Shown: positions 1 to 64,000 of the stretch, one piece after another
How positions within the stretch are numbered: position 1 is the stretch's first letter
Layout: each line of letters opens with the position of its first letter
NCBI RefSeq assembly: GCF_044324785.1
Contig: NZ_CP172127.1
Length of the DNA stretch: 64,000 bases
From: Escherichia coli
GTDB lineage: Bacteria > Pseudomonadota > Gammaproteobacteria > Enterobacterales > Enterobacteriaceae
Direction: 5' to 3' (one strand)
The notes under the pieces: generated by a model
Seen by the model: the letters and a program-made list of their open reading frames with translations, nothing else
What the model was told of the DNA's origin: nothing
The model's database searches: none
Program-made: the position numbers and the translations under genes

Positions 1-545
1 GCACTGTTACCACGGGCATTTGCCATCAGCACGGCAATTGAGTACTGATGTGAAAAAAATTGTAAGCGGCGGGTAGATGCCAGTAGGTCGGGTTCCCCCA
101 GACATTGCCCTGTCGTAAACAGTGAACAGGTCGGGTCCATATCCATACCTTGCGGTTGTTCATCGACCACCGTGATGGTTCTGGAACGACGGCCCAGACA
201 TGCACCATGACTCTGATGGTAGATCCCTGGCGTTTTTCGCCACGGTGCGAACACCGCAATTCCACGAATAAAGCGATCGTTATATTCAACGGGAAGGCCG
301 GCAATGATGGTCATTCGCCAGGTCGTTGCAGCATAACAAAGCGGGTCTAACAGCGAGAGATCGGGTGGGGCAGGAAGGGCACGTCGCGAATAATCACACC
401 CCAGTAAAGAAAGCGATGGAAAAACTAACAGCTGACATTGTTGCCTGGCGGCGGCCCTCACAAACTCCAGATGATGAGCTACCTGTTCGGTGAGTGAGGT
501 TTTACGAGGCTCATATTGCGCTGCTGCAACTTTCCAGAACGACAT
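1..545 (-). CDS. yobB: Carbon-nitrogen hydrolase family protein YobB, 3' end cut by window edge
   Basis: Open minus-strand frame from ATG at 543-545 to window start (no stop in frame, checked by hand); translation begins MSFWKVAAAQYEPRKTSLTEQVAHHLEF; sits downstream of holE as in K-12. Not listed in ORF track because it runs off the edge. Confidence 0.75.
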   Translation of the reverse strand, partial: MSFWKVAAAQYEPRKTSLTEQVAHHLEFVRAAARQQCQLLVFPSLSLLGCDYSRRALPAPPDLSLLDPLCYAATTWRMTIIAGLPVEYNDRFIRGIAVFAPWRKTPGIYHQSHGACLGRRSRTITVVDEQPQGMDMDPTCSLFTTGQCLGEPDLLASTRRLQFFSHQYSIAVLMANARGNS

Positions 546-646
546 AATGACTTCCTTTTCAAAATGACTGCAAATTATGGGGGCGGTTTAGAAAATACTC
601 ATAATTTAGCAGGCGTTATGTAAGAAAGTGTAACTCTGTATAAGTT

Positions 647-877
647 TTATTTAAGTTTGGGCTCGTAAGGTAAACGTGACAGATTGACCGAAGCCAAACG
701 GTGGGCGATAAGCCGCTCGCGAAACCAGCTGCGCAAATGTTCAGGCTGTTCACGTTCAACTGCTTCAGCGATCACCGGCATATTGTAGCGTTCTTTAAAT
801 GCCACCCCGGCCGCAGCCAAATCGACATTCACTTTATCCATTTCTGTTTGATCCAGTTTAGCCAGATTCTTCAGCAT
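647..877 (-). CDS. holE: DNA polymerase III theta subunit
   Basis: Track ORF 647..964 trimmed to internal Met; 76-aa product [76 protein letters not shown] recognised as HolE. Confidence 0.9.
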
Positions 878-1015
878 TCTTAATCTCCTCATCATTCGCG
901 GGCAAAAGTTACTAAGAGTGAGCCTGGATGGCAAGCCGGAATTGATGATCCTCGACTCAGACATTAGACAGGGTTATGCTCTGTAAAAAAGTTATTACAA
1001 AAAGGAATAGATAAT

Positions 1016-1390
1016 ATGACTTCAACTGCACGCACCCTTCGCTACGCGCTGGCAATCCTGACCACTTCGTTGGTGACACCTTCCGTCTGGGCACATGCGC
1101 ATTTAACGCATCAGTATCCTGCGGCAAACGCGCAAGTGACAGCTGCCCCGCAGGCAATTACTTTAAACTTCTCGGAAGGCGTTGAAACAGGATTCAGTGG
1201 TGCAAAAATCACGGGGCCAAAAAACGAAAATATTAAAACATTACCGGCGAAGCGGAATGAGCAGGACCAAAAGCAACTGATTGTTCCACTGGCCGATTCG
1301 CTGAAACCCGGAACCTACACCGTTGACTGGCATGTTGTTTCGGTGGACGGGCATAAAACGAAAGGACACTACACCTTTAGCGTGAAATAA
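1016..1390 (+). CDS. yobA: CopC-family periplasmic protein YobA
   Basis: 124-aa ORF with N-terminal signal peptide and AAGGAA Shine-Dalgarno upstream; recognised as YobA; 3 nt before yebZ. Confidence 0.9.
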   Translation: MTSTARTLRYALAILTTSLVTPSVWAHAHLTHQYPAANAQVTAAPQAITLNFSEGVETGFSGAKITGPKNENIKTLPAKRNEQDQKQLIVPLADSLKPGTYTVDWHVVSVDGHKTKGHYTFSVK

Positions 1391-1393
1391 ATC

Positions 1394-2266
1394 ATGCTGG
1401 CGTTTACCTGGATCGCGCTGCGATTTATCCATTTCACCTCGCTGATGCTGGTTTTTGGCTTCGCAATGTACGGTGCCTGGCTGGCCCCCTTAACGATTCG
1501 TCGCTTGCTGACGAAGCGTTTTCTGCGTTTACAACAGCACGCTGCCGTCTGGAGTTTGCTCAGTGCCACTGCAATGCTCGCCGTTCAGGGCGGGTTGATG
1601 GGAACGGGATGGACAGATGTATTTTCGCCAAACATTTGGCAGGCTGTTTTGCAAACGCAGTTTGGTGGCGTCTGGTTATGGCAAATTGTTCTCGCCCTCG
1701 TAACGTTGATCGTCGCCCTTATGCAACCGCGGAATATGCCACGTTTGCTGTTTATGCTCACTACCGCGCAATTTATTCTGCTGGCGGGAGTCGGGCATGC
1801 GACGCTGAATGAAGGGGTAACGGCGAAAATCCATCAGACTAATCACGCGATTCACCTGATTTGTGCGGCGGCGTGGTTTGGGGGATTACTGCCGGTGCTC
1901 TGGTGTATGCAACTCATCAAAGGCCGTTGGCGACACCAGGCTATTCAGGCGCTGATGCGTTTTTCCTGGTGCGGGCATTTTGCGGTGATCGGCGTACTGG
2001 CAAGCGGCGTTCTTAATGCATTGTTGATTACCGGATTTCCCCCCACGCTTACGACTTACTGGGGCCAACTCTTATTGCTCAAAGCTATCCTGGTGATGAT
2101 TATGGTGGTCATCGCGCTGGCTAATCGTTATGTTCTTGTACCGCGCATGAGGCAGGATGAAGATCGTGCGGCTCCCTGGTTTGTGTGGATGACTAAACTC
2201 GAATGGGCGATAGGTGCGGTAGTGCTGGTGATCATCAGCCTGCTTGCGACTCTCGAACCTTTTTGA
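1394..2266 (+). CDS. yebZ: CopD-family inner membrane protein YebZ
   Basis: 290-aa polytopic hydrophobic ORF immediately after yobA; length and sequence match YebZ. Confidence 0.9.
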   Translation: MLAFTWIALRFIHFTSLMLVFGFAMYGAWLAPLTIRRLLTKRFLRLQQHAAVWSLLSATAMLAVQGGLMGTGWTDVFSPNIWQAVLQTQFGGVWLWQIVLALVTLIVALMQPRNMPRLLFMLTTAQFILLAGVGHATLNEGVTAKIHQTNHAIHLICAAAWFGGLLPVLWCMQLIKGRWRHQAIQALMRFSWCGHFAVIGVLASGVLNALLITGFPPTLTTYWGQLLLLKAILVMIMVVIALANRYVLVPRMRQDEDRAAPWFVWMTKLEWAIGAVVLVIISLLATLEPF

Positions 2267-2278
2267 TGGATTACGAAA

Positions 2279-2620
2279 ATGATGAAAAAAAGTATTCTGG
2301 CGTTTCTGTTACTCACCAGTTCTGCAGCGGCGCTGGCTGCACCGCAGGTGATTACCGTCAGCCGTTTTGAAGTGGGTAAAGACAAATGGGCGTTTAATCG
2401 CGAAGAGGTGATGCTGACTTGCCGACCGGGTAATGCTTTGTATGTCATTAACCCAAGTACCCTCGTGCAGTATCCGTTAAACGATATTGCACAAAAGGAA
2501 GTCGCCAGCGGGAAGACTAAAGCCCAGCCCATTTCGGTGATTCAGATTGATGATCCTAACAATCCCGGCGAAAAAATGAGTCTGGCACCGTTTATAGAGC
2601 GAGCTGAAAAACTCTGTTAA
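2279..2620 (+). CDS. yebY: DUF2511 secreted protein YebY
   Basis: 113-aa [23 protein letters not shown]... with signal peptide; third gene of yobA-yebZ-yebY. Confidence 0.85.
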
Positions 2621-2650
2621 TTACCTAAAATAGCCTTTTGATTTCCAATA

Positions 2651-2690
2651 AAAAACCGCCTCAGCTCTTTCACCAGAACGGGCGGTTTTT
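2651..2690. terminator. Bidirectional intrinsic terminator (yebY on +, RyeA on -)
   Basis: aaaaaccgcc...ggcggttttt: GC stem flanked by A-tract upstream and T-tract downstream, so a U-run follows the hairpin on either strand. Confidence 0.5.
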
Positions 2691-2763
2691 AACATTTAAG
2701 CTGATGACCACCGCGCTTTTTATTGACCATTTTGCACGCAAACTGGAAAACCTGGCGTCGTCA

Positions 2764-2774
2764 TCTATTCTTAA
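2764..2774 (+). promoter_or_regulatory. Sigma-S type extended -10 element for sdsR
   Basis: TCTATTCTTAA matches the RpoS extended -10 consensus (TCTATACTTAA) at 10 of 11 positions, placed to start transcription at about 2778. Confidence 0.5.
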
Positions 2775-2777
2775 AGG

Positions 2778-2881
2778 GCAAGGCAACTAAGCCTGCATTA
2801 ATGCCAACTTTTAGCGCACGGCTCTCTCCCAAGAGCCATTTCCCTGGACCGAATACAGGAATCGTGTTCGGTCTCTTTTTA
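2778..2881 (+). ncRNA. sdsR: sRNA SdsR (RyeB), RpoS-dependent
   Basis: Sequence GCAAGGCAACTAAGCCTGCATTAATGCCAACTTTTAGCGCACGGCTCTCTCCCAAGAGCCATTTCCCTGGACCGAATACAGGAATCGTGTTCGGTCTCTTTTT recognised as SdsR; ends in hairpin CCGAA..TTCGG plus T-run; about 104 nt. Confidence 0.7.
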
Positions 2882-3014
2882 TCTGTTAAAAGCCAGAAGC
2901 ATTCCCTTCGCTGACTTTATAGTCAACCATAACACACACTCTACTGTCTGAGTCCAGCGTTTTTTAACATTCTTGTTAAGATTATGTGATCTTTAGCGCG
3001 GGAGGAAAATATTG

Positions 3015-3671
3015 ATGAAACAGCCTGCGCCCGTTTATCAGAGAATTGCGGGTCATCAATGGCGACATATCTGGCTTTCAGGCGATATACACGGTTGTCT
3101 TGAGCAGTTGCGCCGCAAATTATGGCATTGTCGTTTTGATCCGTGGCGAGATTTACTTATCTCAGTGGGAGATGTTATCGATCGTGGGCCGCAAAGTTTA
3201 CGTTGTCTGCAGTTACTGGAACAACATTGGGTTTGTGCGGTAAGAGGCAATCATGAACAGATGGCGATGGATGCGCTGACATCTCAGCAGATGTCTTTGT
3301 GGTTGATGAATGGCGGCGACTGGTTTATTGCGCTGGCAGATAATCAACAGAAACAAGCGAAAACGGCGCTGGAAAAATGTCAGCATTTGCCCTTTATTCT
3401 TGAAGTACACAGTCGCACCGGCAAACATGTTATTGCTCATGCCGATTATCCAGATGATGTTTATGAATGGCAAAAGGACGTTGATTTGCATCAGGTCTTG
3501 TGGAGCCGCTCGCGATTAGGTGAACGCCCAAAAGGGCAGGGAATTAAAGGTGCTGATCATTTCTGGTTTGGTCATACACCGTTGCGACATCGCGTGGATA
3601 TTGGCAACCTGCATTATATTGATACCGGTGCTGTCTTTGGGGGCGAACTGACTCTTGTGCAATTGCAATAA
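3015..3671 (+). CDS. pphA: Serine/threonine protein phosphatase 1 (PrpA)
   Basis: Track ORF 3012..3671 (219 aa) with the second Met giving 218 aa, MKQPAPVYQRIAGHQWRHIWLSGDIHG; calcineurin-like phosphoesterase signature GDxxDRG present (GDVIDRG). Confidence 0.9.
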   Translation: MKQPAPVYQRIAGHQWRHIWLSGDIHGCLEQLRRKLWHCRFDPWRDLLISVGDVIDRGPQSLRCLQLLEQHWVCAVRGNHEQMAMDALTSQQMSLWLMNGGDWFIALADNQQKQAKTALEKCQHLPFILEVHSRTGKHVIAHADYPDDVYEWQKDVDLHQVLWSRSRLGERPKGQGIKGADHFWFGHTPLRHRVDIGNLHYIDTGAVFGGELTLVQLQ

Positions 3672-3863
3672 TTAAAAATCACCGTACTCCTGTGCTGGTC
3701 GCCAGAAACCATCAATAAAATCCTCGATTGGAAAACAACCGCCATGGCGGATCCGTTGATCGCTCATAGAATAAAGACACTGCTGTTCCGTGTTGTAGAC
3801 ATCCACAACAATATCTTCACAACCGCCATCCAGGTAGCAAACAAAAAGTACCAGCGCGAACAT
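3672..3863 (-). CDS. yebW: Small protein YebW (63 aa)
   Basis: Track ORF 3672..3947 trimmed to internal Met: MFALVLFVCYLDGGCEDIVVDVYNTEQQCLYSMSDQRIRHGGCFPIEDFIDGFWRPAQEYGDF. Confidence 0.8.
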   Translation of the reverse strand: MFALVLFVCYLDGGCEDIVVDVYNTEQQCLYSMSDQRIRHGGCFPIEDFIDGFWRPAQEYGDF

Positions 3864-3967
3864 TTCATCCCCGAAGTGTGGTGCCGTACCGTTAAGTTTA
3901 GGAGAGATTTTACAACGGGGGAATAACCAGGACAAATAACCCGCCATGCCGACGGGTTCTTTTTGGA

Positions 3968-4204
3968 TCAGGCAAGACGCATAATCCAGGCATCAGATTG
4001 TTGATCGTAACGGGTACGGTAAAGGACAGAGTGTTCGCCATTTAGCAGGGCAGGAATACTGGTTTCAGCATCCCAGGCATCCAGTTGCATACATAAATCG
4101 GGGTCTGATTTACAAGGAATGGTTAACGTTCGATCACCCGGCGATTCACCGTGTAATTCGCCGTCGTCGATTTCAAAAGCGCCTATGCGCACACTGGTTT
4201 TCAT
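3968..4204 (-). CDS. yebV: Small protein YebV (78 aa)
   Basis: Track ORF 3968..4219 trimmed to Met6: MKTSVRIGAFEIDDGELHGESPGDRTLTIPCKSDPDLCMQLDAWDAETSIPALLNGEHSVLYRTRYDQQSDAWIMRLA. Confidence 0.8.
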   Translation of the reverse strand: MKTSVRIGAFEIDDGELHGESPGDRTLTIPCKSDPDLCMQLDAWDAETSIPALLNGEHSVLYRTRYDQQSDAWIMRLA

Positions 4205-4321
4205 CTTCGTGCTCTCCATTTAGCTGCCGATTGTGGTACGACCAGTCCGATCGCACCATTTTTCAGCCTAGTTGAGGCAGCCGAATGTGCCAGTCAAAAA
4301 GTGCGCTTTTTTTGTGCGCTG

Positions 4322-5761
4322 TCAGGCGTTACCGGTAAAAAGTTTCCCATCTCGCACCAGTTCACGCGGGTAGCTGTTTTTCAGTCGCGAACCAATTCGT
4401 TTGGCTAAACCAATCGGCTGATGCTGGAAAGTAACTAATACATCATCCGCTACTGGCGCGGCTTGCGGGTAAACATCGCGCCCGCGATACCACTCTTCCG
4501 CTTCCTGCGGTGTCAGTTCAAAAGCGTTCACATTGTCGGGGGAGGCAAGGGCAATAACCGCTTCATGCTGCCAGCGATAACCTTTATTATGCGTTTCGGC
4601 AAGTTTAATCCCCAACCGAGAAAATCGGACTTTACCGATCAGGGCTTCAATGCCTACCGGGAACAACCACAGTTCTTTGTCGCGTTGCCAGAGTCGCAGG
4701 TTTCCATCCCAGTTTAAGCCAACACTTGCAGCCGCCTGACGAATTTGTCCGGCTTCGCGATCTTTTACCGGGCTAAACGGAAAATTGCCCACTTTGTATT
4801 TTGGGGCGGGTAACGCAGGAATCGCCTTGGTTTTACGCAGACGAGCAACGAAGAAGCCTTCGCAGTCGTAAATTTGTGGGAAAACATGCAAAAAACCTTC
4901 TTCGGTCAACGCCTTGTTTGCACCAGGGAAGAGATCGCCAAGCGGTAAAAACTCTACTGCGTCGGGGTAAGTCTCTTTCAGCCACAGGCAAACAGCTTCG
5001 TTTTCTTCCTTGTTTAAGGTACAGGTTGAGTAGACCAGCGTACCGCCAGTACGTAAAGCGTGAAAGGCACTGTCGATCAGTTCTCGCTGGGTCGCCGCAA
5101 TTTCCTGATTGCTTTCCGGTGACCAGTTTTTCAGTGCGTCGGGATCTTTGCGCACTACGCCTTCGCCAGAGCAGGGGGCGTCCAGCAGAATGGCATCGAA
5201 CATTTCTGGTAACGCCGCACCAAAGACGCGACCATCAAAATGAGTCAGAGAGACGTTACGGATACCGCAGCGACTGATATTGGCATGTAACACTTTTACC
5301 CGGCTGGCAGAAAACTCATTGGCAAGGATCGCCCCTTCGTTATTCATCCTCGCGGCAATTTGCGTCGTTTTTGAGCCTGGCGCGGCAGCGACATCCATCA
5401 CCCGCTGTGGTGCATTACCGTCAGCAAACAAGGCGGCGACGGGCAACATTGAACTGGCTTCCTGAATATAAAACAGGCCACTTAAATGCTCGGCGGTACT
5501 ACCCAATGGCAAGGCATCTTCATCGTCGCGTTCAATCCAGAAACCTTCTTCACACCACGGAATTGGCGTAAGCGTCCAGCCATAAGGGGCGGTTAATTGC
5601 AGGAAATCAGCAACGGAGATTTTCAGCGTATTAACGCGAATACTGCGGCGCAACGGGCGCTGACAGGCGGCAAGAAAATCATCAAATGAGAGCGTCGAAG
5701 GCATCGCTTCGCGCATTTGTGTCAGAAAGGCGTCCGGGAAATAAACGGTGTGTTGGGCCAC
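4322..5761 (-). CDS. rsmF: 16S rRNA m5C1407 methyltransferase RsmF
   Basis: 481-aa track ORF; annotated product is 479 aa, so probable GTG start two codons in; SAM-methyltransferase motifs ([20 protein letters not shown]) visible. Confidence 0.9.
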
Positions 5762-5840
5762 GAGCATGTACCACTGGCAAAAAAACAGGCGCGCAGTTTA
5801 GCATAAACGCTCCGGCGCAGGCACGCCGGAGCAGTGAGCA

Positions 5841-8474
5841 TTATTTGGGAAGCGCTGTTCCCCATTCACGCCACTCTTTCGGTTCACTTTCCTGCAACAG
5901 GAAGTGCTTGCCTTCCTGAGCTTTCGGTGCCAGCGGCGTACCCGGAGGCGTAGCGAAGGCGATGCCGCCACGGATAAACTGGTTAAAGGTGCCGGTTTTT
6001 ACTACGCCGCCCGTCAGACCAAAGTCCAGACTGTAACCCGATGCCAACCAGAAGACGGAATTGTTACGCACCAGGTGTTGATAGCGTTTACTGATGCGCA
6101 TCGCAATCATCACGCGATCTGACAATGTCCCCAGCGTCATTCCGGTAACCGTACCGACTTCCAGACCACGGAACAGCACAGGTGTACCGATACCTAACGA
6201 ACCGGCTTCCGGCGCTTCAACAATAATGCTTAAGCCATCCAGGTAACGCGAATCAGTTATGGTGGCCTCTTGTAATTCAAAGTCGCGGCGAGGATTGCCC
6301 CGGCCTGGTTCGACGTTGATATACGGCTGGAGGATAGTATCAAGATGCTCAACGCCAGCTGCCGAAATTTGCGGTGTGACCACTGAGAAGCGCGTACCAC
6401 CGCGAGCAAAGGTCTGGACATATTCCGGATAGAGCACCGCCTTTGCCTGTACTTCATTGCGCGCGGTAATCAGATCCAGCGTCTGGATTTGCCCGATATC
6501 AATACCGAGATAGCGAATTGGCATCCCGACCGCCAGTTTTCCGGCATCGAAAGCGTGAAGCGTAATCTGCCCGCCAACCGCACGGGCTGCTGTTTCGGAA
6601 GCATACAGAATACGCTTATCGCCTTTACGCTGACTGGCGCTGGCACCGCTGAGGTTATCGAAGCTAATGGCTCCCTTTAATGCTCTGGAGAGCGGGGATG
6701 CCTGTACGGTCAGGCCACTACCATTCAGCTGAACTTTCGCCCCGCCTTCTGCCCAGAACACGCTATTGCTGGTCAGAAGGTTGCGATACTCCGGCTTAAT
6801 ATGCAGATCGATATCAAACGCGTTAGCTCGCGGACGCACAGTAATAACTTCACCAACTTCAAATTTACGGTACAGCACTACCGATCCTGCCTGCACATCC
6901 GGCAGTGTCTCTGCACTCAAACTTACGGTTGTGGTGGGTAAATCGCTAAGGCTGTTCTCCAGCGCTTTTTCCAGATTGGCATACAGTGGATAGCTGGCTT
7001 TCATCTCGCCTTTATCGCCCGGCAGAATACGTATCCCGCCGTTAATCCATTCTGAGGCGCTGGCACCGAGAAACTCAACGCCATCCAGCCCCACCTTCAC
7101 GTCGACACGGCTGTTGACGACAAATTTGCTATCGCCTTTTACCAGTTCGCGATGCTGAGGCTCGATGGCGACGGTAAAGGTGACGCCTTTGCTGGTGAGT
7201 TTACGATCAATAACCTGGCCTACCTGCACGCCGTGAAGAATGAGCGGCTGACCAGCATCAATGCCGTAACTTTCTGGTGCTGTCAGGGTCAGTGTCAGAA
7301 CATCCGGCTCTTGTAGCAGGGCTTTTTCACCTGGCACAACAACGAACTCTTTGCGTGGCTCGCCATCGCCGGGCACCAACTCAAAGGTTTTTCCGGTCAG
7401 CAGGGCGCTGAGATTGGCATCGCTAAGGGATAATTTCGGATTACGTAATTCGATGCGGGTATTTTCACGAAGCAGGGTGACGACGCTGGGATCAACGGTC
7501 ATTTCTCCGGTGACTTTACCACCAGGATTTAAATCCAGTTTAGTCAGCTGTCCGACTTCCAGCCCCTGATACATTAACGGCGTCGAGTCGGCGGTTAATC
7601 CGGCCCCACTCGGCAGTTCCAGTTTTATTATTACGCCACGCTGGCTGTGGGCGAGATCTTCATACAGACCAAAGGTATCTTCCGCCTCGGCAGGTTTCGA
7701 CTCTTCAGGTGAATCGAAGGCAATCGCACCGTTAACCAGTGCCGCCAGACTTTCCAGTTTCACCTTCGCGCCACTGATACTGACGTTGGCATCAACGCCG
7801 GAAACGTTCCAGAAACGGCTACCTTTTTTCACCAGGTCGGTAAAACGCCGCTCGATCAGGACATCAATCACCACACCTTGCTTGTTGGGATTGATGGCAT
7901 AGTCGTAGACTTTTCCGACCGGGATCTTGCGGAAATAGACCAATGAACCGCTGTTCAGCGAACCGAGATCGGGGGCTTGCAGGTGGATCATCAAATCGCC
8001 ATTGTCCAGCCGATATTTCGGTTGGGTATCGAGTGCGACAAAGTGATCCTGCTCTTTACCTTTACCTGGCATCATGCCGATATAGTTACCACCGACGAGG
8101 GCGTCCAGCCCGGAGACACCTGCCAGCGAGGCCTTTGGCGTCACCAGCCAGAACTGTGTCTCTTCGCGCAGCGCATCTTTCATATCGGACTTGATGCTGA
8201 CCTTGACTTCAATCTTACGAAGATCGTCGCTCAGGCTGATATCCTGCACAGTTCCGACTTCAACGCCCTGATAACGAACAGGCGTACGGCCTGGAACAAT
8301 ACCATCCGCCGACATAAAGTCGATGGTGACGGTATTGCCCCGGTCCTGATAACTGTCCCAAATCAGCCAACCAGCAATCATTAGCGCGATGAACGGCAGC
8401 AGCCAGAAAGGTGAGATACGGCGTTTGTTTTTAATCTGCGCTTCAGTCGTCGAAGCGGGCGTTTCCTGACTCAT
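5841..8474 (-). CDS. letB: Lipophilic envelope-spanning tunnel protein LetB (YebT), multi-MCE domain
   Basis: Track ORF 5841..8516 (891 aa) trimmed to Met15 (MSQETPAST...) gives 877 aa; repeated MCE-like segments; overlaps letA by 32 nt. Confidence 0.9.
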
Positions 8475-9726
8475 GTGCATCCCAAAGTAAGCGGCTGTCC
8501 AGCCATTCCACAGCAAGAATAGTCAAAATTACCGCTGCGCCGAAATAAAACGCAGCCGGTCCCATAGTAAAAGCGAGGATCTGATCGCGATTAATCAGCG
8601 ACATGGTTAAAGATATGACAAACAGGTCGAGCATCGACCAGCGACCAATCCAGGTCACCATCCGCAGTAACAGAATGCGTGTGCGTAAACCTTGCTGGCA
8701 TTTAAAATGAATACTCAACAGTAAAGTGAACATGACGATCACTTTAGTAAACGGTACCAGAATACTGGCGATAAACACGATTCCCGCAACGGCAATGTTG
8801 CTACTTGCCAGCGACATAATTCCGGAAAGAATTGTATCTTCCTGCCGTCCTCCGTTCAGATAAATGATAGAAATAGGCAACAGGTTGGCAGGTAACAACA
8901 AAACGATTGACGCTAACAGCGCCGCCCAGCATTTTTGCAGACTATGACGGCGACGCAGGCGTAGCGGGATATGGCAACGCGGGCAGCGACCACGCTGATC
9001 AGGATAGCCGGTAAAATGGCACCCAAGACAGACACGGAGTTTCTCGTCCCTACGCGTAGCGGGGCGCTGCGGATAAAATCGCTCCCACAGTTCTTCGACA
9101 TTGAGATGTGACAACGTCACCGTCGTTAAAATCACCAACGCCACAAAAGAGAACAAGCCGACACCCGCCTGGATATGGGCATAATCCTGCACCTTTATAG
9201 AAGCAACGCCAATGCCGACCAGGTAGATATCGAGCATTACCCACTCTTTCAGTCGTTCAAGCATCAGCAGTACCGGACGTAAATTCATTCCCAGTCGGTT
9301 ACCAAACCATAAATAAGCTATGGAGGTCACCAGAATGAGGGGGGCACCGATAACGCAGAAAAAGACCATCGACCCCGTTATCGCATCGCCCTGTTTGGTC
9401 ATTTGCCAGATGCCTTGCATAACGTTGGCGTCAATACGAATGCCTAACAGCCAGATATGCAACAGCGGTTCGCCCCAGGCAAACGGCATAAGCAACAGCA
9501 TGGTGAAGGCCATTGCCGCCAGGCGCGTTAGCGACCAGTCGCGCCCGTCACGAATTTTTGCCTGACAGCGCGGACAATAGGCACTTTGATGAGAATTTAT
9601 CTCGGGCAGGCTAAACAGCATGTCACATTGCGGGCAACGTTGGTAATCACCACGCGGCAGTTCCTCACCGATAGCCCTCACTGTTATCTTTTTTGTCGGC
9701 GTAATTTGTGGTGTGTTAAGAGCCAT
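8443..9726 (-). CDS. letA: Inner membrane protein LetA (YebS), PqiA family
   Basis: 427-aa ORF with two CxxC...CxxC zinc-ribbon-like motifs each followed by hydrophobic segments; immediately upstream of and overlapping letB. Confidence 0.9.
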
Positions 9727-9855
9727 GACGTGCCAAATGTAATAAGAATTAACATTAATCTTAACCCATGATGGGAATGATCTTGAGCATTAACGCATTT
9801 AATGCTTATTTTAATAGGCTGGCAGTTCCTGGTAAGACAACCAAGTGATTATATA

Positions 9856-10353
9856 ATGAACAAAACAGAATTTTACGCGGATTTAAATCGCGACTTTAAC
9901 GCGCTGATGGCAGGAGAAACCAGTTTTCTGGCAACGCTTGCGAACACCAGTGCGTTGTTATATGAGCGTCTCACTGACGTAAACTGGGCAGGTTTTTATT
10001 TGCTTGAGGACGATACACTGGTGCTCGGACCATTTCAGGGCAAAATTGCCTGTGTCCGGATACCCGTCGGGCGCGGCGTGTGCGGTACTGCGGTTGCCCG
10101 CAATCAAGTGCAGCGTATCGAGGATGTTCATGCGTTTGACGGGCATATTGCCTGTGATGCGACGAGTAATTCTGAAATTGTTCTGCCGCTGGTGGTGAAA
10201 AATCAGATTATTGGTGTTCTCGACATCGATAGTACCGTCTTCGGTCGCTTTACAGACGAGGACGAGCAAGGCTTACGTCAGCTTGTGGCACAGCTTGAAA
10301 AGGTGCTTGCAACGACGGATTACAAAAAATTCTTTGCGAGCGTCGCAGGATAA
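9856..10353 (+). CDS. msrC: Free methionine-(R)-sulfoxide reductase MsrC (GAF domain)
   Basis: Track ORF 9802..10353 trimmed to MNKTEFYADLNRDFNALMAGETSF... (165 aa). Confidence 0.85.
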   Translation: MNKTEFYADLNRDFNALMAGETSFLATLANTSALLYERLTDVNWAGFYLLEDDTLVLGPFQGKIACVRIPVGRGVCGTAVARNQVQRIEDVHAFDGHIACDATSNSEIVLPLVVKNQIIGVLDIDSTVFGRFTDEDEQGLRQLVAQLEKVLATTDYKKFFASVAG

Positions 10354-10449
10354 TCAACGGATAACGTAGCATTTACTGATAGCGTCATTATAATGACGCC
10401 TGTTCATGCCTGCGCTTGTTGGCTACGTCCGTTGTAATCAGGAAATTTC

Positions 10450-11148
10450 ATGGAAAATCAACCTAAGTTGAATAGCAGTAAAGAAGTAATCGCGTTTCTG
10501 GCCGAACGTTTTCCCCACTGTTTCAGTGCGGAAGGTGAAGCGCGTCCGCTGAAAATCGGTATTTTTCAGGATTTGGTCGATCGTGTTGCCGGGGAAATGA
10601 ACCTGAGCAAAACGCAATTGCGATCCGCTTTACGTCTCTACACTTCGAGCTGGCGTTACCTTTACGGTGTTAAACCCGGCGCAACGCGTGTCGATCTTGA
10701 CGGCAACCCATGCGGTGAGCTGGACGAGCAACATGTAGAGCATGCTCGCAAGCAGCTTGAAGAAGCGAAAGCGCGTGTTCAGGCACAGCGTGCTGAACAG
10801 CAAGCGAAAAAACGCGAAGCTGCCGCAGCTGCTGGTGAGAAAGAAGACGCACCGCGCCGTGAACGCAAGCCACGTCCGACCACGCCACGCCGCAAAGAAG
10901 GCGCTGAACGTAAACCTCGTGCGCAAAAGCCGGTAGAGAAAGCGCCAAAAACAGTAAAAGCACCTCGCGAAGAACAGCACACCCCGGTTTCTGACATTTC
11001 AGCTCTGACTGTCGGACAAGCCCTGAAGGTGAAAGCGGGTCAAAACGCGATGGATGCCACCGTATTAGAAATCACCAAAGACGGCGTCCGCGTCCAGCTG
11101 AATTCGGGTATGTCTTTGATTGTGCGCGCAGAACACCTGGTGTTCTGA
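10450..11148 (+). CDS. proQ: RNA chaperone ProQ
   Basis: 232-aa [28 protein letters not shown]... with basic Ala/Lys/Arg/Glu-rich linker then C-terminal domain. Confidence 0.9.
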
Positions 11149-11167
11149 AACGGAGGCCGGGCCAGGC

Positions 11168-13216
11168 ATGAACATGTTTTTTAGGCTTACCGCGTTAGCT
11201 GGCCTGCTTGCAATAGCAGGCCAGACCTTCGCTGTAGAAGATATCACGCGTGCTGATCAAATTCCGGTATTAAAGGAAGAGACGCAGCATGCGACGGTGA
11301 GTGAGCGCGTAACGTCGCGCTTCACCCGTTCTCATTATCGCCAGTTCGACCTCGATCAGGCATTTTCGGCCAAAATCTTTGACCGCTACCTGAATCTGCT
11401 CGATTACAGCCACAACGTGCTGCTGGCAAGCGATGTTGAACAGTTCGCGAAAAAGAAAACCGAGTTAGGCGATGAACTGCGTTCAGGAAAACTCGACGTT
11501 TTCTACGATCTCTACAATCTGGCGCAAAAGCGCCGTTTTGAGCGTTACCAGTACGCTTTGTCGGTACTGGAAAAGCCGATGGATTTTACCGGCAACGACA
11601 CTTATAACCTTGACCGCAGCGAAGCGCCATGGCCGAAAAACGAGGCTGAGTTGAACGCGCTGTGGGACAGTAAAGTCAAATTCGACGAGTTAAGCCTGAA
11701 GCTGACAGGAAAAACGGATAAAGAAATTCGTGAAACCCTGACTCGCCGCTACAAATTTGCCATTCGTCGTCTGGCGCAAACCAACAGCGAAGATGTTTTC
11801 TCGCTGGCAATGACGGCGTTTGCACGTGAAATCGACCCGCATACCAACTATCTTTCCCCGCGTAATACCGAACAGTTCAACACTGAAATGAGTTTGTCGC
11901 TGGAAGGTATTGGCGCAGTGCTGCAAATGGATGATGACTACACCGTTATCAATTCGATGGTGGCAGGTGGCCCGGCAGCGAAGAGTAAAGCTATCAGCGT
12001 TGGTGACAAAATTGTCGGTGTTGGTCAAACAGGCAAGCCGATGGTTGACGTGATTGGCTGGCGTCTTGATGATGTGGTTGCCTTAATTAAAGGGCCGAAG
12101 GGCAGTAAAGTTCGTCTGGAAATTTTACCTGCTGGTAAAGGGACCAAGACCCGTACTGTAACGTTGACCCGTGAACGTATTCGCCTCGAAGACCGTGCGG
12201 TTAAAATGTCGGTGAAGACCGTCGGTAAAGAGAAAGTCGGCGTTCTGGATATTCCAGGTTTCTATGTGGGTTTGACAGACGATGTCAAAGTGCAGTTGCA
12301 GAAACTGGAAAAACAGAATGTCAGCAGTGTCATCATCGACCTGCGTAGCAATGGCGGTGGGGCGTTGACTGAAGCGGTATCGCTCTCCGGTCTGTTCATT
12401 CCATCCGGTCCGATTGTTCAGGTCCGTGATAACAACGGTAAAGTTCGTGAAGACAGCGATACCGATGGGCAGGTTTTCTATAAAGGCCCGCTGGTGGTGC
12501 TGGTTGACCGCTTCAGTGCTTCGGCTTCAGAAATCTTTGCCGCGGCAATGCAGGATTACGGTCGTGCGCTGGTTGTGGGTGAACCGACGTTTGGTAAAGG
12601 CACCGTTCAGCAATACCGTTCATTGAACCGTATTTACGATCAGATGTTACGTCCTGAATGGCCAGCACTGGGTTCTGTGCAGTACACGATCCAGAAATTC
12701 TATCGCGTTAACGGCGGCAGTACGCAACGTAAAGGCGTAACGCCAGACATCATCATGCCGACGGGTAATGAAGAAACGGAAACGGGTGAGAAATTCGAAG
12801 ATAACGCGCTGCCGTGGGATAGCATCGATGCCGCGACCTATGTGAAATCGGGAGATTTGACGGCCTTTGGACCGGAGCTGCTGAAGGAACATAATGCGCG
12901 TATCGCGAAAGATCCAGAGTTCCAGAACATCATGAAGGATATCGCGCGCTTCAACGCTATGAAGGACAAGCGCAATATCGTTTCTCTGAATTACGCTGTG
13001 CGTGAGAAAGAGAATAATGAAGATGATGCGACGCGTCTGGCGCGTTTGAACGAACGCTTTAAGCGCGAAGGTAAACCGGAGTTGAAGAAACTGGATGATC
13101 TACCGAAAGATTACCAGGAGCCGGATCCTTATCTGGATGAGACGGTGAATATCGCACTCGATCTGGCAAAGCTTGAAAAAGCCAGACCCGCGGAACAACC
13201 CGCTCCCGTCAAGTAA
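11168..13216 (+). CDS. prc: Tail-specific protease Prc (Tsp)
   Basis: Track ORF 11120..13216 trimmed to MNMFFRLTALAGLLAIAGQTFA (signal peptide), 682 aa; 19 nt after the proQ stop. Confidence 0.9.
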   Translation: MNMFFRLTALAGLLAIAGQTFAVEDITRADQIPVLKEETQHATVSERVTSRFTRSHYRQFDLDQAFSAKIFDRYLNLLDYSHNVLLASDVEQFAKKKTELGDELRSGKLDVFYDLYNLAQKRRFERYQYALSVLEKPMDFTGNDTYNLDRSEAPWPKNEAELNALWDSKVKFDELSLKLTGKTDKEIRETLTRRYKFAIRRLAQTNSEDVFSLAMTAFAREIDPHTNYLSPRNTEQFNTEMSLSLEGIGAVLQMDDDYTVINSMVAGGPAAKSKAISVGDKIVGVGQTGKPMVDVIGWRLDDVVALIKGPKGSKVRLEILPAGKGTKTRTVTLTRERIRLEDRAVKMSVKTVGKEKVGVLDIPGFYVGLTDDVKVQLQKLEKQNVSSVIIDLRSNGGGALTEAVSLSGLFIPSGPIVQVRDNNGKVREDSDTDGQVFYKGPLVVLVDRFSASASEIFAAAMQDYGRALVVGEPTFGKGTVQQYRSLNRIYDQMLRPEWPALGSVQYTIQKFYRVNGGSTQRKGVTPDIIMPTGNEETETGEKFEDNALPWDSIDAATYVKSGDLTAFGPELLKEHNARIAKDPEFQNIMKDIARFNAMKDKRNIVSLNYAVREKENNEDDATRLARLNERFKREGKPELKKLDDLPKDYQEPDPYLDETVNIALDLAKLEKARPAEQPAPVK

Positions 13217-13221
13217 TATCA

Positions 13222-13252
13222 ATCAGGCACAAGAAATTGTGCCTGATTTTTT
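13222..13252 (+). terminator. Intrinsic terminator after prc
   Basis: atcaggcacaa-gaaa-ttgtgcctgat hairpin followed by TTTTTT. Confidence 0.8.
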
Positions 13253-13407
13253 AACAGCGGCAAGATGCTGTAAATCAGATGCTACAAAATGTAAAGTTGT
13301 GTCTTTCTGGTGACTTACGCACTATCCAGACTTGAAAATAGTCGCGTAACCCATACGATGTGGGTATCGCATATTGCGTTTTGTTAAACTGAGGTAAAAA
13401 GAAAATT

Positions 13408-14289
13408 ATGATGCGAATCGCGCTCTTCCTGCTAACGAACCTGGCCGTAATGGTCGTTTTCGGGCTGGTACTGAGCCTGACAGGGATACAGTCGAGCAGC
13501 GTTCAGGGGCTGATGATCATGGCCTTGCTGTTCGGTTTTGGTGGTTCCTTCGTTTCGCTTCTGATGTCCAAATGGATGGCATTACGATCTGTTGGCGGGG
13601 AAGTGATCGAGCAACCGCGTAACGAAAGGGAACGTTGGCTGGTCAATACTGTAGCAACCCAGGCTCGTCAGGCGGGGATCGCTATGCCGCAAGTGGCTAT
13701 CTACCATGCGCCGGACATCAACGCTTTTGCAACCGGTGCGCGCCGTGATGCCTCTCTGGTTGCTGTCAGCACCGGTTTGCTGCAGAACATGAGCCCGGAT
13801 GAAGCCGAGGCGGTAATTGCTCATGAAATCAGCCACATCGCCAATGGTGATATGGTCACCATGACGCTGATTCAGGGCGTGGTGAACACCTTCGTTATCT
13901 TTATTTCCCGTATTCTGGCGCAGCTTGCCGCGGGTTTTATGGGCGGAAATCGTGATGAAGGTGAAGAGAGCAACGGCAACCCGCTGATCTACTTTGCGGT
14001 TGCAACGGTTCTGGAACTGGTGTTTGGTATTCTGGCGAGCATTATCACCATGTGGTTCTCGCGTCATCGTGAATTCCACGCTGATGCGGGTTCAGCAAAA
14101 CTGGTTGGTCGCGAGAAAATGATTGCTGCATTGCAGCGCCTGAAAACCAGCTATGAACCGCAAGAAGCAACCAGCATGATGGCTTTCTGCATTAACGGTA
14201 AGTCGAAATCGCTCAGTGAGTTGTTCATGACTCACCCGCCGCTGGATAAACGTATTGAAGCTCTGCGTACGGGTGAATACCTGAAGTAA
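13408..14289 (+). CDS. htpX: Membrane zinc metalloprotease HtpX
   Basis: 293-aa ORF with HEISH zinc-binding motif ([11 protein letters not shown]) and transmembrane segments. Confidence 0.9.
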
Positions 14290-14308
14290 TATGAAGTAAA
14301 TACTAAAA

Positions 14309-14337
14309 AGCGCGTCCTGATCGACGCGCTTTTTTTA
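14309..14337. terminator. Intrinsic terminator after htpX, overlapping the yebQ stop codon
   Basis: agcgcgtc-ctgatc-gacgcgct hairpin with A-run before and T-run after; the T-run contains the minus-strand yebQ stop codon. Confidence 0.75.
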
Positions 14338-15708
14338 TGCCCTGGCTCGTGGCTGAGTGATACGTAAACCACTGACACAGGCAGCAATCACTGCCAGAAT
14401 AGCCGCAGCCATCAGCGAGACGTGCGTACCATTATCACCAAACTGATTTAGCATTAGCGCCACCAGCGCCGCGCCGCTACTCTGACCCAGTAGACGAGCC
14501 GTCCCTAACATGCCACTGGCTCCACCGCTACGTTCACGAGGAGCAGAGGTAATAATGGTGTGGTTATTGGGTGACTGGAATAAGCCAAATCCAGCACCAC
14601 ATAAGATCATCGGCCAGATAATATTGATATCCGCAGGTGACGCGGGTAGTAGAACCAGGGAAAAAAGCCCCGCAGCCATGATTAACAATCCTAAAGCACC
14701 CAGCAATCCTGCATGTACGCGTTCAATCAAATAGCCTGCCAGCGGAGCCATCACCATTGTTGCTAACGGCCACGGTGTCAGAAGTAAACCTGTTTCGACT
14801 TCACTACGCCCGAGCACGGTTTGCAGGTAAAAGGGCAGGGAAACCATTGCCAGCATTTGTGCGCAGAAAGAGCAAACAGATGTGCAAATAGAAAGTGTAA
14901 ACAGCGGGATACGCAGTAAATCCACCGGTAGCAGCGGTACGGGAAGAGAAAGCTGGCGGCGAATAAAGAAAATACCAACGACAACCATTACCACCAGTTC
15001 CGCACCAATCAATGTCAGCGATTGCCCCTGAGCGAAACCACTCAACGCAGTGATAAGCAGGCCGAAGGTTAACGCGTTCATCACGGCGCTGGGCAGGTCG
15101 AAACGGGGTTTACTGGCGCGAGAACCATTGGGTGGCAGAAAACGCATTGCCAGAAGCAGGGCGATAATTCCCAACGGTACGTTGATTAAAAATAACCATT
15201 TCCAGGATGCGATGGAGAGGATTGCTGCAGCAATTGTCGGCCCGGCAGCAGAAGAGACGGCAACAATAAACGAGTTTATGCCCATCCCTCTACCCAGAAA
15301 ACGTTGTGGATAGATCAGGCGGATAAGTGCGGTATTAACGCTCATCAAAGCTGCACCGCCGAAACCTTGTATGACACGCGCAAGGGTGAGCATTTGCAGC
15401 GAATCAGAAAGGGCGCAGAACAGTGAAGACAACAGAAAAACGACCAGACCGCATTTATAAACACGTCGATAGCCAAACATATCCCCCAGAAACGAAAACG
15501 AGAGCAGGGAGATGACAATGGCGATTTGATAGGCGTTCACTACCCAGATGGAACTGGCCGGTGTGGCATGAAGGTCTGTGGCGATTGTTGGCAAGGCGAC
15601 GTTGGCGATTGCACCGTCAAGCACAGCCATCGAAATACCAATCACAATGGTTAATATCGCACCGTATCGCTGGGGCAACGGCAGGCCGTCGGCCTGAACT
15701 TTTGGCAT
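14335..15708 (-). CDS. yebQ: MFS-family efflux transporter YebQ
   Basis: Track ORF 14335..15819 trimmed to MPKVQADGLPLPQRYGAILTIV... (457 aa); 14-TMS-like hydrophobic profile. Confidence 0.85.
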   Translation of the reverse strand: MPKVQADGLPLPQRYGAILTIVIGISMAVLDGAIANVALPTIATDLHATPASSIWVVNAYQIAIVISLLSFSFLGDMFGYRRVYKCGLVVFLLSSLFCALSDSLQMLTLARVIQGFGGAALMSVNTALIRLIYPQRFLGRGMGINSFIVAVSSAAGPTIAAAILSIASWKWLFLINVPLGIIALLLAMRFLPPNGSRASKPRFDLPSAVMNALTFGLLITALSGFAQGQSLTLIGAELVVMVVVGIFFIRRQLSLPVPLLPVDLLRIPLFTLSICTSVCSFCAQMLAMVSLPFYLQTVLGRSEVETGLLLTPWPLATMVMAPLAGYLIERVHAGLLGALGLLIMAAGLFSLVLLPASPADINIIWPMILCGAGFGLFQSPNNHTIITSAPRERSGGASGMLGTARLLGQSSGAALVALMLNQFGDNGTHVSLMAAAILAVIAACVSGLRITQPRARA

Positions 15709-15884
15709 AGGAATTTTATATCTTTGGTGAATAATCAACAGGGGTAAGATTCTAGCACTGATATTCACGGTGGATGTCGCAGAATTGTAACTAACCGGCA
15801 AAAGATGGATTGCGACCACCCAGGTGCGAAATTATAATAAAAAACAGTTCTGATTTTTATAAAACACTCGCAATGAGGTGATAA

Positions 15885-16676
15885 ATGGCTAACGCAGATC
15901 TGGATAAACAGCCTGATTCTGTATCTTCCGTGCTAAAAGTTTTTGGCATTTTGCAGGCGCTGGGTGAAGAGCGCGAAATAGGGATAACCGAGCTGTCGCA
16001 ACGCGTCATGATGTCAAAAAGCACCGTTTATCGCTTTTTACAGACCATGAAAACCCTGGGTTATGTGGCGCAGGAAGGGGAGTCGGAGAAATATTCCCTG
16101 ACCCTGAAATTGTTTGAACTGGGCGCTCGCGCGTTACAAAACGTCGATTTAATTCGTAGCGCAGATATCCAGATGCGTGAGATCTCCCGCCTGACGAAAG
16201 AAACTATCCACCTCGGCGCACTGGACGAAGACAGTATTGTTTACATTCACAAAATTGACTCTATGTACAATTTGCGCATGTATTCACGGATTGGGCGTCG
16301 TAATCCGCTGTACAGCACCGCGATTGGTAAGGTACTGCTGGCATGGCGCGATCGCGATGAAGTGAAGCAAATTCTTGAGGGCGTGGAGTATAAACGCAGT
16401 ACCGAGCGGACCATCACCAGTACAGAAGCGTTATTACCCGTTCTGGACCAGGTGCGCGAGCAGGGGTATGGCGAAGATAACGAAGAGCAGGAAGAAGGGC
16501 TGCGATGCATTGCGGTACCGGTATTTGATCGCTTTGGCGTGGTCATTGCCGGTTTGAGCATCTCCTTCCCGACGTTGCGTTTCTCTGAAGAGCGTTTAAA
16601 GGAATATGTCGCAATGTTGCATACCGCAGCGCGCAAAATTTCTGCCCAAATGGGTTATCACGACTATCCATTCTGA
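15885..16676 (+). CDS. kdgR: IclR-family transcriptional regulator KdgR
   Basis: 263-aa ORF with N-terminal helix-turn-helix and IclR effector domain; recognised as KdgR. Confidence 0.9.
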   Translation: MANADLDKQPDSVSSVLKVFGILQALGEEREIGITELSQRVMMSKSTVYRFLQTMKTLGYVAQEGESEKYSLTLKLFELGARALQNVDLIRSADIQMREISRLTKETIHLGALDEDSIVYIHKIDSMYNLRMYSRIGRRNPLYSTAIGKVLLAWRDRDEVKQILEGVEYKRSTERTITSTEALLPVLDQVREQGYGEDNEEQEEGLRCIAVPVFDRFGVVIAGLSISFPTLRFSEERLKEYVAMLHTAARKISAQMGYHDYPF

Positions 16677-16683
16677 TGAGAGT

Positions 16684-16724
16684 AAGAACCTGTCTGAATA
16701 TCAAACAGACAGGTTCTTTATTTA
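16684..16724 (+). terminator. Intrinsic terminator after kdgR
   Basis: aagaacctgtctg-aatatcaaa-cagacaggttctt perfect 13-bp stem followed by TTTATTT. Confidence 0.8.
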
Positions 16725-16819
16725 GCATGAGAAAAATAAAGTTGAAGGTGGCGTTATATTAAACGCACTTCCGATAAGAATATTTTACTCATGAGTGAGA
16801 ATCTGGTTATTTATTACCC

Positions 16820-17059
16820 TTAACCATTATCGACCACAATATTGCTTTTACGTAACAACGGGCAATCTGTTATCCCCAGAAAACCACTTTTAGTGTGCAG
16901 GTATTGTACCGTGCTGGTGCCTCTGGCGGTCAGATAGGTACATTGCAAACCTAATCCCGCGGCATTCTCTTTGCTTCCAATCAAAACGCCATATCCGCTG
17001 AGTAATAATCCTATCCATACCAGTGCTATCAGCATAACTGTGCGAATGATGAATCGCAT
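16820..17059 (-). CDS. yobH: Small membrane protein YobH
   Basis: 79-aa ORF MRFIIRTVMLIALVWIGLLLSGYGVLIGSKENAAGLGLQCTYLTARGTSTVQYLHTKSGF... Confidence 0.8.
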   Translation of the reverse strand: MRFIIRTVMLIALVWIGLLLSGYGVLIGSKENAAGLGLQCTYLTARGTSTVQYLHTKSGFLGITDCPLLRKSNIVVDNG

Positions 17060-17161
17060 TACAACCTCTTCTCTTTTTATGTTCGCTTAATCGTAGCGGC
17101 AATATGCGCTGAAGCAAGCGACTCATTCTGAAAAAGCACGAATATCGACATAGTTAGGCGC

Positions 17162-17187
17162 TGTTTAACTAACGCATGCTAGTTTAA
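17162..17187 (+). promoter_or_regulatory. Candidate PhoP-box-like direct repeat upstream of mgrB
   Basis: TGTTTAA ... AGTTTAA direct repeat about 30-55 nt upstream of the mgrB start; mgrB is a known PhoPQ target, but the half-site spacing here does not match the 5-nt-spacer consensus, so this is tentative. Confidence 0.3.
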
Positions 17188-17217
17188 TGACATAAGGTAG
17201 GTGAAACGGAGATTGGA

Positions 17218-17361
17218 GTGAAAAAGTTTCGATGGGTCGTTCTGGTTGTCGTGGTGTTGGCTTGCTTGCTGCTTTGGGCGCAGGTATTCAACATGATGTG
17301 CGATCAGGATGTACAATTTTTCAGCGGAATTTGTGCCATTAACCAGTTTATCCCGTGGTGA
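17218..17361 (+). CDS. mgrB: PhoQ-inhibiting small membrane protein MgrB (47 aa, GTG start)
   Basis: Hand translation from GTG: (M)[46 protein letters not shown]; ACGGAG Shine-Dalgarno 7 nt upstream; missed by the track (below 60 aa, non-ATG). Confidence 0.85.
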
Positions 17362-17435
17362 TATCATTTTTTCAGCACTAGATTTTCTTCCTCTCCAGCA
17401 GTGGTAGAATAGCGCCTCTACTCAGAGGTGGTGAA

Positions 17436-17723
17436 ATGAACGAAGTTGTAAATTCAGGCGTGATGAACATTGCGTCTTTGGTTGTATCGGTGGTGGTTCT
17501 TCTTATCGGGCTCATCTTGTGGTTTTTTATCAATCGTGCCAGTTCACGGACTAACGAACAGATTGAACTGCTTGAGGCGTTGCTGGATCAGCAAAAACGT
17601 CAAAATGCACTGTTACGTCGTTTGTGCGAAGCAAACGAACCAGAGAAAGCAGATAAAAAGACCGTTGAGAGTCAAAAATCGGTTGAAGACGAAGATATTA
17701 TTCGTCTGGTCGCCGAACGATAA
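17436..17723 (+). CDS. yebO: Small membrane protein YebO
   Basis: 95-aa ORF MNEVVNSGVMNIASLVVSVVVLLIGLILWFFINRASSRTNEQIELLEALLDQQKRQNALLRRL... Confidence 0.8.
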   Translation: MNEVVNSGVMNIASLVVSVVVLLIGLILWFFINRASSRTNEQIELLEALLDQQKRQNALLRRLCEANEPEKADKKTVESQKSVEDEDIIRLVAER

Positions 17724-18392
17724 TCCTTCCTCAATCTTGAGTAACCCCGTCGTTGAAGGGTTACTCAATTCATCCTGATTATACGCACTGCCATGGTGCA
17801 ACTGCTTCAAATTAAAACTCTGGTCTGACTTCAAATAATTATCATATTATTTATTTGCGTAACGGGATATCAGAAAAAGATATTTAGCCCATTAATTTAT
17901 TAGGATGTTTACATCGGATTTGTGATTAAGTGTGGTATTATTTATTAGCGAAACGTTTCTCTCTTGATTTTTTTGCGCATTCATCAATTTTTCTTATTTT
18001 AAATTTACAATACCTTTGGCGATTGACTTCTCTTTGGGGTGATTGATAGCCGTTAACTGACTGTTTTATGAGAAAAAGTGATATAACTTTTTATTCATTG
18101 CATAGCAGAAAATGTGATATTGCACGCACTATGTAATAACTTCTCCCATTGGCCTGGAACAACTGAACTTATTGAACTATGTTAGAAAATACGTCAGTTT
18201 AAGTATCTGCCTGAACTGGCAAGGTTAAGCACAATGATATATCGGCGCGTATTCCGTTGCATAAGTGTGCAAAAAAAGTGGAAGACGTATCGAGATTTGT
18301 GCGTCTGATCGAGACATGTTTAAAAATGGCTTGCCATAATTAACGTTGTATGTGATAACAGATTTCGGGTTAAACGAGGTACAGTTCTGTTT

Positions 18393-18536
18393 ATGTGTGG
18401 CATTTTCAGTAAAGAAGTCCTGAGTAAACACGTTGACGTTGAATACCGCTTCTCTGCCGAGCCTTATATTGGTGCCTCATGCAGTAATGTGTCAGTTTTA
18501 TCTATGTTATGCCTGCGGGCGAAGAAAACAATCTAA
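18393..18536 (+). CDS. yobF: Small protein YobF (47 aa), co-transcribed with cspC
   Basis: Hand translation [47 protein letters not shown]; stop 12 nt before the cspC start. Confidence 0.8.
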
Positions 18537-18548
18537 GGAATTTTTCAA

Positions 18549-18758
18549 ATGGCAAAGATTAAAGGTCAGGTTAAGTGGTTCAACGAGTCTAAAGGTTTTG
18601 GCTTCATTACTCCGGCTGATGGCAGCAAAGACGTGTTCGTACACTTCTCTGCTATCCAGGGTAATGGTTTCAAAACTCTGGCTGAAGGTCAGAACGTTGA
18701 GTTCGAAATTCAGGACGGTCAGAAAGGTCCGGCAGCTGTTAACGTAACAGCTATCTGA
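18549..18758 (+). CDS. cspC: Cold-shock-family protein CspC
   Basis: 69-aa [72 protein letters not shown] with RNP1/RNP2 motifs. Confidence 0.95.
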
Positions 18759-18803
18759 TCGAATCCACTGATCTGAAGTGTGAATACGCTTCAATCTCGC
18801 TAT

Positions 18804-18830
18804 AAAGCCTCGTCGAATGCGAGGCTTTTT
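18804..18830 (+). terminator. Intrinsic terminator after cspC
   Basis: aaagcctcg-tcgaatg-cgaggctttttt hairpin plus T-run. Confidence 0.8.
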
Positions 18831-18923
18831 ACTTTGCTTTCTCTTCGCTCCAGTCGTTCGGATATTTGCCCGCCGCGTGATTCGCGTTACACTTGCGGCC
18901 TTTAGTATCCTGCCGGAGTTGTC

Positions 18924-19733
18924 ATGTCGTTTTCCTGTCCACTTTGCCATCAGCCTCTTTCGCGTGAAAAAAACAGCTATATCTGTCCCCAGCGACATCA
19001 GTTTGATATGGCGAAAGAAGGGTATGTCAATCTGCTGCCCGTTCAGCATAAACGGTCTCGTGATCCGGGCGACAGCGCGGAAATGATGCAAGCACGCCGC
19101 GCATTCTTAGATGCCGGACATTATCAGCCGCTGCGTGATGCAATTGTCGCTCAACTGCGGGAACGGCTTGATGAAAAGGCCACAGCGGTGCTGGATATTG
19201 GCTGTGGTGAAGGGTATTACACACACGCATTTGCCGATGCGCTGCCCGAAATCACCACGTTTGGCCTGGATGTCTCGAAGGTAGCGATAAAAGCGGCGGC
19301 GAAACGCTATCCGCAGGTCACTTTTTGTGTTGCTTCCAGCCACCGTTTGCCGTTTTCCGATACCAGTATGGACGCCATAATACGTATTTACGCGCCGTGT
19401 AAAGCAGAAGAATTAGCGCGAGTAGTGAAGCCTGGCGGTTGGGTCATTACTGCCACGCCGGGACCGCGACATTTGATGGAGCTGAAGGGGCTGATTTACA
19501 ATGAAGTACATCTTCATGCACCACATGCAGAACAACTGGAAGGTTTTACATTACAGCAGAGTGGTGAGTTGTGTTATCCGATGCGTCTTCGCGGTGACGA
19601 AGCCGTCGCATTATTGCAGATGACGCCGTTTGCCTGGCGTGCGAAGTCAGAAGTCTGGCAAACACTGGCAGCAAAAGAAGTGTTCGACTGCCAGACGGAC
19701 TTTAATATTCACCTCTGGCAGCGTTCTTATTAA
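18924..19733 (+). CDS. rlmA: 23S rRNA m1G745 methyltransferase RlmA
   Basis: 269-aa ORF with N-terminal Cys4 zinc motif (CPLCHQ...CPQRH) and SAM-binding DIGCGEG motif. Confidence 0.9.
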
Positions 19734-20296
19734 CCGTGGAAGTGCGTCCAGAGGATCTGGACGCCGATGCCGATCAGTACCAGCCCACCGAGAATTTCCG
19801 CTTTTTTCCCAATAATTGAGCCGATAAAGCGACCAACCATCATCCCTAATGTCGACATAATCAAGGTTGCACAACCAATGGCCAATGCGGTCGCGATAAT
19901 GTTGACCTGCAGAAAGGCGAGACCAACACCCACAGCCATGGCATCCAGGCTGGTGGCAATCGCGGTGGTTACCAGTAGCCAGAAACCGTGTCGACGGCGC
20001 GGTTCTTGATCTTCATCATCTGCGCCACGAAAACCCTCAATAATCATTCGCCCGCCGAGGAATATCAGCAGCACAAACGCAATCCAGTGGTTCCATTCAA
20101 GGACAAACCGGCTGGCTAACATGCCCATTCCCCAGCCGATCAGCGGCGTCAGGGTTTCGACGGCACCAAAAATAAGGCCGGTTCGCAACGCTTCAGAAAA
20201 TTTCGGTTTATGGAGGGTGGCACCTTTACCGATTGATGCAGCAAATGCATCCATCGACATACCAAACGCAAGAAGAACAGTAGCAGTGATATTCAT
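19730..20296 (-). CDS. mntP: Manganese efflux pump MntP
   Basis: Track ORF 19730..20350 trimmed to [25 protein letters not shown]... (188 aa); stop codon overlaps the rlmA stop in a TTAA tetranucleotide. Confidence 0.85.
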
Positions 20297-20525
20297 GACA
20301 ACGTCCTGACCGGGGTATCCATAAAACACATCATCGCCCCCAGCAAACATGCATACATGAACGACAAACCGCGATGGTTTTCGCGTTCATGCAGGCATAG
20401 CGATTGATGTGCATATGGTCTCGCCTGACTGAAAGTGTTCAGTCCGTACGTGCCACGTTTTGCAACGAGTATGTTGACACGTACATTTCCGGAATCTGGA
20501 AATCGGCTACTCCCCAAATGAGGGC
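20297..20525 (-). ncRNA. mntP 5' leader containing yybP-ykoY-type Mn2+ riboswitch
   Basis: Minus-strand leader contains the hallmark motif TTGGGGAGTAGCC (plus-strand 20507-20519 region) and an ...AGACCATATGCACATC... segment; known long Mn-responsive mntP leader. Confidence 0.6.
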
Positions 20526-20661
20526 GCAACCTTAACATATTTTGAGAATATAAAACAACTGTTGGAATATATTATTTCATTGCTTTATTGATAACGATTT
20601 TCATTTAGATTTATATATCAATGAAACGTTAAAATAAATAACAAATAAGGGAAGGGGTAAT

Positions 20662-20718
20662 ATAGCCTAAGCTATGTCTGATTATTAAAAATACACTAAA
20701 CATAGCTTTGGCTAAATT
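20662..20718. promoter_or_regulatory. Two MntR-box-like palindromes upstream of the mntP leader
   Basis: ATAGCCTAAGCTAT (perfect 5-bp arms) at 20662-20675 and AAACATAGCTTTGGCTAAATT at about 20698-20718, resembling the AAACATAGC..GCTATGTTT MntR operator. Confidence 0.45.
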
Positions 20719-20724
20719 GATAAC

Positions 20725-21183
20725 TTATTGAGTTGAAACGAGAAGCTTATAAATTTTTTCCAGATCGTCGATATTTCGAACGCGGATTAACAGCCGACGC
20801 TGTTCTAATTGCATCACCAACACGCCATCTTCCGACAAGTTCATCGCTTTGATTCGGCTATATTCAATCCAGACATTGGCGAAGAAAAAACCTTTTTGTT
20901 TAAAGATGATCTTCGGAACGCGGATCCAGAATATATAAAAACCCATCAGAGCCAGTGCACTTAATAACCATGTTGTTATTAGCGCGCCATGATTCGTGAC
21001 GTTGTTATAGATAAGAATGACAATCAATCCGACGAAGATAACGCTATCGATGCGACCACGCCGGAGCAAAGGAATTGCCAGCAGAGTGGGGCCGTTACGG
21101 CGGGGCATGATGAACTGATCGTAGATCGCGAAGGCCAGGAGTGCGGCGATGAAAAGAATCAGTACCAGGTCCGTGATTGTCAT
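20725..21183 (-). CDS. yobD: Inner membrane protein YobD (UPF0266)
   Basis: 152-aa hydrophobic [43 protein letters not shown]... Confidence 0.85.
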
Positions 21184-21195
21184 TAATCCTCCAGA

Positions 21196-21222
21196 TAAAA
21201 AAACGGGGCCAAAAGGCCCCGG
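21196..21222 (-). terminator. Intrinsic terminator after manZ
   Basis: Minus strand reads ccggggcc-tttt-ggccccg followed by TTTTTTT. Confidence 0.8.
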
Positions 21223-21237
21223 TAGTGTACAACAGTC

Positions 21238-22098
21238 TTACAGTCCCAGCAGGCCGCAAGCGTAACCAGCGATACCGATGACGAAGAAGCCAACGATGAT
21301 CCACAGCGGGTTAACTTTTTTGCGTAGTAGCCACATACAGGCAAAGGTCAGCAGCAGTGGTACCAGGCCTGGCATTAACTGGTCCAGAATAGTCTGAACA
21401 GTGGTAACGTGTTCTTTGCCCGTCTGGTCAGTAATGCGAGAGACAACCAGCGGGATGTTGACATGCGTCCACTTGTTAACTAATGCCCCCATGACAAACA
21501 GGCCGAGGATAGACGCCCCTTCCGTCAGTTTTTGCAGGAAACCACCACCCATATCTTTAACGATATCGATACCTTTGGAGTAACCATACGCTACGCCGTA
21601 GTAACGGGTTGCCAGACGCACCAGGTTAAACAAGATGAAGAACAGCAGCGGACCTAACAGGCTGCCGCTCATTGCGATACCGGCACCAAGCGCTGCAAAT
21701 ACCGGACGTACGGTTCCCCAGAAGATCGGGTCGCCTACACCAGCCAGCGGCCCCATCAAACCGACTTTGATACCGTTGATAGCACCGTCATCGATCTCTG
21801 CGCCATTAGCACGCTGTTCTTCCAGCGCCAGGGTTACGCCGAGAATCGGCGCAGCCACGAACGGCTGGGTGTTAAAGAACTCCAGGTGACGGCGAATAGC
21901 TTGTTTACGAGCTTCGTTGTTCTCAGGGTAGAGGCGACGAATTGCCGGTACCATAGAGAAGCAGAAACCCAGTGCCTGCATACGTTCGAAGTTCCATGAA
22001 CCCTGGAAGAGGTTAGAACGCAGGAAGACGCCACGAATATCACTTTGAGTGAGTTTTTTCTCGGTGGTAGTTTGAGTTGTATCAACCATTTCGCTCAC
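21238..22098 (-). CDS. manZ: PTS mannose-specific EIID component
   Basis: 286-aa ORF MSEMVDTTQTTTEKKLTQSDIRGVFLRSNLFQGSWNFERMQALGF...; last gene of manXYZ. Confidence 0.9.
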   Translation of the reverse strand: MSEMVDTTQTTTEKKLTQSDIRGVFLRSNLFQGSWNFERMQALGFCFSMVPAIRRLYPENNEARKQAIRRHLEFFNTQPFVAAPILGVTLALEEQRANGAEIDDGAINGIKVGLMGPLAGVGDPIFWGTVRPVFAALGAGIAMSGSLLGPLLFFILFNLVRLATRYYGVAYGYSKGIDIVKDMGGGFLQKLTEGASILGLFVMGALVNKWTHVNIPLVVSRITDQTGKEHVTTVQTILDQLMPGLVPLLLTFACMWLLRKKVNPLWIIVGFFVIGIAGYACGLLGL

Positions 22099-22101
22099 CT
22101 G

Positions 22102-22902
22102 TTAGTCCAGTTCGTTATCGAGATCGTTGTTACCAGCAGCCTGAGCAGGCGCACCGGCTACGCGGTTGTATTTCGGGCTAAGTTGGATGTAGAGCACTGC
22201 CATAACAGTACCAATCACACCCAGAGCAACCAGGTTAAAGTTGGTGAATGCTGCGGTTACGAAGCCGAGGTAGAAGAACGGCATCAGGTAGCCAGCACGC
22301 ATCATGTTGATAACCATCGCATAACCAACCACCACGATCATGCCACCGGCGATATTCAGACCATTGGTCACCACTTCCGGAATCGCATTCAGCATGTTCT
22401 GTACTTCGCTGGTACCAACAGACAACGCAACGATGACGGCCGGAATAGCCACACGCATTGCTTGCAGGAACAGAGAAGAAACGTGGATCCAGGAAATCGC
22501 TGTCAGGTTGCCGTTATCAGCAGCCTTATCCGCAGCGTGCTGGAAAGCAACGGTAATAGTACGAACGATGATGGTCAGTACCTGGCCCGCAGCGGCCAGA
22601 GGGATTGCCAGTGCGATACCTGCACCAATGCTCTGATGACCTGCGATAACCAGAATAGTAGAAATGATGGAAGCCAGAGCGGCGTCAGGCGCAACTGCAG
22701 CACCGATGTTCATCCAGCCCAGCGCGATCATTTCCAGCGTACCACCGATAATAATACCGGTTTTCATATCGCCAAGAACGATACCCACCAGGGTACACGC
22801 GATTAGCGGACGGTGAAACTGAAATTCATCGAGGATTGATCCCATACCTGCGATACAGGCTACGATAAATACCAGCACAATTTGAAGAGTGGTAATCTCC
22901 AT
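22102..22902 (-). CDS. manY: PTS mannose-specific EIIC component
   Basis: 266-aa polytopic ORF; stop of manY is 3 nt before the manZ start. Confidence 0.9.
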   Translation of the reverse strand: MEITTLQIVLVFIVACIAGMGSILDEFQFHRPLIACTLVGIVLGDMKTGIIIGGTLEMIALGWMNIGAAVAPDAALASIISTILVIAGHQSIGAGIALAIPLAAAGQVLTIIVRTITVAFQHAADKAADNGNLTAISWIHVSSLFLQAMRVAIPAVIVALSVGTSEVQNMLNAIPEVVTNGLNIAGGMIVVVGYAMVINMMRAGYLMPFFYLGFVTAAFTNFNLVALGVIGTVMAVLYIQLSPKYNRVAGAPAQAAGNNDLDNELD

Positions 22903-22964
22903 TGTACTTCTCCTGTTTACGTAAGACTAAAGTGTGAAAACTGAGTGATAATCAACACAATACG

Positions 22965-23936
22965 TTACTTATCGATTTTGCTGATCAGATCCATCATTTT
23001 CAGTTTCGGATCGGTGGAAACCTTACGGACTTCCAGCTCAATACCGCGCGCATTCAGTTTCTTGAACGCCTCGATATCTTTTTCATCAACCGAAACCGCG
23101 TTATTCACCTGGGTTTTACCCTGACGGAATGCCATACCACCGACGTTAACAGAGGTGATTTTCACGCCGCCTTCAACGAGACGCTCTACATCTGTTGGGT
23201 TGGTAAATAACAGCATTACACGTTCGCCAGCATATTTCGGGTTGTTGTAGACGCGAATCATTTTGGCAACATCAACTACGTGTGCTGTTACGCCCGGAGG
23301 TGCAACCTGGGTGAGCAGTGTCTTACGAACGGTATCCGCAGCCACTTCATCACTAACAACAATAATACGGGAGACATTGGTTTCTTTGGTCCAGCGGGTG
23401 GCGACCTGACCGTGAATCAGACGGTCGTCGATACGCGCAAGGCCAATAACCATGTAGTCGTTTGGCCCCATTGGTTTTGCCGGAGTTGGAGCCGCTTTTG
23501 GTGCTGCGGCAGCGGGTGCTGGCGCAGCTTTTTCAACCGGTTTGGCTTTCAGTGCTTTCACGCCTTCACGGCCTGTTTCTACTGCCAGCGCAACCAGTTC
23601 ATCAAAGCTTGGGTCATCATCACGGGCCATTAACGTTTCCACGAGCATTGGAATGTTAACGCCTGCAATGACTTCATAATGCTCTTTGTCGACGACAATG
23701 CGGCTGGCAGCATTGAACGGGCTGCCTCCCCATGTATCAACGAGAAACAGCACGCCTTTAGTGGTGTCGAGTTTTGCCAACTGAGCGTTGTACTTTTCAA
23801 TCAGCGTTTCGGCATTTTCACCTGGAACGAAATCGATCCAGCCGACGTTTTCCTGCTCGCCTAACAGCATTTCTGCCGTTTTAAGCAACTGCTCTGCAGC
23901 CCAACCATGTGTGCCTATAACAATAGCAATGGTCAC
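22965..23936 (-). CDS. manX: PTS mannose-specific EIIAB component
   Basis: 323-aa ORF MTIAIVIGTHGWAAEQLLKTAEMLLGEQENVGWIDF... with Ala/Pro-rich hinge (KAAPAPAAAAPKAAPTPAKP) between the IIA and IIB domains. Confidence 0.9.
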   Translation of the reverse strand: MTIAIVIGTHGWAAEQLLKTAEMLLGEQENVGWIDFVPGENAETLIEKYNAQLAKLDTTKGVLFLVDTWGGSPFNAASRIVVDKEHYEVIAGVNIPMLVETLMARDDDPSFDELVALAVETGREGVKALKAKPVEKAAPAPAAAAPKAAPTPAKPMGPNDYMVIGLARIDDRLIHGQVATRWTKETNVSRIIVVSDEVAADTVRKTLLTQVAPPGVTAHVVDVAKMIRVYNNPKYAGERVMLLFTNPTDVERLVEGGVKITSVNVGGMAFRQGKTQVNNAVSVDEKDIEAFKKLNARGIELEVRKVSTDPKLKMMDLISKIDK

Positions 23937-24050
23937 TTGCTACCTCCTTTATTATCGTTAACACCTCAACGTGCCAGATGTATTTTTGAATCGTCGTCCA
24001 CAATCGAATCGATTCAGATAAGGGCTACAACCAAAAACCCCTGCGTTTCG

Positions 24051-24101
24051 CGATTTATTTTAGATATCGAAAAAATTATTTTATGTGATGAAGATCCGTA
24101 A
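24051..24101. promoter_or_regulatory. Candidate Mlc/NagC-type operator and CRP-like half-site in the manX-yoaE divergent region
   Basis: TTATTTTAGATATCGAAAAAATTATTTTA (A/T arms around a central CG) followed by TGTGATGAAGATCCGTA; manX is a known Mlc/CRP target. Pattern-based only. Confidence 0.3.
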
Positions 24102-24398
24102 TTTAACTTTCGATTAGCAGAAATTTCGAAAGGTAAAATATCCTTGTCACATTCGTTTGCAAAGGAAGGTAAATCTTTGCCAAATCAGAGGCGTCTCTGA
24201 TATGTTTAACTCCCGTTTAACAACCATGGAGTATAGGGCAGTAGCCCGCAGTATGGATCGTCACCGACGTCATTTCAGCATCAGGCCTTTTAACGCCTGC
24301 CTTTCTGGCACTCTATGCCGCACCTTTCGTTTGCATTTTGTCGTTACGCCTGCATTATTTCTGGCGTCGAATAGCTATTCCTTAAGCAGGAGCTTGTC

Positions 24399-25955
24399 AT
24401 GGAATTCTTAATGGACCCCTCAATTTGGGCGGGGCTACTCACGCTTGTTGTTCTCGAAATTGTGCTGGGTATCGATAACCTGGTCTTCATCGCCATTCTT
24501 GCTGACAAACTGCCGCCAAAACAACGCGATAAAGCGCGTTTGCTGGGATTATCACTGGCGCTGATTATGCGTCTGGGGCTGCTGTCGCTGATTTCATGGA
24601 TGGTCACGCTGACCAAACCGCTATTTACCGTCATGGATTTCTCCTTCTCCGGACGTGACCTGATTATGTTGTTCGGGGGAATATTCTTGCTGTTCAAAGC
24701 AACAACCGAACTGCATGAACGGCTGGAAAACCGCGATCATGATTCCGGTCACGGTAAAGGCTACGCCAGTTTCTGGGTGGTCGTCACACAGATCGTCATC
24801 CTTGACGCCGTCTTCTCGTTGGATGCGGTAATTACGGCAGTAGGGATGGTTAACCATCTGCCAGTGATGATGGCGGCGGTAGTGATTGCGATGGCGGTTA
24901 TGCTGCTGGCATCGAAACCGCTGACGCGATTTGTTAACCAGCATCCAACGGTGGTGGTGCTCTGTCTGAGCTTCCTGTTAATGATTGGTCTGAGTCTGGT
25001 GGCAGAAGGTTTCGGTTTCCACATTCCGAAAGGTTACCTGTATGCCGCGATTGGCTTCTCGATCATCATCGAAGTGTTTAACCAGATTGCGCGTCGCAAC
25101 TTTATTCGTCACCAGTCGACTTTGCCGCTGCGAGCGCGTACTGCCGATGCCATCCTGCGTTTGATGGGCGGGAAACGTCAGGCCAATGTTCAGCACGATG
25201 CCGATAACCCGATGCCGATGCCGATCCCGGAAGGTGCATTTGCCGAAGAAGAACGTTACATGATTAACGGCGTACTCACGCTGGCGTCGCGTTCTCTGCG
25301 CGGGATCATGACGCCGCGCGGTGAAATAAGCTGGGTTGACGCTAATCTCGGGGTCGATGAAATCCGCGAGCAGCTGCTCTCCTCACCGCACAGCCTGTTC
25401 CCGGTATGTCGCGGTGAACTGGATGAAATCATCGGAATCGTACGTGCTAAAGAACTGCTGGTGGCGCTGGAAGAGGGCGTTGATGTGGCGGCGATTGCTT
25501 CGGCGTCTCCGGCGATTATCGTCCCTGAAACCCTCGATCCGATCAACCTGCTGGGCGTGCTGCGTCGTGCTCGCGGGAGCTTTGTTATCGTGACCAACGA
25601 GTTTGGTGTGGTACAAGGCTTGGTCACGCCGCTGGATGTGCTGGAAGCCATTGCGGGTGAATTCCCGGACGCTGACGAAACGCCGGAAATCATTACTGAT
25701 GGTGACGGCTGGCTGGTAAAAGGCGGTACAGATTTGCATGCCTTGCAGCAGGCGCTTGATGTTGAGCACCTTGCCGATGACGATGATATCGCGACGGTCG
25801 CGGGCCTCGTGATCTCGGCAAATGGTCACATTCCCCGTGTGGGCGATGTGATTGATGTAGGTCCACTGCATATCACCATCATTGAAGCCAATGATTATCG
25901 TGTTGATCTGGTTCGCATTGTTAAAGAGCAACCGGCGCACGATGAAGATGAGTAA
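24399..25955 (+). CDS. yoaE: TerC-family membrane protein with CBS/CorC C-terminal domains, YoaE
   Basis: 518-aa ORF: N-terminal polytopic TerC-like half, C-terminal soluble CBS-pair and transporter-associated region. Confidence 0.9.
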
Positions 25956-25958
25956 GCG

Positions 25959-27557
25959 TTAACGTAACGGCATAACGGGCGTGATATGTCCATTATGCCG
26001 GGCGGGCGGCGGTTGGCTGCCCGCCAGCCATTTGGGAAAATCACGTAGCGGCATCGGCTGTGCGTACAAATACCCTTGCAAAATATGCACGCCATGACGG
26101 CGCAAATACTTCGCCTGTTCTTGCGTTTCCACGCCCTCCGCCACCAGTTCAATATTCAGTCTTTGCCCCAGCGCGATGATGATATCGGTCACCGTCGAGT
26201 TAACCGCGTCAGAACCTATAGCTGCGGTAAATGACTTATCAATTTTCAGCACGTCAGGACGTAATGTTTCAAGCCAGGAAAACGAGCTGTTGCCGGTGCC
26301 GAAGTCATCAATCGCCAGTTTGACGTTTTTACGATGCAGCTCGCGGGCAATCCGATAATCCACATCCAGTAAGGCATCGCGTTCGGTGATTTCGAGGATC
26401 AGTTGCTGAATCGGGTGAGCGCTAAACCAGTACTGATTGAGATCTTTTATCAGCACACCACGGCGAAAATGGCTGGGTGCGACGTTAATGCCAACATGAA
26501 ACTGACTACTCATAGGGAAAACATGGCGCTGACGAATGGTTTCTGCCATCACATAGCGGGTCAGTGGCACAATTAAATGATGTTCTTCCGCGATAGGAAT
26601 AAACACATCCGGTGAAATCCAGCCCTGACGCGGATTGTTCCAGCGCAGCAAAATCTCTACACCAATACATTGCTGGCTGCGCGCATTAAGCAAAGGCTGA
26701 CAGAACAATTCGAACTCATGTTGCGCCAGGCCCAGATTGATTTCACGGGAAAAACTCATCCGGTAAGCGGTCGCCAGCCAGGCGATATAGCCCACAAGTA
26801 AACTTAGAAGCACCGCCAGCGGTAATTGTGTTGGAAGATAGTGCCATGCCAGCGCCGTAGCCCCCGGACCATTAACGTTAATGGTAAAAGGAAAGCGTTG
26901 CGAAGAAACCTGATAGTTTTCATTGTCTTCAGGTTGCGGAAGGGTATCTACCAGCCCATTACCATAGAGCAAATGCCGATTGTCCACCGTCAGGCTGGCG
27001 CTACTGATTTGCGGCAGTTGTGGCTCAAGCAGCATTGCCGCCAGTAAGTCGATGTTAATCATCTCCATGACCCCAGCATTGCTACTGCCCGCTGCTGGCG
27101 TCCATTGAATCAAAACCGGACTGCCTTTAATCAGGGCACGGTCGATCGTCAGGCGTAAAAGTGGTTGCGGTGCAGGAAGTTCAGCCAGAATGTCCACGAC
27201 GGGCACATTGCGATAACCAAAAATGCTGGAGCAATAAAGTGTGCCGTCTTGCACCAGGCCAATGGATCGCACAGTTTGGAGTTTTGCCGCCTGTTTACGT
27301 AATGGCAAATGGGCGACAGAGCAGGGCAGACCAATTAGCGGAAGTAAGACTTCGCTACCTGCCTGTAGGGGAAGCAGTACTTTATCTAATTCCTCTACAG
27401 CGTGATTGGCGAATTGTACTACCCGTTGTTGATTTAAGTTACGCTGTGAAATAAATCGCACGCTCAGGGTCGAAGCGAGCGTAACGAGTGCGCAAATCGT
27501 ACAAACAATCATTCGATTACGGCGATAGGTTTTAATGATCCGTTGTGCTTTTTGCAT
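25959..27557 (-). CDS. pdeD: c-di-GMP phosphodiesterase PdeD (YoaD), CSS-motif sensor plus EAL domain
   Basis: Track ORF 25959..27587 trimmed to MQKAQRIIKTYRRNRMIVCTI... (532 aa); EAL-domain motifs EITER, DDFGTG and QGYLY visible. Confidence 0.85.
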   Translation of the reverse strand: MQKAQRIIKTYRRNRMIVCTICALVTLASTLSVRFISQRNLNQQRVVQFANHAVEELDKVLLPLQAGSEVLLPLIGLPCSVAHLPLRKQAAKLQTVRSIGLVQDGTLYCSSIFGYRNVPVVDILAELPAPQPLLRLTIDRALIKGSPVLIQWTPAAGSSNAGVMEMINIDLLAAMLLEPQLPQISSASLTVDNRHLLYGNGLVDTLPQPEDNENYQVSSQRFPFTINVNGPGATALAWHYLPTQLPLAVLLSLLVGYIAWLATAYRMSFSREINLGLAQHEFELFCQPLLNARSQQCIGVEILLRWNNPRQGWISPDVFIPIAEEHHLIVPLTRYVMAETIRQRHVFPMSSQFHVGINVAPSHFRRGVLIKDLNQYWFSAHPIQQLILEITERDALLDVDYRIARELHRKNVKLAIDDFGTGNSSFSWLETLRPDVLKIDKSFTAAIGSDAVNSTVTDIIIALGQRLNIELVAEGVETQEQAKYLRRHGVHILQGYLYAQPMPLRDFPKWLAGSQPPPARHNGHITPVMPLR

Positions 27558-27687
27558 GCGGGCCACCCTGTAAGCGTATGGCGACAAACGCCTGACGCAA
27601 CAGTGGAAGTGTAGTGGGGAAAATTACAGCAGACGAGAAAGCGGGGATAAATTCGCCCATCCGTTGCAGATGGGCGAGAAAGAAGTA

Positions 27688-29052
27688 TTAGTCACACTGG
27701 ACTTTGATTGCCAGACCACCGCGTGAGGTTTCGCGGTATTTGGCGTTCATGTCCTTACCGGTTTCGTACATCGTTTCGATAACCTTATCTAGCGAGACGC
27801 GCGGTGCGCTGGTGCGGCGCAGAGCCATCCGTGCGGCGTTAATCGCCTTCACAGAGGCAATAGCATTACGCTCAATGCACGGCACCTGAACCTGCCCTGC
27901 AACAGGGTCACAGGTCAGACCGAGGTTGTGCTCCATGCCAATTTCCGCCGCCACACAAACCTGTTCCGGGCTACCGCCCAACAGCTCGGCAAGGCCCGCA
28001 GCAGCCATTGAACAGGCAACACCCACTTCGCCCTGGCAACCAACTTCCGCACCGGAAATAGAGGCGTTCATTTTATACAATGCACCAATCGCGCCCGCTG
28101 CCATAAAGTAACGGGTATAGATGTCCGGGCTGACCGATTCAATAAAGTGGTCATAGTAAGCCAGCACTGCCGGAACGATACCGCAGGCACCGTTGGTTGG
28201 CGCAGTTACCACACGACCACCGGCGGCGTTTTCTTCGTTAACTGCCAGCGCAAACATGTTTACCCAGTCAATGACATTCATCGGATCGTTAGACAGTTTA
28301 TCGCTGGAAACCAGCATCCGGCGCAGGGCAGACGCACGACGCGGCACGCGCAGCGGGCCTGGCAGTACGCCTTCGGTGTTCATCCCGCGATCGATACATG
28401 CCTGCATGGTTTGCCAGACATGCGCGAAATACTCGTCGATCTCTTTCTTGCTGTGCAGCGCCAGTTCATTCTGCATAGCGAGACCAGACAGCGAATAGCC
28501 GGTTTCGTTACAGTACGCGAGCAGTTCGGTGGCAGATTTGAACGGATACGGCACGCTCACTTCGTTGGCGGCATCCTGACCAAAGTGTTCTTCATCGACG
28601 ATAAAACCGCCGCCGATGGAATAATAAGTTTTGCTGTAGACGACTTCATCGCCATTATAGGCGTGGATTTGCATACCGTTTTCATGCAGCGGCAGGTTAC
28701 CGTTATGAAAACGCATCCCGTTGTCGCGCGGGAAATCCACTTCATGCCGTCCCTGTGCCAGCAGCAGACGTTCGCGCTCTTCTACGTCGCGAATAAAACC
28801 GGGAATACTGTCGATATCCACGGTGGCAGGTTCGTTACCTGCAAGACCCATAATAATGGCGATATCGGTGTGGTGGCCTTTACCCGTCAGCGACAGTGAA
28901 CCATAAACGTCCACGGCAACGCGAGTAACGCTATCCAGTAAGCCTTTTTCGACCAGATCATCGACGAACTGTTTACCCGCCTTCATAGGCCCTACGGTAT
29001 GGGAAGATGAGGGACCAATCCCCACCTTAAACATGTCGAATAGACTAATCAC
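27688..29052 (-). CDS. sdaA: L-serine dehydratase 1
   Basis: 454-aa [32 protein letters not shown]... recognised as SdaA. Confidence 0.9.
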
Positions 29053-29235
29053 GATAATACTCCTGACAAGGTGACTGGACTTCCAGTAACGAACTAATAA
29101 CAGCGCATAGTGTAAGAGGGAACGCGGCGACTGGCTTAACTATTCACATGAATTAAACTAATCAAAAACCGCGATTTAACTAATATTGCGATGATTGTCT
29201 CAAGTAGTGTTTTGTAGATGTAAAGATAAGTATAG

Positions 29236-29814
29236 TCAGGGTTTCACACCAATTTGCAGCGCCAGTTCACGAATTATGCCTGCGGTCATTCCCCATACAA
29301 AATACTGTTCGTACCAGGACAGCCATACCCGATGTGAATCGCCACGGCGGTAGATATCTAAAGGGTGATAACGACCCAGATGTAATGCCTGGGCGAGCGG
29401 CATTTCAAACACCGCCGAGACTTCATCTTCACTGGCGCGATACGGCAGATCGGGCGGGATAATGCCGACCACCGGGGTTACCTGGTAGCCAGTTACGCTA
29501 TCGACGGGCGGCAGCACGCCGATAACTTCAACGGCGGAAGGCGGTATAGCGACCTCTTCTTCAGCTTCGCGCAGCGCGGCGGCGATAACTGATGTGTCCG
29601 TGTCATCGACTGCACCTCCAGGGAATGCCACTTGTCCGGCGTGTTTACGCAGATGAATCGAACGCTGAGTCAGCAATAACCCCGGTTGCGGTCGACGGAC
29701 GATGGGGATTAACACGGCAGCCTGACGATGATTTAGGGTTTCCCGGTTAATTTGCGGGCGCAAAAGTTGAAAGCGCGATAAAAAATCATCAAGCGTCAGG
29801 CTACGGTATTCCAC
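29236..29814 (-). CDS. nudL: Nudix CoA pyrophosphohydrolase NudL
   Basis: 192-aa ORF with Nudix box ([23 protein letters not shown]); start 3 nt after the pabB stop. Confidence 0.85.
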
Positions 29815-29817
29815 GTC

Positions 29818-31179
29818 TTACTTCTCCAGTTGGCGTAATATCTTATTAACTTTATCAAAAGTTTCCTGATATTCCGCTTCTTCCTGGCTATCGGCGACAA
29901 TTCCACCGCCCGCAGAGCAGTAAATTTGTCCGTTAATGGCAGTCAGCGTGCGGATAGTAATGCTGGTGTCCATGTTGCCGCAAAAGCTCAAATAGCCAAT
30001 GCTGCCGCACCAGGCATTGCGTCGGTGCGGTTCCAGTTCGTCGATAATTTCCATAGCCCGTACTTTCGGAGCCCCAGTTATTGAGCCACCAGGAAAAGCT
30101 GCGCGCAGCAGATCGCTGGCGTGTAACTGTTCTGGTAGCCGCGCCGTTATGGTGCTGACCAGATGATGCACGGCAGGGAAGGGTTCGACCACGAACAGCT
30201 CTGGTACTTTTACCGAACCAGCTACGGCAACGCGACCGATATCATTACGCATTAAATCAACAATCATCAGATTTTCAGCGCGATCTTTCGCTGAGTTCGC
30301 CAGTTTTTCTGCTTGTTTGCTATCTTCCTGAGGATCGGGCAGGCGTGGTAGCGTGCCTTTAATCGGGCGGGTCTGGATTTCACTATTATCACAAAGGATA
30401 AACCGCTCTGGCGAAAGGCTTAAAATCGCACCCTGTTCAAGACGTAAAAAAGCGCTAAACGGCGCGCGGTTGGCCTGATTAAGCTGAAGGAATGCCTGCC
30501 ATTCATCGCCAGAATAGGTCGTATGAAAACGCTGGGCGAGATTCACCTGATAGCAATCACCACTGTGCAGATATTCCTGTACCTGGCGAAATTTTTCGCC
30601 GTACTGCTCGCGGGTCATATTGGATTGCCAGTCGGAAGTGAGCGTGAAATCTTCCTGCGGCGAGAATTGCTGGCTTTCCAGCCAGGCCCGACGAGCATTG
30701 ACATCATTATGACTCAGCAAAGAAACTGTTTGACGCTGGTGGTCAACAACCAGCGCCCAGTCGTAGATACCCACTACCATATCAGGCAGAACGATATCTT
30801 GCTGCGCAATTTCTGGCAGTGACTCAAAACGGCGGCCCAGATCGTAGCCAAACAACCCCAGCGCGCCGCCCTGAAATGGCAAATCTTCGTTATGCGCTGG
30901 GCGAATGTCTGCGCGATCCAGCACCTGCTGGAGCACCTGTAGCGGGTCATCAGTGGTCGTTGTGCGTTTTTCGCTTTCACTAACAACGGTTTCTTTACCG
31001 AAAGTGGTTAAAGTGCAAATCGGCTCGGCGACCACAATATCAAAGCGGCTATACGGATGATCGGCATAGCCGGAGTGTAAAAGCATCGCCCACGGCAGGT
31101 GGCTTAAGCGGGAGAAATAAAATTCAGCGGCGTCCTGACGCCAGGGTAAAGTAATCACAGCGGGAGATAACGTCTTCAT
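29818..31179 (-). CDS. pabB: Aminodeoxychorismate synthase component 1
   Basis: 453-aa chorismate-binding enzyme ORF; recognised as PabB. Confidence 0.9.
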   Translation of the reverse strand: MKTLSPAVITLPWRQDAAEFYFSRLSHLPWAMLLHSGYADHPYSRFDIVVAEPICTLTTFGKETVVSESEKRTTTTDDPLQVLQQVLDRADIRPAHNEDLPFQGGALGLFGYDLGRRFESLPEIAQQDIVLPDMVVGIYDWALVVDHQRQTVSLLSHNDVNARRAWLESQQFSPQEDFTLTSDWQSNMTREQYGEKFRQVQEYLHSGDCYQVNLAQRFHTTYSGDEWQAFLQLNQANRAPFSAFLRLEQGAILSLSPERFILCDNSEIQTRPIKGTLPRLPDPQEDSKQAEKLANSAKDRAENLMIVDLMRNDIGRVAVAGSVKVPELFVVEPFPAVHHLVSTITARLPEQLHASDLLRAAFPGGSITGAPKVRAMEIIDELEPHRRNAWCGSIGYLSFCGNMDTSITIRTLTAINGQIYCSAGGGIVADSQEEAEYQETFDKVNKILRQLEK

Positions 31180-31252
31180 CAGTCCTGACTCTACTGGCTA
31201 TGTGCCGGGTAGCATGAAATAATTAGCGCCAACAATTTAGCAGGAGTTAACA

Positions 31253-31432
31253 ATGTTTGCAGGTTTACCTTCACTCACCCATGAACAGCAGCAAAAAGCC
31301 GTCGAGCGGATCCAGGAACTGATGGCACAAGGGATGAGCAGCGGCCAGGCAATCGCGCTGGTGGCAGAAGAGCTGCGTGCCAACCATTCCGGCGAGCGAA
31401 TCGTGGCGCGTTTTGAGGATGAAGACGAGTAA
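31253..31432 (+). CDS. yoaH: UPF0181 small protein YoaH (59 aa)
   Basis: Hand translation [59 protein letters not shown] with CAGGAG Shine-Dalgarno; track shows only the antisense ORF. Confidence 0.8.
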
Positions 31433-31486
31433 CACACTTATCCGTATCGTTTTCGTTATAGAAGCCGATGGTTATTTGATTGTGAG

Positions 31487-31527
31487 AAAAAGGACGCTTT
31501 TCATATGTGATTAAAAGCGTCCTGACC
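31487..31527. terminator. Hairpin terminator between convergent yoaH and yoaC
   Basis: aggacgctttt-catatgtgatt-aaaagcgtcct 11-bp stem; on the minus strand it is followed by a T-run, so it is best supported as the yoaC terminator. Confidence 0.65.
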
Positions 31528-31551
31528 CATTTATGCTGATGTAAATTTAAC

Positions 31552-31851
31552 TTAGACCAGTGCTTTTAGTTCTTCCTGCATATATGTTGAAAAGTATTCA
31601 GGATTTTTAATCACAGAGCGTTCACCTGTCTCCATTTTTTTTGCCCATCCAACCATTTTTTCCGTGAACCCAGGGTTCCAGCCTTCCTGGTCAGCTCGCG
31701 CCGTAATATCAGCGGCACTCGCGGGTACTCCCAGTTCTTTTAAATATTTAAAGATTCCCTTCGCCGTGCTTTCATTCATCGAACTTGGTGTTGGCGCTGA
31801 TACATCCATGGCACCAATGAAATCCAGGGCTTTATCTATTACAGCAGGCAT
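31552..31851 (-). CDS. yoaC: DUF1889 protein YoaC
   Basis: Track ORF 31552..31911 trimmed to MPAVIDKALDFIGAMDVSAPTPSS... (99 aa). Confidence 0.8.
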   Translation of the reverse strand: MPAVIDKALDFIGAMDVSAPTPSSMNESTAKGIFKYLKELGVPASAADITARADQEGWNPGFTEKMVGWAKKMETGERSVIKNPEYFSTYMQEELKALV

Positions 31852-32272
31852 ATTCTTATCCTTAAAATTAACCATGTTATCGATAAGGCTATATATGACC
31901 TTAATTTGCATCTAATATCAAAGGGATTATAACGATATGGCACGAGTTAACCTGTTGACATTCAGGTGTTTTAAAGGTAGCAGCTCATGGTGTGTTATCC
32001 AGTAAGAGGGAGAAAATTAACGGTCAGTCCGCACGCTATAACCAAATTGTTCAGCTAAGAAAGAAAACCAGAGATGCTAATCGAAGGGTGAACACAACGG
32101 CATTGTTATGTTTATTTATATAGTTAGTTTTATAGCTAAAATTGAAATTATAAAAATAAATAATGAATTAGCAGGAGCATCAACAGTAATATCTTAATCT
32201 CTGGTCGATTTATGTAAAACCGACCAGTATTATCGATAAATTATCGTCTGACTTATTTTGCTTCGATAAAGC

Positions 32273-32617
32273 TTACACCGCAGCCACAATCTTAATTTCA
32301 ACTTTATACTTCGGGTTCATCAAACCCGCTTGTACCGTGCAGCGCACCGGCGCATGACCCGCGACAACCCAGGCATCCCACGCTTTATTCATCGCCGCGA
32401 AGTCGTTTTTATCGGCCAGGAAAATGGTGGCATCCAGAATGCTCGATTTATTGCTGCCCTGTTTTTCCAGCACGGCGTCAATCTGCGCCAGCGTGTTGGC
32501 GGTTTGCTCAAAGGCATCGGCGTCGAGGTTTTCCGGTACACCAGTGTAGTAGAGCGTGTTGTTGTGGATTACTACATCAGACCAGCGGGCTTCAGCATCG
32601 ATACGAACGATAGTCAT
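32273..32617 (-). CDS. yoaB: RidA/YjgF-family protein YoaB
   Basis: Track ORF 32273..32665 trimmed to MTIVRIDAEARWSDVVIHNNTLYYTGVPENLDADAFEQT... (114 aa). Confidence 0.8.
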   Translation of the reverse strand: MTIVRIDAEARWSDVVIHNNTLYYTGVPENLDADAFEQTANTLAQIDAVLEKQGSNKSSILDATIFLADKNDFAAMNKAWDAWVVAGHAPVRCTVQAGLMNPKYKVEIKIVAAV

Positions 32618-32748
32618 CATTTTGTCCTCATTATACTTCCATTTTCGTGCTGCAAAGACTGCCACAATGTGAGGTCGCCGTCACCACTTCAACTGGCGAA
32701 AGCGCCCTCATCCTGACATAATCCCTGTTCAAATCAACAGGGGGTAGT

Positions 32749-34659
32749 GTGACGGACGATTTTGCACCAGACGGTCAGCTGGCGAAAGCGATACCAGGCT
32801 TTAAGCCGCGAGAACCACAGCGACAGATGGCGGTAGCCGTCACCCAGGCGATAGAAAAAGGCCAGCCGCTGGTGGTGGAAGCAGGAACCGGTACGGGCAA
32901 AACCTACGCTTACCTGGCCCCTGCGCTGCGGGCGAAAAAGAAAGTCATTATCTCGACCGGCTCAAAAGCGTTGCAGGATCAGCTCTACAGCCGCGATTTG
33001 CCAACAGTCTCAAAGGCGTTGAAATATACGGGCAACGTGGCGTTGCTGAAAGGGCGCTCAAACTACCTCTGCCTCGAACGTCTCGAACAGCAGGCGCTGG
33101 CGGGCGGCGATCTGCCGGTACAAATCTTAAGCGATGTGATCCTGCTGCGCTCCTGGTCTAATCAAACAGTCGATGGTGATATCAGCACCTGCGTCAGCGT
33201 GGCGGAAGATTCACAGGCGTGGCCGCTGGTCACCAGCACCAACGACAACTGTCTTGGCAGCGACTGCCCGATGTATAAAGATTGCTTTGTGGTCAAAGCA
33301 CGTAAAAAAGCGATGGACGCCGATGTGGTGGTGGTAAACCATCATCTCTTTCTGGCGGATATGGTGGTTAAAGAGAGTGGATTTGGCGAGTTGATCCCGG
33401 AAGCGGACGTCATGATCTTCGACGAAGCCCATCAGCTACCGGACATTGCCAGCCAGTATTTTGGTCAGTCACTCTCCAGTCGACAACTGCTCGACCTGGC
33501 AAAAGACATCACCATCGCCTACCGCACCGAATTAAAAGACACCCAGCAGTTACAAAAGTGCGCTGATCGTCTTGCCCAGAGTGCGCAGGATTTTCGTCTG
33601 CAACTCGGTGAGCCAGGTTATCGCGGTAACCTGCGTGAGCTGTTAGCTAATCCGCAAATTCAGCGGGCATTTTTACTGCTCGATGACACCCTGGAACTTT
33701 GTTATGACGTGGCGAAACTGTCACTGGGGCGTTCCGCCTTGCTGGATGCGGCATTTGAGCGCGCCACGTTGTATCGCACACGGCTGAAGCGGCTAAAAGA
33801 GATCAATCAGCCGGGCTACAGCTACTGGTACGAATGCACTTCGCGCCATTTTACTCTGGCTCTCACGCCGCTCAGCGTGGCGGATAAATTCAAAGAGTTA
33901 ATGGCGCAAAAGCCCGGTAGCTGGATCTTCACCTCAGCAACGCTGTCGGTGAACGACGATCTGCATCATTTCACCTCGCGGCTTGGGATAGAACAGGCGG
34001 AGTCGTTGCTATTGCCAAGCCCGTTTGATTACAGCCGCCAGGCGTTACTCTGTGTGCCGCGCAACCTGCCGCAAACCAATCAACCGGGCTCCGCACGGCA
34101 ACTGGCGGCAATGTTGCGACCGATCATCGAAGCTAACAACGGTCGTTGTTTTATGCTTTGTACCTCGCACGCCATGATGCGCGATCTGGCCGAGCAGTTC
34201 CGCGCTACCATGACGCTTCCCGTTTTGTTGCAGGGGGAAACCAGCAAAGGGCAACTGTTGCAGCAATTTGTCAGTGCCGGTAATGCGCTTCTTGTGGCAA
34301 CCAGTAGTTTCTGGGAAGGGGTGGACGTGCGTGGCGATACATTGTCATTGGTAATTATCGACAAATTGCCGTTTACCTCGCCGGATGATCCACTGTTAAA
34401 AGCGCGCATGGAAGATTGTCGTTTGCGCGGTGGCGACCCGTTCGATGAAGTACAACTGCCGGATGCGGTGATTACTCTCAAGCAGGGAGTAGGGCGACTG
34501 ATTCGCGACGCCGACGATCGCGGCGTGCTGGTGATTTGCGATAATCGGCTGGTGATGCGCCCTTACGGCGCGACGTTTCTCGCCAGTCTGCCGCCCGCGC
34601 CGCGCACCCGTGACATTGCCCGTGCGGTTCGCTTCCTTGCGATACCATCCTCCAGGTAA
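32749..34659 (+). CDS. yoaA: DinG-family ATP-dependent DNA helicase YoaA
   Basis: 636-aa ORF with Walker A (GTGKT), DEAH box (DEAH) and an Fe-S-type Cys cluster region; recognised as YoaA. Confidence 0.9.
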   Translation: MTDDFAPDGQLAKAIPGFKPREPQRQMAVAVTQAIEKGQPLVVEAGTGTGKTYAYLAPALRAKKKVIISTGSKALQDQLYSRDLPTVSKALKYTGNVALLKGRSNYLCLERLEQQALAGGDLPVQILSDVILLRSWSNQTVDGDISTCVSVAEDSQAWPLVTSTNDNCLGSDCPMYKDCFVVKARKKAMDADVVVVNHHLFLADMVVKESGFGELIPEADVMIFDEAHQLPDIASQYFGQSLSSRQLLDLAKDITIAYRTELKDTQQLQKCADRLAQSAQDFRLQLGEPGYRGNLRELLANPQIQRAFLLLDDTLELCYDVAKLSLGRSALLDAAFERATLYRTRLKRLKEINQPGYSYWYECTSRHFTLALTPLSVADKFKELMAQKPGSWIFTSATLSVNDDLHHFTSRLGIEQAESLLLPSPFDYSRQALLCVPRNLPQTNQPGSARQLAAMLRPIIEANNGRCFMLCTSHAMMRDLAEQFRATMTLPVLLQGETSKGQLLQQFVSAGNALLVATSSFWEGVDVRGDTLSLVIIDKLPFTSPDDPLLKARMEDCRLRGGDPFDEVQLPDAVITLKQGVGRLIRDADDRGVLVICDNRLVMRPYGATFLASLPPAPRTRDIARAVRFLAIPSSR

Positions 34660-34716
34660 TTTGTTACGGAGTATGGTATGATGCGCGCCTTTTTATTGAT
34701 CTAAGCACGAAGACCC

Positions 34717-35412
34717 ATGCGAATTCTGGCTATCGATACCGCGACAGAGGCCTGCTCTGTCGCTCTGTGGAACGACGGCACTGTCAACGCTCATTTTGAG
34801 CTTTGCCCTCGTGAACATACTCAACGAATTTTACCGATGGTGCAGGATATCCTGACCACCAGCGGAACTTCCCTGACTGACATTAACGCTCTGGCTTACG
34901 GGCGCGGCCCCGGTAGCTTTACTGGCGTGCGCATTGGTATTGGCATCGCGCAAGGGCTGGCACTTGGCGCAGAGCTGCCGATGATTGGCGTCTCCACGCT
35001 AATGACGATGGCGCAAGGGGCGTGGCGCAAAAACGGCGCAACACGCGTGCTGGCAGCCATTGACGCGCGAATGGGCGAAGTTTACTGGGCCGAATATCAG
35101 CGTGATGAAAACGGTATCTGGCACGGTGAAGAAACCGAAGCCGTACTCAAACCTGAACTCGTTCATGAACGGATGCAACAGCTTTCCGGGGAATGGGTGA
35201 CGGTAGGTACAGGCTGGCAAGCCTGGCCGGATCTCGGTAAAGAGAGCGGGCTGGTTTTGCGCTACGGAGAAGTTTTACTGCCAGCGGCGGAAGATATGCT
35301 GCCGATTGCTTGTCAGATGTTTGCCGAGGGTAAAACGGTGGCGGTGGAACATGCCGAACCGGTTTATTTACGTAACAACGTCGCATGGAAGAAACTTCCG
35401 GGCAAAGAATGA
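34717..35412 (+). CDS. tsaB: tRNA t6A37 biosynthesis protein TsaB (YeaZ)
   Basis: 231-aa [21 protein letters not shown]... (inactive Kae1/TsaD paralogue fold). Confidence 0.9.
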
Positions 35413-35450
35413 ATCTTAAGAGTATGCCCTGAGAAAAAAGGAGTCGCATC

Positions 35451-36032
35451 ATGGCGGTTCAAAAGAATGTTATCAAAGGCATACTGGCAGGTACGTTTGC
35501 GCTAATGCTGAGCGGTTGTGTCACTGTGCCGGACGCCATTAAAGGCAGCAGTCCCACGCCGCAACAAGATTTAGTTCGGGTGATGAGTGCGCCGCAGCTG
35601 TACGTTGGTCAGGAGGCTCGCTTTGGCGGCAAAGTGGTTGCGGTACAAAACCAGCAAGGGAAAACCCGCCTGGAAATTGCTACCGTACCGCTGGACAGCG
35701 GTGCCAGACCGACGCTGGGAGAACCTTCTCGCGGGCGCATTTATGCCGATGTGAATGGTTTTCTTGATCCGGTCGATTTCCGTGGGCAGCTGGTGACAGT
35801 TGTCGGGCCAATCACCGGTACGGTTGACGGAAAAATCGGCAACACGCCCTATAAATTTATGGTGATGCAGGCAACAGGTTACAAACGTTGGCATTTAACC
35901 CAGCAGGTGATTATGCCGCCTCAGCCGATTGATCCATGGTTTTATGGCGGTCGTGGCTGGCCCTATGGCTACGGCGGATGGGGCTGGTATAATCCCGGCC
36001 CTGCGAGAGTACAAACAGTTGTAACTGAATAA
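35451..36032 (+). CDS. yeaY: Slp-family outer membrane lipoprotein YeaY
   Basis: 193-aa ORF with lipobox (LSGC) and Gly/Trp/Tyr-rich C-terminus. Confidence 0.85.
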
Positions 36033-36053
36033 TTGCTTGTTTTTAAAGAAAAA

Positions 36054-36087
36054 GAAACAGCGGCTGGTCCGCTGTTTCTGCATTCTT
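36054..36087 (+). terminator. Hairpin after yeaY
   Basis: gaaacagcgg-ctggt-ccgctgtttc perfect 10-bp stem followed by a T-rich tract (tgcattctt). Confidence 0.5.
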
Positions 36088-36146
36088 ACGGTAAAGATAA
36101 AAATAAATAGTGACGCGCTTCGCAACCTTTTCGTTGGGTAATTATC

Positions 36147-36164
36147 AAGCTGGTATGATGAGTT
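36147..36164 (+). promoter_or_regulatory. Candidate FadR operator upstream of fadD
   Basis: AAGCTGGTATGATGAGTT matches the FadR consensus AACTGGTCNGACCNGTT at about 11 of 16 informative positions; about 75-90 nt upstream of the fadD TTG start. Confidence 0.45.
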
Positions 36165-36236
36165 AATATTATGTTAACGGCATGTATATCATTTGGGGTT
36201 GCGATGACGACGAACACGCATTTTAGAGGTGAAGAA

Positions 36237-37922
36237 TTGAAGAAGGTTTGGCTTAACCGTTATCCCGCGGACGTTCCGACGGAGATCAACCCTGACCGTT
36301 ATCAATCTCTGGTAGATATGTTTGAGCAGTCGGTCGCGCGCTACGCCGATCAACCCGCGTTTGTGAATATGGGGGAGGTGATGACCTTCCGCAAACTGGA
36401 AGAACGCAGTCGCGCGTTTGCCGCTTATTTGCAACAAGGGTTGGGACTGAAGAAAGGCGATCGCGTTGCGTTGATGATGCCTAATTTATTGCAATATCCG
36501 GTGGCGCTGTTTGGCATTTTGCGTGCCGGGATGATTGTCGTAAACGTTAACCCGTTGTATACCCCGCGTGAACTTGAGCATCAGCTTAACGATAGCGGCG
36601 CATCGGCGATTGTTATCGTGTCTAACTTTGCCCACACTCTGGAAAAAGTGGTTGATAAAACCGCCGTTCAGCACGTAATTCTGACCCGTATGGGCGATCA
36701 GCTATCTACGGCAAAAGGCACGGTAGTCAATTTCGTTGTTAAATACATCAAGCGTCTGGTGCCGAAATACCATCTGCCAGATGCCATTTCATTTCGTAGC
36801 GCCCTGCACAACGGCTACCGGATGCAGTACGTCAAACCCGAACTGGTGCCGGAAGATTTAGCTTTCCTGCAATACACCGGCGGTACCACTGGTGTGGCGA
36901 AAGGCGCGATGCTGACTCACCGCAATATGCTGGCGAACCTGGAACAGGTTAACGCGACCTATGGTCCGCTGTTGCATCCGGGCAAAGAGCTGGTGGTGAC
37001 GGCGCTGCCGCTGTATCACATTTTTGCACTGACCATTAACTGCCTGCTGTTTATCGAACTGGGTGGGCAGAACCTGCTTATCACTAATCCGCGCGATATT
37101 CCAGGGTTGGTAAAAGAGTTAGCGAAATATCCGTTTACCGCTATCACTGGCGTTAACACCTTGTTCAATGCGTTGCTGAACAATAAAGAGTTCCAGCAGC
37201 TGGATTTCTCCAGTCTGCATCTTTCCGCAGGCGGAGGGATGCCTGTTCAGCAAGTGGTGGCAGAACGTTGGGTGAAACTGACTGGACAGTATCTGCTGGA
37301 AGGTTATGGCCTGACCGAGTGTGCGCCGCTGGTCAGCGTTAACCCGTATGATATTGATTATCATAGTGGTAGCATCGGTTTGCCGGTGCCATCGACGGAA
37401 GCCAAACTGGTGGATGACGACGACAACGAAGTACCACCGGGTCAACCGGGTGAGCTTTGTGTCAAAGGACCGCAGGTGATGCTGGGTTACTGGCAGCGTC
37501 CGGATGCTACCGATGAAATCATCAAAAATGGCTGGTTACACACCGGCGACATCGCGGTGATGGATGAAGAAGGATTCCTGCGCATTGTCGATCGTAAAAA
37601 AGACATGATTCTGGTTTCCGGTTTTAACGTCTATCCCAACGAGATTGAAGATGTCGTCATGCAGCATCCTGGCGTACAGGAAGTCGCGGCTGTTGGCGTA
37701 CCTTCCGGCTCCAGTGGTGAAGCGGTGAAAATCTTCGTAGTGAAAAAAGATCCATCGCTTACCGAAGAGTCACTGGTGACTTTTTGCCGCCGTCAGCTCA
37801 CGGGCTACAAAGTACCGAAGCTGGTGGAGTTTCGTGATGAGTTACCGAAATCTAACGTCGGAAAAATTTTGCGACGAGAATTACGTGACGAAGCGCGCGG
37901 CAAAGTGGACAATAAAGCCTGA
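36237..37922 (+). CDS. fadD: Long-chain fatty acid-CoA ligase FadD (TTG start)
   Basis: Track ORF 36171..37922 trimmed to TTG-initiated (M)[25 protein letters not shown]... (561 aa); AMP-binding motif [11 protein letters not shown] present. Confidence 0.9.
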
Positions 37923-37940
37923 GCGTTAAGTCAGTCGTCA

Positions 37941-37967
37941 GACGCCGGTTAATCCGGCGTTTTTTTT
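37941..37967 (+). terminator. Intrinsic terminator after fadD
   Basis: acgccgg-ttaat-ccggcgt hairpin followed by TTTTTTT. Confidence 0.85.
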
Positions 37968-37991
37968 GACGCCCACTAAAGAGAATACAAT

Positions 37992-39119
37992 TTGAATTAC
38001 CAAATGATTACCACGGACGATGCGCTGGCTTCTTTGTGTGAAGCCGTCCGTGCCTTTCCGGCGATAGCCCTGGATACTGAATTTGTTCGTACGCGCACCT
38101 ATTACCCGCAACTGGGTCTAATTCAACTTTTTGATGGTGAGCATCTGGCGCTAATTGATCCTCTCGGGATCTCCGACTGGTCACCGCTGAAAGCGATCCT
38201 GCGCGATCCGTCCATCACAAAATTTCTCCATGCGGGCAGTGAAGATCTGGAAGTGTTCCTCAATGTCTTTGGCGAATTACCACAACCCTTGATTGACACG
38301 CAAATCCTTGCTGCCTTCTGCGGACGCCCGATGTCATGGGGTTTCGCTTCCATGGTGGAAGAGTATTCCGGCGTTACGCTGGACAAGAGTGAATCGCGCA
38401 CCGACTGGCTGGCCAGACCGCTGACCGAACGTCAGTGTGAATACGCAGCGGCGGATGTCTGGTATCTGTTACCGATCACCGCAAAGCTTATGGTAGAAAC
38501 GGAGGCCTCCGGCTGGCTACCTGCGGCGCTGGATGAATGCCGCCTGATGCAAATGCGTCGTCAGGAAGTCGTTGCACCGGAAGATGCCTGGCGTGATATT
38601 ACCAATGCCTGGCAGTTACGCACACGCCAACTGGCCTGTCTGCAACTGTTAGCCGACTGGCGACTGCGCAAGGCGCGGGAGCGCGATCTGGCGGTGAACT
38701 TTGTCGTGCGTGAAGAGCATTTGTGGTCGGTAGCGCGTTATATGCCGGGAAGTTTAGGCGAACTGGACAGCCTGGGCTTATCCGGTAGCGAAATCCGCTT
38801 TCACGGTAAAACGCTGCTGGCGCTGGTGGAAAAAGCGCAGACATTGCCGGAAGAGGCCTTACCGCAGCCGATGCTTAACCTGATGGACATGCCGGGTTAT
38901 CGTAAAGCGTTTAAAGCGATTAAGTCGTTGATTACTGACGTGAGCGAAACGCACAAGATCAGCGCCGAATTGCTGGCATCGCGTCGGCAAATCAACCAAC
39001 TGCTGAACTGGCACTGGAAACTGAAACCGCAGAACAATTTGCCGGAGCTGATTTCCGGCTGGCGTGGTGAGCTGATGGCGGAAGCATTACACAATTTATT
39101 GCAGGAATATCCGCAGTAA
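37992..39119 (+). CDS. rnd: Ribonuclease D
   Basis: 375-aa ORF with DEDDy 3'-5' exonuclease and HRDC regions; recognised as Rnd. Confidence 0.9.
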   Translation: MNYQMITTDDALASLCEAVRAFPAIALDTEFVRTRTYYPQLGLIQLFDGEHLALIDPLGISDWSPLKAILRDPSITKFLHAGSEDLEVFLNVFGELPQPLIDTQILAAFCGRPMSWGFASMVEEYSGVTLDKSESRTDWLARPLTERQCEYAAADVWYLLPITAKLMVETEASGWLPAALDECRLMQMRRQEVVAPEDAWRDITNAWQLRTRQLACLQLLADWRLRKARERDLAVNFVVREEHLWSVARYMPGSLGELDSLGLSGSEIRFHGKTLLALVEKAQTLPEEALPQPMLNLMDMPGYRKAFKAIKSLITDVSETHKISAELLASRRQINQLLNWHWKLKPQNNLPELISGWRGELMAEALHNLLQEYPQ

Positions 39120-39125
39120 AATCTT

Positions 39126-39168
39126 CCGAAGCCGGACTGGGCGCGCTCAGCGCCACATCCGGCTTCGG
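39126..39168. repeat. REP-like palindromic element between convergent rnd and yeaX
   Basis: ccgaagccgg ... ccggcttcgg 10-bp inverted repeat enclosing a GC-rich core; contains the CCGGATG-type REP signature (catccggc). Confidence 0.45.
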
Positions 39169-39172
39169 CAAA

Positions 39173-40138
39173 CTACAAATCCAACACCAGGCGTTTACCC
39201 TTCGCGCGCGAACAACAGATCAACATACTTTGCTGGCTGGCACGCTCTTCATCGCTAAAATACTGATCCCGATGGTCAGCTTCACCTTCCAGTATTGCCG
39301 TTTCGCAGGTTCCGCATACCCCTTCACGACATAAACATTCCACTTTCGCTGCTTTATTATTTTCAATAACCTGCAAAATAGTCATCTCTTCCGGCACCAC
39401 ATACTCTTTACCGGAACGGGCAAGCACCAGGGTAAATGCATCGCCGGTTTTGTCTTCAATCGCAAATTGTTCAAAGTGCAGCGTATCGGCGGCGATGTCC
39501 AGACGCGCAGCTTCACTTCTTACCGCCTCATTTAGCGCTTCGGGGCCACAGGTATAAACATGTGTGCCAGGTTCGATATCCGCCAATAATCGCGCTAATT
39601 CCAGTCGTGTTCCGGTTGATGAATGATGCAAATGGACTTTCTCAGCCTGCGGATGCTGGACTAGCTCATCACGAAATGCGCAACTTTCTGGATTTCGTGA
39701 GCAGTAATGTAACTGCCAGTCGACGTCGCTGTATTGCATCTCTGCCAGGTGCGACAGGAAAGGGGTGATACCAATGCCTCCCGCGATAAACAGATGCTTT
39801 CTGGCCGAGGGAATTAGCGCAAACAGGTTATTAGGCGTTGAAATCGTTAACCGATCGCCCACTTTTACCTGCTGATGCAAAAAGCGGGAACCGCCGCGCG
39901 AGTTTTCCTCCAGCCGAACGGCAATCTGATAACAAGAGGTGTCATGCGGCGAACTCAGTAGTGAATACGCATTGCTGTACTCGTTATCACCATCGCTCAT
40001 CTGCACAATGACGTGACTTCCTCCGGTAAACGCAGGTAATGGTTTGCCATCGGTTGCCACCAGCGTGAAGCGTTTCACCTGTTCGGTAAGCGGTTCAATT
40101 TGGCTCACCTGTACTTCAAACATTTGATAGTCTGACAT
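39173..40138 (-). CDS. yeaX: Carnitine monooxygenase reductase subunit YeaX (CntB); FNR-like reductase with C-terminal 2Fe-2S ferredoxin
   Basis: 321-aa ORF with C-terminal Cys cluster (CREGVCGTCE) typical of plant-type ferredoxin domains. Confidence 0.85.
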   Translation of the reverse strand: MSDYQMFEVQVSQIEPLTEQVKRFTLVATDGKPLPAFTGGSHVIVQMSDGDNEYSNAYSLLSSPHDTSCYQIAVRLEENSRGGSRFLHQQVKVGDRLTISTPNNLFALIPSARKHLFIAGGIGITPFLSHLAEMQYSDVDWQLHYCSRNPESCAFRDELVQHPQAEKVHLHHSSTGTRLELARLLADIEPGTHVYTCGPEALNEAVRSEAARLDIAADTLHFEQFAIEDKTGDAFTLVLARSGKEYVVPEEMTILQVIENNKAAKVECLCREGVCGTCETAILEGEADHRDQYFSDEERASQQSMLICCSRAKGKRLVLDL

Positions 40139-40193
40139 TGCTGTACTCCATCAAAAATCAGCCCAGCGGCGGAAAATACCGCCGCCGATGTCA

Positions 40194-41318
40194 TTAGTCC
40201 TTAAACACCTGCGCCAGCAGATTATGGAAATGGGCGATACCATGTTCGGAAATTCCGCTACCGCTACTGTCGGCCATGATGCGCCCCTGACCACGATAGC
40301 CACGCGATTTCAGCCCTTTCTGTACGCTTTCAACCAGACGTAAATCTTCCGGACGGAACACATCGCGATACCACTCAATCAGCGATTTTTGCTCGTCGGT
40401 TAACTCTTCATTGGTGAAGTAAATATCGTAGTTTTGCAGGGTAGTTTCAGAATCCACCGGGAATTCATAAATGACCGTCATCATCCCTTTGATCGGGGTG
40501 ACGTTCAGCATCGTGCACGGCCACAGCCAGAAACCGTGGAATGCCGCATCCGTGCCCTCTTCGAATTTGAAAGACTGTTCGGACGGTTTGGCGAAACCGT
40601 ACTGCAGCGTCCAGTTACCGTGCATGGTGTGCCAGTAACGATCAACCTGAACGGAGTCGGAGAAACCTGGATGCGCCGGACCACAGTGATAGCACTCGAG
40701 ATAGTTATCGACAATGTTCTTCCAGTTGGCAGGCGTGCGGGTGGTAAAGCGGGCCGCCAGTTTCAGGTCGTGGACTTCCGGGCAGGCTTCCAGCACTTTC
40801 GCGCCCAGACCGGGTAACTGATCTTCTACGCTGGTGGCGTTGGGGTCCATGTTGATGAAGACGAATCCGGCATATTCTTCCAGACGCACCGGAACCAGTT
40901 GCGCTTTGTCGCTATCGAAATTGGCGACGTTTTCGCAGTTACGTGCATGGGCCAGATTGCCATCGAGTTTGAATGCCCATGCGTGATACGGGCAGGTAAT
41001 CACATTTTTTGCTTTTCCTTCACCGCTCAACAACTGATGACCACGGTGCGGACACACGTTATAGAACGCGCGCAAAACCTTATCACGACCGCGTACCAGC
41101 ACGATGCTTTCGCCAATGATCTCACGCGTCACATAATCATTGGCATTAGCCAGTTCGCTGCTGTGAGCGACGCAAATCCAGCTTTTGGCGAAGACGTTCT
41201 CTTTTTCGTGTTCAAAGGCGTTCTGATCGGTATAAAAACGGGCAGGAATGGTCCACGCCTCTTGCGGGTTAGCGCAAAAATTTTCGGGTAGTACAAAGTC
41301 AGGGCTCAGATTGCTCAT
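40194..41318 (-). CDS. yeaW: Carnitine monooxygenase oxygenase subunit YeaW (CntA), Rieske-type
   Basis: Track ORF 40194..41438 trimmed to MSNLSPDFVLPENF... (374 aa); Rieske motif CPHRGHQ...CPYHAW present. Confidence 0.85.
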   Translation of the reverse strand: MSNLSPDFVLPENFCANPQEAWTIPARFYTDQNAFEHEKENVFAKSWICVAHSSELANANDYVTREIIGESIVLVRGRDKVLRAFYNVCPHRGHQLLSGEGKAKNVITCPYHAWAFKLDGNLAHARNCENVANFDSDKAQLVPVRLEEYAGFVFINMDPNATSVEDQLPGLGAKVLEACPEVHDLKLAARFTTRTPANWKNIVDNYLECYHCGPAHPGFSDSVQVDRYWHTMHGNWTLQYGFAKPSEQSFKFEEGTDAAFHGFWLWPCTMLNVTPIKGMMTVIYEFPVDSETTLQNYDIYFTNEELTDEQKSLIEWYRDVFRPEDLRLVESVQKGLKSRGYRGQGRIMADSSGSGISEHGIAHFHNLLAQVFKD

Positions 41319-41349
41319 AGGGTTACCTTTATCGTTAGGATGATGGCGC

Positions 41350-42960
41350 TCAGTTGTCGCCTTTGAATACGGTTCCCGCAGGGAGCACTGGTGTTTTTTC
41401 CAGGGCTTCAACCGGTGTCTGCGGGAGATAATGTTCAACTTGATGAGCCGGAATGTCGGCGTAATCCTGTTTCAGCCAGCGAATAAATCCGCCGACTTTC
41501 ACCAGTAAAATGACGAGGAAGGGAAGGGCTGTGAGCACGACGGTGGTTTTCATCGTTTCCAGCGAAGCACCGGTAAACAAGATGGAAAGCGGGATCAGAG
41601 TGATCACCACGCACCAGAAAAGACGCAGCCCACGGTCAGGATCTTCACCTTCCTGGAGATTACGCGTACTGGTCGCCGCCATGGTGTAGGCCACCGCATC
41701 CATATGCGAGGCAAGGAAAATAATCATCACGCCCAGGTATGCGGCGAGGAACAATTTACCGGCTGGCAACGACATCAGAACTTGCTGCACAGCTGTTTCA
41801 CCGCCCAGTGTTTCCAGCACCTGTGGGACGTTGATTACGCCATTGATAAACTGATGAATGGCATAGCTTTCCATTACGCCGAAGAAGAACCAGCAACCGA
41901 CGGTGCTGCCGAGGATCAGTCCCCAGATAACTTCTTTAATCTTATGACCGCGGGAAACGCGGGTGACAAACATTGCTACGCCAGGCGTGTATGAGATCCA
42001 CCACAGCCAGTAGAAAACGGTCCAGTTGCGGGTAAATGAACCATCGCCAAGCGGATCGGTGAATAAGCTCATTTGCAGGAAGTTTTGCGTGGTCAGGCCG
42101 ATGGCATTGATGATGCTGTTGGTAATAAATTCGGTTGGACCGACAATCAGCACCAGTAATGGCAGCAGGAACGCGCCCCAGCCAACCATTTTGCTCAGAC
42201 GTTGCAAACCGTTGTTGATACCAATCCATGAGCTTAGGCAAAAAATGCCGCCGGAAAGCAGGATCACAAATGCCTGCACGGTGAAGTTATCGGGTAAACC
42301 GGTCAGTGCGGAAAGTCCACGAGTAAAGGTTGCTGCGGTGACAACAAGGGAAATAGTCAGTGCGCCGACAGTGGCGATCAGGAACATCAAATCAACCAGT
42401 TTTCCCCATGGGCCTTGCGGGCGAACGCCGGTAATCGCGGCAATAATGCCGGAAAGACTCAGACCTTTGTTTTTCCGCACATGAAAGTGATAAGCCATGA
42501 TTAATGAGGCCAGCGTATAAGTTGCCCAGGCGCTGATGCCCCAGTGGAAGAAGGAGTAAGGGACGCTAAATTCGAGTGCCTGTTGTGAACGCGGTGCGAT
42601 ATTTAATCCAGGCGTTTGATAATAATAGGCCCATTCAGCAACCCCCCAATAAAGCGTAGAAGAACCTAAACCGGCACAAATAAACATAAACAGCCAGGAG
42701 AGCGTGCTGTATTCCGGTTTTCCTTCGCCAAGACGAATATTGCCGTATTTACTGGTGGCTAAATAAATCACCAGTCCCATTGCCAGCAAAACCAATACCT
42801 GTACGGCGGAACCTAACGTACGCGTAACAAAAGTGTATATTGCGTTGGCCGCGTCGGCCGATTGTTGTGGGAAAAGGCTTAATGCAGCTGCGATGAAAAG
42901 AATGGCCACCAGGCTGATGCTTATCAGCGGCACATCTTTTTTCTTAACATTGCTCATCAT
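41350..42960 (-). CDS. yeaV: BCCT-family transporter YeaV (probable carnitine/betaine-type carrier)
   Basis: 536-aa polytopic ORF; N-terminal region resembles CaiT/BetT-type BCCT carriers from the first Met, so the full ORF is kept; exact start uncertain. Confidence 0.8.
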
Positions 42961-43210
42961 GAGTCATCTCCTGGGCATAAAAGCCCGTCTCTGGCTTTTG
43001 CCAGTTGTAATTATTTGCAGGGTAATGAGTTGTATGTTGTGTTTAACAAATTGATTATTTGCATGTTACATAAATTAAACAATTAAGAATACGGAAAGCC
43101 ATAAAACACGAAACGGAAACAATAAAAGGTGAAATGACGCAGGTTATTAACTGCAAAGAACGAATAAAAAAACCGCGTCAGTGACGCGGTTCAAATAAAC
43201 TGGTTTGACC

Positions 43211-44296
43211 TTAACGCAAAATAATTTTGCAAATCGCGTCGGCAACCTGTGGCGTGGTGGCACTGCCTTTCATATCCGGTGTTTTCGGCCCGTGAGCAAT
43301 CACTTCTTCAATCGCTGCCAGAATACCGTTATGCGCTTGCTGGAAACGCTCATCGCCATTGCCGAGAAAATCGAGCATCATTGCACCGGCCCAAATTGTG
43401 GCAATAGGGTTAGCAATATTTTTCCCGTAGATATCCGGCGCGGAACCGTGAACAGGCTCGAAGAGCGACGGGAAAGTGCGTTCCGGATTCAGGTTGGCGG
43501 ATGGGGCAATGCCAATGGTGCCGGTGCAGGCCGGGCCAAGATCGGAAAGGATATCGCCAAACAAATTGGACGCCACCACCACATCGAAGCGTTCCGGCTG
43601 CATCACAAAACGCGCGCAGAGAATATCAATATGCTGCTTGTCCCAGCGGATCTCCGGGTAATTCTCGGCCATTGCTTCCACTCGCTCATCCCAGTACGGC
43701 ATGCTGATGGCTAAACCGTTTGATTTAGTGGCAGAGGTTAGCGTCTTACGTGGGCGGCTTTGCGCAAGTTCGAAGGCATAACGCAAAATGCGATCGACAC
43801 CACGACGCGTAAATACCGATTCCTGAATGACGACTTCATGCTCTGTACCTTCATTCACTCTACCGCCGAGCGAGGAATATTCGCCTTCGGTGTTTTCCCT
43901 GACCACGTAAAAATCGATGTCGCCAGGCTGTTTTCCCGCCAGCGGGCAGGGAACGCCAGGAAAGAGACGAACCGGGCGCAGGTTGACGTACTGGTCGAAT
44001 TCACGACGAAATTTCAGCAGCGAACCCCACAACGAAATATGGTCCGGAACGGTGTCCGGCCAGCCGACGGCACCAAAATAGATGGCGTCGAAACGGCTAA
44101 GTTGCTCATGCCAGTCGTCCGGCATCATTTTACCGTGATGGCTGTAATACTCGCAGCTCGCCCACTCCATTTGCTCAAAACTCAAGGCGAAGCCCCAGCG
44201 CTCAGCGGCAGCCTGTAACACGCGAATCCCTTCAGGAAGGACTTCTTTGCCAATCCCGTCTCCCGGGATCGCAGCAATACGCATCGTTTTCATCAT
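43211..44296 (-). CDS. dmlA: D-malate dehydrogenase (decarboxylating) DmlA
   Basis: 361-aa isocitrate/isopropylmalate dehydrogenase-family ORF MMKTMRIAAIPGDGIGKEV... Confidence 0.9.
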   Translation of the reverse strand: MMKTMRIAAIPGDGIGKEVLPEGIRVLQAAAERWGFALSFEQMEWASCEYYSHHGKMMPDDWHEQLSRFDAIYFGAVGWPDTVPDHISLWGSLLKFRREFDQYVNLRPVRLFPGVPCPLAGKQPGDIDFYVVRENTEGEYSSLGGRVNEGTEHEVVIQESVFTRRGVDRILRYAFELAQSRPRKTLTSATKSNGLAISMPYWDERVEAMAENYPEIRWDKQHIDILCARFVMQPERFDVVVASNLFGDILSDLGPACTGTIGIAPSANLNPERTFPSLFEPVHGSAPDIYGKNIANPIATIWAGAMMLDFLGNGDERFQQAHNGILAAIEEVIAHGPKTPDMKGSATTPQVADAICKIILR

Positions 44297-44398
44297 TGGG
44301 TTCTCACTTCCTGACCATCAAAATTGACAACATCACCATCCTATAATTGACTGAAAAGGAATTAATCCCCGTAACTGGTGAAACATAAAACACGAATC

Positions 44399-45322
44399 AT
44401 GAATAATTTACCGCTGCTGAACGATTTGCGCGTCTTTATGCTGGTGGCTCGCCGGGCTGGTTTTGCCGCCGTGGCGGAAGAACTGGGCGTTTCACCGGCG
44501 TTCGTCAGCAAGCGCATCGCCTTGCTGGAGCAAACGCTAAACGTGGTGTTGTTACACCGCACCACCCGCCGCGTCACCATTACCGAAGAAGGAGAGCGGA
44601 TTTATGAATGGGCGCAGCGGATTTTGCAGGATGTCGGTCAGATGATGGACGAACTTTCTGACGTGCGTCAGGTGCCACAGGGGATGCTGCGTATTATCAG
44701 CAGCTTTGGTTTTGGACGACAGGTGGTGGCTCCGGCGTTATCAGCGCTGGCGAAGGCGTATCCGCAACTGGAATTACGTTTTGATGTGGAAGACCGGCTG
44801 GTCGATTTGGTCAATGAAGGTGTCGATCTCGATATTCGCATTGGCGATGACATCGCCCCTAATTTAATCGCCCGCAAACTGGCGACCAATTACCGCATTC
44901 TCTGCGCGTCGCCGGAATTTATTGCGCAACATGGCACGCCGAAACATTTAACCGATCTTTCTGCATTGCCGTGCCTGGTCATTAAAGAGCGCGATCATCC
45001 TTTTGGTGTCTGGCAATTACGCAATAAAGAAGGCCACCATGCGATTAAAGTCACCGGCCCACTGTCGTCTAATCATGGAGAAATTGTCCATCAGTGGTGT
45101 CTCGATGGGCAGGGGATTGCTCTGCGTTCCTGGTGGGATGTTAGCGAAAACATTGCCAGTGGTCATTTAGTGCAAGTGCTACCGGAATATTACCAGCCAG
45201 CGAACGTCTGGGCCGTTTATGTTTCAAGGCTGGCGACGTCAGCGAAAGTGCGGATAACGGTAGAATTTTTACGCCAGTATTTTGCCGAGCACTACCCGAA
45301 TTTTTCACTGGAGCATGCCTGA
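44399..45322 (+). CDS. dmlR: LysR-type transcriptional regulator DmlR
   Basis: Track ORF 44378..45322 trimmed to MNNLPLLNDLRVFMLVARRAGFAAVAEELGVSPAFVSKRI... (307 aa); divergent from dmlA. Confidence 0.85.
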   Translation: MNNLPLLNDLRVFMLVARRAGFAAVAEELGVSPAFVSKRIALLEQTLNVVLLHRTTRRVTITEEGERIYEWAQRILQDVGQMMDELSDVRQVPQGMLRIISSFGFGRQVVAPALSALAKAYPQLELRFDVEDRLVDLVNEGVDLDIRIGDDIAPNLIARKLATNYRILCASPEFIAQHGTPKHLTDLSALPCLVIKERDHPFGVWQLRNKEGHHAIKVTGPLSSNHGEIVHQWCLDGQGIALRSWWDVSENIASGHLVQVLPEYYQPANVWAVYVSRLATSAKVRITVEFLRQYFAEHYPNFSLEHA

Positions 45323-45379
45323 TTAATGATTCAATTATCGGGTTGATATCGGGTTAAAACCTGATTTTCTCCTTTCTAA

Positions 45380-46087
<708 letters not shown>

Positions 46088-46170
46088 TACTTTCAGCCCG
46101 CGTTGTCGCGGGCTTCCCATCTGTAATCCTCCCTGATTCTTCTCTGATATGGTGCTAAAAAGTAACCAAT

Positions 46171-46193
46171 AAATGGTATTTAAAATGCAAATT
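46171..46193 (+). promoter_or_regulatory. Candidate NsrR operator upstream of yeaR
   Basis: AAATGGTATTTAAAATGCAAATT resembles the NsrR inverted repeat (AANATGCATTT-N-AAATGCATNTT); about 70-90 nt upstream of yeaR, a known NsrR target. Confidence 0.4.
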
Positions 46194-46259
46194 ATCAGGC
46201 GTACCCTGAAACGGCTGGAATAAACCATTTTCAGCGCATTCACCGAAGGAGGGAAAAGG

Positions 46260-46619
46260 ATGCTGCAAATCCCACAGAATTATATTCATACGCGCTCAAC
46301 GCCTTTCTGGAATAAACAAACTGCGCCTGCCGGAATATTCGAACGTCATCTTGATAAAGGAACGCGCCCGGGAGTTTACCCACGCCTTTCCGTTATGCAT
46401 GGGGCGGTCAAATATCTCGGCTACCCTGATGAACACAGTGCAGAGCCTGATCAAGTGATCCTTATCGAAGCGGGGCAGTTTGCGGTGTTCCCTCCAGAAA
46501 AGTGGCACAACATTGAAGCCATGACTGACGATACTTATTTCAACATTGACTTCTTCGTTGCCCCTGAAGTCCTGATGGAAGGTGCGCAACAACGGAAAGT
46601 CATTCATAACGGGAAATGA
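46260..46619 (+). CDS. yeaR: DUF1971 protein YeaR
   Basis: 119-aa ORF MLQIPQNYIHTRSTPFWNKQTAPAGIFERHLDKGTRPGVYPRLSVMHG... Confidence 0.85.
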   Translation: MLQIPQNYIHTRSTPFWNKQTAPAGIFERHLDKGTRPGVYPRLSVMHGAVKYLGYPDEHSAEPDQVILIEAGQFAVFPPEKWHNIEAMTDDTYFNIDFFVAPEVLMEGAQQRKVIHNGK

Positions 46620-46622
46620 ATC

Positions 46623-46805
46623 ATGGGCAAAGCAACGTATACCGTGACCGTCACCAATAACAGCAATGGCGTTTCTGTCGATTATGAAACAGAGACGCCG
46701 ATGACTTTGCTGGTGCCAGAAGTGGCGGCTGAAGTGATAAAAGATCTGGTGAATACCGTGCGTTCTTATGACACGGAAAACGAACATGATGTTTGTGGTT
46801 GGTAA
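46623..46805 (+). CDS. yoaG: Small protein YoaG (60 aa)
   Basis: 60-aa ORF MGKATYTVTVTNNSNGVSVDYETETPMTLLVPEVAAEVIKDLVNTVRSYDTENEHDVCGW; 3 nt after the yeaR stop. Confidence 0.8.
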   Translation: MGKATYTVTVTNNSNGVSVDYETETPMTLLVPEVAAEVIKDLVNTVRSYDTENEHDVCGW

Positions 46806-46952
46806 TTATCTCTGATCGTTGATGGCGCAATTTCTGCGCCATCGCAAAAAAATCCTCCGTGATGCTCGTCACAAATTTTGCCCTCCCGATGTTGTGCTAT
46901 GCTTTTTATCAGCGACTAACCCGCTAATGCAAAACAGATAAGTGAGGAAACA

Positions 46953-47201
46953 ATGGGCATTCTGTCATGGATTATTTTTGGGCTTATTGCCGGTATTCTG
47001 GCGAAGTGGATCATGCCAGGTAAAGATGGTGGTGGATTCTTTATGACTATCCTGCTGGGGATAGTCGGTGCCGTAGTCGGCGGATGGATCAGCACGCTGT
47101 TTGGCTTTGGTAAAGTCGATGGCTTCAATTTTGGCAGCTTCGTGGTTGCCGTTATTGGCGCGATTGTCGTGCTGTTTATCTACAGAAAGATTAAAAGTTA
47201 A
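46953..47201 (+). CDS. yeaQ: GlsB/YeaQ/YmgE-family small membrane protein YeaQ
   Basis: 82-aa ORF MGILSWIIFGLIAGILAKWIMPGKDGGGFFMTILLGIVGAVVGGWISTLFGF... Confidence 0.85.
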   Translation: MGILSWIIFGLIAGILAKWIMPGKDGGGFFMTILLGIVGAVVGGWISTLFGFGKVDGFNFGSFVVAVIGAIVVLFIYRKIKS

Positions 47202-47214
47202 CGTTTAAATTGCA

Positions 47215-47248
47215 CAAAGGCTGCACACAGGCAGCCTTTGCTATTTTC
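47215..47248 (+). terminator. Intrinsic terminator after yeaQ
   Basis: caaaggctgc-acacag-gcagcctttg hairpin followed by ctattttc. Confidence 0.7.
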
Positions 47249-47259
47249 TAGATGTGACG

Positions 47260-47334
47260 TTACCACCATCCCAGCTCAGTGCCGAGTACGACAATAATCG
47301 CCACACCCATCATAATAATCGTTGTTTTTTTCAT
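47260..47334 (-). CDS. yoaJ: Tiny hydrophobic protein YoaJ (24 aa)
   Basis: Hand translation of minus strand MKKTTIIMMGVAIIVVLGTELGWW; start 2 nt after the yoaK stop. Confidence 0.7.
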   Translation of the reverse strand: MKKTTIIMMGVAIIVVLGTELGWW

Positions 47335-47336
47335 CT

Positions 47337-47435
47337 TTATGCTCCCGGGGCAGCATAGCCGCCAATAAAAAACCATGCTAAAAATACGACCGCTGTAATA
47401 AAGATTACAACCGGAAAAATAATACCGATTCGCAT
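47337..47435 (-). CDS. yoaK: Tiny hydrophobic protein YoaK (32 aa)
   Basis: Hand translation of minus strand MRIGIIFPVVIFITAVVFLAWFFIGGYAAPGA; sits between dgcP and yoaJ on the same strand. Confidence 0.7.
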   Translation of the reverse strand: MRIGIIFPVVIFITAVVFLAWFFIGGYAAPGA

Positions 47436-47467
47436 GTTATCACCAATCAAAAGGATGTGAATACGCC

Positions 47468-48493
47468 TCAGGAATGTAGCGCTGGATGCGCGACAAAAGG
47501 GGTTTTCTGTTTGTGTTTTTTCTCCTGATACATCGCGATATCGGCAGCATGCAGGGCACTGTCTGCATCGGTCGTTTCAGGATCGACTTCTACTATGCCA
47601 AGACTGGCACCGGGATAATACAAATCAACATCACCTAAGTGATATTCTCCACGTATTTGCTGTTGAATACGTTCTCGCAGCGACGAAATATCCGCATTCT
47701 CGTTGTTCAGTGAAACAACCAAAAACTCATCACCGCCGAGACGACCAATAACTTCGCCATTTTGCTGGAGCGTATTAAGGCGCTCGCCAACCTGAATGAG
47801 GAACAAATCACCACTATTATGACCAAAACGATCGTTGATTAATTTGAAGTTATCCAGATCGATAAACGCGATCATTATCTTATGGTTAAGATGTCGGGCG
47901 AGAGAAAACAGCGTCGTCAGGTTTTCAAAAATCGCCCGCCGATTCGGTAGCCCGGTTAACGAGTCGGTATACGATTGCGCAATCAGCGCAGCATTGGCTT
48001 CGCGCAGCTGTTCTACCAGCGCCTCTTTTTGAATATATTGTGCAATCAGTCCGGCGAATAACTGCAAAACCTGTTCCGCGCGTTCACTCCACTGGCGCTT
48101 CTCACTACTGGCGGCGCAAAGCGTGCCATAGAATGATCCATCCGGTAAGTGAATTGGCGTGCTCAGAAATGTGGTGATGCCAAGATTGCGTGCCGCAATA
48201 CAGTCGCCCCAACGGTCAGGGACTTCATCGCTGAAAAAGCAGTTTTCATCAATGGCGCGTTTGCATAACGAGTAATCCCACGAGACGGTAAAATTCTCCG
48301 GGATGTGCATTTTCTGGCTGTTACGGGCAAACATAATATGCTGCAGGCGCGCTTCGACATCCACTTTGGTCAGGTAGGTTGATTCCATATCAGTGACCAT
48401 TTCCAGCATCTCCAGAAGCTGTCGGACCAGGCTTTCCAGTGACTGTTCTTTGGCAAGGGATTGCGAGACGCGGGCGATAATCTGATCTGACAC
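47468..48493 (-). CDS. dgcP: Diguanylate cyclase DgcP (YeaP), GAF-GGDEF; GTG start
   Basis: Track ORF 47468..48622 trimmed to GTG-initiated (M)SDQIIARVSQSLAKEQSLESLVRQLLEML... (341 aa); GGDEF active-site motif RLGGDEF present. Confidence 0.85.
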   Translation of the reverse strand: MSDQIIARVSQSLAKEQSLESLVRQLLEMLEMVTDMESTYLTKVDVEARLQHIMFARNSQKMHIPENFTVSWDYSLCKRAIDENCFFSDEVPDRWGDCIAARNLGITTFLSTPIHLPDGSFYGTLCAASSEKRQWSERAEQVLQLFAGLIAQYIQKEALVEQLREANAALIAQSYTDSLTGLPNRRAIFENLTTLFSLARHLNHKIMIAFIDLDNFKLINDRFGHNSGDLFLIQVGERLNTLQQNGEVIGRLGGDEFLVVSLNNENADISSLRERIQQQIRGEYHLGDVDLYYPGASLGIVEVDPETTDADSALHAADIAMYQEKKHKQKTPFVAHPALHS

Positions 48494-48675
48494 GAAACAA
48501 CTCCAGGATACGGCGGGTAAATGCTGATTATTTAATCTTTGCAGGCATGATAAAACATCATCAACAAAGATGAAACAAGGCGTAATATGATTTGAGTGAA
48601 TGTAATAAAAATAGTGCTGCAAAACAAAACGATACCGCGATACTCTAAGCCTGGATAAATATGTGAGATCAATAA

Positions 48676-48930
48676 ATGAAAATTATCAGTTTTGTTCTGC
48701 CTTGCTTGCTGGTTCTGGCTGGTTGTTCAACCTCTTCTCAGCCAGAAGCACCTAAACCGCCGCAGATTGGTATGGCAAATCCGGCGTCGGTCTATTGCCA
48801 GCAGAAGGGCGGGACGCTCATTCCAGTGCAGACAGCGCAAGGGGTCAGCAACAATTGCAAATTACCGGGCGGTGAAACGATTGATGAATGGGCATTGTGG
48901 CGACGGGACCATCCGGCTGGTGAAAAATAA
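48676..48930 (+). CDS. yoaF: DUF333 lipoprotein YoaF
   Basis: 84-aa ORF with lipobox (LAGC) MKIISFVLPCLLVLAGCSTSSQPEAPKPPQIGMANPASVYCQQKGG... Confidence 0.8.
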   Translation: MKIISFVLPCLLVLAGCSTSSQPEAPKPPQIGMANPASVYCQQKGGTLIPVQTAQGVSNNCKLPGGETIDEWALWRRDHPAGEK

Positions 48931-48951
48931 CCGCCGGATGCTGTACTAAAA

Positions 48952-49299
48952 TCACAAGCTACGTAGCCAGTCGGCCAGCACCAGCGCATGGTTCTGCGTG
49001 GTGTTTTTTGCTGAGTAGAGCAGGGTCAGCGGCTGTTTTTTGGCGATGTCCGCCAGCCGCTTTCCTTCTTGCTCGTGTTGCGCCAGTTCTGCAAGATATT
49101 GCTCGCGAAAGGTTGCAAAATCGACGACTTCGCCGTGAAAGGCTTTGCGCAGTTCCGTTGACGGCGTGATTTCTTTATCCCACTCATCAAGGGCTAAATC
49201 GGTTTTTTTGATACCACGCGGCCAGAGGCGGTCGACCAGTACGCGATAACCATCGCTCTGTTCTGCCGGATCATAAACGCGTTTGCACTGAATATTCAT
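48952..49299 (-). CDS. yeaO: DUF488 protein YeaO
   Basis: Track ORF 48952..49320 trimmed to MNIQCKRVYDPAEQSDGYRVLVDRLWPRGIKK... (115 aa). Confidence 0.8.
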   Translation of the reverse strand: MNIQCKRVYDPAEQSDGYRVLVDRLWPRGIKKTDLALDEWDKEITPSTELRKAFHGEVVDFATFREQYLAELAQHEQEGKRLADIAKKQPLTLLYSAKNTTQNHALVLADWLRSL

Positions 49300-49353
49300 C
49301 GTGTTTGTTCTCCCTTCCACGCATGATTGGTCACGTCACTATAGCACCGGATA

Positions 49354-50535
49354 TTAGCGAATTTCTTTGTCTCTCCCGGCGCAAAGTCCGAAAATCGCCA
49401 TCAGTAGTGAAAGTATGGCAACACCCATCAATGGTATGGACCAGTCACCGTTAGTATCGTGTATTTTACCCATCAGCGGCGGCCCACAGGCTGCCAGCAA
49501 ATACCCGACGGATTGTGCCATCCCCGAGAGTGCCGCCGCCTGATGCGCAGAACTTGCCCGAAGACCAATGAACGTCAACCCTAGTATCATTGTTGCGCCG
49601 GAACCAAAACCGAAAAGCAGAGTCCAGGTGATCGCGTGCGCTGGCATAAAGCAGAGCCCAACCGCGCCCACTGCGCACATCAAGGCAACGAACGCTGCAA
49701 TACCACGCTGATCTTTCACATGATGTAAGAAAAGTGGGATCAGCAAACCGGGAGCTGCTGTGGCTAGTTGCAGCAAACCATGCAGTGAACCCGCCTGTGC
49801 TTCGCTATAGCCGTGACTGATGAGGATCGCCGGAAGCCAGCCAATAATCACGTAATAGATCAGTGAGTTGATCCCAAGAAACAATGTTACCTGCCAGGCA
49901 AGCGGCGAACGCCAGATACCCCGAGTATGTAAGGCGCGTGAGGTACTCAAATTTGCATGTTGTTGACTTCGCCACTGTGGCAGCCATAAAAAAAGAGCCA
50001 GCAGAGGAAAACACATCAGCATGAGCAACGCGCCTTGCCAGCCAAAACCGTTCAAAGCCAGCGGCACGACCATAGCCGATCCCAGTGCCGCTGCAGCTCC
50101 CATTGTCAGGGAATATGCGCCGGTAAGTCTGGCGACGGAATGAGGGAAATCGCGTTTAATTAATCCTGGCAGTAAGACATTGCCTAATGCAATCCCACCG
50201 CCAATGACCGCTGTACCGCCAAATAATAAGTAAGGCGAAGGGAGAGAGCGAATTGCGATACCAGCACAGATCAAAAGTAACGCGGCAAACAGGCTACGCT
50301 CCATACCAAAACGTCGCGCCACCGGGGCAGCCAGCGGTGAGATTAGCGCAAAGGCTAATAATGGCAGGGTGGTCAATAAGCCGGTTTGCGCCGTCGTCAG
50401 CGAGTAAGCGAAACGAATCGTATCCAGTAACGGTGCTGCGCCGGTAAAGGTGACGCGTAATGTTGTGGCAATCATTAGAATGCCAGCGATAAGGACAATC
50501 CTGTTTTTGCCGCTTAATGAAGTTGAACAGGTCAT
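49354..50535 (-). CDS. yeaN: MFS transporter YeaN (cyanate-transporter-like family)
   Basis: 393-aa 12-TMS-like ORF; divergent from nimR. Confidence 0.85.
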   Translation of the reverse strand: MTCSTSLSGKNRIVLIAGILMIATTLRVTFTGAAPLLDTIRFAYSLTTAQTGLLTTLPLLAFALISPLAAPVARRFGMERSLFAALLLICAGIAIRSLPSPYLLFGGTAVIGGGIALGNVLLPGLIKRDFPHSVARLTGAYSLTMGAAAALGSAMVVPLALNGFGWQGALLMLMCFPLLALFLWLPQWRSQQHANLSTSRALHTRGIWRSPLAWQVTLFLGINSLIYYVIIGWLPAILISHGYSEAQAGSLHGLLQLATAAPGLLIPLFLHHVKDQRGIAAFVALMCAVGAVGLCFMPAHAITWTLLFGFGSGATMILGLTFIGLRASSAHQAAALSGMAQSVGYLLAACGPPLMGKIHDTNGDWSIPLMGVAILSLLMAIFGLCAGRDKEIR

Positions 50536-50631
50536 ATGCTTCTCATTGTTACAAACGAGGCTGTACCTTACCGTTTTTATTGTTATGTTGAATCAAGCTA
50601 AAATGACAAATTATCGCTAAATTCGGACAAA

Positions 50632-51453
50632 ATGATGCATAGGTTGAATCTCAATGGCTATGAACCCGACCGACACCATGAAGCCGCGGTCGCATTTTGT
50701 ATTCACGCCGGAACGGATGAGTTAACCAGTCCTGTACATCAGCACCGCAAAGGGCAGCTGATACTGGCGCTACATGGTGCAATTACCTGTACGGTGGAAA
50801 ATGCTTTGTGGATGGTGCCGCCGCAATATGCGGTTTGGATACCGGGAGGGGTGGAACATAGCAATCAAGTGACAGCTAACGCTGAACTCTGTTTTCTGTT
50901 TATCGAACCCAGCGCAGTGACAATGCCGACAACCTGTTGCACATTGAAAATATCGCCCTTATGCCGGGAATTAATTTTAACCCTGGCAAACAGGACGACG
51001 ACTCAGCGTGCTGAGCCGATGACCCGCAGATTAATTCAGGTCCTGTTTGATGAACTCCCTCAGCAGCCACAACAACAGCTGCACCTACCCGTTTCTTCTC
51101 ATCCTAAAATTCGCGCGATGGTGGAGATGATGGCGAAAGAGCCCGTCGAGTGGGGGTCATTGGGGCAATGGGCTCGCTTTTTTGCGATGAGTGAACGCAA
51201 TCTTGCCCGACTGATAGTGAAAGAGACGGGGTTGAGTTTTCGCCAGTGGCGTCAGCAGTTACAGCTGATTATGGCGCTTCAGGGATTAGTGAAAGGCGAT
51301 ACTGTACAGAAAGTTGCTCATACGCTGGGGTATGATTCAACAACGGCCTTTATTACTATGTTTAAGAAAGGCCTGGGGCAAACGCCAGGCCGATATATTG
51401 CGGGATTAACTACTGTTTCCCCACAATCAGCGAAACCAGACCCGCGGCAATAA
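50632..51453 (+). CDS. nimR: AraC-family transcriptional regulator NimR (YeaM)
   Basis: 273-aa ORF with N-terminal cupin-like domain and C-terminal AraC helix-turn-helix; 3' end overlaps yeaL by 44 nt. Confidence 0.85.
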
Positions 51454-51856
51454 GCGGGCCAACCGGTACGCCGCGAAACAGCGCCACGCCCAAAACAGTG
51501 CCCACCAGCAGCCCGGCGACCAGTTGCGGCTGGCTGCCCATTAACGTCACGCCGCGCCCACCTAGCCAGGAGACAATAACGCCTACTGCAATTGCCACCA
51601 GCGATTTCCAGTTCAGAAACGAGTGAATCAGGGTTGAGGGCGGTAGCGTCCCGCTGGCGATGGGGGCCATAACGCCAATCGTCAGAATGATTATCCCGAT
51701 ACTTAGCCCCTGTTTTTCAATCCACGGGAAAAAGGTGCTTAACGGTGTGACGCGGACAATGATTAACACCAGAATTGAAACGGCGACAGTGGTGTTATGA
51801 CTGATAAAGCCCAGCGCAGCTAACCCGAGCAGGATCAGCAAAGTGACATCAAACAT
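51410..51856 (-). CDS. yeaL: UPF0756 membrane protein YeaL
   Basis: 148-aa hydrophobic [42 protein letters not shown]... Confidence 0.8.
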
Positions 51857-52025
51857 CGTGGTTTCCTTGCCAAAGAATAATAAGCCTGCTTACTTTACGC
51901 TTGCTGCAGGAAGGAAGTAGAAAATCTTTACGTTTTTTGCATAAAAAATCAGGCGAACTGTCATCAAACTGCCATTTGCGCACGCTAACAATAACGTGAA
52001 AACAGCTATCTCCCGGGGGCATACT

Positions 52026-52130
52026 ATGAACGATCAAATGTTCGTCGAGACTCTGATTATCACGTCATCGTTTTTTGCCATTGCTGTTGTGCTGGTTTTG
52101 TCCGTTCTTCTTATCGAACGGACAGGCTAG
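52026..52130 (+). CDS. yoaI: Small membrane protein YoaI (34 aa)
   Basis: Hand translation [34 protein letters not shown]; its stop abuts the yeaK stop on the opposite strand. Confidence 0.7.
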
Positions 52131-52634
52131 TTACGCAGTGCGGCGGAAATTGACCAGTTCTGGTTGCGCAATGCGCAAATAATCCGCGGTTTTCAAAATA
52201 ACGGATTTATCCAGCATGCCTGCATTGAAGGCGATTTCATCAAATCGTTCGAAGAGTAGGGGATCGGCAACCAGTTTGAGTTTTGGATGGAAGCTGAAAG
52301 GGGGGATCGCGCCGAAGACACAGCCTGTGAGTTCATCGACTTCCGCCGGGCTGGCCAACGAAGCGCGTAATCCGCCTATATGGCTGGCGAGTTGGCTCAG
52401 ATCGGCCTGTTGATCGGCAGCGAGGATCGCCAGAACATGTTGATTTACACCATTGCCTTTGACTTTACATACCAGTGCCTTAGCCCCCTGGCCTAAAGCG
52501 GTGCCACGAATTTCTGACACCGCTTCACATTTACCTACCGCTTCATGGGTAACGACGCGGAAGTCAGCACCTTCTTGTGATAATAAAGCGATTAACCGCT
52601 GATGCGTCACGCTTCCTTTAGCCATTTCAGTCAT
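52131..52634 (-). CDS. yeaK: YbaK/ProX-family aminoacyl-tRNA deacylase YeaK
   Basis: 167-aa ORF MTEMAKGSVTHQRLIALLSQEGADFRVVTHEAVGKCEAVSEIRGTALGQGAKALVCK... Confidence 0.85.
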   Translation of the reverse strand: MTEMAKGSVTHQRLIALLSQEGADFRVVTHEAVGKCEAVSEIRGTALGQGAKALVCKVKGNGVNQHVLAILAADQQADLSQLASHIGGLRASLASPAEVDELTGCVFGAIPPFSFHPKLKLVADPLLFERFDEIAFNAGMLDKSVILKTADYLRIAQPELVNFRRTA

Positions 52635-52676
52635 TTCATGCTCCTGAGATTACAAGCAAACAACCACAGAAGGTTA

Positions 52677-54167
52677 TCATGAACGGCTGTTTTTGTTCTG
52701 CTTATTGACATATAAACGCTCATCGGAAGCTTTATACGCATCATGTAACGTATCGTTTTCTTTCATCGCGTAAATACCGGAAGAGAAGCCGATCTCTTTC
52801 TGCGGCGCGATATGTTGCAGACGTTTTTCGATACGTTCAGGCAGTTGTGCTGCAATTTGCGGCGTTGAATCGACAAGAATGATGCAGAATTCATCGCCAC
52901 CGAGTCGGATGGCATAATCACTTTTACGAATCGACTGTTTAATCGCCTGCGCTAATAACGTAATCGCTAAATCCCCCTCCTGATGACCGAGGGTGTCATT
53001 TATTTGCTTTAACTTGTCCATGTCAATTGCAATAAACATCACCGAAGAACCGGATTGCACCAGTTTCTGCAACCGCTGCTCCAGTTCAGGGGTTAAAATT
53101 TTGCGATTATACAGTCCAGTCATCGCATCACTAATATTTTCTCGCGACACATTTTGGTATAAACGGAAGTGCATCCGGACCATATTCAACAAAATTAATG
53201 CCGTCAAAATCCAGAACAGAACGCTTTTCCACGAAGACGTGATAAAGTAAAGAATATCAATGGATAACGAGACACGAATGCCGCCCGGTAAGTCATGGAC
53301 GTAACTGACATACTGGAACAGATTATCTTCGCTCTGGTTGATGATAATGTCGCGCCCCGAATCGGTATCGGTTAGCGTGACATTGAGAAAACGCCAGAGG
53401 AGAGGGCGGTCATGAGTGTAAAAGATATTCCGCAGATTGTTTTTGTTAATATCCAGCAGCACAATCCCTTTTAGCTGCCCTGCGACATATACCGGCGTCA
53501 GCAAACTCATCACGTTCTGTTTAGTACGCTGATCCTGGTAAATGCTCGATAATACGGTACGCCCGGTAAATACCTTTTCAATATCTTTGCGATCGATGCC
53601 AATACTTCCTGACTGCAGGAAAGACCAGTTATTCATCGCAAAGTACTCAACATTAACCGGCTCATAAAAATAGACATAGCGGTCATTGAGATCGAGATAA
53701 TAGTGAAATTTCTCTTCGGCCATCCCAAGACCTGAACCGTAATCATCCTGGTGGCGGTTGCCTTCCACTGCCTGATCAAAAGCGGGTAATAGTGCAGCAG
53801 CTTCCACAATTGTGTCGCAGTCAGTGGATGCGGTTTGTAGTGTGCCGCGTAAGCCCGGGTATTTATGGGCAGTCAGGTTTAAGCCATGGGTATTATTGGC
53901 AGACTCAAAAGCCTCGCAGATGGCGCGCCGCTGTTCTGGCGACACTTCCGACTGCTCAGCAGCGAGAGCGCGCATCACATGCGCGGCAATACTCTGATTC
54001 TGATACTTATCATAAAGAAAGGAGGAGTCTGCTCTCTGCACGATATAGCGCAGATAGGCACTCATTGCTCTGTCGCTGGCGACAAGTTCAAAAATAAGGA
54101 AGGAAGATGTCAGCACAATGACACTTGCGGCGATAAAATGCCGGAGCATTCTATGGTGCAATTTCAT
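52677..54167 (-). CDS. dgcJ: Diguanylate cyclase DgcJ (YeaJ), membrane sensor plus GGDEF
   Basis: Track ORF 52677..54347 trimmed to MKLHHRMLRHFIAASVIVLTSSF... (496 aa); GGDEF motif RLGGDEF present. Confidence 0.85.
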   Translation of the reverse strand: MKLHHRMLRHFIAASVIVLTSSFLIFELVASDRAMSAYLRYIVQRADSSFLYDKYQNQSIAAHVMRALAAEQSEVSPEQRRAICEAFESANNTHGLNLTAHKYPGLRGTLQTASTDCDTIVEAAALLPAFDQAVEGNRHQDDYGSGLGMAEEKFHYYLDLNDRYVYFYEPVNVEYFAMNNWSFLQSGSIGIDRKDIEKVFTGRTVLSSIYQDQRTKQNVMSLLTPVYVAGQLKGIVLLDINKNNLRNIFYTHDRPLLWRFLNVTLTDTDSGRDIIINQSEDNLFQYVSYVHDLPGGIRVSLSIDILYFITSSWKSVLFWILTALILLNMVRMHFRLYQNVSRENISDAMTGLYNRKILTPELEQRLQKLVQSGSSVMFIAIDMDKLKQINDTLGHQEGDLAITLLAQAIKQSIRKSDYAIRLGGDEFCIILVDSTPQIAAQLPERIEKRLQHIAPQKEIGFSSGIYAMKENDTLHDAYKASDERLYVNKQNKNSRS

Positions 54168-54347
54168 GATAAATGGCACTCCTTCGGTTAGTGAAACGAG
54201 AAAACCAGTTAAAGTTCGATTGCGGCCTGGCACAGGGGCGCTAATTATACTCATCTCTGCGCCGCTGGGGAGGGGAAATTTAGGGGTAATAGTAATAAAT
54301 TGTATGCAAAAGCCACGCAAAAAGCATGGCTCTGAATATTTTTGCAC

Positions 54348-55823
54348 TTAAATATGATGAATAATCACTTTGTTGCCCCCATCGCTTTTCGCTTCGCGTA
54401 AGGCTTTATCTGCTTCCGTCATGACAAGCGAGATATTACGTGTGTCACCCGTTGAAAAAACCGTGCCAATACTGATGGTCATTTGCTCAGGAACATCATA
54501 TCTGTTACTAAAGCCGGTCAGGAGTTCGACATTTTTACGCATACGATCCGCAATGATTTTTGCCTGGGCACTATTGAGTTCGGTAAATAGCAAGCCAAAC
54601 ACCTCACCCTCCAGTCGCGCTAAAATATCATCGGGGCGGATGCTTTGCTGGATAATATCGACAATTGAAACCAGCACTTTATCACCCACACGATGTCCCC
54701 ATTGGGCATTGATGCGTTTGAACTGATTAATATCAACCAGCATGACACAGAAGTCCTTAACAACAGGTCGCGACAATAATGACTCTACGCTGTTGAAAAA
54801 GTAGCGCCGATTATAAATATTGGTCAGCACATCATGAACTGCCAGTTTGCTGGAGAGTTGCAGTTCCTGAAAAATGTTATAAATCAGAAAAGACACAACA
54901 AACAGTTTACTGGAGACTTCAATCCCGCGACTGATATACCAGATGGTATAATTATACTCATCCAGAGTCAGTAGAAGTAAGTTGCAGCATAGCGATGCCA
55001 GACATAATAATGCTATTAACGGCCATAGTTCGCTGGCTAATCGTGTACGCATGATAATAAAGAACAGTAAAAATGCCCACAGACAAACCAATATTTTTGT
55101 ATAGTTGATTCCCCAGGTCGCAGTATGGTTGTCCGGACAGTAATCGACGACATACAAAGAATAGTCAGCGTTATAACTGCTCAGATTGTGTGCCAGAAGG
55201 GGAAAAACTAAAAAAGGAATCAGCGCCAGCAACAGGATCCCCGTTTTTTTCTTATTGTTGTCAAGGATGTTGTCTTTACCATAACAAAAGAGCGCCAGCG
55301 AGGTTAAACAAATAAAACTGAGTTGGCGGAAAATATAGAAAATAGAAACATCATTCGACTTTGTCTGGATCAGTGTGCTGTCGTTGATTGGTTTATGGAT
55401 AATTACAATGGTTTCAACTAAATAGATAAGGCCACTTAAAAATGCAAGGCTTAAAATGAGTGTTGGTAAAATTTGTTTGTTAGTGAAATATTTCATTAAC
55501 ATGAAAAGAAAAATGACGGCGTTAAGGAAAAACAAAGCCACAACAACCATCAGGTAATTCATCTGTGGGATGAGTTTTACATTCGTGTTTTCGTTATATA
55601 AGGTAGTAATGCAAAATAAAATTAACGTCAGCAATAAACTGAAAATAAAAAAGCCTTGAGCTTTTAATTTTTGTGTACCCATAGAAACCATAAAAAGGAG
55701 AGCAATGTGAGTGCTGGATTTTATTGATGGCAGAGATATATAGTTTTGACCAGGATCAATTTTCGTTAACGATAAAAAATATTTAAAGAATAACCCCAGG
55801 GAAACACGTGTTGACCGAATCAT
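54348..55823 (-). CDS. dgcI: GGDEF-domain membrane protein DgcI (YeaI), MASE-type N-terminal domain
   Basis: 491-aa ORF: long polytopic N-terminus plus C-terminal GGDEF domain with variant motif (RLEGEVF in place of GGDEF). Confidence 0.85.
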   Translation of the reverse strand: MIRSTRVSLGLFFKYFLSLTKIDPGQNYISLPSIKSSTHIALLFMVSMGTQKLKAQGFFIFSLLLTLILFCITTLYNENTNVKLIPQMNYLMVVVALFFLNAVIFLFMLMKYFTNKQILPTLILSLAFLSGLIYLVETIVIIHKPINDSTLIQTKSNDVSIFYIFRQLSFICLTSLALFCYGKDNILDNNKKKTGILLLALIPFLVFPLLAHNLSSYNADYSLYVVDYCPDNHTATWGINYTKILVCLWAFLLFFIIMRTRLASELWPLIALLCLASLCCNLLLLTLDEYNYTIWYISRGIEVSSKLFVVSFLIYNIFQELQLSSKLAVHDVLTNIYNRRYFFNSVESLLSRPVVKDFCVMLVDINQFKRINAQWGHRVGDKVLVSIVDIIQQSIRPDDILARLEGEVFGLLFTELNSAQAKIIADRMRKNVELLTGFSNRYDVPEQMTISIGTVFSTGDTRNISLVMTEADKALREAKSDGGNKVIIHHI

Positions 55824-55969
55824 TTTTCCGAATGATTGTTTTCTGGAACTAAATTGTGTAAAGGTTATGCTGTCATATTTAAAGCGATTGTAAGCTAATG
55901 TATGTAATAAATGAGATAATTTACAGTGAGCTAAAAATCAGCCAGGCGATAATGACCCGGCTGATAGTT

Positions 55970-57265
<1,296 letters not shown>

Positions 57266-57365
57266 CTACATTTGCCAACTGTATGCTACGCCTGTGTTGC
57301 CGCTTCTCTGGCCCACGGTTCGCTGTCGTTGTAGGCCCGGTAGCATGTGTACCGGGCCAGGGTTG

Positions 57366-59300
57366 TTAAGACGATTTACGTACGCGCAAATACCATTCGC
57401 ACAGTAAACGCACCTGTTTACGGGTGTAGCCTTTTTCCATCATACGGTCGACAAAGTCGTCATGTTTCTTCTGCTCGTCGGTTGACGTTTTGGCGTTAAA
57501 CGAAATAACCGGCAACAGCTCCTCGGTATTGGAGAACATTTTCTTCTCAATAACCGTGCGCAGTTTTTCATAGCTGGTCCAGTTCGGATTGCGTCCGCTG
57601 TTATTCGCTCTGGCGCGCAGTACGAAGTTAACAATCTCGTTGCGGAAATCTTTTGGATTACTGATCCCCGCCGGTTTCTCGATTTTCTCCAGCTCGGCGT
57701 TAAGAGACTCGCGGTCAAACAACTGCCCGGTATCCGGATCGCGATACTCCTGATCCTGAATCCAGAAATCCGCGTAGGTAACATAACGGTCGAAAATGTT
57801 TTGCCCATATTCGGAATAGGATTCAAGGTAGGCCGTCTGGATCTCTTTGCCGATAAACTCGGCATATTTCGGGATCAGATAACCTTTCAGGAACTCCAGA
57901 TAGCGTTCTGCCTGCTCTTGCGGGAACTGCTCGCGCTCGATCTGCTGTTCCAGGACGTAGAACAGATGGACCGGGTTTGCCGCCACTTCTACATGATCGA
58001 AGTTGAACACGCGGGAGAGGATCTTAAACGCAAAACGCGTCGACAGACCGTTCATCCCTTCATCGACACCGGCATAGTCACGATATTCCTGATACGACTT
58101 GGCTTTGGGATCGGTGTCTTTCAGACTTTCGCCATCATAAACCCGCATCTTTGAATAAATGCTGGAGTTTTCTGGCTCTTTCAGGCGCGAAAGAATGGAG
58201 AAACGTGACAGTGTTTCCAGCGTGCCAGGGGCGCAGGGGGCGTGAGTCAATTCACTGTGATTAAGCAATTTCTCGTAGATTTTGATCTCTTCGGAAATGC
58301 GCAAGCAATACGGCACCTTCACGATGTAAACACGATCGAGGAAGGCTTCGTTGTTTTTGTTATTACGGAAAGTGACCCATTCGGATTCGTTCGAGTGGGC
58401 GAGAATAATCCCGTTGAACGGCAGGGCGGAGATACCTTCCGTCCCGTTGTAGTTACCTTCCTGAGTGGCGGTTAGCAAGGGATGCAGCACTTTTATCGGT
58501 GCTTTAAACATCTCGACAAATTCCATGATCCCCTGATTGGCGCGGCACAGCGCACCGGAATAGCCGTAGGCGTCCGGGTCATTCTGCGCGTAGTGTTCGA
58601 GTTTACGAATATCGACTTTCCCAACCAGCGCGGAGATGTCCTGGTTGTTCTCATCACCGGGTTCCGTTTTGGCGATAGCAATTTGTTGCAGAATTGACGG
58701 CCAGACCTTCACTACCCGGAACTTAGTGATATCGCCACCAAATTCATGCAGGCGTTTTGCCGCCCACGGCGACATGATGGTGCCGAGATAACGGCGAGGA
58801 ATGCCATACTCTTTTTCCAGAATCTGCGCATCTTCCTGCGGATTGAAAAGACAGAACGGATGATCGTTGACCGGGCTACGCTCACCGTTGGCGCTCAATA
58901 CATAAATCGGTACGAGCTGCATTAATGATTTCAGTCGCTCAGCAAGCGATGATTTACCCCCACCCACAGGCCCCAGCAGATACAGGATTTGTTTCTTCTC
59001 TTCCAGCCCCTGAGCCGCGTGTTTCAGATAAGAGACAATCTGTTCAATCGCGTCTTCCATGCCGTAAAACTCTTCAAACGCCGGATAACGTGCAATGACC
59101 CGGTTAGAAAAGAGTCGAGAAAGTCTGGGTTCCTGGGCTGTATCGACCATGACAGGCTCACCGATAGCCATCAATAGCCGCTCAGCCGCGTTGGCATAAG
59201 CACTGCGATCTTGCCGACAAGTGGTAAGAAACTCCTGCAGTGTGAACTCTTCGTCCTTGGCAGCTTCATATCGCTGGCGATAGTGATCGAATATATTCAT
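57366..59300 (-). CDS. yeaG: PrkA-family serine protein kinase YeaG
   Basis: 644-aa ORF; Walker A P-loop (LLGPVGGGKSSL) near the N-terminus; recognised as YeaG. Confidence 0.9.
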   Translation of the reverse strand: MNIFDHYRQRYEAAKDEEFTLQEFLTTCRQDRSAYANAAERLLMAIGEPVMVDTAQEPRLSRLFSNRVIARYPAFEEFYGMEDAIEQIVSYLKHAAQGLEEKKQILYLLGPVGGGKSSLAERLKSLMQLVPIYVLSANGERSPVNDHPFCLFNPQEDAQILEKEYGIPRRYLGTIMSPWAAKRLHEFGGDITKFRVVKVWPSILQQIAIAKTEPGDENNQDISALVGKVDIRKLEHYAQNDPDAYGYSGALCRANQGIMEFVEMFKAPIKVLHPLLTATQEGNYNGTEGISALPFNGIILAHSNESEWVTFRNNKNNEAFLDRVYIVKVPYCLRISEEIKIYEKLLNHSELTHAPCAPGTLETLSRFSILSRLKEPENSSIYSKMRVYDGESLKDTDPKAKSYQEYRDYAGVDEGMNGLSTRFAFKILSRVFNFDHVEVAANPVHLFYVLEQQIEREQFPQEQAERYLEFLKGYLIPKYAEFIGKEIQTAYLESYSEYGQNIFDRYVTYADFWIQDQEYRDPDTGQLFDRESLNAELEKIEKPAGISNPKDFRNEIVNFVLRARANNSGRNPNWTSYEKLRTVIEKKMFSNTEELLPVISFNAKTSTDEQKKHDDFVDRMMEKGYTRKQVRLLCEWYLRVRKSS

Positions 59301-59735
59301 GGTATGCCGTCCTTTCGTTTTTTAGCACAGGTTAAGAGCCGTTCATATGAATAGTAGAGGCTCCCGGAAGAGGTAAACTGAACGACGTCTCTTGCTAAAA
59401 CACAGCAACTCTCATGCCATTTTATCGACGATGAGAACAACGTGCCCGGTGATACACCTTCAAAATTAAGCGTAGATGGCAAATGGAAAACTTGCCTACA
59501 CGGCTTTCTTAATTTCAATGGCATATCAACAACTCATCCATAAATTTTGCATAATTAATGTAAAGACCAGGGTCGCCAGTAACGCTAAATTCATTTGGCT
59601 GTAAGCGCGATGTCATCCGCGTCAGGAAAATTAAACAGTTACTTTAAAAAATGAAAACGTAAAAAGGTTGGGTTTCGATGTATTGACGGGTAAACTTTGT
59701 CGCCCGCTAAACATTTGTTTAAGGAATGATTAATT

Positions 59736-60482
59736 GTGACCAAACTCAAACTTCTGGCACTTGGAGTGCTTATCGCAACGTCTGCAGGCGTAGCGCACGC
59801 TGAAGGTAAATTTTCCCTGGGCGCAGGCGTAGGTGTCGTTGAACACCCATATAAAGATTACGATACCGATGTTTACCCAGTACCGGTAATCAACTATGAA
59901 GGCGATAACTTCTGGTTCCGTGGCTTAGGTGGTGGTTACTACCTGTGGAATGACGCAACGGACAAACTTTCAATTACCGCTTATTGGTCGCCGCTTTACT
60001 TCAAAGCGAAAGACAGTGGCGATCACCAAATGCGTCACCTGGATGACCGTAAGAGCACCATGATGGCTGGTCTGTCTTATGCTCACTTTACCCAGTACGG
60101 TTACCTGCGTACCACCCTGGCTGGCGATACCCTGGATAACAGCAACGGCATCGTCTGGGATATGGCCTGGTTGTATCGTTACACCAACGGTGGCCTGACC
60201 GTGACTCCGGGTATTGGTGTGCAGTGGAACAGCGAAAACCAGAACGAATACTATTATGGCGTATCGCGCAAAGAGTCTGCTCGCAGCGGTCTGCGTGGCT
60301 ATAACCCGAACGACAGCTGGAGCCCTTACCTGGAGCTGAGCGCCAGCTACAACTTCCTCGGCGACTGGAGTGTTTACGGTACCGCGCGCTACACCCGTCT
60401 GTCTGATGAAGTTACTGACAGCCCAATGGTGGATAAATCCTGGACTGGCCTGATTTCTACCGGGATCACCTACAAATTCTGA
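59736..60482 (+). CDS. mipA: MltA-interacting outer membrane protein MipA
   Basis: 248-aa ORF with signal peptide and beta-barrel-like C-terminus ending in the aromatic ...TYKF. Confidence 0.9.
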   Translation: MTKLKLLALGVLIATSAGVAHAEGKFSLGAGVGVVEHPYKDYDTDVYPVPVINYEGDNFWFRGLGGGYYLWNDATDKLSITAYWSPLYFKAKDSGDHQMRHLDDRKSTMMAGLSYAHFTQYGYLRTTLAGDTLDNSNGIVWDMAWLYRYTNGGLTVTPGIGVQWNSENQNEYYYGVSRKESARSGLRGYNPNDSWSPYLELSASYNFLGDWSVYGTARYTRLSDEVTDSPMVDKSWTGLISTGITYKF

Positions 60483-60571
60483 TAATGCATCTTTCCAGGG
60501 CATTTTGTGCATAAAAACAGGGCGTAATGCCCTGTTTTGCATTACGGTGGTGCAATACCTGGGAGGAAACA

Positions 60572-61426
60572 ATGCAACAAAAAATGATTCAATTTAGTGG
60601 CGATCTCTCACTGCCAGCCATAGGGCAGGGAACATGGTATATGGGCGAAGATGCCAGTCAGCGTAAAACAGAAGTTGCTGCACTACGCGCGGGCATTGAG
60701 CTCGGTTTAACCCTCATTGATACCGCCGAAATGTATGCTGATGGCGGTGCCGAAATGGTGGTTGGGGAAGCATTAACCGGCCTGCGTGAGAACGTCTTTC
60801 TCGTCTCTAAAGTCTATCCGTGGAATGCTGGCGGGCAAAAAGCGATAAATGCATGCGAAGCCAGTTTACGCCGTCTCAATACTGATTATCTCGATCTCTA
60901 CTTATTACACTGGTCTGGCAGTTTCGCTTTTGAAGAGACTGTCGCAGCGATGGAAAAATTGATTGCCCAGGGAAAAATCCGCCGCTGGGGCGTTTCTAAC
61001 CTTGATTATGCCGATATGCAGGAACTCTGGCAGCTGCCGGGGGGAAATCAGTGTGCCACTAATCAGGTGCTTTACCATCTCGGTTCACGAGGGATTGAGT
61101 ACGATCTACTCCCCTGGTGCCAGCAACAGAAGATACCGGTGATGGCTTACAGTCCGTTAGCTCAGGCCGGGCGGTTGCGCAATGGGCTGCTAAAAAACGC
61201 AGTAGTCAACGAAATTGCACATGCTCACAATATCAGCGCGGCACAAGTATTGTTAGCGTGGGTAATCAGCCATCAGGGGGTGATGGCGATTCCAAAAGCG
61301 GCCACGATAGCCCATGTCCAACAAAATGCGGCTGTGCTTGAGGTTGAACTTTCGTCAGCGGAATTAGCTATGCTGGATAAGGCATATCCGGCACCAAAAG
61401 GTAAAACTGCGCTGGATATGGTGTGA
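60572..61426 (+). CDS. yeaE: Aldo-keto reductase YeaE
   Basis: Track ORF 60527..61426 trimmed to MQQKMIQFSGDLSLPAIGQGTWYMGED... (284 aa). Confidence 0.85.
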   Translation: MQQKMIQFSGDLSLPAIGQGTWYMGEDASQRKTEVAALRAGIELGLTLIDTAEMYADGGAEMVVGEALTGLRENVFLVSKVYPWNAGGQKAINACEASLRRLNTDYLDLYLLHWSGSFAFEETVAAMEKLIAQGKIRRWGVSNLDYADMQELWQLPGGNQCATNQVLYHLGSRGIEYDLLPWCQQQKIPVMAYSPLAQAGRLRNGLLKNAVVNEIAHAHNISAAQVLLAWVISHQGVMAIPKAATIAHVQQNAAVLEVELSSAELAMLDKAYPAPKGKTALDMV

Positions 61427-61468
61427 TGTTGATACGTGCCGGATGCATCGCACCCGGCACACAACATT
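61426..61468. repeat. REP-like palindrome between convergent yeaE and yeaD
   Basis: gatgttg-atac-gtgccggatgcatcgcacccggcac-acaacatt: nested inverted repeats with GCCGGATG core. Confidence 0.45.
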
Positions 61469-61476
61469 AACGCAAA

Positions 61477-62361
61477 TTAACGTTTGGCAACGCGAATGGA
61501 TTGCGCCAGATGTGCAGGTTTTTCTTTGGTGACTTTTTGCGTTTCTGAAGCGTAAGCCGTTTCTACACAAACAAAGGTCTTGTAGCCATCGTCCGGCATG
61601 TCGCCCATGCTAACTGAAAGCGCCGGTCCCGGATTCCAGCCTACAACGTTCAGATGATGCTGGTGACCTACGGCGATAATACGATTCAGCGCTTCATCAT
61701 TAATCACGCTGCAATCTTGCGGATTCAGATACACGCGATCGGTACGGTCAGGGAAGGTCTGAATACCGTCGGTCAGTACATCTTCTTTCGCGTCATTCAC
61801 TTTATCAATGAAGCGATCGCCCAGCCCACTGACGCTTACCTTAGCGATATCACCCACGTTAAAGTAGGTATGCAGGGCAGAGGTGGTTTCAAATTCGCCA
61901 TGTGATTCAAGATCGATTTCACAGGTTTTACCCACGCGGAAATGCGCTAACAGCGTAAAGTCGTGCGGCCAGAATTTTTTCGTCTCTTCGCTTTGCGTCA
62001 ATTCAAAAGTCAGCGCTACGCCATCAGCATCTTCATGATGTGATTTCAGCGTCCACGGCAGGTTGCGGGCAAAACCGTGCGCAGGCAGGCCTTGTTGTGC
62101 AGCCGGACCAAACCACGGCCAGCAAACCGGTACGCCACCGCGAATAGCGACGCCATTTTTGAACGGTGTGTTATTGCTCAACCACAGAACTTCTTCTTCA
62201 CCCGCAGGTTTCCATGAGAGAAGGTGTGCGCCCTGTAATGCAAAAGAGGCTTTTACCTGGGGATGATCGACCACAATGAGGTCCAGTTCATCCAGTTTAC
62301 GACGGGAGAGGACAGGGGAGATTTGTTCGATGACCGGAAGGGCAAAAATTTTCTTAATCAT
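61477..62361 (-). CDS. yeaD: Putative glucose-6-phosphate 1-epimerase YeaD (aldose-1-epimerase family)
   Basis: Track ORF 61477..62382 trimmed to MIKKIFALPVIEQISPVLSRRKLDELD... (294 aa). Confidence 0.85.
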   Translation of the reverse strand: MIKKIFALPVIEQISPVLSRRKLDELDLIVVDHPQVKASFALQGAHLLSWKPAGEEEVLWLSNNTPFKNGVAIRGGVPVCWPWFGPAAQQGLPAHGFARNLPWTLKSHHEDADGVALTFELTQSEETKKFWPHDFTLLAHFRVGKTCEIDLESHGEFETTSALHTYFNVGDIAKVSVSGLGDRFIDKVNDAKEDVLTDGIQTFPDRTDRVYLNPQDCSVINDEALNRIIAVGHQHHLNVVGWNPGPALSVSMGDMPDDGYKTFVCVETAYASETQKVTKEKPAHLAQSIRVAKR

Positions 62362-62392
62362 GACGCAGTCCTTTAACTTCATTTTATCAGGT

Positions 62393-62423
62393 AAAAAAAA
62401 GAGCGACCGAAGTCGCTCTTTTT
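62393..62423 (-). terminator. Intrinsic terminator after gapA
   Basis: aaaaaaaa-gagcgac-cgaa-gtcgctc-ttttt: symmetric hairpin with U-run on the minus strand downstream of the gapA stop. Confidence 0.8.
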
Positions 62424-62444
62424 AGATCACAGTGTCATCTCAAC

Positions 62445-63452
<1,008 letters not shown>

Positions 63453-63781
63453 CTATTTGTTAGTGAATAAAAGGTTGCCTGTAAAATTACAAAAACCTTA
63501 CGCAGCGTCAAGCGGAATCGTGTCAATCATTGCGACAAATCAATCCTGTGCCTAAGCATTACGCGACTGACTCGCCTCACTCTTCCTTTGGGCTTGAGAC
63601 CACATGGGGTCGGCGTCCCGAATTTTAAAGGGCAATTACGATAAAAATGTGATTTTCATCACGATTTAGGTGCAGCCATTTCGTCGAGATCAAGTTTAGG
63701 ACAAATTTTTGCCAGTTGGTGTTAATGTTTTGTTAGAATCAGTCGCGTAATGTGAGCACGATTAAAGTGAGATGTGAGCAA

Positions 63782-64000
63782 ATGGCTAATAAACCTTCGG
63801 CAGAAGAACTGAAAAAAAATTTGTCCGAGATGCAGTTCTACGTGACGCAGAATCATGGGACAGAGCCGCCATTTACGGGTCGTTTACTGCATAACAAGCG
63901 TGACGGCGTATATCACTGTTTGATCTGCGATGCCCCGCTGTTTCATTCCCAAACCAAGTATGATTCCGGCTGTGGCTGGCCCAGTTTCTACGAACCGGTG
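63782..64000 (+). CDS. msrB: Peptide methionine sulfoxide reductase MsrB, 3' end cut by window edge
   Basis: ATG at 63782; [73 protein letters not shown] with CxxC zinc motif; divergent from gapA. Confidence 0.9.

Follow-up and report, generated by a model that had tools for sequence, protein, structure and literature searches.

MntR-type operators and a yybP-ykoY aptamer in the yobD-mntP spacer of Escherichia coli, a region that very probably senses manganese twice

Locus and Genomic Context

The stretch of DNA analysed here (the window, 64 kb) carries, on the minus strand and in this order, manY, manZ, yobD (20725-21183), a spacer of 428 nt and mntP, with rlmA convergent on the plus strand. 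The open reading frame upstream of the spacer encodes YobD, a DUF986 protein. The one downstream matches the NCBIfam equivalog NF008546, "manganese efflux pump MntP," with 413 bits (cut-off 214), and the RefSeq annotation of identical DNA likewise gives mntP.

19730..20296, minus strand: mntP coding sequence, with its ATG at 20296 and its stop at 19730; the regulated gene, whose product is a Mn2+ efflux pump of 188 aa

Locus, gene order and MntP family are those of the mntP (yebN) region of E. coli K-12, from which the window differs by strain-level SNPs only. Over the 601 bases around the leader, many E. coli chromosomes match the window with 100% identity, and 5422 of the 5426 complete E. 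coli genomes contain this segment. In comparison with K-12 MG1655, the yobD-mntP spacer contains eight single-base differences, which leave the cores of the MntR boxes as well as the L1, L3 and closing motifs of the aptamer untouched. Four of them fall within the expression platform (20372, 20368, 20363, and 20302), and two others change the loop of P4 (20437) and the initial base of the box 1 22-mer (20719). MntP-like starts are present 3' of the aptamer in 14 out of 15 Enterobacterales loci examined, and the remaining one (L077) ends too near the aptamer to show one.

MntR Operators

Two palindromes are located at the far end of the spacer. Box 1 begins 5 nt past the yobD stop codon (20725-20727).

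20698..20719, minus strand: distal MntR operator (box 1), CAATTTAGCCAAAGCTATGTTT, with its centre approximately at -187 from the putative transcription start
20658..20679, minus strand: proximal MntR operator (box 2), AGACATAGCTTAGGCTATATTA, with its centre approximately at -147 from the putative transcription start

The initial annotation had described these palindromes as resembling MntR operators and had placed them about 370-420 nt upstream of mntP, adjoining the yobD stop. Both are present exactly as quoted when read on the plus strand, i.e., ATAGCCTAAGCTAT at 20662-20675 and AAACATAGCTTTGGCTAAATT at 20698-20718, and their centres are 372 and 412 nt away from the mntP ATG (20296). They are of the inverted-repeat type of known MntR boxes, AAACATAGC-N4-GCTATGTTT. 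The core pattern TAGC-N4-GCTA occurs only twice in the 64 kb, at 20663-20674 and 20703-20714, 40 bp apart, where 0.44 occurrences would be expected in the window. When the window was scored with a palindromised matrix derived solely from the three K-12 boxes of mntH and mntS, box 2 ranked first with 23.7 bits and box 1 second with 22.1 bits, whilst the next, unrelated site scored 14.6 bits and the best of 30 shuffles 17.6 bits. Thus, the resemblance to MntR operators stands with a matrix that is independent of the locus, and the same elements are footprinted by conservation across the Enterobacteriaceae.

This conservation was evident in genome loci of Citrobacter and Enterobacter, where the boxes are found approximately at -151 and -194 from the GGGG of L1 with different spacers and flanks. 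Metagenome contigs, when searched as plain DNA with a pattern excluding Escherichia, yielded 87 distinct upstream regions with 68 distinct box combinations. Both boxes were found at fixed positions in 62 of these 68 Enterobacteriaceae variants, with box 1 at -191 to -196 from L1, and box 2 was found in 66 of them. The conservation of ATAGC and GCTATAT in box 2 is 85% or higher, and the column-wise footprint of 88 sequences shows islands of ATAGC and GCTAT twice. The N4 spacers vary freely among the 68 variants, with all four bases being used; fixed cores combined with free spacers are the signature of a protein-binding site. The centre-to-centre spacing of the boxes is 41-45 bp in the metagenomic variants vs. 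40 bp in E. coli, and this 40-45 bp range argues against strict helical phasing. In E. albertii (L054), box 1 has a 5-nt spacer (TAGCCAAAAGCTA) and falls below the matrix threshold, with box 2 being kept; in Enterobacter sp. Bisph1 (L058), box 1 is lost altogether and, again, box 2 is kept.

No MntR-type boxes were found at -150/-194 in Providencia, Arsenophonus, Photorhabdus, Serratia oryzae, Proteus, and Xenorhabdus (loci L022, L029, L032, L082, L101, and L122), all of which have kept the riboswitch and mntP. Judged from these comparisons, the RNA sensor at mntP is more widely conserved, i.e., across the Enterobacterales, than the paired MntR boxes, which are confined to the Enterobacteriaceae. 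This distribution of the paired boxes suggests that the protein layer is a later addition.

MntR is known to activate mntP (PMC8632737), and the native mntP promoter and 5' UTR bear both MntR-mediated and riboswitch-mediated regulation (PMC4361602). The legend of Fig. 1A in a further paper marks MntR sites in the mntP promoter (PMC9806134). The two boxes in the window probably correspond to the published MntR sites, an identification that was made via such secondary sources and not by site coordinates. The primary paper on MntR footprinting at E. coli mntP (yebN) is said to be that of Waters et al. from 2011.

An alternative in which the palindromes are more than protein operators, and chiefly or also supply the two arms of one stem-loop that ends the yobD transcript as a terminator or stabiliser, or of a cruciform in the DNA, is improbable. 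The segment 20658-20719 (minus strand) is indeed a long inverted repeat, which is predicted to form a hairpin from 5 nt past the yobD stop onwards (-22.6 kcal/mol, z = -4.6), and hairpin-type Rfam noise matches were found at 20648-20729 on both strands; however, similar palindromes complement each other automatically, no U-tract follows the stem, some lineages without box 1 still keep box 2, and the cores of the palindromes match independent MntR boxes. Complementarity between the two N4 spacers of a genome does exceed that of permuted pairs (2.10 vs. 1.40 of 4 positions), and the observed value was reached in 0 of 5000 permutations of the 68 variants in a test that ignores shared ancestry. 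Yet, spacer pairing amounts to approximately 50%, far less than a maintained helix would have, pairing in the flanks is as expected by chance (41 of 70 vs. ~39), and a signal seen in seven species (19/28; 8 of 5040 permutations) shrank in the 68 variants. With its weak effect and uncontrolled phylogeny, the complementarity of the spacers is no evidence for a maintained helix. Marginally less probable still is the combined reading that both MntR operators also serve as stem-loop arms at the end of yobD or in a cruciform, with their non-contacted spacers being kept partly complementary through selection or homogenisation by template switching. If the stem-loop existed, it would couple the 3' end of yobD to the Mn-responsive enhancer of mntP.

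Promoter Region

Between the MntR boxes and the leader, three further elements were distinguished.

20529..20558, minus strand: putative core promoter, with -35 TTGTTT (20553-20558), an 18-nt spacer and extended -10 TGtTAAGGT (20529-20537)
20589..20608, minus strand: Fur-box-like element AAATGAAAATCGTTATCA, with its centre approximately at -78 and 14 out of 19 matches to the Fur consensus
20625..20632, minus strand: conserved island TTAACGTT between box 2 and the Fur-like element, with the palindromic core AACGTT

The putative promoter is nearly invariant in 10 Enterobacteriaceae, and its segment TTGTTTTAT (20550-20558) is conserved in the 88 sequences. A scanner for the sigma-70 consensus gave no call at this position, and the assignment of the -35 and -10 hexamers is presumptive. 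Transcription would start at 20521, as deduced from the numbering of A11 in L1 and A48 in L3 (PMC12153347). Such numbering fits only if +1 is 20521, and the position of the promoter agrees with this start, which results in a leader of 225 nt. We take this to be the published length of the mntP leader as well.

The Fur-like island (20589-20606) is the longest conserved one between the MntR boxes and the promoter, with at least 85% conservation in the 88 Enterobacteriaceae sequences. The mntP promoter is also subject to the action of Fur (PMC8632737, PMC11647493), and H-NS repression of mntP is relieved by MntR and Fur (PMC8632737). The DNA at 20537-20736 contains 72-82% AT. In the third island, the conservation of TTAAC (20628-20632) reaches 85% or more in the same 88 sequences, which are distinct upstream regions from outside Escherichia, and the island is also visible in alignment A3.

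The yybP-ykoY Aptamer

The first half of the leader contains all elements of a yybP-ykoY aptamer of the four-way-junction type.

20412..20520, minus strand: yybP-ykoY Mn2+ aptamer, four-way junction (RF00080 match, fold, and covariation)
20514-20520 with 20412-20418, minus strand: P1.1
20508-20513, minus strand: L1
20505-20507 with 20423-20425, minus strand: P1.2
20485-20503, minus strand: P2
20446-20484, minus strand: P3.1/L3/P3.2, with L3 ACAUACU at 20468-20474
20427-20444, minus strand: P4, the fourth hairpin (fold)
20419-20422, minus strand: 3' strand of L1, GAGA

The hallmark motif of the class, which had been noticed in the initial annotation, was found at 20505-20517 (minus strand) as TTGGGGAGTAGCC. 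It is unique in the 64 kb even when one mismatch is allowed, where 0.02 matches are expected from shuffles. The leader thereby contains the conserved L1 strand GGGGAGUAG of the class. Within the P3 leg, the L3 strand UCAACAUAC is present in the form of GTCAACATACT at 20468-20478, and the closing strand at the 3' side, G(C/A)RAGACC, in the form of GGCGAGACC at 20417-20425. The aptamer is located in the 5' leader of a gene for a membrane protein involved in metal homeostasis, i.e., mntP.

Folding of the window leader as a single sequence gives P2, P3, and P4. For comparison, species-representative genomes were searched as plain DNA for GGGGAGTAG-N20-50-TCAACATAC, which yielded 120 loci in Proteobacteria, Cyanobacteria, Firmicutes, and other phyla. 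The closing motif [GCA][AG]AGAC[CT] was present 3' of the signature in 114 distinct leaders from many phyla. At 223 of 228 positions in these leaders, the two bases after GUAG complement the two that precede the closing motif, an alignment-free demonstration of P1.2, with pairs as diverse as CC/GG, UC/GA, CU/AG, CA/UG, and others. RNAalifold, when applied to an alignment of 61 sequences with pairwise identities of at most 78% and including that of the window, finds P1.1, P1.2, P2, P3.1, and P3.2, and 21 of their 27 pairs vary in a compensatory manner. In this alignment, 90.8% of the cells are paired, whereas sliding the partners by 1-3 columns leaves 30-44%. Covariation scored 0.652 vs. ~0.12, with none of 500 shuffles reaching 0.652. 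Thus, the architecture of two legs, P1.1-L1-P1.2-P2 and P3.1-L3-P3.2, meeting at a junction is supported by covariation, and the window sequence forms every helix. With the L1, L3 and 3' closing motifs in place and five core helices independently recovered and covarying, the proposed membership of the yybP-ykoY class is borne out.

In the literature, the mntP leader is a Mn-dependent translational riboswitch of the yybP-ykoY class (PMC9603457, PMC12153347), and its response to Mn2+ has been documented with reporter fusions, ITC and co-transcriptional probing (PMC9603457; PMC11647493; PMC12153347). A four-way junction has been described for mntP and a three-way junction for alx (PMC12153347). 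An earlier publication on the regulation of mntP and its riboswitch is reportedly that of Dambach et al. from 2015.

The covariance model of the family behaved less well. RF00080 ("Manganese") was absent from the results of an Rfam scan of the whole window at the gathering threshold. A scan of 20200-20800 with permissive filters did return it at 20427-20523 (minus strand) with 41.9 bits and E = 6e-10, whilst the gathering score is 45. The initial annotation had proposed to abandon the aptamer in case of a score below threshold on this strand; taken literally, 41.9 vs. 45 bits is such a score, but with an E-value of 6e-10 we do not accept it as a refutation, and the criterion is too strict. Among orthologous leaders, RF00080 scores were 35.5 bits in E. 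albertii, 40.1 in Enterobacter, and 52.4 in Citrobacter, with 60-101 bits being found in Betaproteobacteria; Escherichia-type leaders score 35-42 bits vs. the required 45 (the scored loci of the Escherichia type and related ones include L054, L069, and L033). Since orthologous, functionally characterised leaders of the Escherichia type straddle the cut-off, the shortfall is a property of the model. In the printed alignment to RF00080 of release 15, approximately 70 positions of the last hairpin are deleted and the alignment ends at 20427, so that the conserved 3' strand GGCGAGACC adds no score; the 3' GCGAGACC strand of the Escherichia mntP aptamer lies outside the RF00080 alignment. We therefore judge the sub-threshold score to be an artefact of the fit of the model to the enterobacterial subclass rather than a sign that the aptamer is absent. 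The RefSeq records of the locus (PGAP and K-12) contain no riboswitch feature because the RF00080 score is below the gathering cut-off. Scans with RF00080 that rely on the cut-off will under-call the Escherichia-type subclass of mntP aptamers, even though it has been validated experimentally.

Expression Platform

The remainder of the leader, between the aptamer and the start codon, constitutes the expression platform.

20297..20411, minus strand: expression platform with a long helix, the switch partner, a hairpin adjacent to the Shine-Dalgarno (SD) sequence, and the SD sequence
20319-20323, minus strand: switch partner UAUGG for the 3' strand of P1.1, CCAUA (20414-20418)
20338-20344 with 20309-20315, minus strand: platform hairpin GCUGGGG:CCCCGGU, just upstream of the SD sequence
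20304-20307, minus strand: SD sequence AGGA

In the unconstrained fold of the whole leader (z = -4.1), CCAUA pairs with UAUGG, with one long helix in between. The CCAUA:UAUGG pairing is present in 95% of the cells in an alignment of 13 Enterobacterales leaders; as both strands are invariant, this reflects conservation and not covariation. The hairpin GCUGGGG:CCCCGGU is 93% paired with compensatory changes, and its covariation score was reached by none of 500 shuffles. The published platform consists of a single helix, with a "riboswitching point" at ~205 nt and with P1.1 and L1 being disrupted in the absence of Mn (PMC12153347). The modelled fold, with CCAUA:UAUGG and the long helix, agrees with this description.

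Enforcing P1.1 and P1.2 in the equilibrium model did not open the SD sequence, of which the probability of being unpaired decreased from 0.23 to 0.10; switching has been published as co-transcriptional. In the published probing, no clear Mn-dependent change was seen at the ribosome-binding site, which was described as dynamic, with co-transcriptional switching (PMC12153347). An OFF state of minimum free energy in which the SD sequence pairs with the 5' strand of P2 was not adopted; this pairing is 75% conserved with weak covariation. Also, the L1 strand AGUAGC (20506-20511) complements GCUACU in codons 5-7 of mntP (20279-20284, minus strand), and the unconstrained fold contains a wider helix between L1 and the coding region, of which 85% of the cells are paired in the 13 leaders. 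Neither the pairing of the SD sequence with P2 nor that of L1 with codons 5-7 was adopted, because conservation is weak and other requirements constrain both sides. As the two sides of the L1-to-coding pairing are fixed by the L1 motif and the protein sequence, respectively, this pairing is no evidence of function.

The platform of Escherichia and Citrobacter contains an extra segment of approximately 50-60 nt (~20350-20405, minus strand; columns 164-213 of alignment A2), which Enterobacter, Mixta, Serratia, Proteus, Providencia, and Photorhabdus lack. The tip of the long platform helix is made up of this segment, and within it is the only terminator-like hairpin of the leader (20370-20385).

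A model in which mntP is controlled mainly by an intrinsic terminator in the platform, made up of this hairpin and a GUUUGUCGUU tail, instead of by translation and Rho, must be considered very unlikely. A consensus scan did report one terminator-like site at these positions, but its stem has only five pairs, its U-tract is interrupted, and chance alone would give ~0.4 sites of this kind in the region. Moreover, the site is within the segment found only in Escherichia and Citrobacter, whereas Enterobacter, Serratia, Proteus, and others keep the riboswitch without it. Published data indicate translational control combined with Rho-dependent termination (PMC11647493, PMC12153347), and, in the absence of Rho, mainly the run-off transcript is obtained (PMC11647493). 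For these reasons, i.e., the short stem, the broken U-tract, the lineage-limited segment and the published control by Rho and translation, an intrinsic terminator was rejected as the main mechanism. Rho terminates transcription within the mntP leader, and this termination is partly relieved by Mn (PMC11647493).

Comparison with Related Systems

The E. coli alx riboswitch resembles the mntP leader in that it belongs to the yybP-ykoY family, acts at the translational level and controls a manganese exporter (PMC12153347). However, the alx leader is built around a three-way junction, its L3 is divergent, its platform contains an intrinsic terminator and its response is linked to pH (PMC12153347), whereas the leader in the window contains the fourth hairpin P4 (20427-20444) and an L3 of the mntP type, UCAACAUAC.

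At the DNA level, the operators of mntH and mntS in E. coli share with those of mntP the sequence (A/T)TAGC-N4-GCTA(T/A) and A/T-rich flanks; mntH has one box, AAACATAGCAAAGGCTATGTTT, and mntS has two adjacent ones. Their positions differ considerably. The mntH box is found ~12 bp and the mntS boxes ~55-95 bp before the start codon, whilst the mntP boxes are located ~147 and ~187 bp upstream of the transcription start, and the centre-to-centre distance is 19 bp for the mntS boxes vs. 40 bp for those of mntP. Also the outcome differs, as mntH and mntS are repressed by MntR (PMC8632737) and mntP is activated.

In Bacillus subtilis, Mn2+-loaded MntR is described as repressing importers and activating the exporters mneP and mneS via multiple upstream sites (PMC8632737; PMC11275975). 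E. coli mntP shares the logic of MntR activating an exporter from multiple upstream sites. In contrast, the operator sequence of mneP and mneS is different, the exporters belong to the CDF family, and cooperative recruitment has been proposed in B. subtilis vs. relief of H-NS repression in E. coli (PMC8632737).

Manganese Sensing by Protein and RNA

With a high degree of confidence, the spacer can be regarded as the native regulatory region of E. coli mntP, in which Mn is sensed twice, i.e., by MntR at the level of the DNA and by the riboswitch at the level of the RNA. The mntP promoter is weak and embedded in very AT-rich DNA; dimers of MntR loaded with Mn2+ would bind the two (A/T)TAGC-N4-GCTA(T/A) operators, centred ~147 and ~187 bp upstream of it, and would thereby raise transcription. 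Most likely, activation would be achieved by relieving silencing by H-NS, together with Fur, and not by contact with RNA polymerase. Such an anti-silencing mode fits the distance of the boxes (-147 and -187), the AT richness of the tract and the variation of box spacing by 5 bp better than a fixed contact with RNA polymerase does, and we infer that mntP is activated in this mode.

In the transcript, the first ~110 nt of the 225-nt leader would fold into the four-way-junction aptamer, in which Mn2+ bound between L1 and L3 would lock the "switch" helix P1.1. In the absence of Mn2+, CCAUA would be captured by UAUGG, which would result in poor initiation of translation and termination of the untranslated leader by Rho. 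In its presence, translation could begin, and Rho-dependent termination would be partly suppressed.

The motifs, the helices and their covariation, the match of the operators to MntR boxes, and the conservation of the operators, the Fur-like box and the promoter were obtained here; the binding of Mn2+, the actions of MntR, Fur, and H-NS, and termination by Rho are taken from the literature. That the aptamer-like sequence and the palindromes are a chance resemblance without function is barely conceivable, since the RF00080 score under the gathering threshold and the missing RefSeq annotation are set against the E-value of 6e-10, the uniqueness of the motifs, the strong covariation, the conservation across genera and an extensive experimental literature on the leader, by which this possibility was already refuted.

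The dual sensing of Mn by protein and RNA, as put forward in the initial annotation, has been reported for exactly this locus (PMC4361602, PMC8632737, PMC11647493, PMC12153347), and the combination of activation by MntR, a translational yybP-ykoY riboswitch and Rho-dependent termination in the leader is already published (PMC11647493; PMC12153347). The earlier observation and its interpretation are thus supported as correct, and the finding is real, ordinary and known, adding no new biology. The mntP gene is the textbook example of a single gene at which a protein and an RNA both sense the same metal, and it has been dissected down to the level of co-transcriptional folding.

Additional Features of the Window

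An in-frame ATG at 20350 would lengthen MntP by 18 residues (region 20297-20350, minus strand), and upstream in-frame ATGs without intervening stops are also present in Enterobacter, Mixta, and Providencia (L069, L071, L098, and L022). These ATGs are probably a by-product of the conserved RNA sequence proximal to the SD sequence.

Elsewhere in the window, Rfam matches above the gathering threshold, at 2740-2884, 18373-18833, and 37881-37966, represent the antisense overlapping pair SraC/RyeA (minus strand) and SdsR/RyeB (plus strand), the cspA-thermoregulator, and sroD (plus strand). The match to the cspA-thermoregulator model covers the leader and coding region of yobF-cspC on the plus strand.

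Follow-up and report, generated by a model that had tools for sequence, protein, structure and literature searches.

The closest described system for the DNA analysed here is the manXYZ promoter region of Escherichia coli K-12 (Plumbridge & Kolb 1991; Plumbridge 1998), whose published regulators are Mlc, NagC and CRP and in which the 5' untranslated region of manX is 115 nt long (PMC3089445). According to papers that cite those two studies, manX is regulated by Mlc and NagC; the title of the 1991 paper has NagC and CAP binding to the region, and control of manX by Mlc, NagC and CRP has been in print since 1991 and 1998. The manXYZ operon is reported to be repressed by Mlc (PMC10100716, for Salmonella; PMC8085971), genomic SELEX with CRP recovered manX (PMC3105977), and manXYZ-yobD is co-activated by Crp (PMC8085971). 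Mlc-type operators are defined as 23-bp quasi-palindromes with invariant TT at -6/-5 and AA at +5/+6, and the ±11 positions hold A or T in Mlc-type sites and C or G in high-affinity NagC sites (PMC4288165). At ptsG and in the Mlc regulon generally, CRP activation is combined with occlusion by Mlc, which is relieved by glucose transport. A second relevant system is the divergent nagE-nagBACD region, in which a CAP site lies between a pair of NagC operators and the DNA forms a loop, and cooperative binding has been described for nagE/nagB (PMC4288165). Leader open reading frames (ORFs) such as mgtL, which precedes the cation transporter gene mgtA, and pssL, which overlaps pssA, are the described counterparts of a short ORF that lies before yoaE.

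In the window (the whole 64,000-nucleotide stretch of E. coli DNA that was analysed), manX and yoaE diverge from a spacer at 23937-24398, which is exactly 462 bp long, as the original prediction had it. All 462/462 bp are identical to positions 1901586-1902047 of E. coli K-12 MG1655 (100% identity), so that the DNA, the genes and their published regulators are those of the K-12 region with zero differences within the spacer; the host strain is not K-12, because the flanking 3.7 kb contain 31 substitutions relative to it. The locus was found in 5423 of 5426 complete E. coli genomes, and conservation was assessed on 78 distinct Enterobacteriaceae spacers, in which the length is tightly kept (402-581 bp). 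Footprints of conservation in this set fall on the proximal operator (O1), the CRP site, a Cra-like palindrome, a CpxR box, a PhoP box, an extended -10 element and the start of yoaL. Sequences, positions, conservation and pattern statistics were computed here, and protein binding, the direction of regulation, the 115-nt leader and the coupling of yoaL to yoaE are taken from the papers cited. It is very probable that the site flagged by the original prediction is the core of the manXYZ promoter and that both halves of the spacer are organized as mapped here. The locus is a known and well-studied control region, with elements on both the manX and the yoaE side that have all been published or annotated, and the main finding is correct, ordinary and already known. 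The manX half comprises the following features:

23936, minus strand: GTG start codon of manX.
23937-24051, minus strand: 5' untranslated region of manX, 115 nt, from the length given in PMC3089445.
23943-23949, minus strand: manX Shine-Dalgarno sequence AAGGAGG.
24006-24015, no strand: perfect 10-bp palindrome GAATCGATTC, a Cra (FruR)-like box, from a logo match and conservation.
24051, minus strand: manX transcription start, from the published 115-nt leader.
24062-24057, minus strand: manX -10 hexamer TAAAAT.
24054-24076, no strand: proximal Mlc/NagC (ROK-family) operator O1, from the operator definition of PMC4288165 and conservation.
24081-24102, no strand: CRP site TTATGTGATGAAGATCCGTAAT, from position, conservation and published work.
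24119-24141, no strand: candidate distal ROK-type operator O2, from a weight matrix and conservation.

The original prediction had recognized a site of the Mlc/NagC operator type, and this is borne out by the TT and AA positions, the A/T pairs at ±11, the conservation of the site and the published regulation. O1 is a 23-bp quasi-palindrome centred at 24065, with TT at 24059-24060 (-6/-5), AA at 24070-24071 (+5/+6) and, as in Mlc-type sites, T at both 24054 and 24076 (±11). TT-N9-AA with A/T-rich arms is present at this place in 78/78 spacers, and the equivalents of the two outer positions are never C or G (24054: A in 57, T in 21; 24076: A in 75, T in 3). The prediction had also placed A/T arms around a central CG; the arms stand, but the CG (24068-24069) is off-centre, at +3/+4 on the plus strand from the symmetry centre. 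The 29-mer that it quoted, TTATTTTAGATATCGAAAAAATTATTTTA, occurs once, at 24055-24083, and overruns the right arm of O1 into the flank of the CRP site.

The pattern W5-TT-N9-AA-W5 has four matches in 64 kb against 0.91 expected, and two of the four are two registers of O1. In a leave-one-out weight matrix trained on the other Mlc-regulon sites (two of ptsG, and those of ptsH, malT and mlc, with manX excluded), which were themselves chosen by the same TT-N9-AA pattern, O1 ranks first of approximately 64,000 window positions with 17.89 bits, the maximum from 50 shuffles being 17.75. The TT-N9-AA pattern finds one or two sites upstream of each of ptsG, ptsH, malT and mlc, and these promoters share with O1 the 23-bp form, TT/AA at ±5,6 and A/T at ±11 (for example, TTATTTTACTCTGTGTAATAAAT in ptsG and ATTATTTCGGAGCGCGAAAATAT in mlc). 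In contrast, the central 9 bp of O1, TAGATATCG, are unlike those of the other operators, and its score of 17.9 bits is somewhat lower than the 18.1-21.5 of the training sites. Other ROK-like 23-mers in the window, at 16717, 27434 and 55916, were rejected as operators, as they lie between convergent genes or within coding sequence.

Given the 115-nt leader, the centre of O1 falls at -14 and that of the CRP site (24091.5) at -40.5 of manX. At the start position, the manX strand carries a purine in 62/78 spacers, and the ribosome-binding-site block of manX is nearly invariant. RNA polymerase would start manX at 24051 from a good -10 hexamer and a poor -35 hexamer (CATAAA, 2/6 match), and because the -35 is poor, the promoter probably depends on cAMP-CRP, which would activate it from 24081-24102. 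This is a class II position, near -41.5 and overlapping the weak -35. A TGTGA-containing CRP-like half-site after the operator was part of the original prediction; the perfect TGTGA at 24084-24088 directly follows the 29-mer and is invariant, and the same form of the whole site recurs in 77/78 spacers. The other half, TCCGT, matches at 2/5 positions, and the site as a whole matches 13/22 positions of the CRP consensus. TGTGA-N6-TCACA with up to three mismatches has 216 matches in the window against 233 expected and is thus not above chance alone; support for the CRP site comes from position, conservation and published experiments rather than from rarity of the sequence. We take the coordinates of O1 and of the CRP site to be those of the footprints of Plumbridge & Kolb (1991) and Plumbridge (1998), on the basis of the operator definition and the leader length.

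O1 spans -25 to -3 and covers the -10 hexamer, and a ROK repressor acting as a dimer of dimers (chiefly Mlc, with NagC binding more weakly) would bind 24054-24076; there it would sit on both the -10 hexamer and the start and so block polymerase. During glucose transport, dephosphorylated PtsG would sequester Mlc and so free the manX promoter. A textbook catabolite- and glucose-controlled promoter was re-identified from raw sequence, which shows that the model behind the original prediction can recognize real operators. A minus-strand promoter TTGCAA-N16-TATTTT upstream of manX was rejected, as the spacing of its blocks varies among species, whereas the distance from the TGCAAA block to the yoaL promoter is constant.

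Upstream, O2 is centred at 24130 (-79), 65 bp from O1. It is sixth in the window by the matrix with 12.89 bits, a score that alone is not significant and is no better than that of the best shuffled-window site. TT-N9-AA with A/T-rich arms occurs at its place in 62/78 spacers and is missing in 16/78, and in relatives the symmetry of O2 is often closer, as in AATAATTTTGCGGCGCAAAAAATA of the Klebsiella/Raoultella group. The weaker O2 probably helps O1 through cooperative binding. Like nagE-nagBACD, the manX/yoaE spacer is divergent and has two ROK-type operators flanking a CRP site. In contrast to nagE-nagBACD, the module appears to serve only one promoter of the divergent pair, that of manX, and the manX operators, 65 bp apart, are Mlc-type with A/T at ±11, whereas those of nagE-nagBACD are NagC-type.

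Downstream of the manX start, the palindrome GAATCGATTC occurs once in the window, is centred at +41.5 of the manX mRNA and reads as TCTGAATCGATTCG on the manX strand. The latter agrees with the Cra logo GCTGAANCGNTTCA (PMC8085971) at 10/12 specified positions, a two-mismatch class that is frequent (13 in the window against 6.6 expected), and in 67/78 spacers the palindrome has at most one mismatch to TGAATCGATTCA. In Salmonella, manXYZ is repressed by Cra, which binds a 331-bp PmanX fragment and shifts it (PMC10100716). The palindrome in the transcribed leader may therefore be the exact site bound by Cra and may add repression linked to glycolytic flux.

The original prediction had remarked that the upstream region of yoaE is unusually long. 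This is true and has a known explanation, in that the region holds a promoter with CpxR and PhoP boxes as well as a 52-codon leader ORF, yoaL:

24149-24173, plus strand: CpxR site of the yoaL-yoaE promoter, made up of the equivalent of a Salmonella footprint (24149-24160) and a predicted box (24159-24173).
24177-24206, plus strand: predicted sigma-70 promoter of yoaL-yoaE, from a promoter scan.
24203-24219, plus strand: PhoP box TGTTTA-actcc-CGTTTA (TGTTTAactccCGTTTA), identical to the Shigella flexneri yoaE site.
24227-24247, plus strand: yoaL ribosome-binding region, from conservation of its layout.
24253-24411, plus strand: yoaL leader ORF, 52 codons, from RefSeq annotation and Pfam PF22867.
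24259-24319, plus strand: hairpins inside yoaL, from individual folds and pair counts.
24259-24269, plus strand: hairpin Ha, CGTC-ACC-GACG.
24282-24299, plus strand: hairpin H2, CAGGC...GCCTG.
24307-24319, plus strand: hairpin H3, GGCA...TGCC.
24388-24401, plus strand: yoaE Shine-Dalgarno sequence AGGAG (24388-24392) and ATG start codon (24399-24401), a conserved block.

With these, conserved elements account for every part of the 462-bp spacer: the Cra-like palindrome, O1, O2, and the CRP, CpxR, promoter, PhoP and yoaL leader elements. The yoaE half would be a separate unit, with a CpxR-activated and PhoP-repressed promoter starting near 24213. The predicted promoter has a -35 hexamer TTGCCA (24177-24182), an 18-bp spacer and an extended -10 TGaTATGTT (24198-24206), and TGnTATGTT is kept in 75/78 spacers. 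The CpxR site lies at about -64 to -40 of the predicted start; its box GCAAA-N5-GTAAA (GCAAAggaagGTAAA, 24159-24173) has one mismatch to GTAAA-N5-GTAAA and recurs with the same single mismatch in 77/78 spacers, with a variable spacer between the halves. In Salmonella, yoaE is positively controlled by CpxR and phosphorylated CpxR protects GCAAAGAGATGT, the protection being confined to a predicted site that adjoins the equivalent of the 24159-24173 box (PMC6952189).

The predicted PhoP box TGTTTAactccCGTTTA overlaps the -10 and the predicted start (-10 to +7) and has one mismatch to (T/G)GTTTA-N5-(T/G)GTTTA, a pattern with three matches in the window against 0.97 expected; a box with at most one mismatch is present in 65/78 spacers. 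The identical string is listed for S. flexneri yoaE, where the PhoP-P footprint on the promoter was reported to agree with the PhoP-box motif and where yoaE is up 7.1-fold by array (7.14 as mutant/wild type in the table) and 3.2-fold by qRT-PCR in a phoPQ mutant (PMC5775216). An mSphere paper states that PhoP up-regulates yoaE, which is the opposite of this Shigella table. The comparative map supports PhoP as a repressor of the yoaL-yoaE promoter, and this reading fits the reported role of YoaE (MgpA) in surviving excess magnesium. Activation by PhoP from the -35 position was rejected, since the hexamer at the distance that it would require, TATAGG and variants, lacks the final T and is not conserved as a -10, and the rise of yoaE in the phoPQ mutant also contradicts it. 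A PhoP-like repeat on the minus strand (24171-24187) was set aside in favour of the box at 24203-24219, as its second half is not conserved.

Part of the conservation of O1 can be explained by the promoter itself, since the -10 hexamer overlaps the operator, and similar A/T-rich 23-mers without an obvious regulatory role occur elsewhere in the window (one at 16717-16739, where the 3' ends of yobH and kdgR face each other, scores 17.85 bits). One could thus regard the quasi-palindrome as mere promoter DNA (a -10, A-tracts, an UP-like element or a nucleoid-protein site) whose likeness to an operator is incidental. However, conservation covers the full 23 bp with both arms and TT/AA in every spacer, well past the -10 hexamer, a matrix trained on other Mlc-regulon promoters puts O1 first, and manXYZ, reported to be repressed by Mlc, peaks with ptsG and ptsHI in glucose and lactose like the Mlc regulon; this explanation is therefore highly improbable. 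If O1 is an operator, its physiological repressor might instead be NagC, which would tie manXYZ to the availability of amino sugars rather than to glucose transport. The site logos of NagC and Mlc are essentially indistinguishable (PMC4288165), NagC binding to manX was, to judge from the title of Plumbridge & Kolb (1991), reported first, NagC has been described as a manXYZ repressor (PMC2806358), and glucosamine is transported by ManXYZ. Nevertheless, the ±11 positions carry the A/T signature of Mlc in E. coli as in almost every relative, whereas high-affinity NagC sites have C or G, and we regard a primary role of NagC at O1 as unlikely.

The third alternative accepts the Mlc/CRP module and has it control the divergent yoaL-yoaE promoter as well, or mainly, as a shared bidirectional region. 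The predicted starts of manX and yoaL-yoaE are separated by only 162 bp, the spacer varies little in length, and in the CRP SELEX study (PMC3105977) manX is among the known targets whose divergent neighbour was counted as a predicted target. From the predicted yoaL start, however, the CRP centre is at about -121.5 and O1 at about -148, outside the usual activating or occluding range, and the yoaE side has its own CpxR and PhoP sites at canonical distances; moreover, a literature search found no report of yoaE control by Mlc or CRP. A shared region is thus very unlikely, and we prefer the reading in which the Mlc/CRP module serves manX.

The yoaL ORF is present in 78/78 spacers with 40-55 codons, always begins with MD(R/P)HRR, and keeps its frame through all indels; YoaL matches Pfam PF22867 over 52/52 positions (E = 9.5e-41). 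Its stop codon TAA (24409-24411) lies 8-10 nt beyond the last base of the yoaE ATG, and in 76/78 spacers it ends 13 nt downstream of the A of that ATG. The start originally annotated, ATG 24202 (69 codons), lies inside the -10 hexamer, which fits its later correction, and the ATG at 24226 is not conserved; neither was accepted as the yoaL start. A stop codon in place of the yoaL start strongly lowers yoaE-lacZ (Weaver et al., bioRxiv 10.1101/511675). The translation of yoaE thus probably requires that ribosomes read yoaL, across its structured leader, to a stop just within yoaE.

The ribosome-binding region of yoaL consists of a Shine-Dalgarno sequence (T/A)GGAG (24227-24231), 4 nt, the hairpin H1 GGGC-AGTA-GCCC (24236-24247), 5 nt and the AUG. 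This layout, with a 4-bp stem, a loop of 3-4 nt and the same intervals of 4 and 5 nt, recurs in 76/78 spacers, and the H1 stem pairs in 100% of cells, with changes from C-G to U-G or U-A only. The Shine-Dalgarno sequence is 21 nt from the AUG, and no other such run is found within 12 nt of the AUG; folded H1 would bring it to a working distance of about 9 nt, and otherwise it would be out of reach.

Inside yoaL, the hairpins Ha, H2 and H3 recur in the minimum-energy folds calculated singly for 22 species. When the whole leader was aligned globally with MAFFT and given to RNAalifold, almost no consensus structure emerged, because sequence alignment misaligns the covarying stems, and individual folds with hand-defined helices were used in its place. 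In pair counts on alignment A1, 86.8% of cells are paired against 27-42% in slid controls, and changes on both sides of a pair occur in 68 cells against 19.9 in shuffles, a number that 0/500 shuffles reach. Pair 61-79 of H2, for example, is AU in 37, UA in 11, GC in 4, UG in 4 and CG in 1, and pair 91-97 of H3 is AU in 21, GC in 21 and GU in 7. A terminator scan of the spacer found none, which gives no support to transcription attenuation of the classical kind at yoaL. No conserved masking partner was found for the yoaE Shine-Dalgarno sequence (mean pairing probability 0.47, with partners that differ between species). The manganese riboswitch yybP-ykoY was considered because YoaE has a TerC domain (together with CBS and CorC_HlyC domains); its Rfam covariance model had no match at 23000-25500 on either strand, and an Rfam scan of the same interval (E up to 1, both strands) found no riboswitch in the yoaE leader, its sole match being a chance Alpha_RBS inside manX.

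The conserved architecture of this leader, in which H1 bridges the Shine-Dalgarno sequence and the AUG and covarying hairpins follow, is the only modestly new point of our analysis; the comparative map as a whole has some practical value, and the main finding adds little new. We tentatively raise the possibility, doubtful as it is, that the yoaL leader acts as a translational switch that responds to a signal and controls YoaE (MgpA), a magnesium-protection protein, and is not merely a passive coupling device. The stability of H1, the nascent MDRHRR peptide (with invariant CGU and CGA arginine codons) or H2/H3 could set the number of ribosomes that reach the yoaE start, and the signal could be Mg2+, polyamines or alkaline pH; a literature search found no report of any of this. 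Work on the regulation of mgpA, which a 2025 Salmonella paper called still unclear, could start concretely from the architecture of the leader. As in mgtL-mgtA and pssL-pssA, a short translated ORF lies in the 5' leader, here that of the cation-homeostasis gene yoaE (mgpA), overlaps its start and affects the downstream gene through its translation. In contrast to mgtL-type leaders, neither a terminator nor consistent anti-Shine-Dalgarno pairing was found for yoaL, and its conserved peptide is basic (MDRHRR), whereas MgtL is cited as being of the acidic or proline-rich type.

One half of the manX–yoaE spacer is the known manXYZ promoter, in which a Mlc/NagC operator lies over the -10 element next to a class II CRP site, and the rest is the yoaL-yoaE leader with its control by CpxR and PhoP, likewise known. 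The original prediction recognised the former correctly; this main finding is already known and holds no surprise for a specialist. The manZ, manY and manX genes are on the minus strand of the window, and between the GTG start of manX (23936, minus strand) and the ATG of yoaE (24399, plus strand) the spacer (23937-24398) measures exactly 462 bp, as claimed; the quoted 29-mer is unique, at 24055-24083, with TGTGA immediately after it (24084-24088). All 462 bp are identical to K-12 MG1655 (1901586-1902047), and a 701-bp query across the spacer gave matches of at least 99% identity in 5423 of 5426 complete E. coli genomes. The flanks (about 3.2-3.7 kb) show 31 differences from K-12, mostly in yoaE, as against 0/462 in the spacer. 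For comparison, 80 loci of YoaE relatives were fetched from different Enterobacteriaceae species; manX and yoaE were divergent neighbours in 78, the remaining 2 being interrupted by contig ends. Spacer length across these loci was 402-581 bp, and alignment of the 78 distinct spacers revealed sharp footprints with variable DNA in between.

The manX side carries the following features:
24006-24015: perfect palindrome GAATCGATTC, centred at +41.5 in the transcribed manX leader
24054-24076: O1, the proximal operator, TTTATTTTAGATATCGAAAAAAT, centre 24065
24062-24057, minus strand: manX -10, TAAAAT, a good match
17 bp upstream of the -10, minus strand: manX -35, CATAAA, a poor match
24081-24102: CRP site TTATGTGATGAAGATCCGTAAT, centre 24091.5, which is -40.5 of manX, the class II position
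24119-24141: O2, a ROK-type site, centre -79, 65 bp from O1

A good -10 combined with a poor -35 is the usual layout of activator-dependent promoters. Because the manX 5' UTR is 115 nt long (PMC3089445), transcription starts at 24051 on the minus strand; O1 is then centred at -14 and extends from -25 to -3, and therefore covers the -10 hexamer. Mlc/NagC sites are 23-bp quasi-palindromes, invariant only at TT (-6/-5) and AA (+5/+6), with A or T at ±11 in Mlc sites and C or G in strong NagC sites (PMC4288165), and O1 has every published hallmark of an Mlc operator (TT, AA and A/T at ±11). The predicted operator form with A/T arms was thus right, but the CG is not central, lying at +3/+4 (-4/-3 on the manX strand). 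The pattern W5-TT-N9-AA-W5 matches 4 times in 64 kb against 0.91 expected, two of the four being both registers of O1; in K-12, ptsG, ptsH, malT and mlc each have one or two matches to it in their upstream regions. With a weight matrix built from the five K-12 sites so found, manX being left out, O1 ranked first of about 64,000 positions (17.89 bits; the best score among 50 shuffles was 17.75). TT-N9-AA with A/T-rich arms is present in 78/78 spacers, 24055-24064 and 24071-24075 being nearly invariant, and manXYZ-yobD has been reported as Mlc-repressed and Crp co-activated (PMC8085971). At 17.85 bits on the Mlc matrix, the score of the 23-mer TTTATTTAGCATGAGAAAAATAA at 16717-16739 is as high as that of O1; K-12 collinearity puts this 23-mer in the gap between yobH and kdgR, at the 3' end of both, and it probably matches by chance, being rich in A/T.

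The halves of the CRP site are a perfect TGTGA and a weak TCCGT. CRP-type cores with up to 3 mismatches numbered 216 versus 233 expected, so that the sequence alone is not rarer than chance, and the case for the predicted CRP-like half-site, which holds, is made by position, conservation and published work: TGTGA and GATCCGTAA are invariant or almost so, the same form recurs in 77/78 spacers, and CRP genomic SELEX recovered manX (PMC3105977). Elsewhere, at 27434-27460, a ROK-like 23-mer (15.85 bits) is followed directly by a near-consensus CRP core, TGTGAAATAAATCGCA (1 mismatch), both inside the minus-strand coding sequence of pdeD, toward its 5' end.

In E. coli, O2 scores 12.89 bits (rank 6 in the window), which alone is without significance; a site of its form is found at the same place in 62/78 spacers, often as a better palindrome, and we read it from these sequences as a candidate distal operator. 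The leader palindrome is nearly invariant, with at most one mismatch to TGAATCGATTCA in 67/78 spacers, and it matches 10 of the 12 positions in the Cra logo GCTGAANCGNTTCA, a putative Cra-like site. Salmonella Cra is a repressor of manXYZ that binds a PmanX fragment, and the study predicted a Cra box upstream of manX (PMC10100716).

The upstream region of yoaE, rightly noted as long, is occupied by the gene's own promoter with CpxR and PhoP sites and by the yoaL leader ORF:
24149-24160: equivalent of the CpxR footprint, adjoining GCAAA-N5-GTAAA (24159-24173)
24177-24182 and 24201-24206, plus strand: yoaL-yoaE promoter from a promoter scan, -35 TTGCCA, 18-bp spacer, TATGTT preceded by TG
24203-24219: PhoP box TGTTTAactccCGTTTA, overlying the -10 and the inferred start
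24227-24231: yoaL Shine-Dalgarno, (A/T)GGAG, 21 nt from the AUG
24236-24247: invariant hairpin, 4-bp stem GGGC-loop-GCCC, between the yoaL Shine-Dalgarno and AUG
24253-24411, plus strand: yoaL, 52 codons (RefSeq annotation; Pfam PF22867 match)
24282-24299: H2, a hairpin within yoaL, recurring in individual folds and covarying
24307-24319: H3, likewise within yoaL, recurring and covarying

TGnTATGTT, the extended -10, recurs in 75/78 spacers and would place the transcription start near 24213. GCAAA-N5-GTAAA is kept in 77/78, with a variable spacer between its halves; CpxR-P is an activator of yoaE in Salmonella Enteritidis, with its footprint on GCAAAGAGATGT (PMC6952189). E. coli GZ04-0086, 1 of the 5423 genomes, has a 776-bp IS1 insertion within the CpxR-type box, upstream of the yoaL promoter (right junction equivalent to 24163), which would cut yoaE off from CpxR control.

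The PhoP box is identical in every letter to the yoaE site given for Shigella flexneri; in that species PhoP-P footprints the yoaE promoter and the mutant/wild-type ratio of yoaE is 7.14 (PMC5775216); PhoP therefore represses yoaE, which fits a box over the -10 and start. According to an mSphere paper citing the Shigella work, PhoP up-regulates yoaE; the Shigella table says the opposite. PhoP is active when magnesium is low. Its repression of yoaE makes biological sense, as YoaE (MgpA) guards against an excess of magnesium (PMC12421838).

The yoaL ORF was first annotated as 69 codons from ATG 24202 (PMC6001520); ribosome profiling shifted its start downstream, and a stop codon in place of the start strongly lowered yoaE-lacZ (bioRxiv 10.1101/511675). 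It is present in 78/78 spacers (40-55 codons), always starts MD(R/P)HRR and has invariant CGU and CGA arginine codons among the first six (MDRHRR). Its stop codon is just beyond the yoaE ATG, ending 13 nt beyond the first base of that ATG in 76/78 spacers; the mid-peptide is variable, with the frame preserved by every indel. The target of selection is therefore translation across the leader, not the bulk of the peptide. yoaL could be coupled to yoaE by termination-reinitiation, by the opening of local structure or by shielding from Rho; a terminator scan of the spacer, an Rfam search of the yoaE leader and a search for a conserved partner of the yoaE Shine-Dalgarno found none of these elements.

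Between the Shine-Dalgarno and the AUG of yoaL, 76/78 spacers share one arrangement: 4 nt, the hairpin (two stem strands around a loop of 3-4 nt) and 5 nt. Folding of this hairpin would bring the effective Shine-Dalgarno spacing to about 9 nt. Two-sided changes in the hairpins numbered 68 cells compared with 19.9 in shuffles, and 86.8% of cells were paired versus 27-42% in slid controls; the H2/H3 covariation is supportive, not proof, as shared ancestry remains in the shuffle control. In the literature consulted we found no description of the 24227-24319 architecture (bridged Shine-Dalgarno, MDRHRR codons, covarying hairpins). The sole loose thread is that the bridged Shine-Dalgarno and conserved yoaL start may let the leader respond to magnesium or pH. 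The yybP-ykoY element is absent from yoaE, the yoaL leader ORF being there instead; two NCBIfam 'R_switched' subfamilies, YkoY and YjbE, whose names refer to riboswitch control, match the TerC domain of YoaE (24399-25955) below threshold.

Follow-up and report, generated by a model that had tools for sequence, protein, structure and literature searches.

yoaE of Escherichia coli is the orthologue of Salmonella mgpA. We consider it probable that the gene encodes a TerC-type Mg2+ efflux protein gated by its CBS-CorC tail, that its promoter is controlled by CpxR and PhoP, and that its translation is coupled to that of an overlapping upstream ORF (uORF), yoaL. The identity of the gene, its architecture, the uORF with its positive effect, the binding of CpxR and PhoP and the Mg2+ phenotypes of Salmonella are either published or computed here; Mg2+ as the transported ion, gating by the tail, the position of the promoter and the mechanism of coupling are what we infer. 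Since the gene has already been characterised, its function is not a novelty: the main point is in print, this is a known gene and an ordinary finding, and a modest residual interest lies in the leader, with its conserved uORF, its frozen six-codon start, its covarying hairpins and a promoter integrating CpxR and PhoP. What is new here is the presence of yoaL across the 79/79 Enterobacteriaceae loci in which the leader is retained, its frozen MDRHRR start with an invariant CGA codon, and its variable, C-rich and G-poor body containing covarying hairpins. This anatomy gives a concrete basis for studying the induction of the gene by high Mg2+ at neutral or alkaline pH.

Identity of the gene and its neighbourhood

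The window, a 64,000-nt stretch of the E. coli chromosome (GCF_044324785.1, NZ_CP172127.1), carries a 518-aa ORF that is yoaE (mgpA), as RefSeq annotates it at a locus with the identical protein (Table 1). The gene is found in 5423 of 5426 E. coli genomes. On one side of it lie cspC, rlmA, mntP, yobD and manZYX; on the other side, within the window, yoaL-yoaE is followed by pdeD, sdaA, nudL and pabB. The gap upstream of yoaE measures 462 bp and is common to the divergent manX. The E. coli and Salmonella YoaE proteins are 91-92% identical over their full length and have the same neighbours; this identity, a gene order kept in 67/67 loci and a yoaL frame in 79/79 leader-retaining loci place the gene in the MgpA orthologue group. 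The likeness to Salmonella mgpA extends to the TerC-CBS-CorC architecture, the mntP-yobD-manZYX / yoaL-yoaE / pdeD neighbourhood, the leader ORF, the CpxR site and the PhoP box. A protein homologue search returned only near-identical Enterobacteriaceae proteins and added little.

Table 1. Features of the yoaL-yoaE locus, in window coordinates.
Feature	Coordinates	Strand	Basis and details
CpxR site GCAAAggaagGTAAA	24159..24173	+	directly upstream of the -35; homologous to the Salmonella footprint
Predicted sigma-70 promoter of yoaL-yoaE	24177..24206	+	promoter scan; -35 TTGCCA (24177-24182), 18-nt spacer, extended -10 TGaTATGTT (24198-24206)
PhoP box TGTTTAactccCGTTTA	24203..24219	+	overlaps the predicted -10 hexamer
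SD-like GGAG (24228-24231) and hairpin GGGC-AGUA-GCCC (24236-24247)	24228..24247	+	alignment, pair counts
yoaL uORF, 52 codons (MDRHRRHFS...SWNS)	24253..24411	+	RefSeq; published tagging, ribosome profiling
First six yoaL codons, ATG GAY CGT CAY CGA CGY (MDRHRR), frozen	24253..24270	+	codon counts, 79 loci
Mini-hairpin H2, CGUC/GACG, in yoaL codons	24259-24269	+	pair counts
Hairpin H3 in yoaL body	24282-24299	+	local-hairpin test
Hairpin H4 in yoaL body	24307-24319	+	local-hairpin test
Hairpin H5 in yoaL body	24346-24367	+	local-hairpin test
yoaE Shine-Dalgarno AGGAG	24388..24392	+	read from sequence; 6 nt before ATG 24399
yoaE (= mgpA) coding sequence	24399..25955	+	ORF listing, RefSeq
TerC membrane domain	24438..25007	+	residues 14-203; Pfam PF03741, E 9.1e-47, model 1-177 of 178
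CBS pair, presumed nucleotide/Mg2+-ATP sensor	25305..25655	+	residues 303-419
CorC_HlyC 'transporter-associated' domain	25698..25928	+	residues 434-510; Pfam E 5.5e-17

The membrane domain and its cytosolic tail

A preliminary description of this DNA had read the ORF as a TerC-CBS-CorC fusion, and this reading is borne out: Pfam returns a TerC domain, a CBS pair and a CorC_HlyC domain. The PF03741 match spans nearly the whole model, which makes YoaE a member of the TerC family, and the CBS pair, composed of two weak Pfam matches (residues 303-358 and 370-419) and followed by CorC_HlyC, forms a tail of the CNNM/CorB type. The membrane part differs from that of the CNNM, CorB, CorC and PaeA proteins, cation and polyamine exporters of DUF21-CBS-CorC organisation, in which DUF21 stands in the place taken by TerC in YoaE. 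Indeed, YoaE gave no Pfam match to the CNNM/DUF21 domain (PF01595), and the NCBIfam models for PaeA, CorC and PRK11573 align only with residues 278-515, far under their cut-offs; only the tail thus justifies the RefSeq name 'CNNM family cation transport protein YoaE'.

The TerC membrane domain is shared with Alx, MeeF/MeeY and Vibrio TerC. However, the Alx-type proteins have no CBS-CorC tail, are controlled by the yybP-ykoY Mn2+ riboswitch and act on Mn2+, whereas YoaE carries the tail, has no riboswitch match in its leader and is associated, in Salmonella, with Mg2+ phenotypes. YoaE also scores under the NCBIfam cut-offs of the TerC subfamilies YkoY (75 vs 138 bits) and YjbE (72 vs 135).

Of 28 homologues, reaching down to 31% identity, 25-26 retain the two intramembrane acidic pairs, E20/D26 and D136/D142, and the TerC helices are modelled with a pLDDT of about 80-90. 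The six-residue spacing of these pairs is that of E86/D92 and D216/D222 in Alx, which are required for Mn2+ export, the equivalence resting on spacing and motif context and not on a direct alignment with Alx. As the pairs are kept with this Alx-like spacing, a cation path through the YoaE membrane domain is plausible. Structure comparison found no solved structure resembling this domain. YoaE would thus be an inner-membrane protein whose TerC-type domain most likely exports a divalent cation from the cytoplasm, and whose cytosolic tail, the CBS pair with CorC_HlyC, most likely serves as sensor or gate responding to a Mg2+-nucleotide.

The transported ion

Mg2+ is the best-supported ion for YoaE. 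The functional data behind this explanation come from Salmonella or Shigella and not from E. coli: the published phenotypes are those of Salmonella, and transport is deduced for both proteins. Iwadate and Slauch (mBio 2025; PMC12421838) renamed the Salmonella gene mgpA and found that, together with CorC, it protects against excess Mg2+. Deleting mgpA alone is without phenotype in Salmonella. When corC is missing as well, Mg2+ starvation leads to a synergistic stationary-phase death that removal of MgtA/MgtB suppresses; the double mutant also fails to grow at pH 8.5 with at least 10 mM Mg2+, accumulates Mg2+, shows egg-white sensitivity and, in mice, is attenuated (PMC12421838). Furthermore, 10 mM Mg2+ raises expression of an mgpA'-'lacZ translational fusion when the pH is neutral or alkaline, and the authors state that they cannot exclude another competing ion (PMC12421838). 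Mg2+ efflux in enterobacteria had long been without a clear molecular player, MgpA/YoaE with CorC being the current best candidate, and MgpA matters for Salmonella virulence and for survival in egg white. For E. coli, plasmid overexpression of yoaE, and independently that of its paralogue yegH, figures in an apparent glycogen-deficient set of an ASKA screen; as far as that listing goes, these data are circumstantial and compatible with Mg2+ loss.

The ion-homeostasis role put forward in the preliminary description has thus largely been tested in Salmonella. Its core stands, as a membrane protein of cation homeostasis with a regulatory CBS/CorC tail has been published in MgpA (PMC12421838), and the ion that fits is Mg2+; the emphasis on Mn2+ does not hold. 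Indeed, MgpA has a minor role in Mn2+ and Co2+ phenotypes, and the loss of CorC/MgpA leads to tolerance and not to sensitivity (PMC12421838). This bears on the view that YoaE is an Mn2+ (or Co2+) exporter working with MntP, with a leader riboswitch sensing the metal, a view that we hold to be distinctly unlikely. The TerC family does include the Mn2+ exporters Alx and Vibrio TerC and the Mn2+-metalation factors MeeF/MeeY, the characterised members (Alx, MeeF/MeeY) handle Mn2+ and not Mg2+, and YoaE retains the intramembrane acidic pairs.

The other arguments for this view are the vicinity of mntP, about 4 kb away, and the long leader. The order mntP-yobD-manZYX-yoaE is invariant in all 67 of the Enterobacteriaceae loci with enough upstream sequence, which is uninformative as a functional test because these loci are close relatives. 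However, three unrelated genes and the manXYZ operon, on the strand opposite to yoaE, stand between the two genes, and an MntP-family neighbour is absent at the 7 more distant homologue loci with readable flanks (full-length homologues sharing 40-59% identity and N-terminal fragments sharing 65-75%). Being fixed in Enterobacteriaceae and missing from these seven loci, the linkage, which had been offered as a functional clue, reflects ordinary synteny, and we rejected it as functional evidence.

The second argument fares no better. A permissive Rfam scan of 23900-24520 gave only noise (snoRNA and SECIS models, E 2.2-7.1), and the scan of the whole window at gathering thresholds gave nothing relevant to the leader. 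The same permissive procedure recovered the mntP Mn2+ riboswitch at 20427-20523 (-) with 41.9 bits and E = 5.6e-10, a riboswitch missed by the default scan because 41.9 bits falls just under the gathering score of 45. With a best E of 2.2 for the leader, no covariance-model match supports the metal riboswitch that had been suspected there (yybP-ykoY Mn2+, M-box, Mg sensor, NiCo etc.), and this candidate was rejected. The long leader, which had been thought of as a metal sensor, is space that holds the promoter region and then the translated uORF yoaL.

Another reading keeps the phenotypes and changes their cause. YoaE would be a TerC-type chaperone delivering Mn2+, Ca2+ or Mg2+ to envelope or secreted proteins, and the Mg2+, pH and egg-white phenotypes would be secondary to envelope defects. 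We find this rather unlikely: Mg2+ builds up in the corC mgpA mutant, and removal of Mg2+ importers rescues it (PMC12421838), for which efflux is the simplest account, and elsewhere the CBS-CorC tail occurs on transporters of cations and polyamines. On the other side, TerC proteins of the B. subtilis MeeF/MeeY type supply metal to exoenzymes during their Sec export and make surfactin export possible (PMC10550928, PMC12096827), yoaE is part of the CpxR envelope-stress regulon and cells require it in egg white, an envelope stress (PMC6952189), and its overexpression confers a slight resistance to HOCl. Export of Mg2+ remains the reading that we prefer.

At the distant loci, one homologue adjoins a gene of the Na+/Ca2+-exchanger family.

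The promoter region

The promoter scan predicts a single sigma-70-like site on the yoaE strand of the gap, with a transcription start at about 24213. Its extended -10 motif, TGnTATGTT, is kept in 71/79 loci; a CpxR-type box, GYAAA-N5-GTAAA, is kept in 76/79, and the strict PhoP box in 58/79, all three at a constant distance from the yoaL ATG. At the position homologous to the CpxR site, Huang et al. (2020) obtained a DNase I footprint of Salmonella CpxR, GCAAAGAGATGT, and CpxR-dependent induction (PMC6952189). In Shigella, a PhoP-box sequence identical to that of the window is bound by PhoP-P in EMSA, and a 25-nt region protected from DNase I is reported to fit the motif (PMC5775216). Transcription would thus start from a promoter that has a CpxR activator site next to it and shares bases with a PhoP box, and the gene would therefore be wired to envelope and alkaline stress and to the Mg2+/pH-sensing PhoPQ system.

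How is PhoP acting on this promoter? The location of its box over the -10 hexamer suggests a repression geometry. Repression by PhoP would explain why high Mg2+ induces the gene unless the pH is acid, and the Shigella phoPQ mutant/WT ratios agree with it (7.1 and 3.2 in log phase, 3.8 and 5.5 in stationary phase; PMC5775216). However, Table S6 of the same paper reports a PhoPQ-dependent 2.55-fold increase at 10 uM vs 10 mM Mg2+, which indicates activation (PMC5775216). The sign of PhoP control is thus contradictory within one data set, and given this PhoPQ-dependent rise at low Mg2+ we downgraded PhoP repression as the main mechanism of the high-Mg2+ induction. Huang et al. refer to the Shigella result with the words 'upregulated by PhoP' (PMC6952189), and the MgpA paper contains no discussion of PhoP or CpxR as regulators of mgpA (PMC12421838).

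The overlapping uORF yoaL

The small ORF yoaL was identified by VanOrsdel et al. (2018) and Weaver et al. (2019), and its translation is established by tagging and ribosome profiling. Replacing its start codon by a stop strongly lowers yoaE-lacZ expression. In the window, the frame closes 10 nt inside yoaE with a TAA (24409-24411) that shares bases with the second Met codon of yoaE (TAATG). For comparison, we fetched 80 loci of other Enterobacteriaceae species, with 85-98% YoaE identity, which with the window makes 81; two of these end too near yoaE to show the leader, so that 79 were counted. The yoaL frame is open in all 79, over 40-55 codons, and in 77 of them its stop falls at position +10 counted from the yoaE ATG (TAATG or TGATG, yoaE codons 4-5), the others being at -5 and +7. 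yoaL is thus a translationally coupled leader ORF, on the evidence of an overlap seen here in 79/79 loci and of a knock-out effect taken from the literature.

Conservation is concentrated at the start of the frame. Codons 2, 4 and 6 vary synonymously, the rare CGA codon is invariant in 79/79 loci, and one clade of 5 carries R3P; from codon 7 on, the peptide varies freely, up to the C-terminal residues that are set by the yoaE ribosome-binding site. The comparison supports the 52-codon form of yoaL, since the in-frame ATGs further upstream, belonging to the original 69-aa annotation, either lack conservation or are cut off by stops. We did not find an MDRHRR-type yoaL upstream of 9 more distant homologues outside Enterobacteriaceae, and among the sampled loci this type of leader ORF appears to be limited to Enterobacteriaceae.

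These features bear on whether YoaL could be a functional small protein, for instance a partner or regulator of YoaE, the overlap serving merely for co-expression. YoaL is translated and detectable when tagged, and its frame is open in every lineage examined. However, apart from the six N-terminal residues and those dictated at the C-terminus by the ribosome-binding site, both its sequence and its length vary even between close genera, it has no family match, and the YoaE homologues of the 9 loci outside Enterobacteriaceae do without it. A function of the peptide itself is therefore very improbable.

In the coupling explanation that we favour, the mRNA carries yoaL into the first codons of yoaE, and yoaL has to be translated for YoaE to be made. 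The ribosomes of yoaL would be likely to act by being delivered to the yoaE start or by opening it, and/or they would shield the C-rich, G-poor leader from Rho. The need for yoaL can accordingly be given three candidate reasons: termination-reinitiation at the overlap, melting of weak structure, and Rho protection.

Structure and composition of the leader RNA

The yoaL start region has an unusual ribosome-binding arrangement. The Shine-Dalgarno-like GGAG is separated from the yoaL AUG by 21 nt, which hold the invariant GGGC/GCCC hairpin; the invariant alignment columns of this segment are G16, G17, G19, G24-G26, C33 and C35, and its helix (helix 1) shows 100% pairing and a single compensatory change. 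Ribosome-binding sites in which a hairpin in the spacer brings a distant Shine-Dalgarno sequence near the start codon are a known type, which the GGAG-hairpin-AUG arrangement would seem to resemble. Just downstream, the frozen codons contain the mini-hairpin H2, and constraint on the peptide and on the RNA are inseparable here because the invariant third positions, U24261 and A24267, are precisely those paired in H2.

Alignment folding with RNAalifold on 77 leaders gave merely 15 weak pairs (-7.2 kcal/mol), owing to the poor alignment of the variable middle, and we therefore used a test of hand-specified local hairpins. In the five specified helices, 83% of the cells are paired, vs 31-43% when the partners are slid by 1-3 columns, and 90 cells show double changes, vs 37.9 ± 7.4 in shuffles (0/500 reach the observed value); these figures are optimistic, as the helices were picked by eye from the same alignment. 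Covariation is clearest at columns 109/115 (A-U to G-C) and 146/174 (C-G to U-A). The body of yoaL is made of 33% C, 31% U, 19% G and 16% A, and the C/G ratio lies between 1.23 and 2.60 in all 77 leaders. This composition is compatible with that expected of a Rho loading (rut) site, in the same region where the covarying hairpins lie.

The yoaE start itself does not seem to be masked by a conserved structure. The GGAG of its Shine-Dalgarno sequence is invariant in the 77 aligned leaders, the predicted mean P(unpaired) of the Shine-Dalgarno/AUG region is about 0.49, and the pairing partners differ between genera. Shuffled sequence folds as well as the E. coli leader does (z = -0.21), and z-scores for this leader and three of its sub-segments range from -1.09 to +0.41. 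With an intermediate accessibility, no common partner and z-scores near those of shuffles, a conserved helix masking the yoaE Shine-Dalgarno sequence is unsupported. In E. coli, a weak AUUCC/GGAAU helix is predicted, with the Shine-Dalgarno sequence within its inner loop.

yoaL and the leaders of Mg2+ transporter genes

Leader ORFs are familiar from Mg2+ transporter genes, such as those with mgtL and corL, where their translation alters downstream expression. Like mgtL-mgtA, mgtP/mgtM-mgtCBR and corL-corA, yoaL-yoaE associates a short translated leader ORF with a gene of Mg2+ homeostasis whose expression it affects, and its leader shares with theirs a C-rich, G-poor composition that may allow Rho loading. 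Unlike them, yoaL has a positive effect, overlaps the downstream start and goes with a response to high and not to low Mg2+; it also differs from the mgtL-type leaders in having no proline-rich or acid-rich sensing motif and no match to a Mg2+-sensing RNA. In its overlap and translational coupling, it resembles the uORF of pssL-pssA.

Could the response to Mg2+ and pH be set mainly at translation, the MDRHRR/CGA start of yoaL, which lies between two mini-hairpins, sensing cytoplasmic Mg2+, polyamines or tRNA status? We regard this as possible and doubtful, the authors of the MgpA paper having raised the same idea (PMC12421838). Expression of yoaE-lacZ depends positively on yoaL translation, and MDRHRR is maintained through synonymous variation across 79 loci (R3P in one clade) while the remaining peptide is variable. 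The Shigella mRNA is up at low Mg2+ and the Salmonella translational fusion is up at high Mg2+, although the species and assays so compared differ. In a tgt mutant, which lacks queuosine, no protein is depleted more than YoaE, and Asp and His codons stand at the beginning of yoaL. Against this, YoaL has none of the acidic or proline-rich motifs of known ribosome-destabilising leaders, and, as the invariant third positions coincide with those paired in H2, the conservation of the start may be at the RNA level.

In a tentative and somewhat speculative form of this idea, yoaL would be a 'high-Mg2+ ON' translational sensor, in which initiation or early elongation in the start region is set by Mg2+, a polycation or tRNA status. 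If this is true, only ribosomes completing yoaL would allow the Mg2+ exporter to be translated and/or keep Rho off its transcript, and transcription driven by PhoP or CpxR would pre-load an mRNA that is translated only once Mg2+ becomes excessive, a mirror image of mgtL-mgtA.

Two minor observations concern the spread of the leader. Its segment occurs once per E. coli genome, and a paralogous copy elsewhere, for example upstream of yegH, was accordingly rejected. At one of the distant loci, an unrelated short ORF ends in TGATG at the start of the yoaE homologue.

The yoaL start codon and queuosine

For the upstream ORF yoaL, originally annotated with 69 aa, the preprint by Weaver et al. places the likely start 13 codons downstream of the annotated one; the conserved methionine of MDRHRR, which is also the one chosen by RefSeq, lies 17 codons downstream of it (window 24202-24255). 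In the 69-aa version, the first ATG falls within the predicted -10 hexamer of the yoaL-yoaE promoter. The N-terminus M-D-R-H-R-R-H (codons 1-7, 24253-24273) carries Asp and His codons, which are Q-decoded, and YoaE is the most depleted protein in a queuosine-deficient E. coli tgt mutant (log2 -1.87, PMC9508795). Together, these two observations raise the possibility that the two are linked at translation, by way of the uORF.

One distant TerC-CBS-CorC homologue, in the retrieved locus L089 (about 1510-1550 in its own coordinates), has an unrelated 12-codon ORF, MYDYRSCNFWSS, in front of it; the TGA of this ORF and the main ATG overlap (TGATG). The case is a hint that the gene family may have acquired stop-start-coupled uORFs independently. 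A further distant homologue, in L085 (24-995 and 1092-2639), lies directly downstream of a gene of the Na+/Ca2+-exchanger family.

The yoaL-yoaE region has 5423 matches in E. coli, one of which is on a record typed as plasmid, not chromosome; the replicon may have been mis-typed, or a plasmid may carry a large piece of the chromosome.

Control of yoaE by PhoP

The published PhoP-yoaE data are mutually contradictory (PMC5775216, Table 4, Table S5, Table S6). Repression by PhoP is implied by the phoPQ mutant/WT ratios, which run from 3.2 to 7.1, whereas in low Mg2+ yoaE rises 2.55-fold in a PhoPQ-dependent manner. When these data are cited in a later publication (PMC6952189), the wording is simply 'upregulated by PhoP'. 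In the window, the PhoP box (24203-24219) overlaps the predicted -10 hexamer of the promoter.

Neighbouring features

The ends of yoaE and the convergent pdeD (yoaD) are just 3 nt apart (window 25953-25961), which makes an intergenic terminator impossible, so that each transcript must terminate within the opposite gene. The known riboswitch of the mntP leader scores slightly under the Rfam gathering score of 45; it is therefore missed by a default whole-window Rfam scan, and an E-value scan alone shows it.

Coordinates of features in the window and in retrieved locus L001
Feature	Position	Strand or orientation	Remark
yoaE stop	25953-25955	+	window coordinates
pdeD (yoaD) ORF end	25959	convergent to yoaE	window coordinates
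Mn2+ (yybP-ykoY) riboswitch, mntP leader	20427-20523	-	Rfam match, 41.9 bits
Hypothetical ORF, 40 aa	L001 1992-2114		directly upstream of and overlapping mntP; RefSeq annotation
yobF-cspC region, Rfam cspA thermoregulator model	18373-18833	+	139.7 bits
SraC/RyeA and SdsR/RyeB	2740-2884		present in window
sroD	37881-37966		present in window

In an E. coli ASKA screen, 58 clones caused a glycogen-deficient phenotype (PMC2853380); yoaE and its TerC-CBS-CorC paralogue yegH, each overexpressed, are apparently among them, in a table whose heading lies outside the excerpt.

Follow-up and report, generated by a model that had tools for sequence, protein, structure and literature searches.

The convergent genes yoaE and pdeD of Escherichia coli form an arrangement that is real, ordinary and largely known; what is new, in a modest way, is that the last codons of pdeD double as hairpin-forming sequence in the 3' untranslated region (3'UTR) of yoaE. 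Read directly, the junction within the window (the whole stretch of 64,000 nt that was analyzed) is ...GAT GAG TAA GCG TTA ACG..., where TTA is TAA on the minus strand. An earlier note on this DNA described the two genes as converging with their stops 3 nt apart, and this is borne out by the sequence, by the list of open reading frames (24399..25955 on the plus strand, 518 aa; 25959..27587 on the minus strand, 542 aa when counted from an upstream TTG, or 532 aa from the annotated ATG at 27557), and by RefSeq, where the same gap is found in the annotations of both E. coli 19KM1831 and MG1655.

Table 1. Features at the junction of yoaE and pdeD (positions in the window).
Feature	Position	Strand	Remarks
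yoaE (mgpA) CDS	24399..25955	+	518 aa; Pfam domains TerC, CBS and CorC_HlyC; stop TAA at 25953-25955
Spacer GCG	25956..25958		3 nt separating both stop codons; identical gap in RefSeq
pdeD (yoaD) CDS	25959..27557	-	532 aa; Pfam domains CSS-motif and EAL (phosphodiesterase); stop at 25959-25961
PdeD post-EAL tail	25962..26054	-	codons 502-532, 31 aa; bears HP1 and HP2; EAL match ends at residue 501
HP1 stem-loop, yoaE-sense RNA	25968..26000	+	-19.1 kcal/mol; compensatory changes, conserved
HP2 stem-loop, G+C-rich	26001..26025	+	10 bp; -24.1 kcal/mol
Primary yoaE mRNA 3' terminus, published	26026..26035	+	TRS Supplementary Data 2-4, PMC10687069
rut-like stretch (C>G), yoaE-sense RNA	26060..26215	+	C/G 1.5-2.1; +105 to +260
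Highest Rho score, yoaE strand	26207	+	MG1655 1899777, antisense to pdeD; Adams et al. 2021, Supplementary file 2

Abutting stop codons and their distribution

Abutting convergent stops are routine in E. coli. A gap of at most 3 nt separates 5 of the 12 convergent pairs in the window and 7 of the 18 convergent pairs of CDSs in MG1655 from 1.86 to 1.96 Mb. Of 5426 complete E. coli genomes, 5420 carry the yoaE-pdeD junction itself at an identity of at least 98%, and its near-abutting layout is kept in most of 80 Enterobacteriaceae species. In E. coli FDAARGOS_944 an IS element sits within the spacer and so sets the two genes apart. One might suppose that pdeD was recently extended, in E. coli specifically, through an old intergenic terminator, but this idea was rejected, because the tail of PdeD and a gap of 0 to 6 nt are common to most of the 80 species.

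Some related genera solve the same problem by means of a canonical intergenic terminator plus a PdeD that lacks the tail. In most loci from Klebsiella, Raoultella and Kluyvera, PdeD alignments end at about residue 512 to 522, before the tail, and in the lineages where the gap widens to 33 to 57 nt, the gap holds a canonical hairpin and T-tract oriented for yoaE, with the PdeD alignment again falling short of the tail.

Hairpins in the tail of pdeD

The earlier note also held that no terminator lies between the genes. This is true of the 3-nt spacer, as a scan for consensus terminators found no site at the junction, but it overlooks two stem-loops, HP1 and HP2, that span 13 to 70 nt downstream of the yoaE stop, within the tail codons of pdeD, and beyond which lies the published yoaE 3' terminus. 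The 3' arm of HP2 plus AGCCA corresponds to the PdeD codons for W-L-A-G and the 5' arm to those for P-P-P-A. With the allele of MG1655 (T at 25976), HP1 reaches -23.5 kcal/mol, compared with -19.1 in the window. The 80-nt yoaE 3'UTR as a whole folds at -43.8 kcal/mol (z = -3.9), a value equaled by none of 200 shuffled sequences. The minus strand of the tail region also folds well (-34.8 kcal/mol, z = -3.8 against shuffles), and the RNA beyond the pdeD stop on that strand showed no notable structure (z = 0.18). A scan of positions 23500 to 28500 against Rfam 15 matched no family, the one match, elsewhere in the region, being at chance level (E = 0.76).

The hairpins are maintained beyond what the protein requires, through selection at synonymous positions in the tail of PdeD. 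In all 44 species considered, the tail in its native form folds more stably than its synonymous recodings do (mean z = -2.3). Against permutations of synonymous codons within the tail, the native form likewise wins in every one of 28 species (mean z = -2.5; within the lowest 5% in 20 of the 28), although these species are kin and therefore amount to fewer than 28 independent trials. The permutations dispose of the idea that the hairpins are a by-product of the PPPA and WLAG amino-acid motifs. Pairing amounts to 73.8% at the hairpins, compared with 34 to 53% in controls slid along the sequence, and the covariation score is 0.196 rather than 0.07 to 0.12; the register of pairing in HP2 shifts among lineages. 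Conservation at synonymous sites is slightly raised in the tail (0.55 vs 0.48 in the EAL domain), a weak sign if taken alone, and amino-acid identity in the tail (0.69) is like that in the remainder of PdeD. Since selection acts on synonymous sites of the tail, the same 93 nt function as 3'UTR of yoaE and as codons of pdeD.

Thermodynamics is silent on which strand HP1 and HP2 serve. The plus strand is more stable by 5.8 kcal/mol, and this asymmetry was considered as a means of assigning the hairpins to yoaE. It proved uninformative: the excess is -5.76 in the native sequences and -5.83 in the recoded ones (z = -2.45 for the plus strand and -2.29 for the minus strand), and the asymmetry is compositional, since the recoded controls carry an equal bias.

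The end of the yoaE transcript

The mapped 3' end of yoaE mRNA lies 7 to 10 nt past HP2 and 77 nt inside pdeD, giving a 3'UTR of 81 nt. The published peak covers MG1655 1899949-1899958 (PMC10687069); it is called primary in two supplementary tables, whose dominant positions (26035 and 26032 in the window) are 3 nt apart, and in each table it is significant in only two of three replicates. Coverage of the E. coli yoaE 3'UTR is 3 to 6 times that of the CDS (PMC10687069). A terminus 7 to 10 nt past a strong stem also fits the geometry of intrinsic termination.

Farther downstream, reads in the region with the highest Rho score fell from 51 upstream to 9 downstream without bicyclomycin and were nearly equal, 103 and 100, with it (Adams et al. 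2021). The score (5.5, p = 1.2e-6) peaks at +252 from the yoaE stop, a position that is coarse because the score was computed over 800-nt windows. Bicyclomycin is able to switch on new antisense promoters, a caveat for this Rho region. Among the curated Term-seq 3' ends in Adams et al. 2021, none lies at 18996xx-19001xx, and the supplements of SMRT-Cappable-seq have no entry for yoaE/pdeD. The assertion of the earlier note that each transcript must terminate inside the opposing gene is thus upheld for yoaE, by the mapped 3' end, by the Rho signal about 250 nt into pdeD, and by the map of excludons discussed below; for pdeD no 3' end is on record. Ends mapped ahead of the opposing gene, the finding named there as contrary evidence, were not encountered, the yoaE end lying inside pdeD.

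It is rather probable that Rho ends yoaE transcription inside pdeD and that the mRNA is then trimmed back to HP2, which protects it. According to this model, transcription of yoaE would pass its own stop into pdeD antisense, copying HP1, HP2, and then a stretch rich in C and poor in G. Judging from the published bicyclomycin data and base composition, Rho may terminate within roughly the next 100 to 250 nt. By analogy with the cases of Dar and Sorek (2018), 3'-to-5' exonucleases would then trim the RNA to HP2, yielding the steady-state end 7 to 10 nt after it. Since the end falls just after HP2, the mature mRNA overlaps only about the last 26 codons of pdeD. For its part, pdeD, having no equivalent structure past its stop, is probably terminated by Rho in untranslated yoaE antisense.

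Alternatively, HP2, with or without HP1, might be a weak, non-canonical intrinsic terminator, with release at AGCCAUU^UGG^ and Rho mopping up the read-through. We think this unlikely, although 3' ends 7 to 10 nt past a stem of -24 kcal/mol would suit it, and HP2 is a G+C-rich stem-loop of the sort that intrinsic terminators require. The U-rich tract, however, is missing: the tail that follows HP2, AGCCAUUUGG, contains only three U, with no run longer than 3, and the scan for consensus terminators found no intrinsic terminator at HP2. A tract of T does follow the equivalent hairpin directly in the loci L028, L054 and L069, as well as in Franconibacter, where a canonical terminator oriented for yoaE lies inside the pdeD tail, and the Klebsiella clade has its canonical terminator at the equivalent place. 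Across genera, however, the U tract after HP2 is not conserved, because the codons of PdeD dictate the residues there, which change along with the encoded amino acid. Furthermore, bicyclomycin makes coverage downstream roughly match that upstream, a result that speaks against efficient termination without a factor.

The earlier note raised the possibility that the two genes antagonize each other. Perhaps the junction is a working convergent excludon or collision terminator, in which the hairpins cause RNA polymerases to pause and collision, RNase III acting on a 77-nt duplex, or both produce reciprocal antagonism. The pair is among 165 convergent excludons found in at least 50% of 58 transcriptomes (PMC12288877), a model of hairpins as pause sites combined with collision exists for convergent pairs in E. 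coli (10.1101/2022.10.23.513370), and the tail region folds well on either strand (z = -3.9 and -3.8). Nonetheless, we judge this account quite improbable. The literature yielded no results on reciprocal expression, RNase III or collision for yoaE/pdeD. Read counts for both genes are low in the published data (51 and 18 per 800 nt in Adams et al. 2021; about 0.05 for the yoaE CDS in PMC10687069), so collisions should be rare there. The hairpins cannot terminate pdeD, since they are located upstream of its stop, and the Rho signal on the yoaE strand sits poorly with a class of collision terminators described as Rho-independent.

Very improbable is the notion that the hairpins serve pdeD (by protecting the 3' end of its mRNA, pacing translation of the tail, or through a function of the tail peptide), with the yoaE end a by-product: the pdeD stop does lie 7 to 9 nt past HP1 on the minus strand, that strand folds far better than its shuffles, recoding gives nearly equal z for the two strands, and the tail is conserved in amino acids much like the rest of PdeD, but ribosomes would unwind hairpins within the reading frame, the sole 3' end to have been mapped belongs to the yoaE strand, most PdeD alignments from Klebsiella, Raoultella and Kluyvera lack the tail while the terminator there is oriented for yoaE only, and G-U cells outnumber A-C cells on the plus strand by 137 to 41, compared with about 1.6 to 1 expected from composition (the cells not being independent).

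Known systems and possible consequences

The preferred account, termination by Rho followed by trimming to HP2, has a precedent in the Rho-dependent transcripts that carry a stable stem-loop with no U tract behind it and a rut site immediately downstream (Dar and Sorek, NAR 2018, PMC6061677). The yoaE transcript resembles these in ending just past such a stem-loop, in having a C-rich, rut-like stretch next, and in its bicyclomycin-sensitive read-through. It differs in that the structure and the rut-like region lie in the opposing CDS rather than in an intergenic 3'UTR.

The pair is already listed as a convergent excludon in the E. coli map made with ExcludonFinder (NAR 2025, PMC12288877). As that class demands, yoaE and pdeD are neighbors that meet tail to tail from opposite strands, with a tiny spacer, and published data place one transcript, that of yoaE, antisense within the other gene. 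Unlike the class, the defining reciprocal repression is only a candidate here, and the overlap at steady state takes in no more than the final 77 nt of pdeD. Any cross-talk between yoaE and pdeD would be of the convergent-excludon type, confined to this short overlap.

In 2019, Ju et al. reportedly described bidirectional terminators lying between genes that converge in E. coli. The likeness to such terminators (Wang et al., bioRxiv 10.1101/2022.10.23.513370) extends to convergent genes with a hairpin element where the two units meet. In that class, however, one Rho-independent element between the stops ends both transcripts, while the spacer of 3 nt between yoaE and pdeD holds no intergenic element and both hairpins precede the stop codon of pdeD.

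A possible counterpart is StyR-291 (GenBank FJ746409), a candidate npcRNA of 61 nt from Salmonella Typhi (Chinni et al. 2010, PMC2943607), which Iwadate and Slauch (2025, PMC12421838) place beyond mgpA/yoaE and in antisense orientation to the pdeD 3' end. Judged by description, its position and strand agree with the 3'UTR containing HP1 and HP2. It was negative by Northern blot, the RNA was without effect in complementation, and it has no Rfam family. Predictions of sRNAs based on RIL-seq have no entry for yoaE/pdeD.

For annotation, the lesson is that missing room for a terminator is not the same as a missing terminator-like element: the 3' structure of yoaE is embedded in the final codons of its neighbor, where it constrains synonymous sites. 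One might go further, though the odds are poor, and regard the PdeD tail as a translated 3'UTR kept mainly for the sake of the yoaE hairpins, with a stable fragment like StyR-291 acting in cis as an antisense RNA against the final 26 codons of pdeD mRNA, so that induction of yoaE by Mg2+ or envelope stress would lead to less c-di-GMP phosphodiesterase. If the overlap does regulate pdeD, then the control of YoaE (MgpA) by Mg2+ and envelope stress would be tied to c-di-GMP signaling.

The yoaE-pdeD junction

Genes yoaE and pdeD meet tail to tail at ...GAT GAG TAA GCG TTA ACG..., read directly from the sequence. The 3-nt gap recurs in the RefSeq annotation of strain 19KM1831 and of MG1655 (pdeD 1898427..1900025, yoaE 1900029..1901585), and the junction was found in 5420 of 5426 complete E. 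coli genomes. Sequence, ORFs and RefSeq thus bear out the earlier note on the convergence and spacing of the two genes, and Pfam bears out its description of their products as a TerC-like protein and a CSS-EAL phosphodiesterase: YoaE carries TerC, CBS and CorC_HlyC domains, and PdeD a CSS motif and an EAL domain whose match ends at residue 501. K-12 has five phosphodiesterases with a CSS domain, PdeD among them. Salmonella YoaE, now named MgpA, guards against excess Mg2+ (Iwadate & Slauch 2025, PMC12421838).

Coordinates of the junction, the hairpins and the abutting or overlapping convergent pairs (gaps in the last column are for MG1655 1.86-1.96 Mb)
Feature	Coordinates	Strand	Description	Basis	MG1655 gap (nt)
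yoaE ORF	24399..25955	+	518 aa	ORF listing	
yoaE stop	25953-25955	+	TAA	sequence reading	
Spacer	25956-25958		GCG, between both stops	sequence reading	
pdeD stop	25959-25961	-	TTA, reverse complement of stop	sequence reading	
pdeD ORF	25959..27587	-	annotated 532-aa start at 27557	ORF listing	
HP1	25968-26000	+	-19.1 kcal/mol	RNA folding	
HP2	26001-26025	+	10-bp G+C-rich stem, -24.1 kcal/mol	RNA folding	
pdeD-yoaE					3
yebW-pphA	3669-3674		gap 0		0
mntP-rlmA	19730-19733		4-nt overlap		-4
yeaL-nimR	51410-51453		44-nt overlap		-44
yeaK-yoaI	52128-52133		gap 0		0
exoX-ptrB					-4
yebB-ruvC					1

The abutting layout is not unusual. The two stops lie within 3 nt of each other, or the genes overlap, in 7 of the 18 convergent CDS pairs of MG1655 1.86-1.96 Mb and in 5 of 12 within the window. 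ExcludonFinder (NAR 2025, PMC12288877) counts pdeD-yoaE as one of the 165 convergent excludons that recur in half or more of 58 MG1655 transcriptomes, and yebW-pphA, yeaL-nimR and yeaK-yoaI are likewise in its list. Judging by comparison of loci fetched with YoaE from 80 Enterobacteriaceae species, the layout is old: 77 have a convergent pdeD homologue after yoaE, with a gap of 0-6 nt in most genera and a few overlaps of 4-24 nt.

Two E. coli strains carry lesions here. In FDAARGOS_944 (NZ_CP065613.1, locus L085, 3257-4775), an IS110-like element of the ISSso6 family, its transposase frameshifted, sits exactly at TAA^GCG in the spacer, leaving both ORFs intact and making a natural mutant in which yoaE is parted from the hairpins by about 1.5 kb. 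In SCU-118 (NZ_CP051716.1, locus L086), whose matching stretch falls 4 nt short of the window's, the annotation makes pdeD a pseudogene with a frameshift; the 3-nt junction is unaltered. Directly upstream of yoaE, a small annotated ORF, yoaL (52 codons, 24253-24411, + strand), overlaps its start by 13 nt and may represent a leader peptide or a coupling arrangement. The best full-length E. coli match to 24000-28000 is only 98.9% identical over 4 kb, but over the 501 nt spanning the junction one strain is fully identical, which suggests a mosaic or a less-sampled lineage.

Structure and selection in the pdeD tail

Strong structure marks the yoaE-sense RNA directly after the yoaE stop. From the spacer to 26035, 80 nt in all, the predicted fold has an energy of -43.8 kcal/mol (z = -3.9), which none of 200 shuffled sequences equalled; pdeD-sense RNA past the pdeD stop, inside yoaE, has no comparable structure (z = 0.18). 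Both hairpins lie within pdeD codons 502-532, the 31-aa tail past the end of the EAL match. The earlier note's statement that no terminator lies between the genes holds for the 3-nt spacer but overlooks this 3'-end-associated structure, 13-70 nt past the yoaE stop. Position 25976 is C in the window and T in MG1655, E. albertii and FDAARGOS_944; the C allele breaks one HP1 pair (with T, HP1 folds at -23.5 kcal/mol) and makes the PdeD tail read ...TPVMPLR in place of ...TPIMPLR.

The hairpins are under selection beyond that on the protein sequence of PdeD. Two stricter folding tests held the amino-acid sequence constant. In all 44 species whose tails were recoded by the codon usage of the gene concerned, the native sequence was the better folder (mean z = -2.3); permuting synonymous codons within the tail, which leaves codon composition identical, gave that outcome in 28 of 28 (mean z = -2.5; among the lowest 5% in 20). 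The species in these counts are related and the trials hence not independent, although stem sequences do differ between genera. Also, the arms change in compensating fashion across genera, for example GGCGGGC/GCCCGCC, GGCGGAG/CTCCGCC, GGCAGGTGGC/GCCACCTGCC, GAGGGGGA/TCCCCCTC. When 43 species were aligned with MAFFT and the E. coli structure was imposed, 73.8% of cells were paired, versus 34-53% in controls with partners slid by 1-3 columns, and the covariation score was 0.196 versus 0.07-0.12. Since the pairing register of HP2 moves by a few nt between lineages, these figures probably understate structural conservation. Synonymous-site identity is only slightly raised in the tail (0.55 versus 0.48 in the EAL domain), which fits upkeep of the hairpins by compensation rather than strict conservation.

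The yoaE 3' end and the strand served by the hairpins

A TRS study (Nat Commun 2023, PMC10687069) reports a 'Primary' yoaE 3' terminus at MG1655 1899949-1899958, minus strand; two of its tables put the dominant position at 1899949 and 1899952 respectively. Because the window and MG1655 differ by one base in 25900-26260, these termini map to 26035 and 26032, 7-10 nt past HP2 and 77 nt into pdeD. The same study gives a 3'UTR of 81 nt with a predicted local fold of -29.5 kcal/mol, a longest U run of 3, and coverage of 0.16-0.31 versus about 0.05 in the CDS. The curated Term-seq list of Adams et al. (2021, eLife, PMC7815308) contains no 3' end at the junction.

Thermodynamics is unable to assign the hairpins to either strand: the + strand fold is more stable by 5.8 kcal/mol on average, but recoded controls share the bias, and z is about equal on the two strands. 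The excess of G-U over A-C cells (137 to 41, where composition predicts about 1.6:1) is only suggestive. Larger gaps, however, measuring 33-38 nt in Klebsiella, 38-57 nt in some Raoultella and 57 nt in an Enterobacter sp., are filled by a canonical hairpin and T-tract oriented for yoaE only, with the PdeD alignment ending at residue ~512-522, and Franconibacter, with a gap of 5 nt, has a canonical yoaE-oriented terminator within the pdeD tail. Comparative anatomy and the published 3'-end mapping together point to yoaE as the gene served.

In Franconibacter helveticus (locus L068), the yoaE-oriented terminator occupies 5576-5604 (+), and the 3' end of yoaE contains a terminator-like site of its own on the pdeD strand, at 5538-5552 (-). 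Both genes may thus harbour a terminator for their partner, or the site within yoaE may be fortuitous. In Klebsiella pneumoniae ATCC 13883 (locus L041, ~2530-2580), CTCACT-like hexamer repeats sit just inside the stop of the pdeD homologue, adjoining the intergenic terminator.

Much of this was already known: the junction is annotated, the pair catalogued as an excludon and the yoaE 3' end mapped, and an RNA candidate has been described at the equivalent position in Salmonella, StyR-291, a 61-nt cDNA negative by northern blot (Chinni et al. 2010, PMC2943607), which Iwadate & Slauch (2025, PMC12421838) place past mgpA/yoaE and antisense to the 3' end of pdeD, and which had no effect in their complementation test. 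The conserved double role of 93 nt, which encode the PdeD tail and form the yoaE 3'UTR hairpins, appears undescribed in the literature searched, as does the alternative canonical terminator of the Klebsiella clade. Both are fresh examples of a type already known, not a new type.

Routes of termination

On the yoaE strand, Adams et al. (2021, PMC7815308) report a Rho-dependent region that scores highest (5.5, p = 1.2e-6) at MG1655 1899777, which is 26207 in the window, +252 from the yoaE stop. Reads upstream and downstream number 51/9 without bicyclomycin and 103/100 with it. By base composition, C exceeds G in the yoaE-sense RNA from +105 to +260 (C/G up to 2.1). For Rho-dependent E. coli transcripts, Dar & Sorek (2018) described a stable stem-loop lacking a U tract, 3' ends a few nt past it, C-rich sequence immediately downstream, and sensitivity to bicyclomycin. 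Since yoaE shows the same combination, we favor, as the probable course, that its transcription runs into pdeD, that Rho ends the transcript within about 100-250 nt (a step for which the published data are coarse), and that exonucleases would then cut the RNA back to HP2.

The main rival, a weak intrinsic terminator at HP2, fits the 7-10-nt spacing to the 3' end, but it lacks a U tract, and none is conserved; we consider this reading unlikely. An excludon of the collision or RNase III type, with real reciprocal antagonism, is doubtful, given the low read counts for both genes in the data consulted. That the hairpins function for pdeD itself is very improbable, even though the - strand version also folds well and the pdeD stop lies 7-9 nt past its hairpin.

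The earlier note's claim that each transcript must end inside the opposing gene is upheld for yoaE by the mapped 3' end. For pdeD we can only infer as much: C>G stretches past its stop (+1-78, +157-416 and +430-572) make Rho-dependent termination inside yoaE the likely route. With structure 13-70 nt past the yoaE stop, steady-state intrusion into pdeD is short; the mutual antagonism that the earlier note suggested is no more than a possibility.

Coverage in the pdeD sense is very low in LB. At the other end of pdeD, a published Rho-dependent region (score 9.6, p = 3.6e-21) peaks 17 nt into the gene, near 27541 (-), MG1655 1898443 (+), so read-through from sdaA seems to be Rho-terminated at the pdeD 5' end.

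Follow-up and report, generated by a model that had tools for sequence, protein, structure and literature searches.

Antisense shadow ORFs lying opposite real genes are a known artefact of ORF-based gene calling, and antisense overlapping ORFs with a ribosome-profiling signal have also been reported in E. coli.

In Vibrio cholerae, the vxrABCDE genes are laid out as VCA0565-0569, and VxrE is co-transcribed with VxrAB, a cell-envelope stress two-component system (PMC4441509). Deletion of vxrE results in a minor colonisation defect (competitive index 0.70) and leaves type VI secretion and the induction of VadR unaffected (PMC4441509, PMC10268840, PMC7695739). Transposon insertions in vxrE are depleted approximately 10-fold at 50% MIC tobramycin (PMC6606805). 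With regard to yoaH, Salmonella mutants are less fit on muskmelon and roughly neutral in LB (PMC12767474), and the gene is among those upregulated in an E. coli mutant transcriptome for which a link with oxidative stress was suggested, an observation that concerns transcription only (PMC12356324). A literature search for 'b1811' returned no relevant match.

Here, we describe the yoaH locus in a 64,000-nucleotide stretch of E. coli DNA from contig NZ_CP172127.1 (hereafter, the window). The initial annotation had noted that the gene track listed only a minus-strand ORF of 66 aa, and had placed opposite to it a plus-strand ORF of 59 aa that it recognised as YoaH. Both ORFs are present as claimed (Table 1). 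We consider it nearly certain that the plus-strand ORF is the real yoaH and that the minus-strand ORF is a passive by-product of this gene; the remaining part of the explanation, in which YoaH acts as a modulator of a partner protein, is held with low confidence. The gene yoaH is already known and annotated, and nothing at the locus is novel.

Table 1. Features at the yoaH locus, given as positions in the window.
Feature	Coordinates	Strand	Basis
yoaH CDS, 59 codons plus TAA	31253..31432	+	ORF list, Pfam/NCBIfam, RefSeq, comparison
Antisense shadow ORF, 66 codons, GTG start	31237..31437	-	No family, weak coding score, frame not kept
Shine-Dalgarno CAGGAG	31241..31246	+	Read from sequence; ends 6 nt before ATG
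Putative extended -10 element TGAAATAAT (TGn + AATAAT)	31215..31223	+	Conservation and resemblance to extended -10 consensus
Hairpin, 11-bp stem and 11-nt loop, between convergent yoaH and yoaC	31491..31523		RNA fold
pabB, divergent neighbour	29818..31179	-	ORF list and RefSeq; 73-bp gap to yoaH

Identity of the plus-strand ORF and status of its antisense frame

The plus-strand ORF starts with ATG and encodes a protein of the YoaH/UPF0181 family. The product exceeds the thresholds of both family models, matching Pfam PF03701 (UPF0181) with an E-value of 2.8e-29 and 100.9 bits (gathering score 23.5) over model positions 1-49 of 50, and the NCBIfam equivalog NF003476 'YoaH family protein' with 114.2 bits (cut-off 72) over positions 1-60 of 60. 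By these scores, the match is far beyond chance. The protein is 100% identical to YoaH of K-12 MG1655 (b1811/NP_416325.1; K-12 coordinates 1894552-1894731), and the gene has the same neighbours, length, start codon, and ribosome-binding site, so that it is orthologous to b1811 and does not differ from it in substance. A 201-nt segment at the locus differs from K-12 MG1655 at 2 sites, both of which are synonymous third positions. In strain WP4-S18-ESBL-07, the RefSeq CDS (L001 3354..3533) corresponds exactly to the window ORF, strand included, and its neighbours are again a divergent pabB and a convergent yoaC.

Among 5426 complete E. coli genomes, all but two (5424) contain the surrounding kilobase, and yoaH was annotated in all 12 of the records tabulated for it. 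The 201-nt segment was likewise found in 5424 of 5426 genomes, with at least 99% nucleotide identity in 5119 of the 5424, and yoaH was the sole annotated feature under it in 40 of 40 records from a sample spread across the ranking. The annotation was therefore the same in all 52 E. coli records tabulated. Taken together, the family models, the identity to b1811, the RefSeq coordinates and strand, and these records bear out the recognition of the ORF as YoaH.

The initial annotation had also proposed that codon-substitution patterns in related genomes could decide between the two frames, and these patterns clearly favour the plus frame. A scan with one genome per species yielded 80 loci from Escherichia, Citrobacter, Salmonella, Klebsiella, Enterobacter, Kosakonia, Cronobacter relatives, Buttiauxella, and others. 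In every one of them, the ATG is kept, CAGGAG precedes it at an unchanged distance, and no stop interrupts the plus frame. Over 55 ungapped codons in 81 distinct sequences, 25, 17, and 53 columns are variable at codon positions 1, 2, and 3 of yoaH, respectively. At least one stop is present in 0 of the 81 distinct sequences in the plus frame versus 73 of 81 in the frame of the minus ORF, and the pooled pN/pS is 0.11 in the former and 0.21 in the latter, where the low value arises because the wobble positions are common to both frames. YoaH of E. albertii is identical despite 18 third-position differences. These patterns indicate that yoaH is under strong purifying selection across Enterobacteriaceae.

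It could be argued that what is conserved in the plus ORF is its nucleotide sequence and not a protein, with the sequence acting either as an RNA element or in the regulation of pabB, as it sits in the region upstream of pabB and its 5' flank is highly conserved. However, variation at 53 of 55 third positions is a signature of selection at the protein level, and the protein family is detectable down to approximately 40% identity in other orders, where it occurs in different genomic contexts. Moreover, a search of Rfam at E <=1 over 30800-32400 returned just a sub-threshold Streptococcus sRNA, which we judged to be a chance match. The codon-position pattern effectively refutes conservation as nucleotide sequence, to which we attach a negligible probability. 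Somewhat less remote, though still extremely improbable, is the possibility that both strands code, with the minus ORF being a young, E. coli-specific overlapping antisense gene that is translated at a low level beside yoaH. The minus ORF is open in the window, in WP4-S18-ESBL-07, and in K-12 MG1655, the high identity of the segment among E. coli genomes suggests that it is open in most of them, and the antisense overlapping ORFs mentioned above provide a precedent. Yet the ORF lacks both translation signals and a coding-like composition: no Shine-Dalgarno sequence is evident in the bases upstream of its GTG, its codon-usage log-odds amounts to 1.9 bits versus 23.3 bits for yoaH, and neither Pfam nor NCBIfam assigns it to a family (nor do they for a second minus ORF of 54 codons). 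The product contains 16 Ser, 6 Cys, and 4 Trp residues, so that its earlier description as Ser/Cys-rich holds, and such a composition is as expected from an E/A/Q-rich gene read backwards. It is annotated in none of the RefSeq records that were inspected.

The frame of the minus ORF is also not kept, either within or outside the species. Three E. coli strains were examined as the most divergent records of a 40-row sample spread down the ranking. In AF57, a synonymous GCA>GCT change at Ala25 leaves YoaH as it is but interrupts the minus ORF midway with a stop; in EC42405, the antisense GTG start is lost; and in O145:H28 RM13516 (L095 317-493), an antisense stop is present. In RM13516, YoaH itself is 58 aa long, as a G>T change turns its last Glu codon into a stop. 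Outside E. coli, stops break the frame in E. albertii and E. whittamii as well as in three further Escherichia lineages, and in every other Escherichia species sampled the ORF is interrupted or start-less. Overall, the antisense frame is free of stops over the whole CDS in just 8 of 82 sequences and carries stops in the other 74, the commonest break occurring after Ile20, where ATT before CAG generates TGA on the opposite strand. When YoaH was synonymously recoded 20,000 times with the codon usage of 26 long window ORFs as a neutral simulation, the antisense frame was open in 11.4% of trials (0.114), which is indistinguishable from the observed 8/82. The frame is thus open no more often than neutral expectation, and the comparison indicates that nothing maintains the minus ORF.

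The state of this frame follows from the sense gene. By coordinate arithmetic, the third codon positions of the minus ORF fall on those of yoaH, and of the antisense frames this is the one most prone to remain open opposite a genuine gene. In such a shared-wobble arrangement, an antisense stop arises only if a His, Gln, or Tyr codon is preceded by a sense codon with T at its third position (or T/C in the case of Tyr). YoaH contains no Tyr, and in this strain no T-ending codon precedes any of its eight His/Gln codons, which is why the minus frame happens to be open. The scarcity of stops in the minus frame is thereby inherited from yoaH, as is its pN/pS, and the initial reading of the minus ORF as a mirror-frame artefact is upheld. 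A mechanical ORF list includes both ORFs. The minus ORF is longer than yoaH (66 versus 59 aa), and this greater length would explain why a longest-ORF track picked it.

Expression signals and neighbouring genes

The initial annotation had pointed to a strong CAGGAG ribosome-binding site, and this element is indeed present with a 6-nt spacer to the ATG. It occurs at the same spacing in 82 of 82 sequences, in which the consensus TAGCAGGAGT is at least 90% conserved. As supported by this conservation, translation of yoaH would start from the ATG behind the strong and invariant CAGGAG. Further upstream, in an ungapped stack of the 80 bases preceding the ATG in the 82 sequences, the motif TGaAATAAT is at least 90% conserved (60-90% at the lower-case a), while its flanks vary. 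We infer that yoaH is probably transcribed from this conserved extended -10 promoter approximately 30 nt upstream, which would put the transcription start near 31230. A scan for two-hexamer consensus promoters found none.

Downstream of yoaH, RNA folding of 31433-31545 gave -27.1 kcal/mol with a z of -2.74, and the resulting hairpin (Table 1) is probably the terminator of yoaC, because its U-run lies on the minus strand. A consensus terminator scan missed this hairpin owing to its 11-nt loop.

The longest yoaC ORF spans 31552..31911 on the minus strand (119 codons), and both RefSeq and K-12 annotate a form of 99 codons (31552..31851). The shorter start is favoured by Pfam, whose DUF1889 match covers the long form only from residue 21 onwards. 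yoaC is present in just 6 of 81 loci, all of which belong to Escherichia, and in 66 loci elsewhere, yoaB and yoaA come immediately after yoaH. From this distribution, yoaC appears to have been inserted between yoaH and yoaB in a particular lineage. The roughly 420 bases between yoaC and yoaB (31852..32272) are free of annotated features in the RefSeq records that were inspected, and Rfam gave no match there at E <=1.

Predicted structure and candidate function of YoaH

YoaH displays the features of the UPF0181 family, which are a small single domain (about 50-65 aa) and a conserved core. The core of the family reads L-[TS]-H-E-Q-Q-Q-x-A-V-E-x-I-Q-x-L-M-x-x-G-M-S-S-G-x-A-I-x-x-V-A-x-E-[LI]-R. 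Among 42 diverse members, A33 is invariant and L8, Q13, Q14, A16, E18, I20, L23, G27, S29, I34, V37, A38, and R42 are at least 90% conserved. With 11 acidic and 5 basic residues, the protein has a net charge of approximately -6. An AlphaFold2 model built from a 42-sequence alignment contains two helices (residues 10-25 and 30-46) that are joined at the conserved G-M-S-S-G turn, with a mean pLDDT of 77, 10-residue blocks reaching 93-97 over residues 11-40, and values below 50 over residues 49-59. The prediction for YoaH is thus an acidic hairpin of two helices that ends in a disordered, acidic tail. In Buttiauxella, YoaH (L069 and L076, from 2501) is 88-89 residues long and carries an additional, very acidic C-terminal extension of approximately 30 residues.

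A sequence search of the PDB found only designed helical proteins and tautomerases at E >=0.003, with no stretch significant alone, and thus no solved relative. The resemblance to tautomerases, which also appears in NCBIfam (E 0.028), was rejected, as it is far below threshold and the YoaH model contains no beta-strand. Foldseek against the PDB gave a best E of 1.1, and is uninformative for a two-helix hairpin. When two copies of YoaH were modelled via a 25-residue Gly/Ser linker, AlphaFold2 returned a pLDDT of 49 and a pTM of 0.33 without a confident dimer, and a homodimeric four-helix bundle is unsupported by this model. A possible LTXXQ resemblance of YoaH to CpxP/Spy was set aside; YoaH has no signal peptide. 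A protein of 347 residues (P0191) with six tandem 'LTPEQRQQV...ELREQGKTPQEIRAAIAEML' units matches the YoaH profile, and this protein also weakly matches dozens of unrelated Pfam models, rendering its kinship to YoaH uncertain.

The UPF0181 family is small, comprising 128 clusters at 50% identity among 1.8 billion representatives, and its members are found in three genomic settings. In Enterobacterales, the YoaH-family gene is divergent from pabB in 81 of 81 loci, as well as in a more distant relative of 64% identity. In Pasteurellaceae-type loci, the UPF0181 gene directly follows genes for a DUF446 (YqcC-like) protein and a TruC-like pseudouridine synthase; in this trio (L082 2915-4165; L098 5938-7174; L099 2310-3563), the genes lie on the same strand with short gaps, and the flanks differ in all three cases. 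In Vibrio, the gene is the fifth after those for a DUF3404 histidine kinase, an OmpR-type regulator, a DUF2861 protein, and a TraF_2 protein. As the context differs between orders, no single partner is implied. Assignment of a function by association with pabB was likewise rejected, since the linkage is confined to Enterobacterales.

The Vibrio clusters (L090 3750-8165; L097 2760-7168; L100 2719-7162) adjoin pntAB, and the UPF0181 gene is the last of their five genes. Over 49 residues, YoaH shares 49% identity with a protein of its family that is named from V. cholerae, and this protein carries PF03701 among its precomputed domains. By this identity and the shared five-gene layout, VxrE (VCA0569) is a YoaH-family protein. 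In addition, two proteins from separate 50%-identity clusters (P0163 and P0183) consist of a DUF2861 domain fused to a C-terminal UPF0181 domain. The genes for these fusions (L085 1012-2118; L092 3054-4151) come directly after those for the kinase and the regulator, and a TraF_2 gene is absent in both cases. It is puzzling that the apparent N-terminal signal peptide of these fusions would give their YoaH-like domain a periplasmic location.

It is possible that YoaH functions as a very small DNA-binding regulator of the helix-turn-helix type, whose target could be, for instance, the promoter of pabB, the divergent gene at a distance of 73 bp. The pabB arrangement is conserved throughout the Enterobacterales loci, Pfam yields sub-threshold similarities to RsmI_C HTH (E 0.039), HTH_63 (0.056), and DUF433 (0.16), and the loss of fitness of Salmonella mutants on muskmelon (PMC12767474) could reflect altered expression of pabB. 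However, all of the HTH scores fall far short of their gathering thresholds, and the model contains just two helices. The segment that would form the recognition helix is disordered and is not conserved outside Enterobacteriaceae. YoaH thus shows neither a family match, nor a third recognition helix, nor a basic surface, and its acidic charge, missing third helix, and sub-threshold scores together argue against DNA binding. The linkage to pabB is absent from the Pasteurellaceae-type and Vibrio loci, and the loss of fitness in Salmonella may be explained simply by polarity on the pabB promoter. We therefore regard a role of YoaH as a DNA-binding regulator as very unlikely. Alternatively, YoaH may be an 'orphaned' enterobacterial counterpart of VxrE, with UPF0181 proteins being small acidic helical hairpins that tune a partner linked to stress signalling or translation. 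Hints in this direction are provided by the Vibrio envelope-stress operon, the tobramycin Tn-seq result for vxrE, the linkage to TruC in Pasteurellaceae, and the fitness defect of Salmonella on melon. E. coli does not have a Vxr system. We consider this proposal doubtful, albeit clearly more plausible than DNA binding; if it is true, YoaH of E. coli would be expected to show a phenotype under some conditions and to have a binding partner that can be discovered. With low confidence, we favour YoaH as a small, acidic, helical-hairpin modulator of a partner protein; it would reside in the cytoplasm and exert its effect by binding that protein and not DNA.

Comparison with known systems

The minus ORF resembles typical shadow ORFs in that it shares the third positions of the sense gene, is slightly longer than yoaH, is of low complexity, and belongs to no family. 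We found no difference from such ORFs, and the minus ORF represents a textbook case. The locus can accordingly serve as a quality check, as a longest-ORF track would mislabel it and comparative codon patterns settle such conflicts over small genes.

PM0480 of Pasteurella multocida (UPF0181) and its relatives belong to the same family as YoaH and have the same two-helix core, but they occur in the setting described above, directly downstream of the DUF446 (YqcC-like) and TruC-like genes, and not next to pabB, and their C-terminal tail is unrelated to that of YoaH. VxrE is similar to YoaH in size (53-55 aa), in the absence of a signal peptide, and in the core L-T-H-x-x-Q-Q ... G-[MI]-S-[ST] ... 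A-I, whereas the acidic tail of enterobacterial YoaH is not shared by VxrE. VxrE is also co-transcribed with a histidine kinase, a response regulator, and DUF2861 and TraF_2 proteins (PMC4441509), none of which are present in the window, where the neighbours of yoaH are pabB and yoaC; YoaH is therefore a homologue of VxrE only and not a member of a vxrABCDE cluster. Nevertheless, the position of VxrE in a well-studied envelope-stress operon provides an experimental handle on the UPF0181 family.
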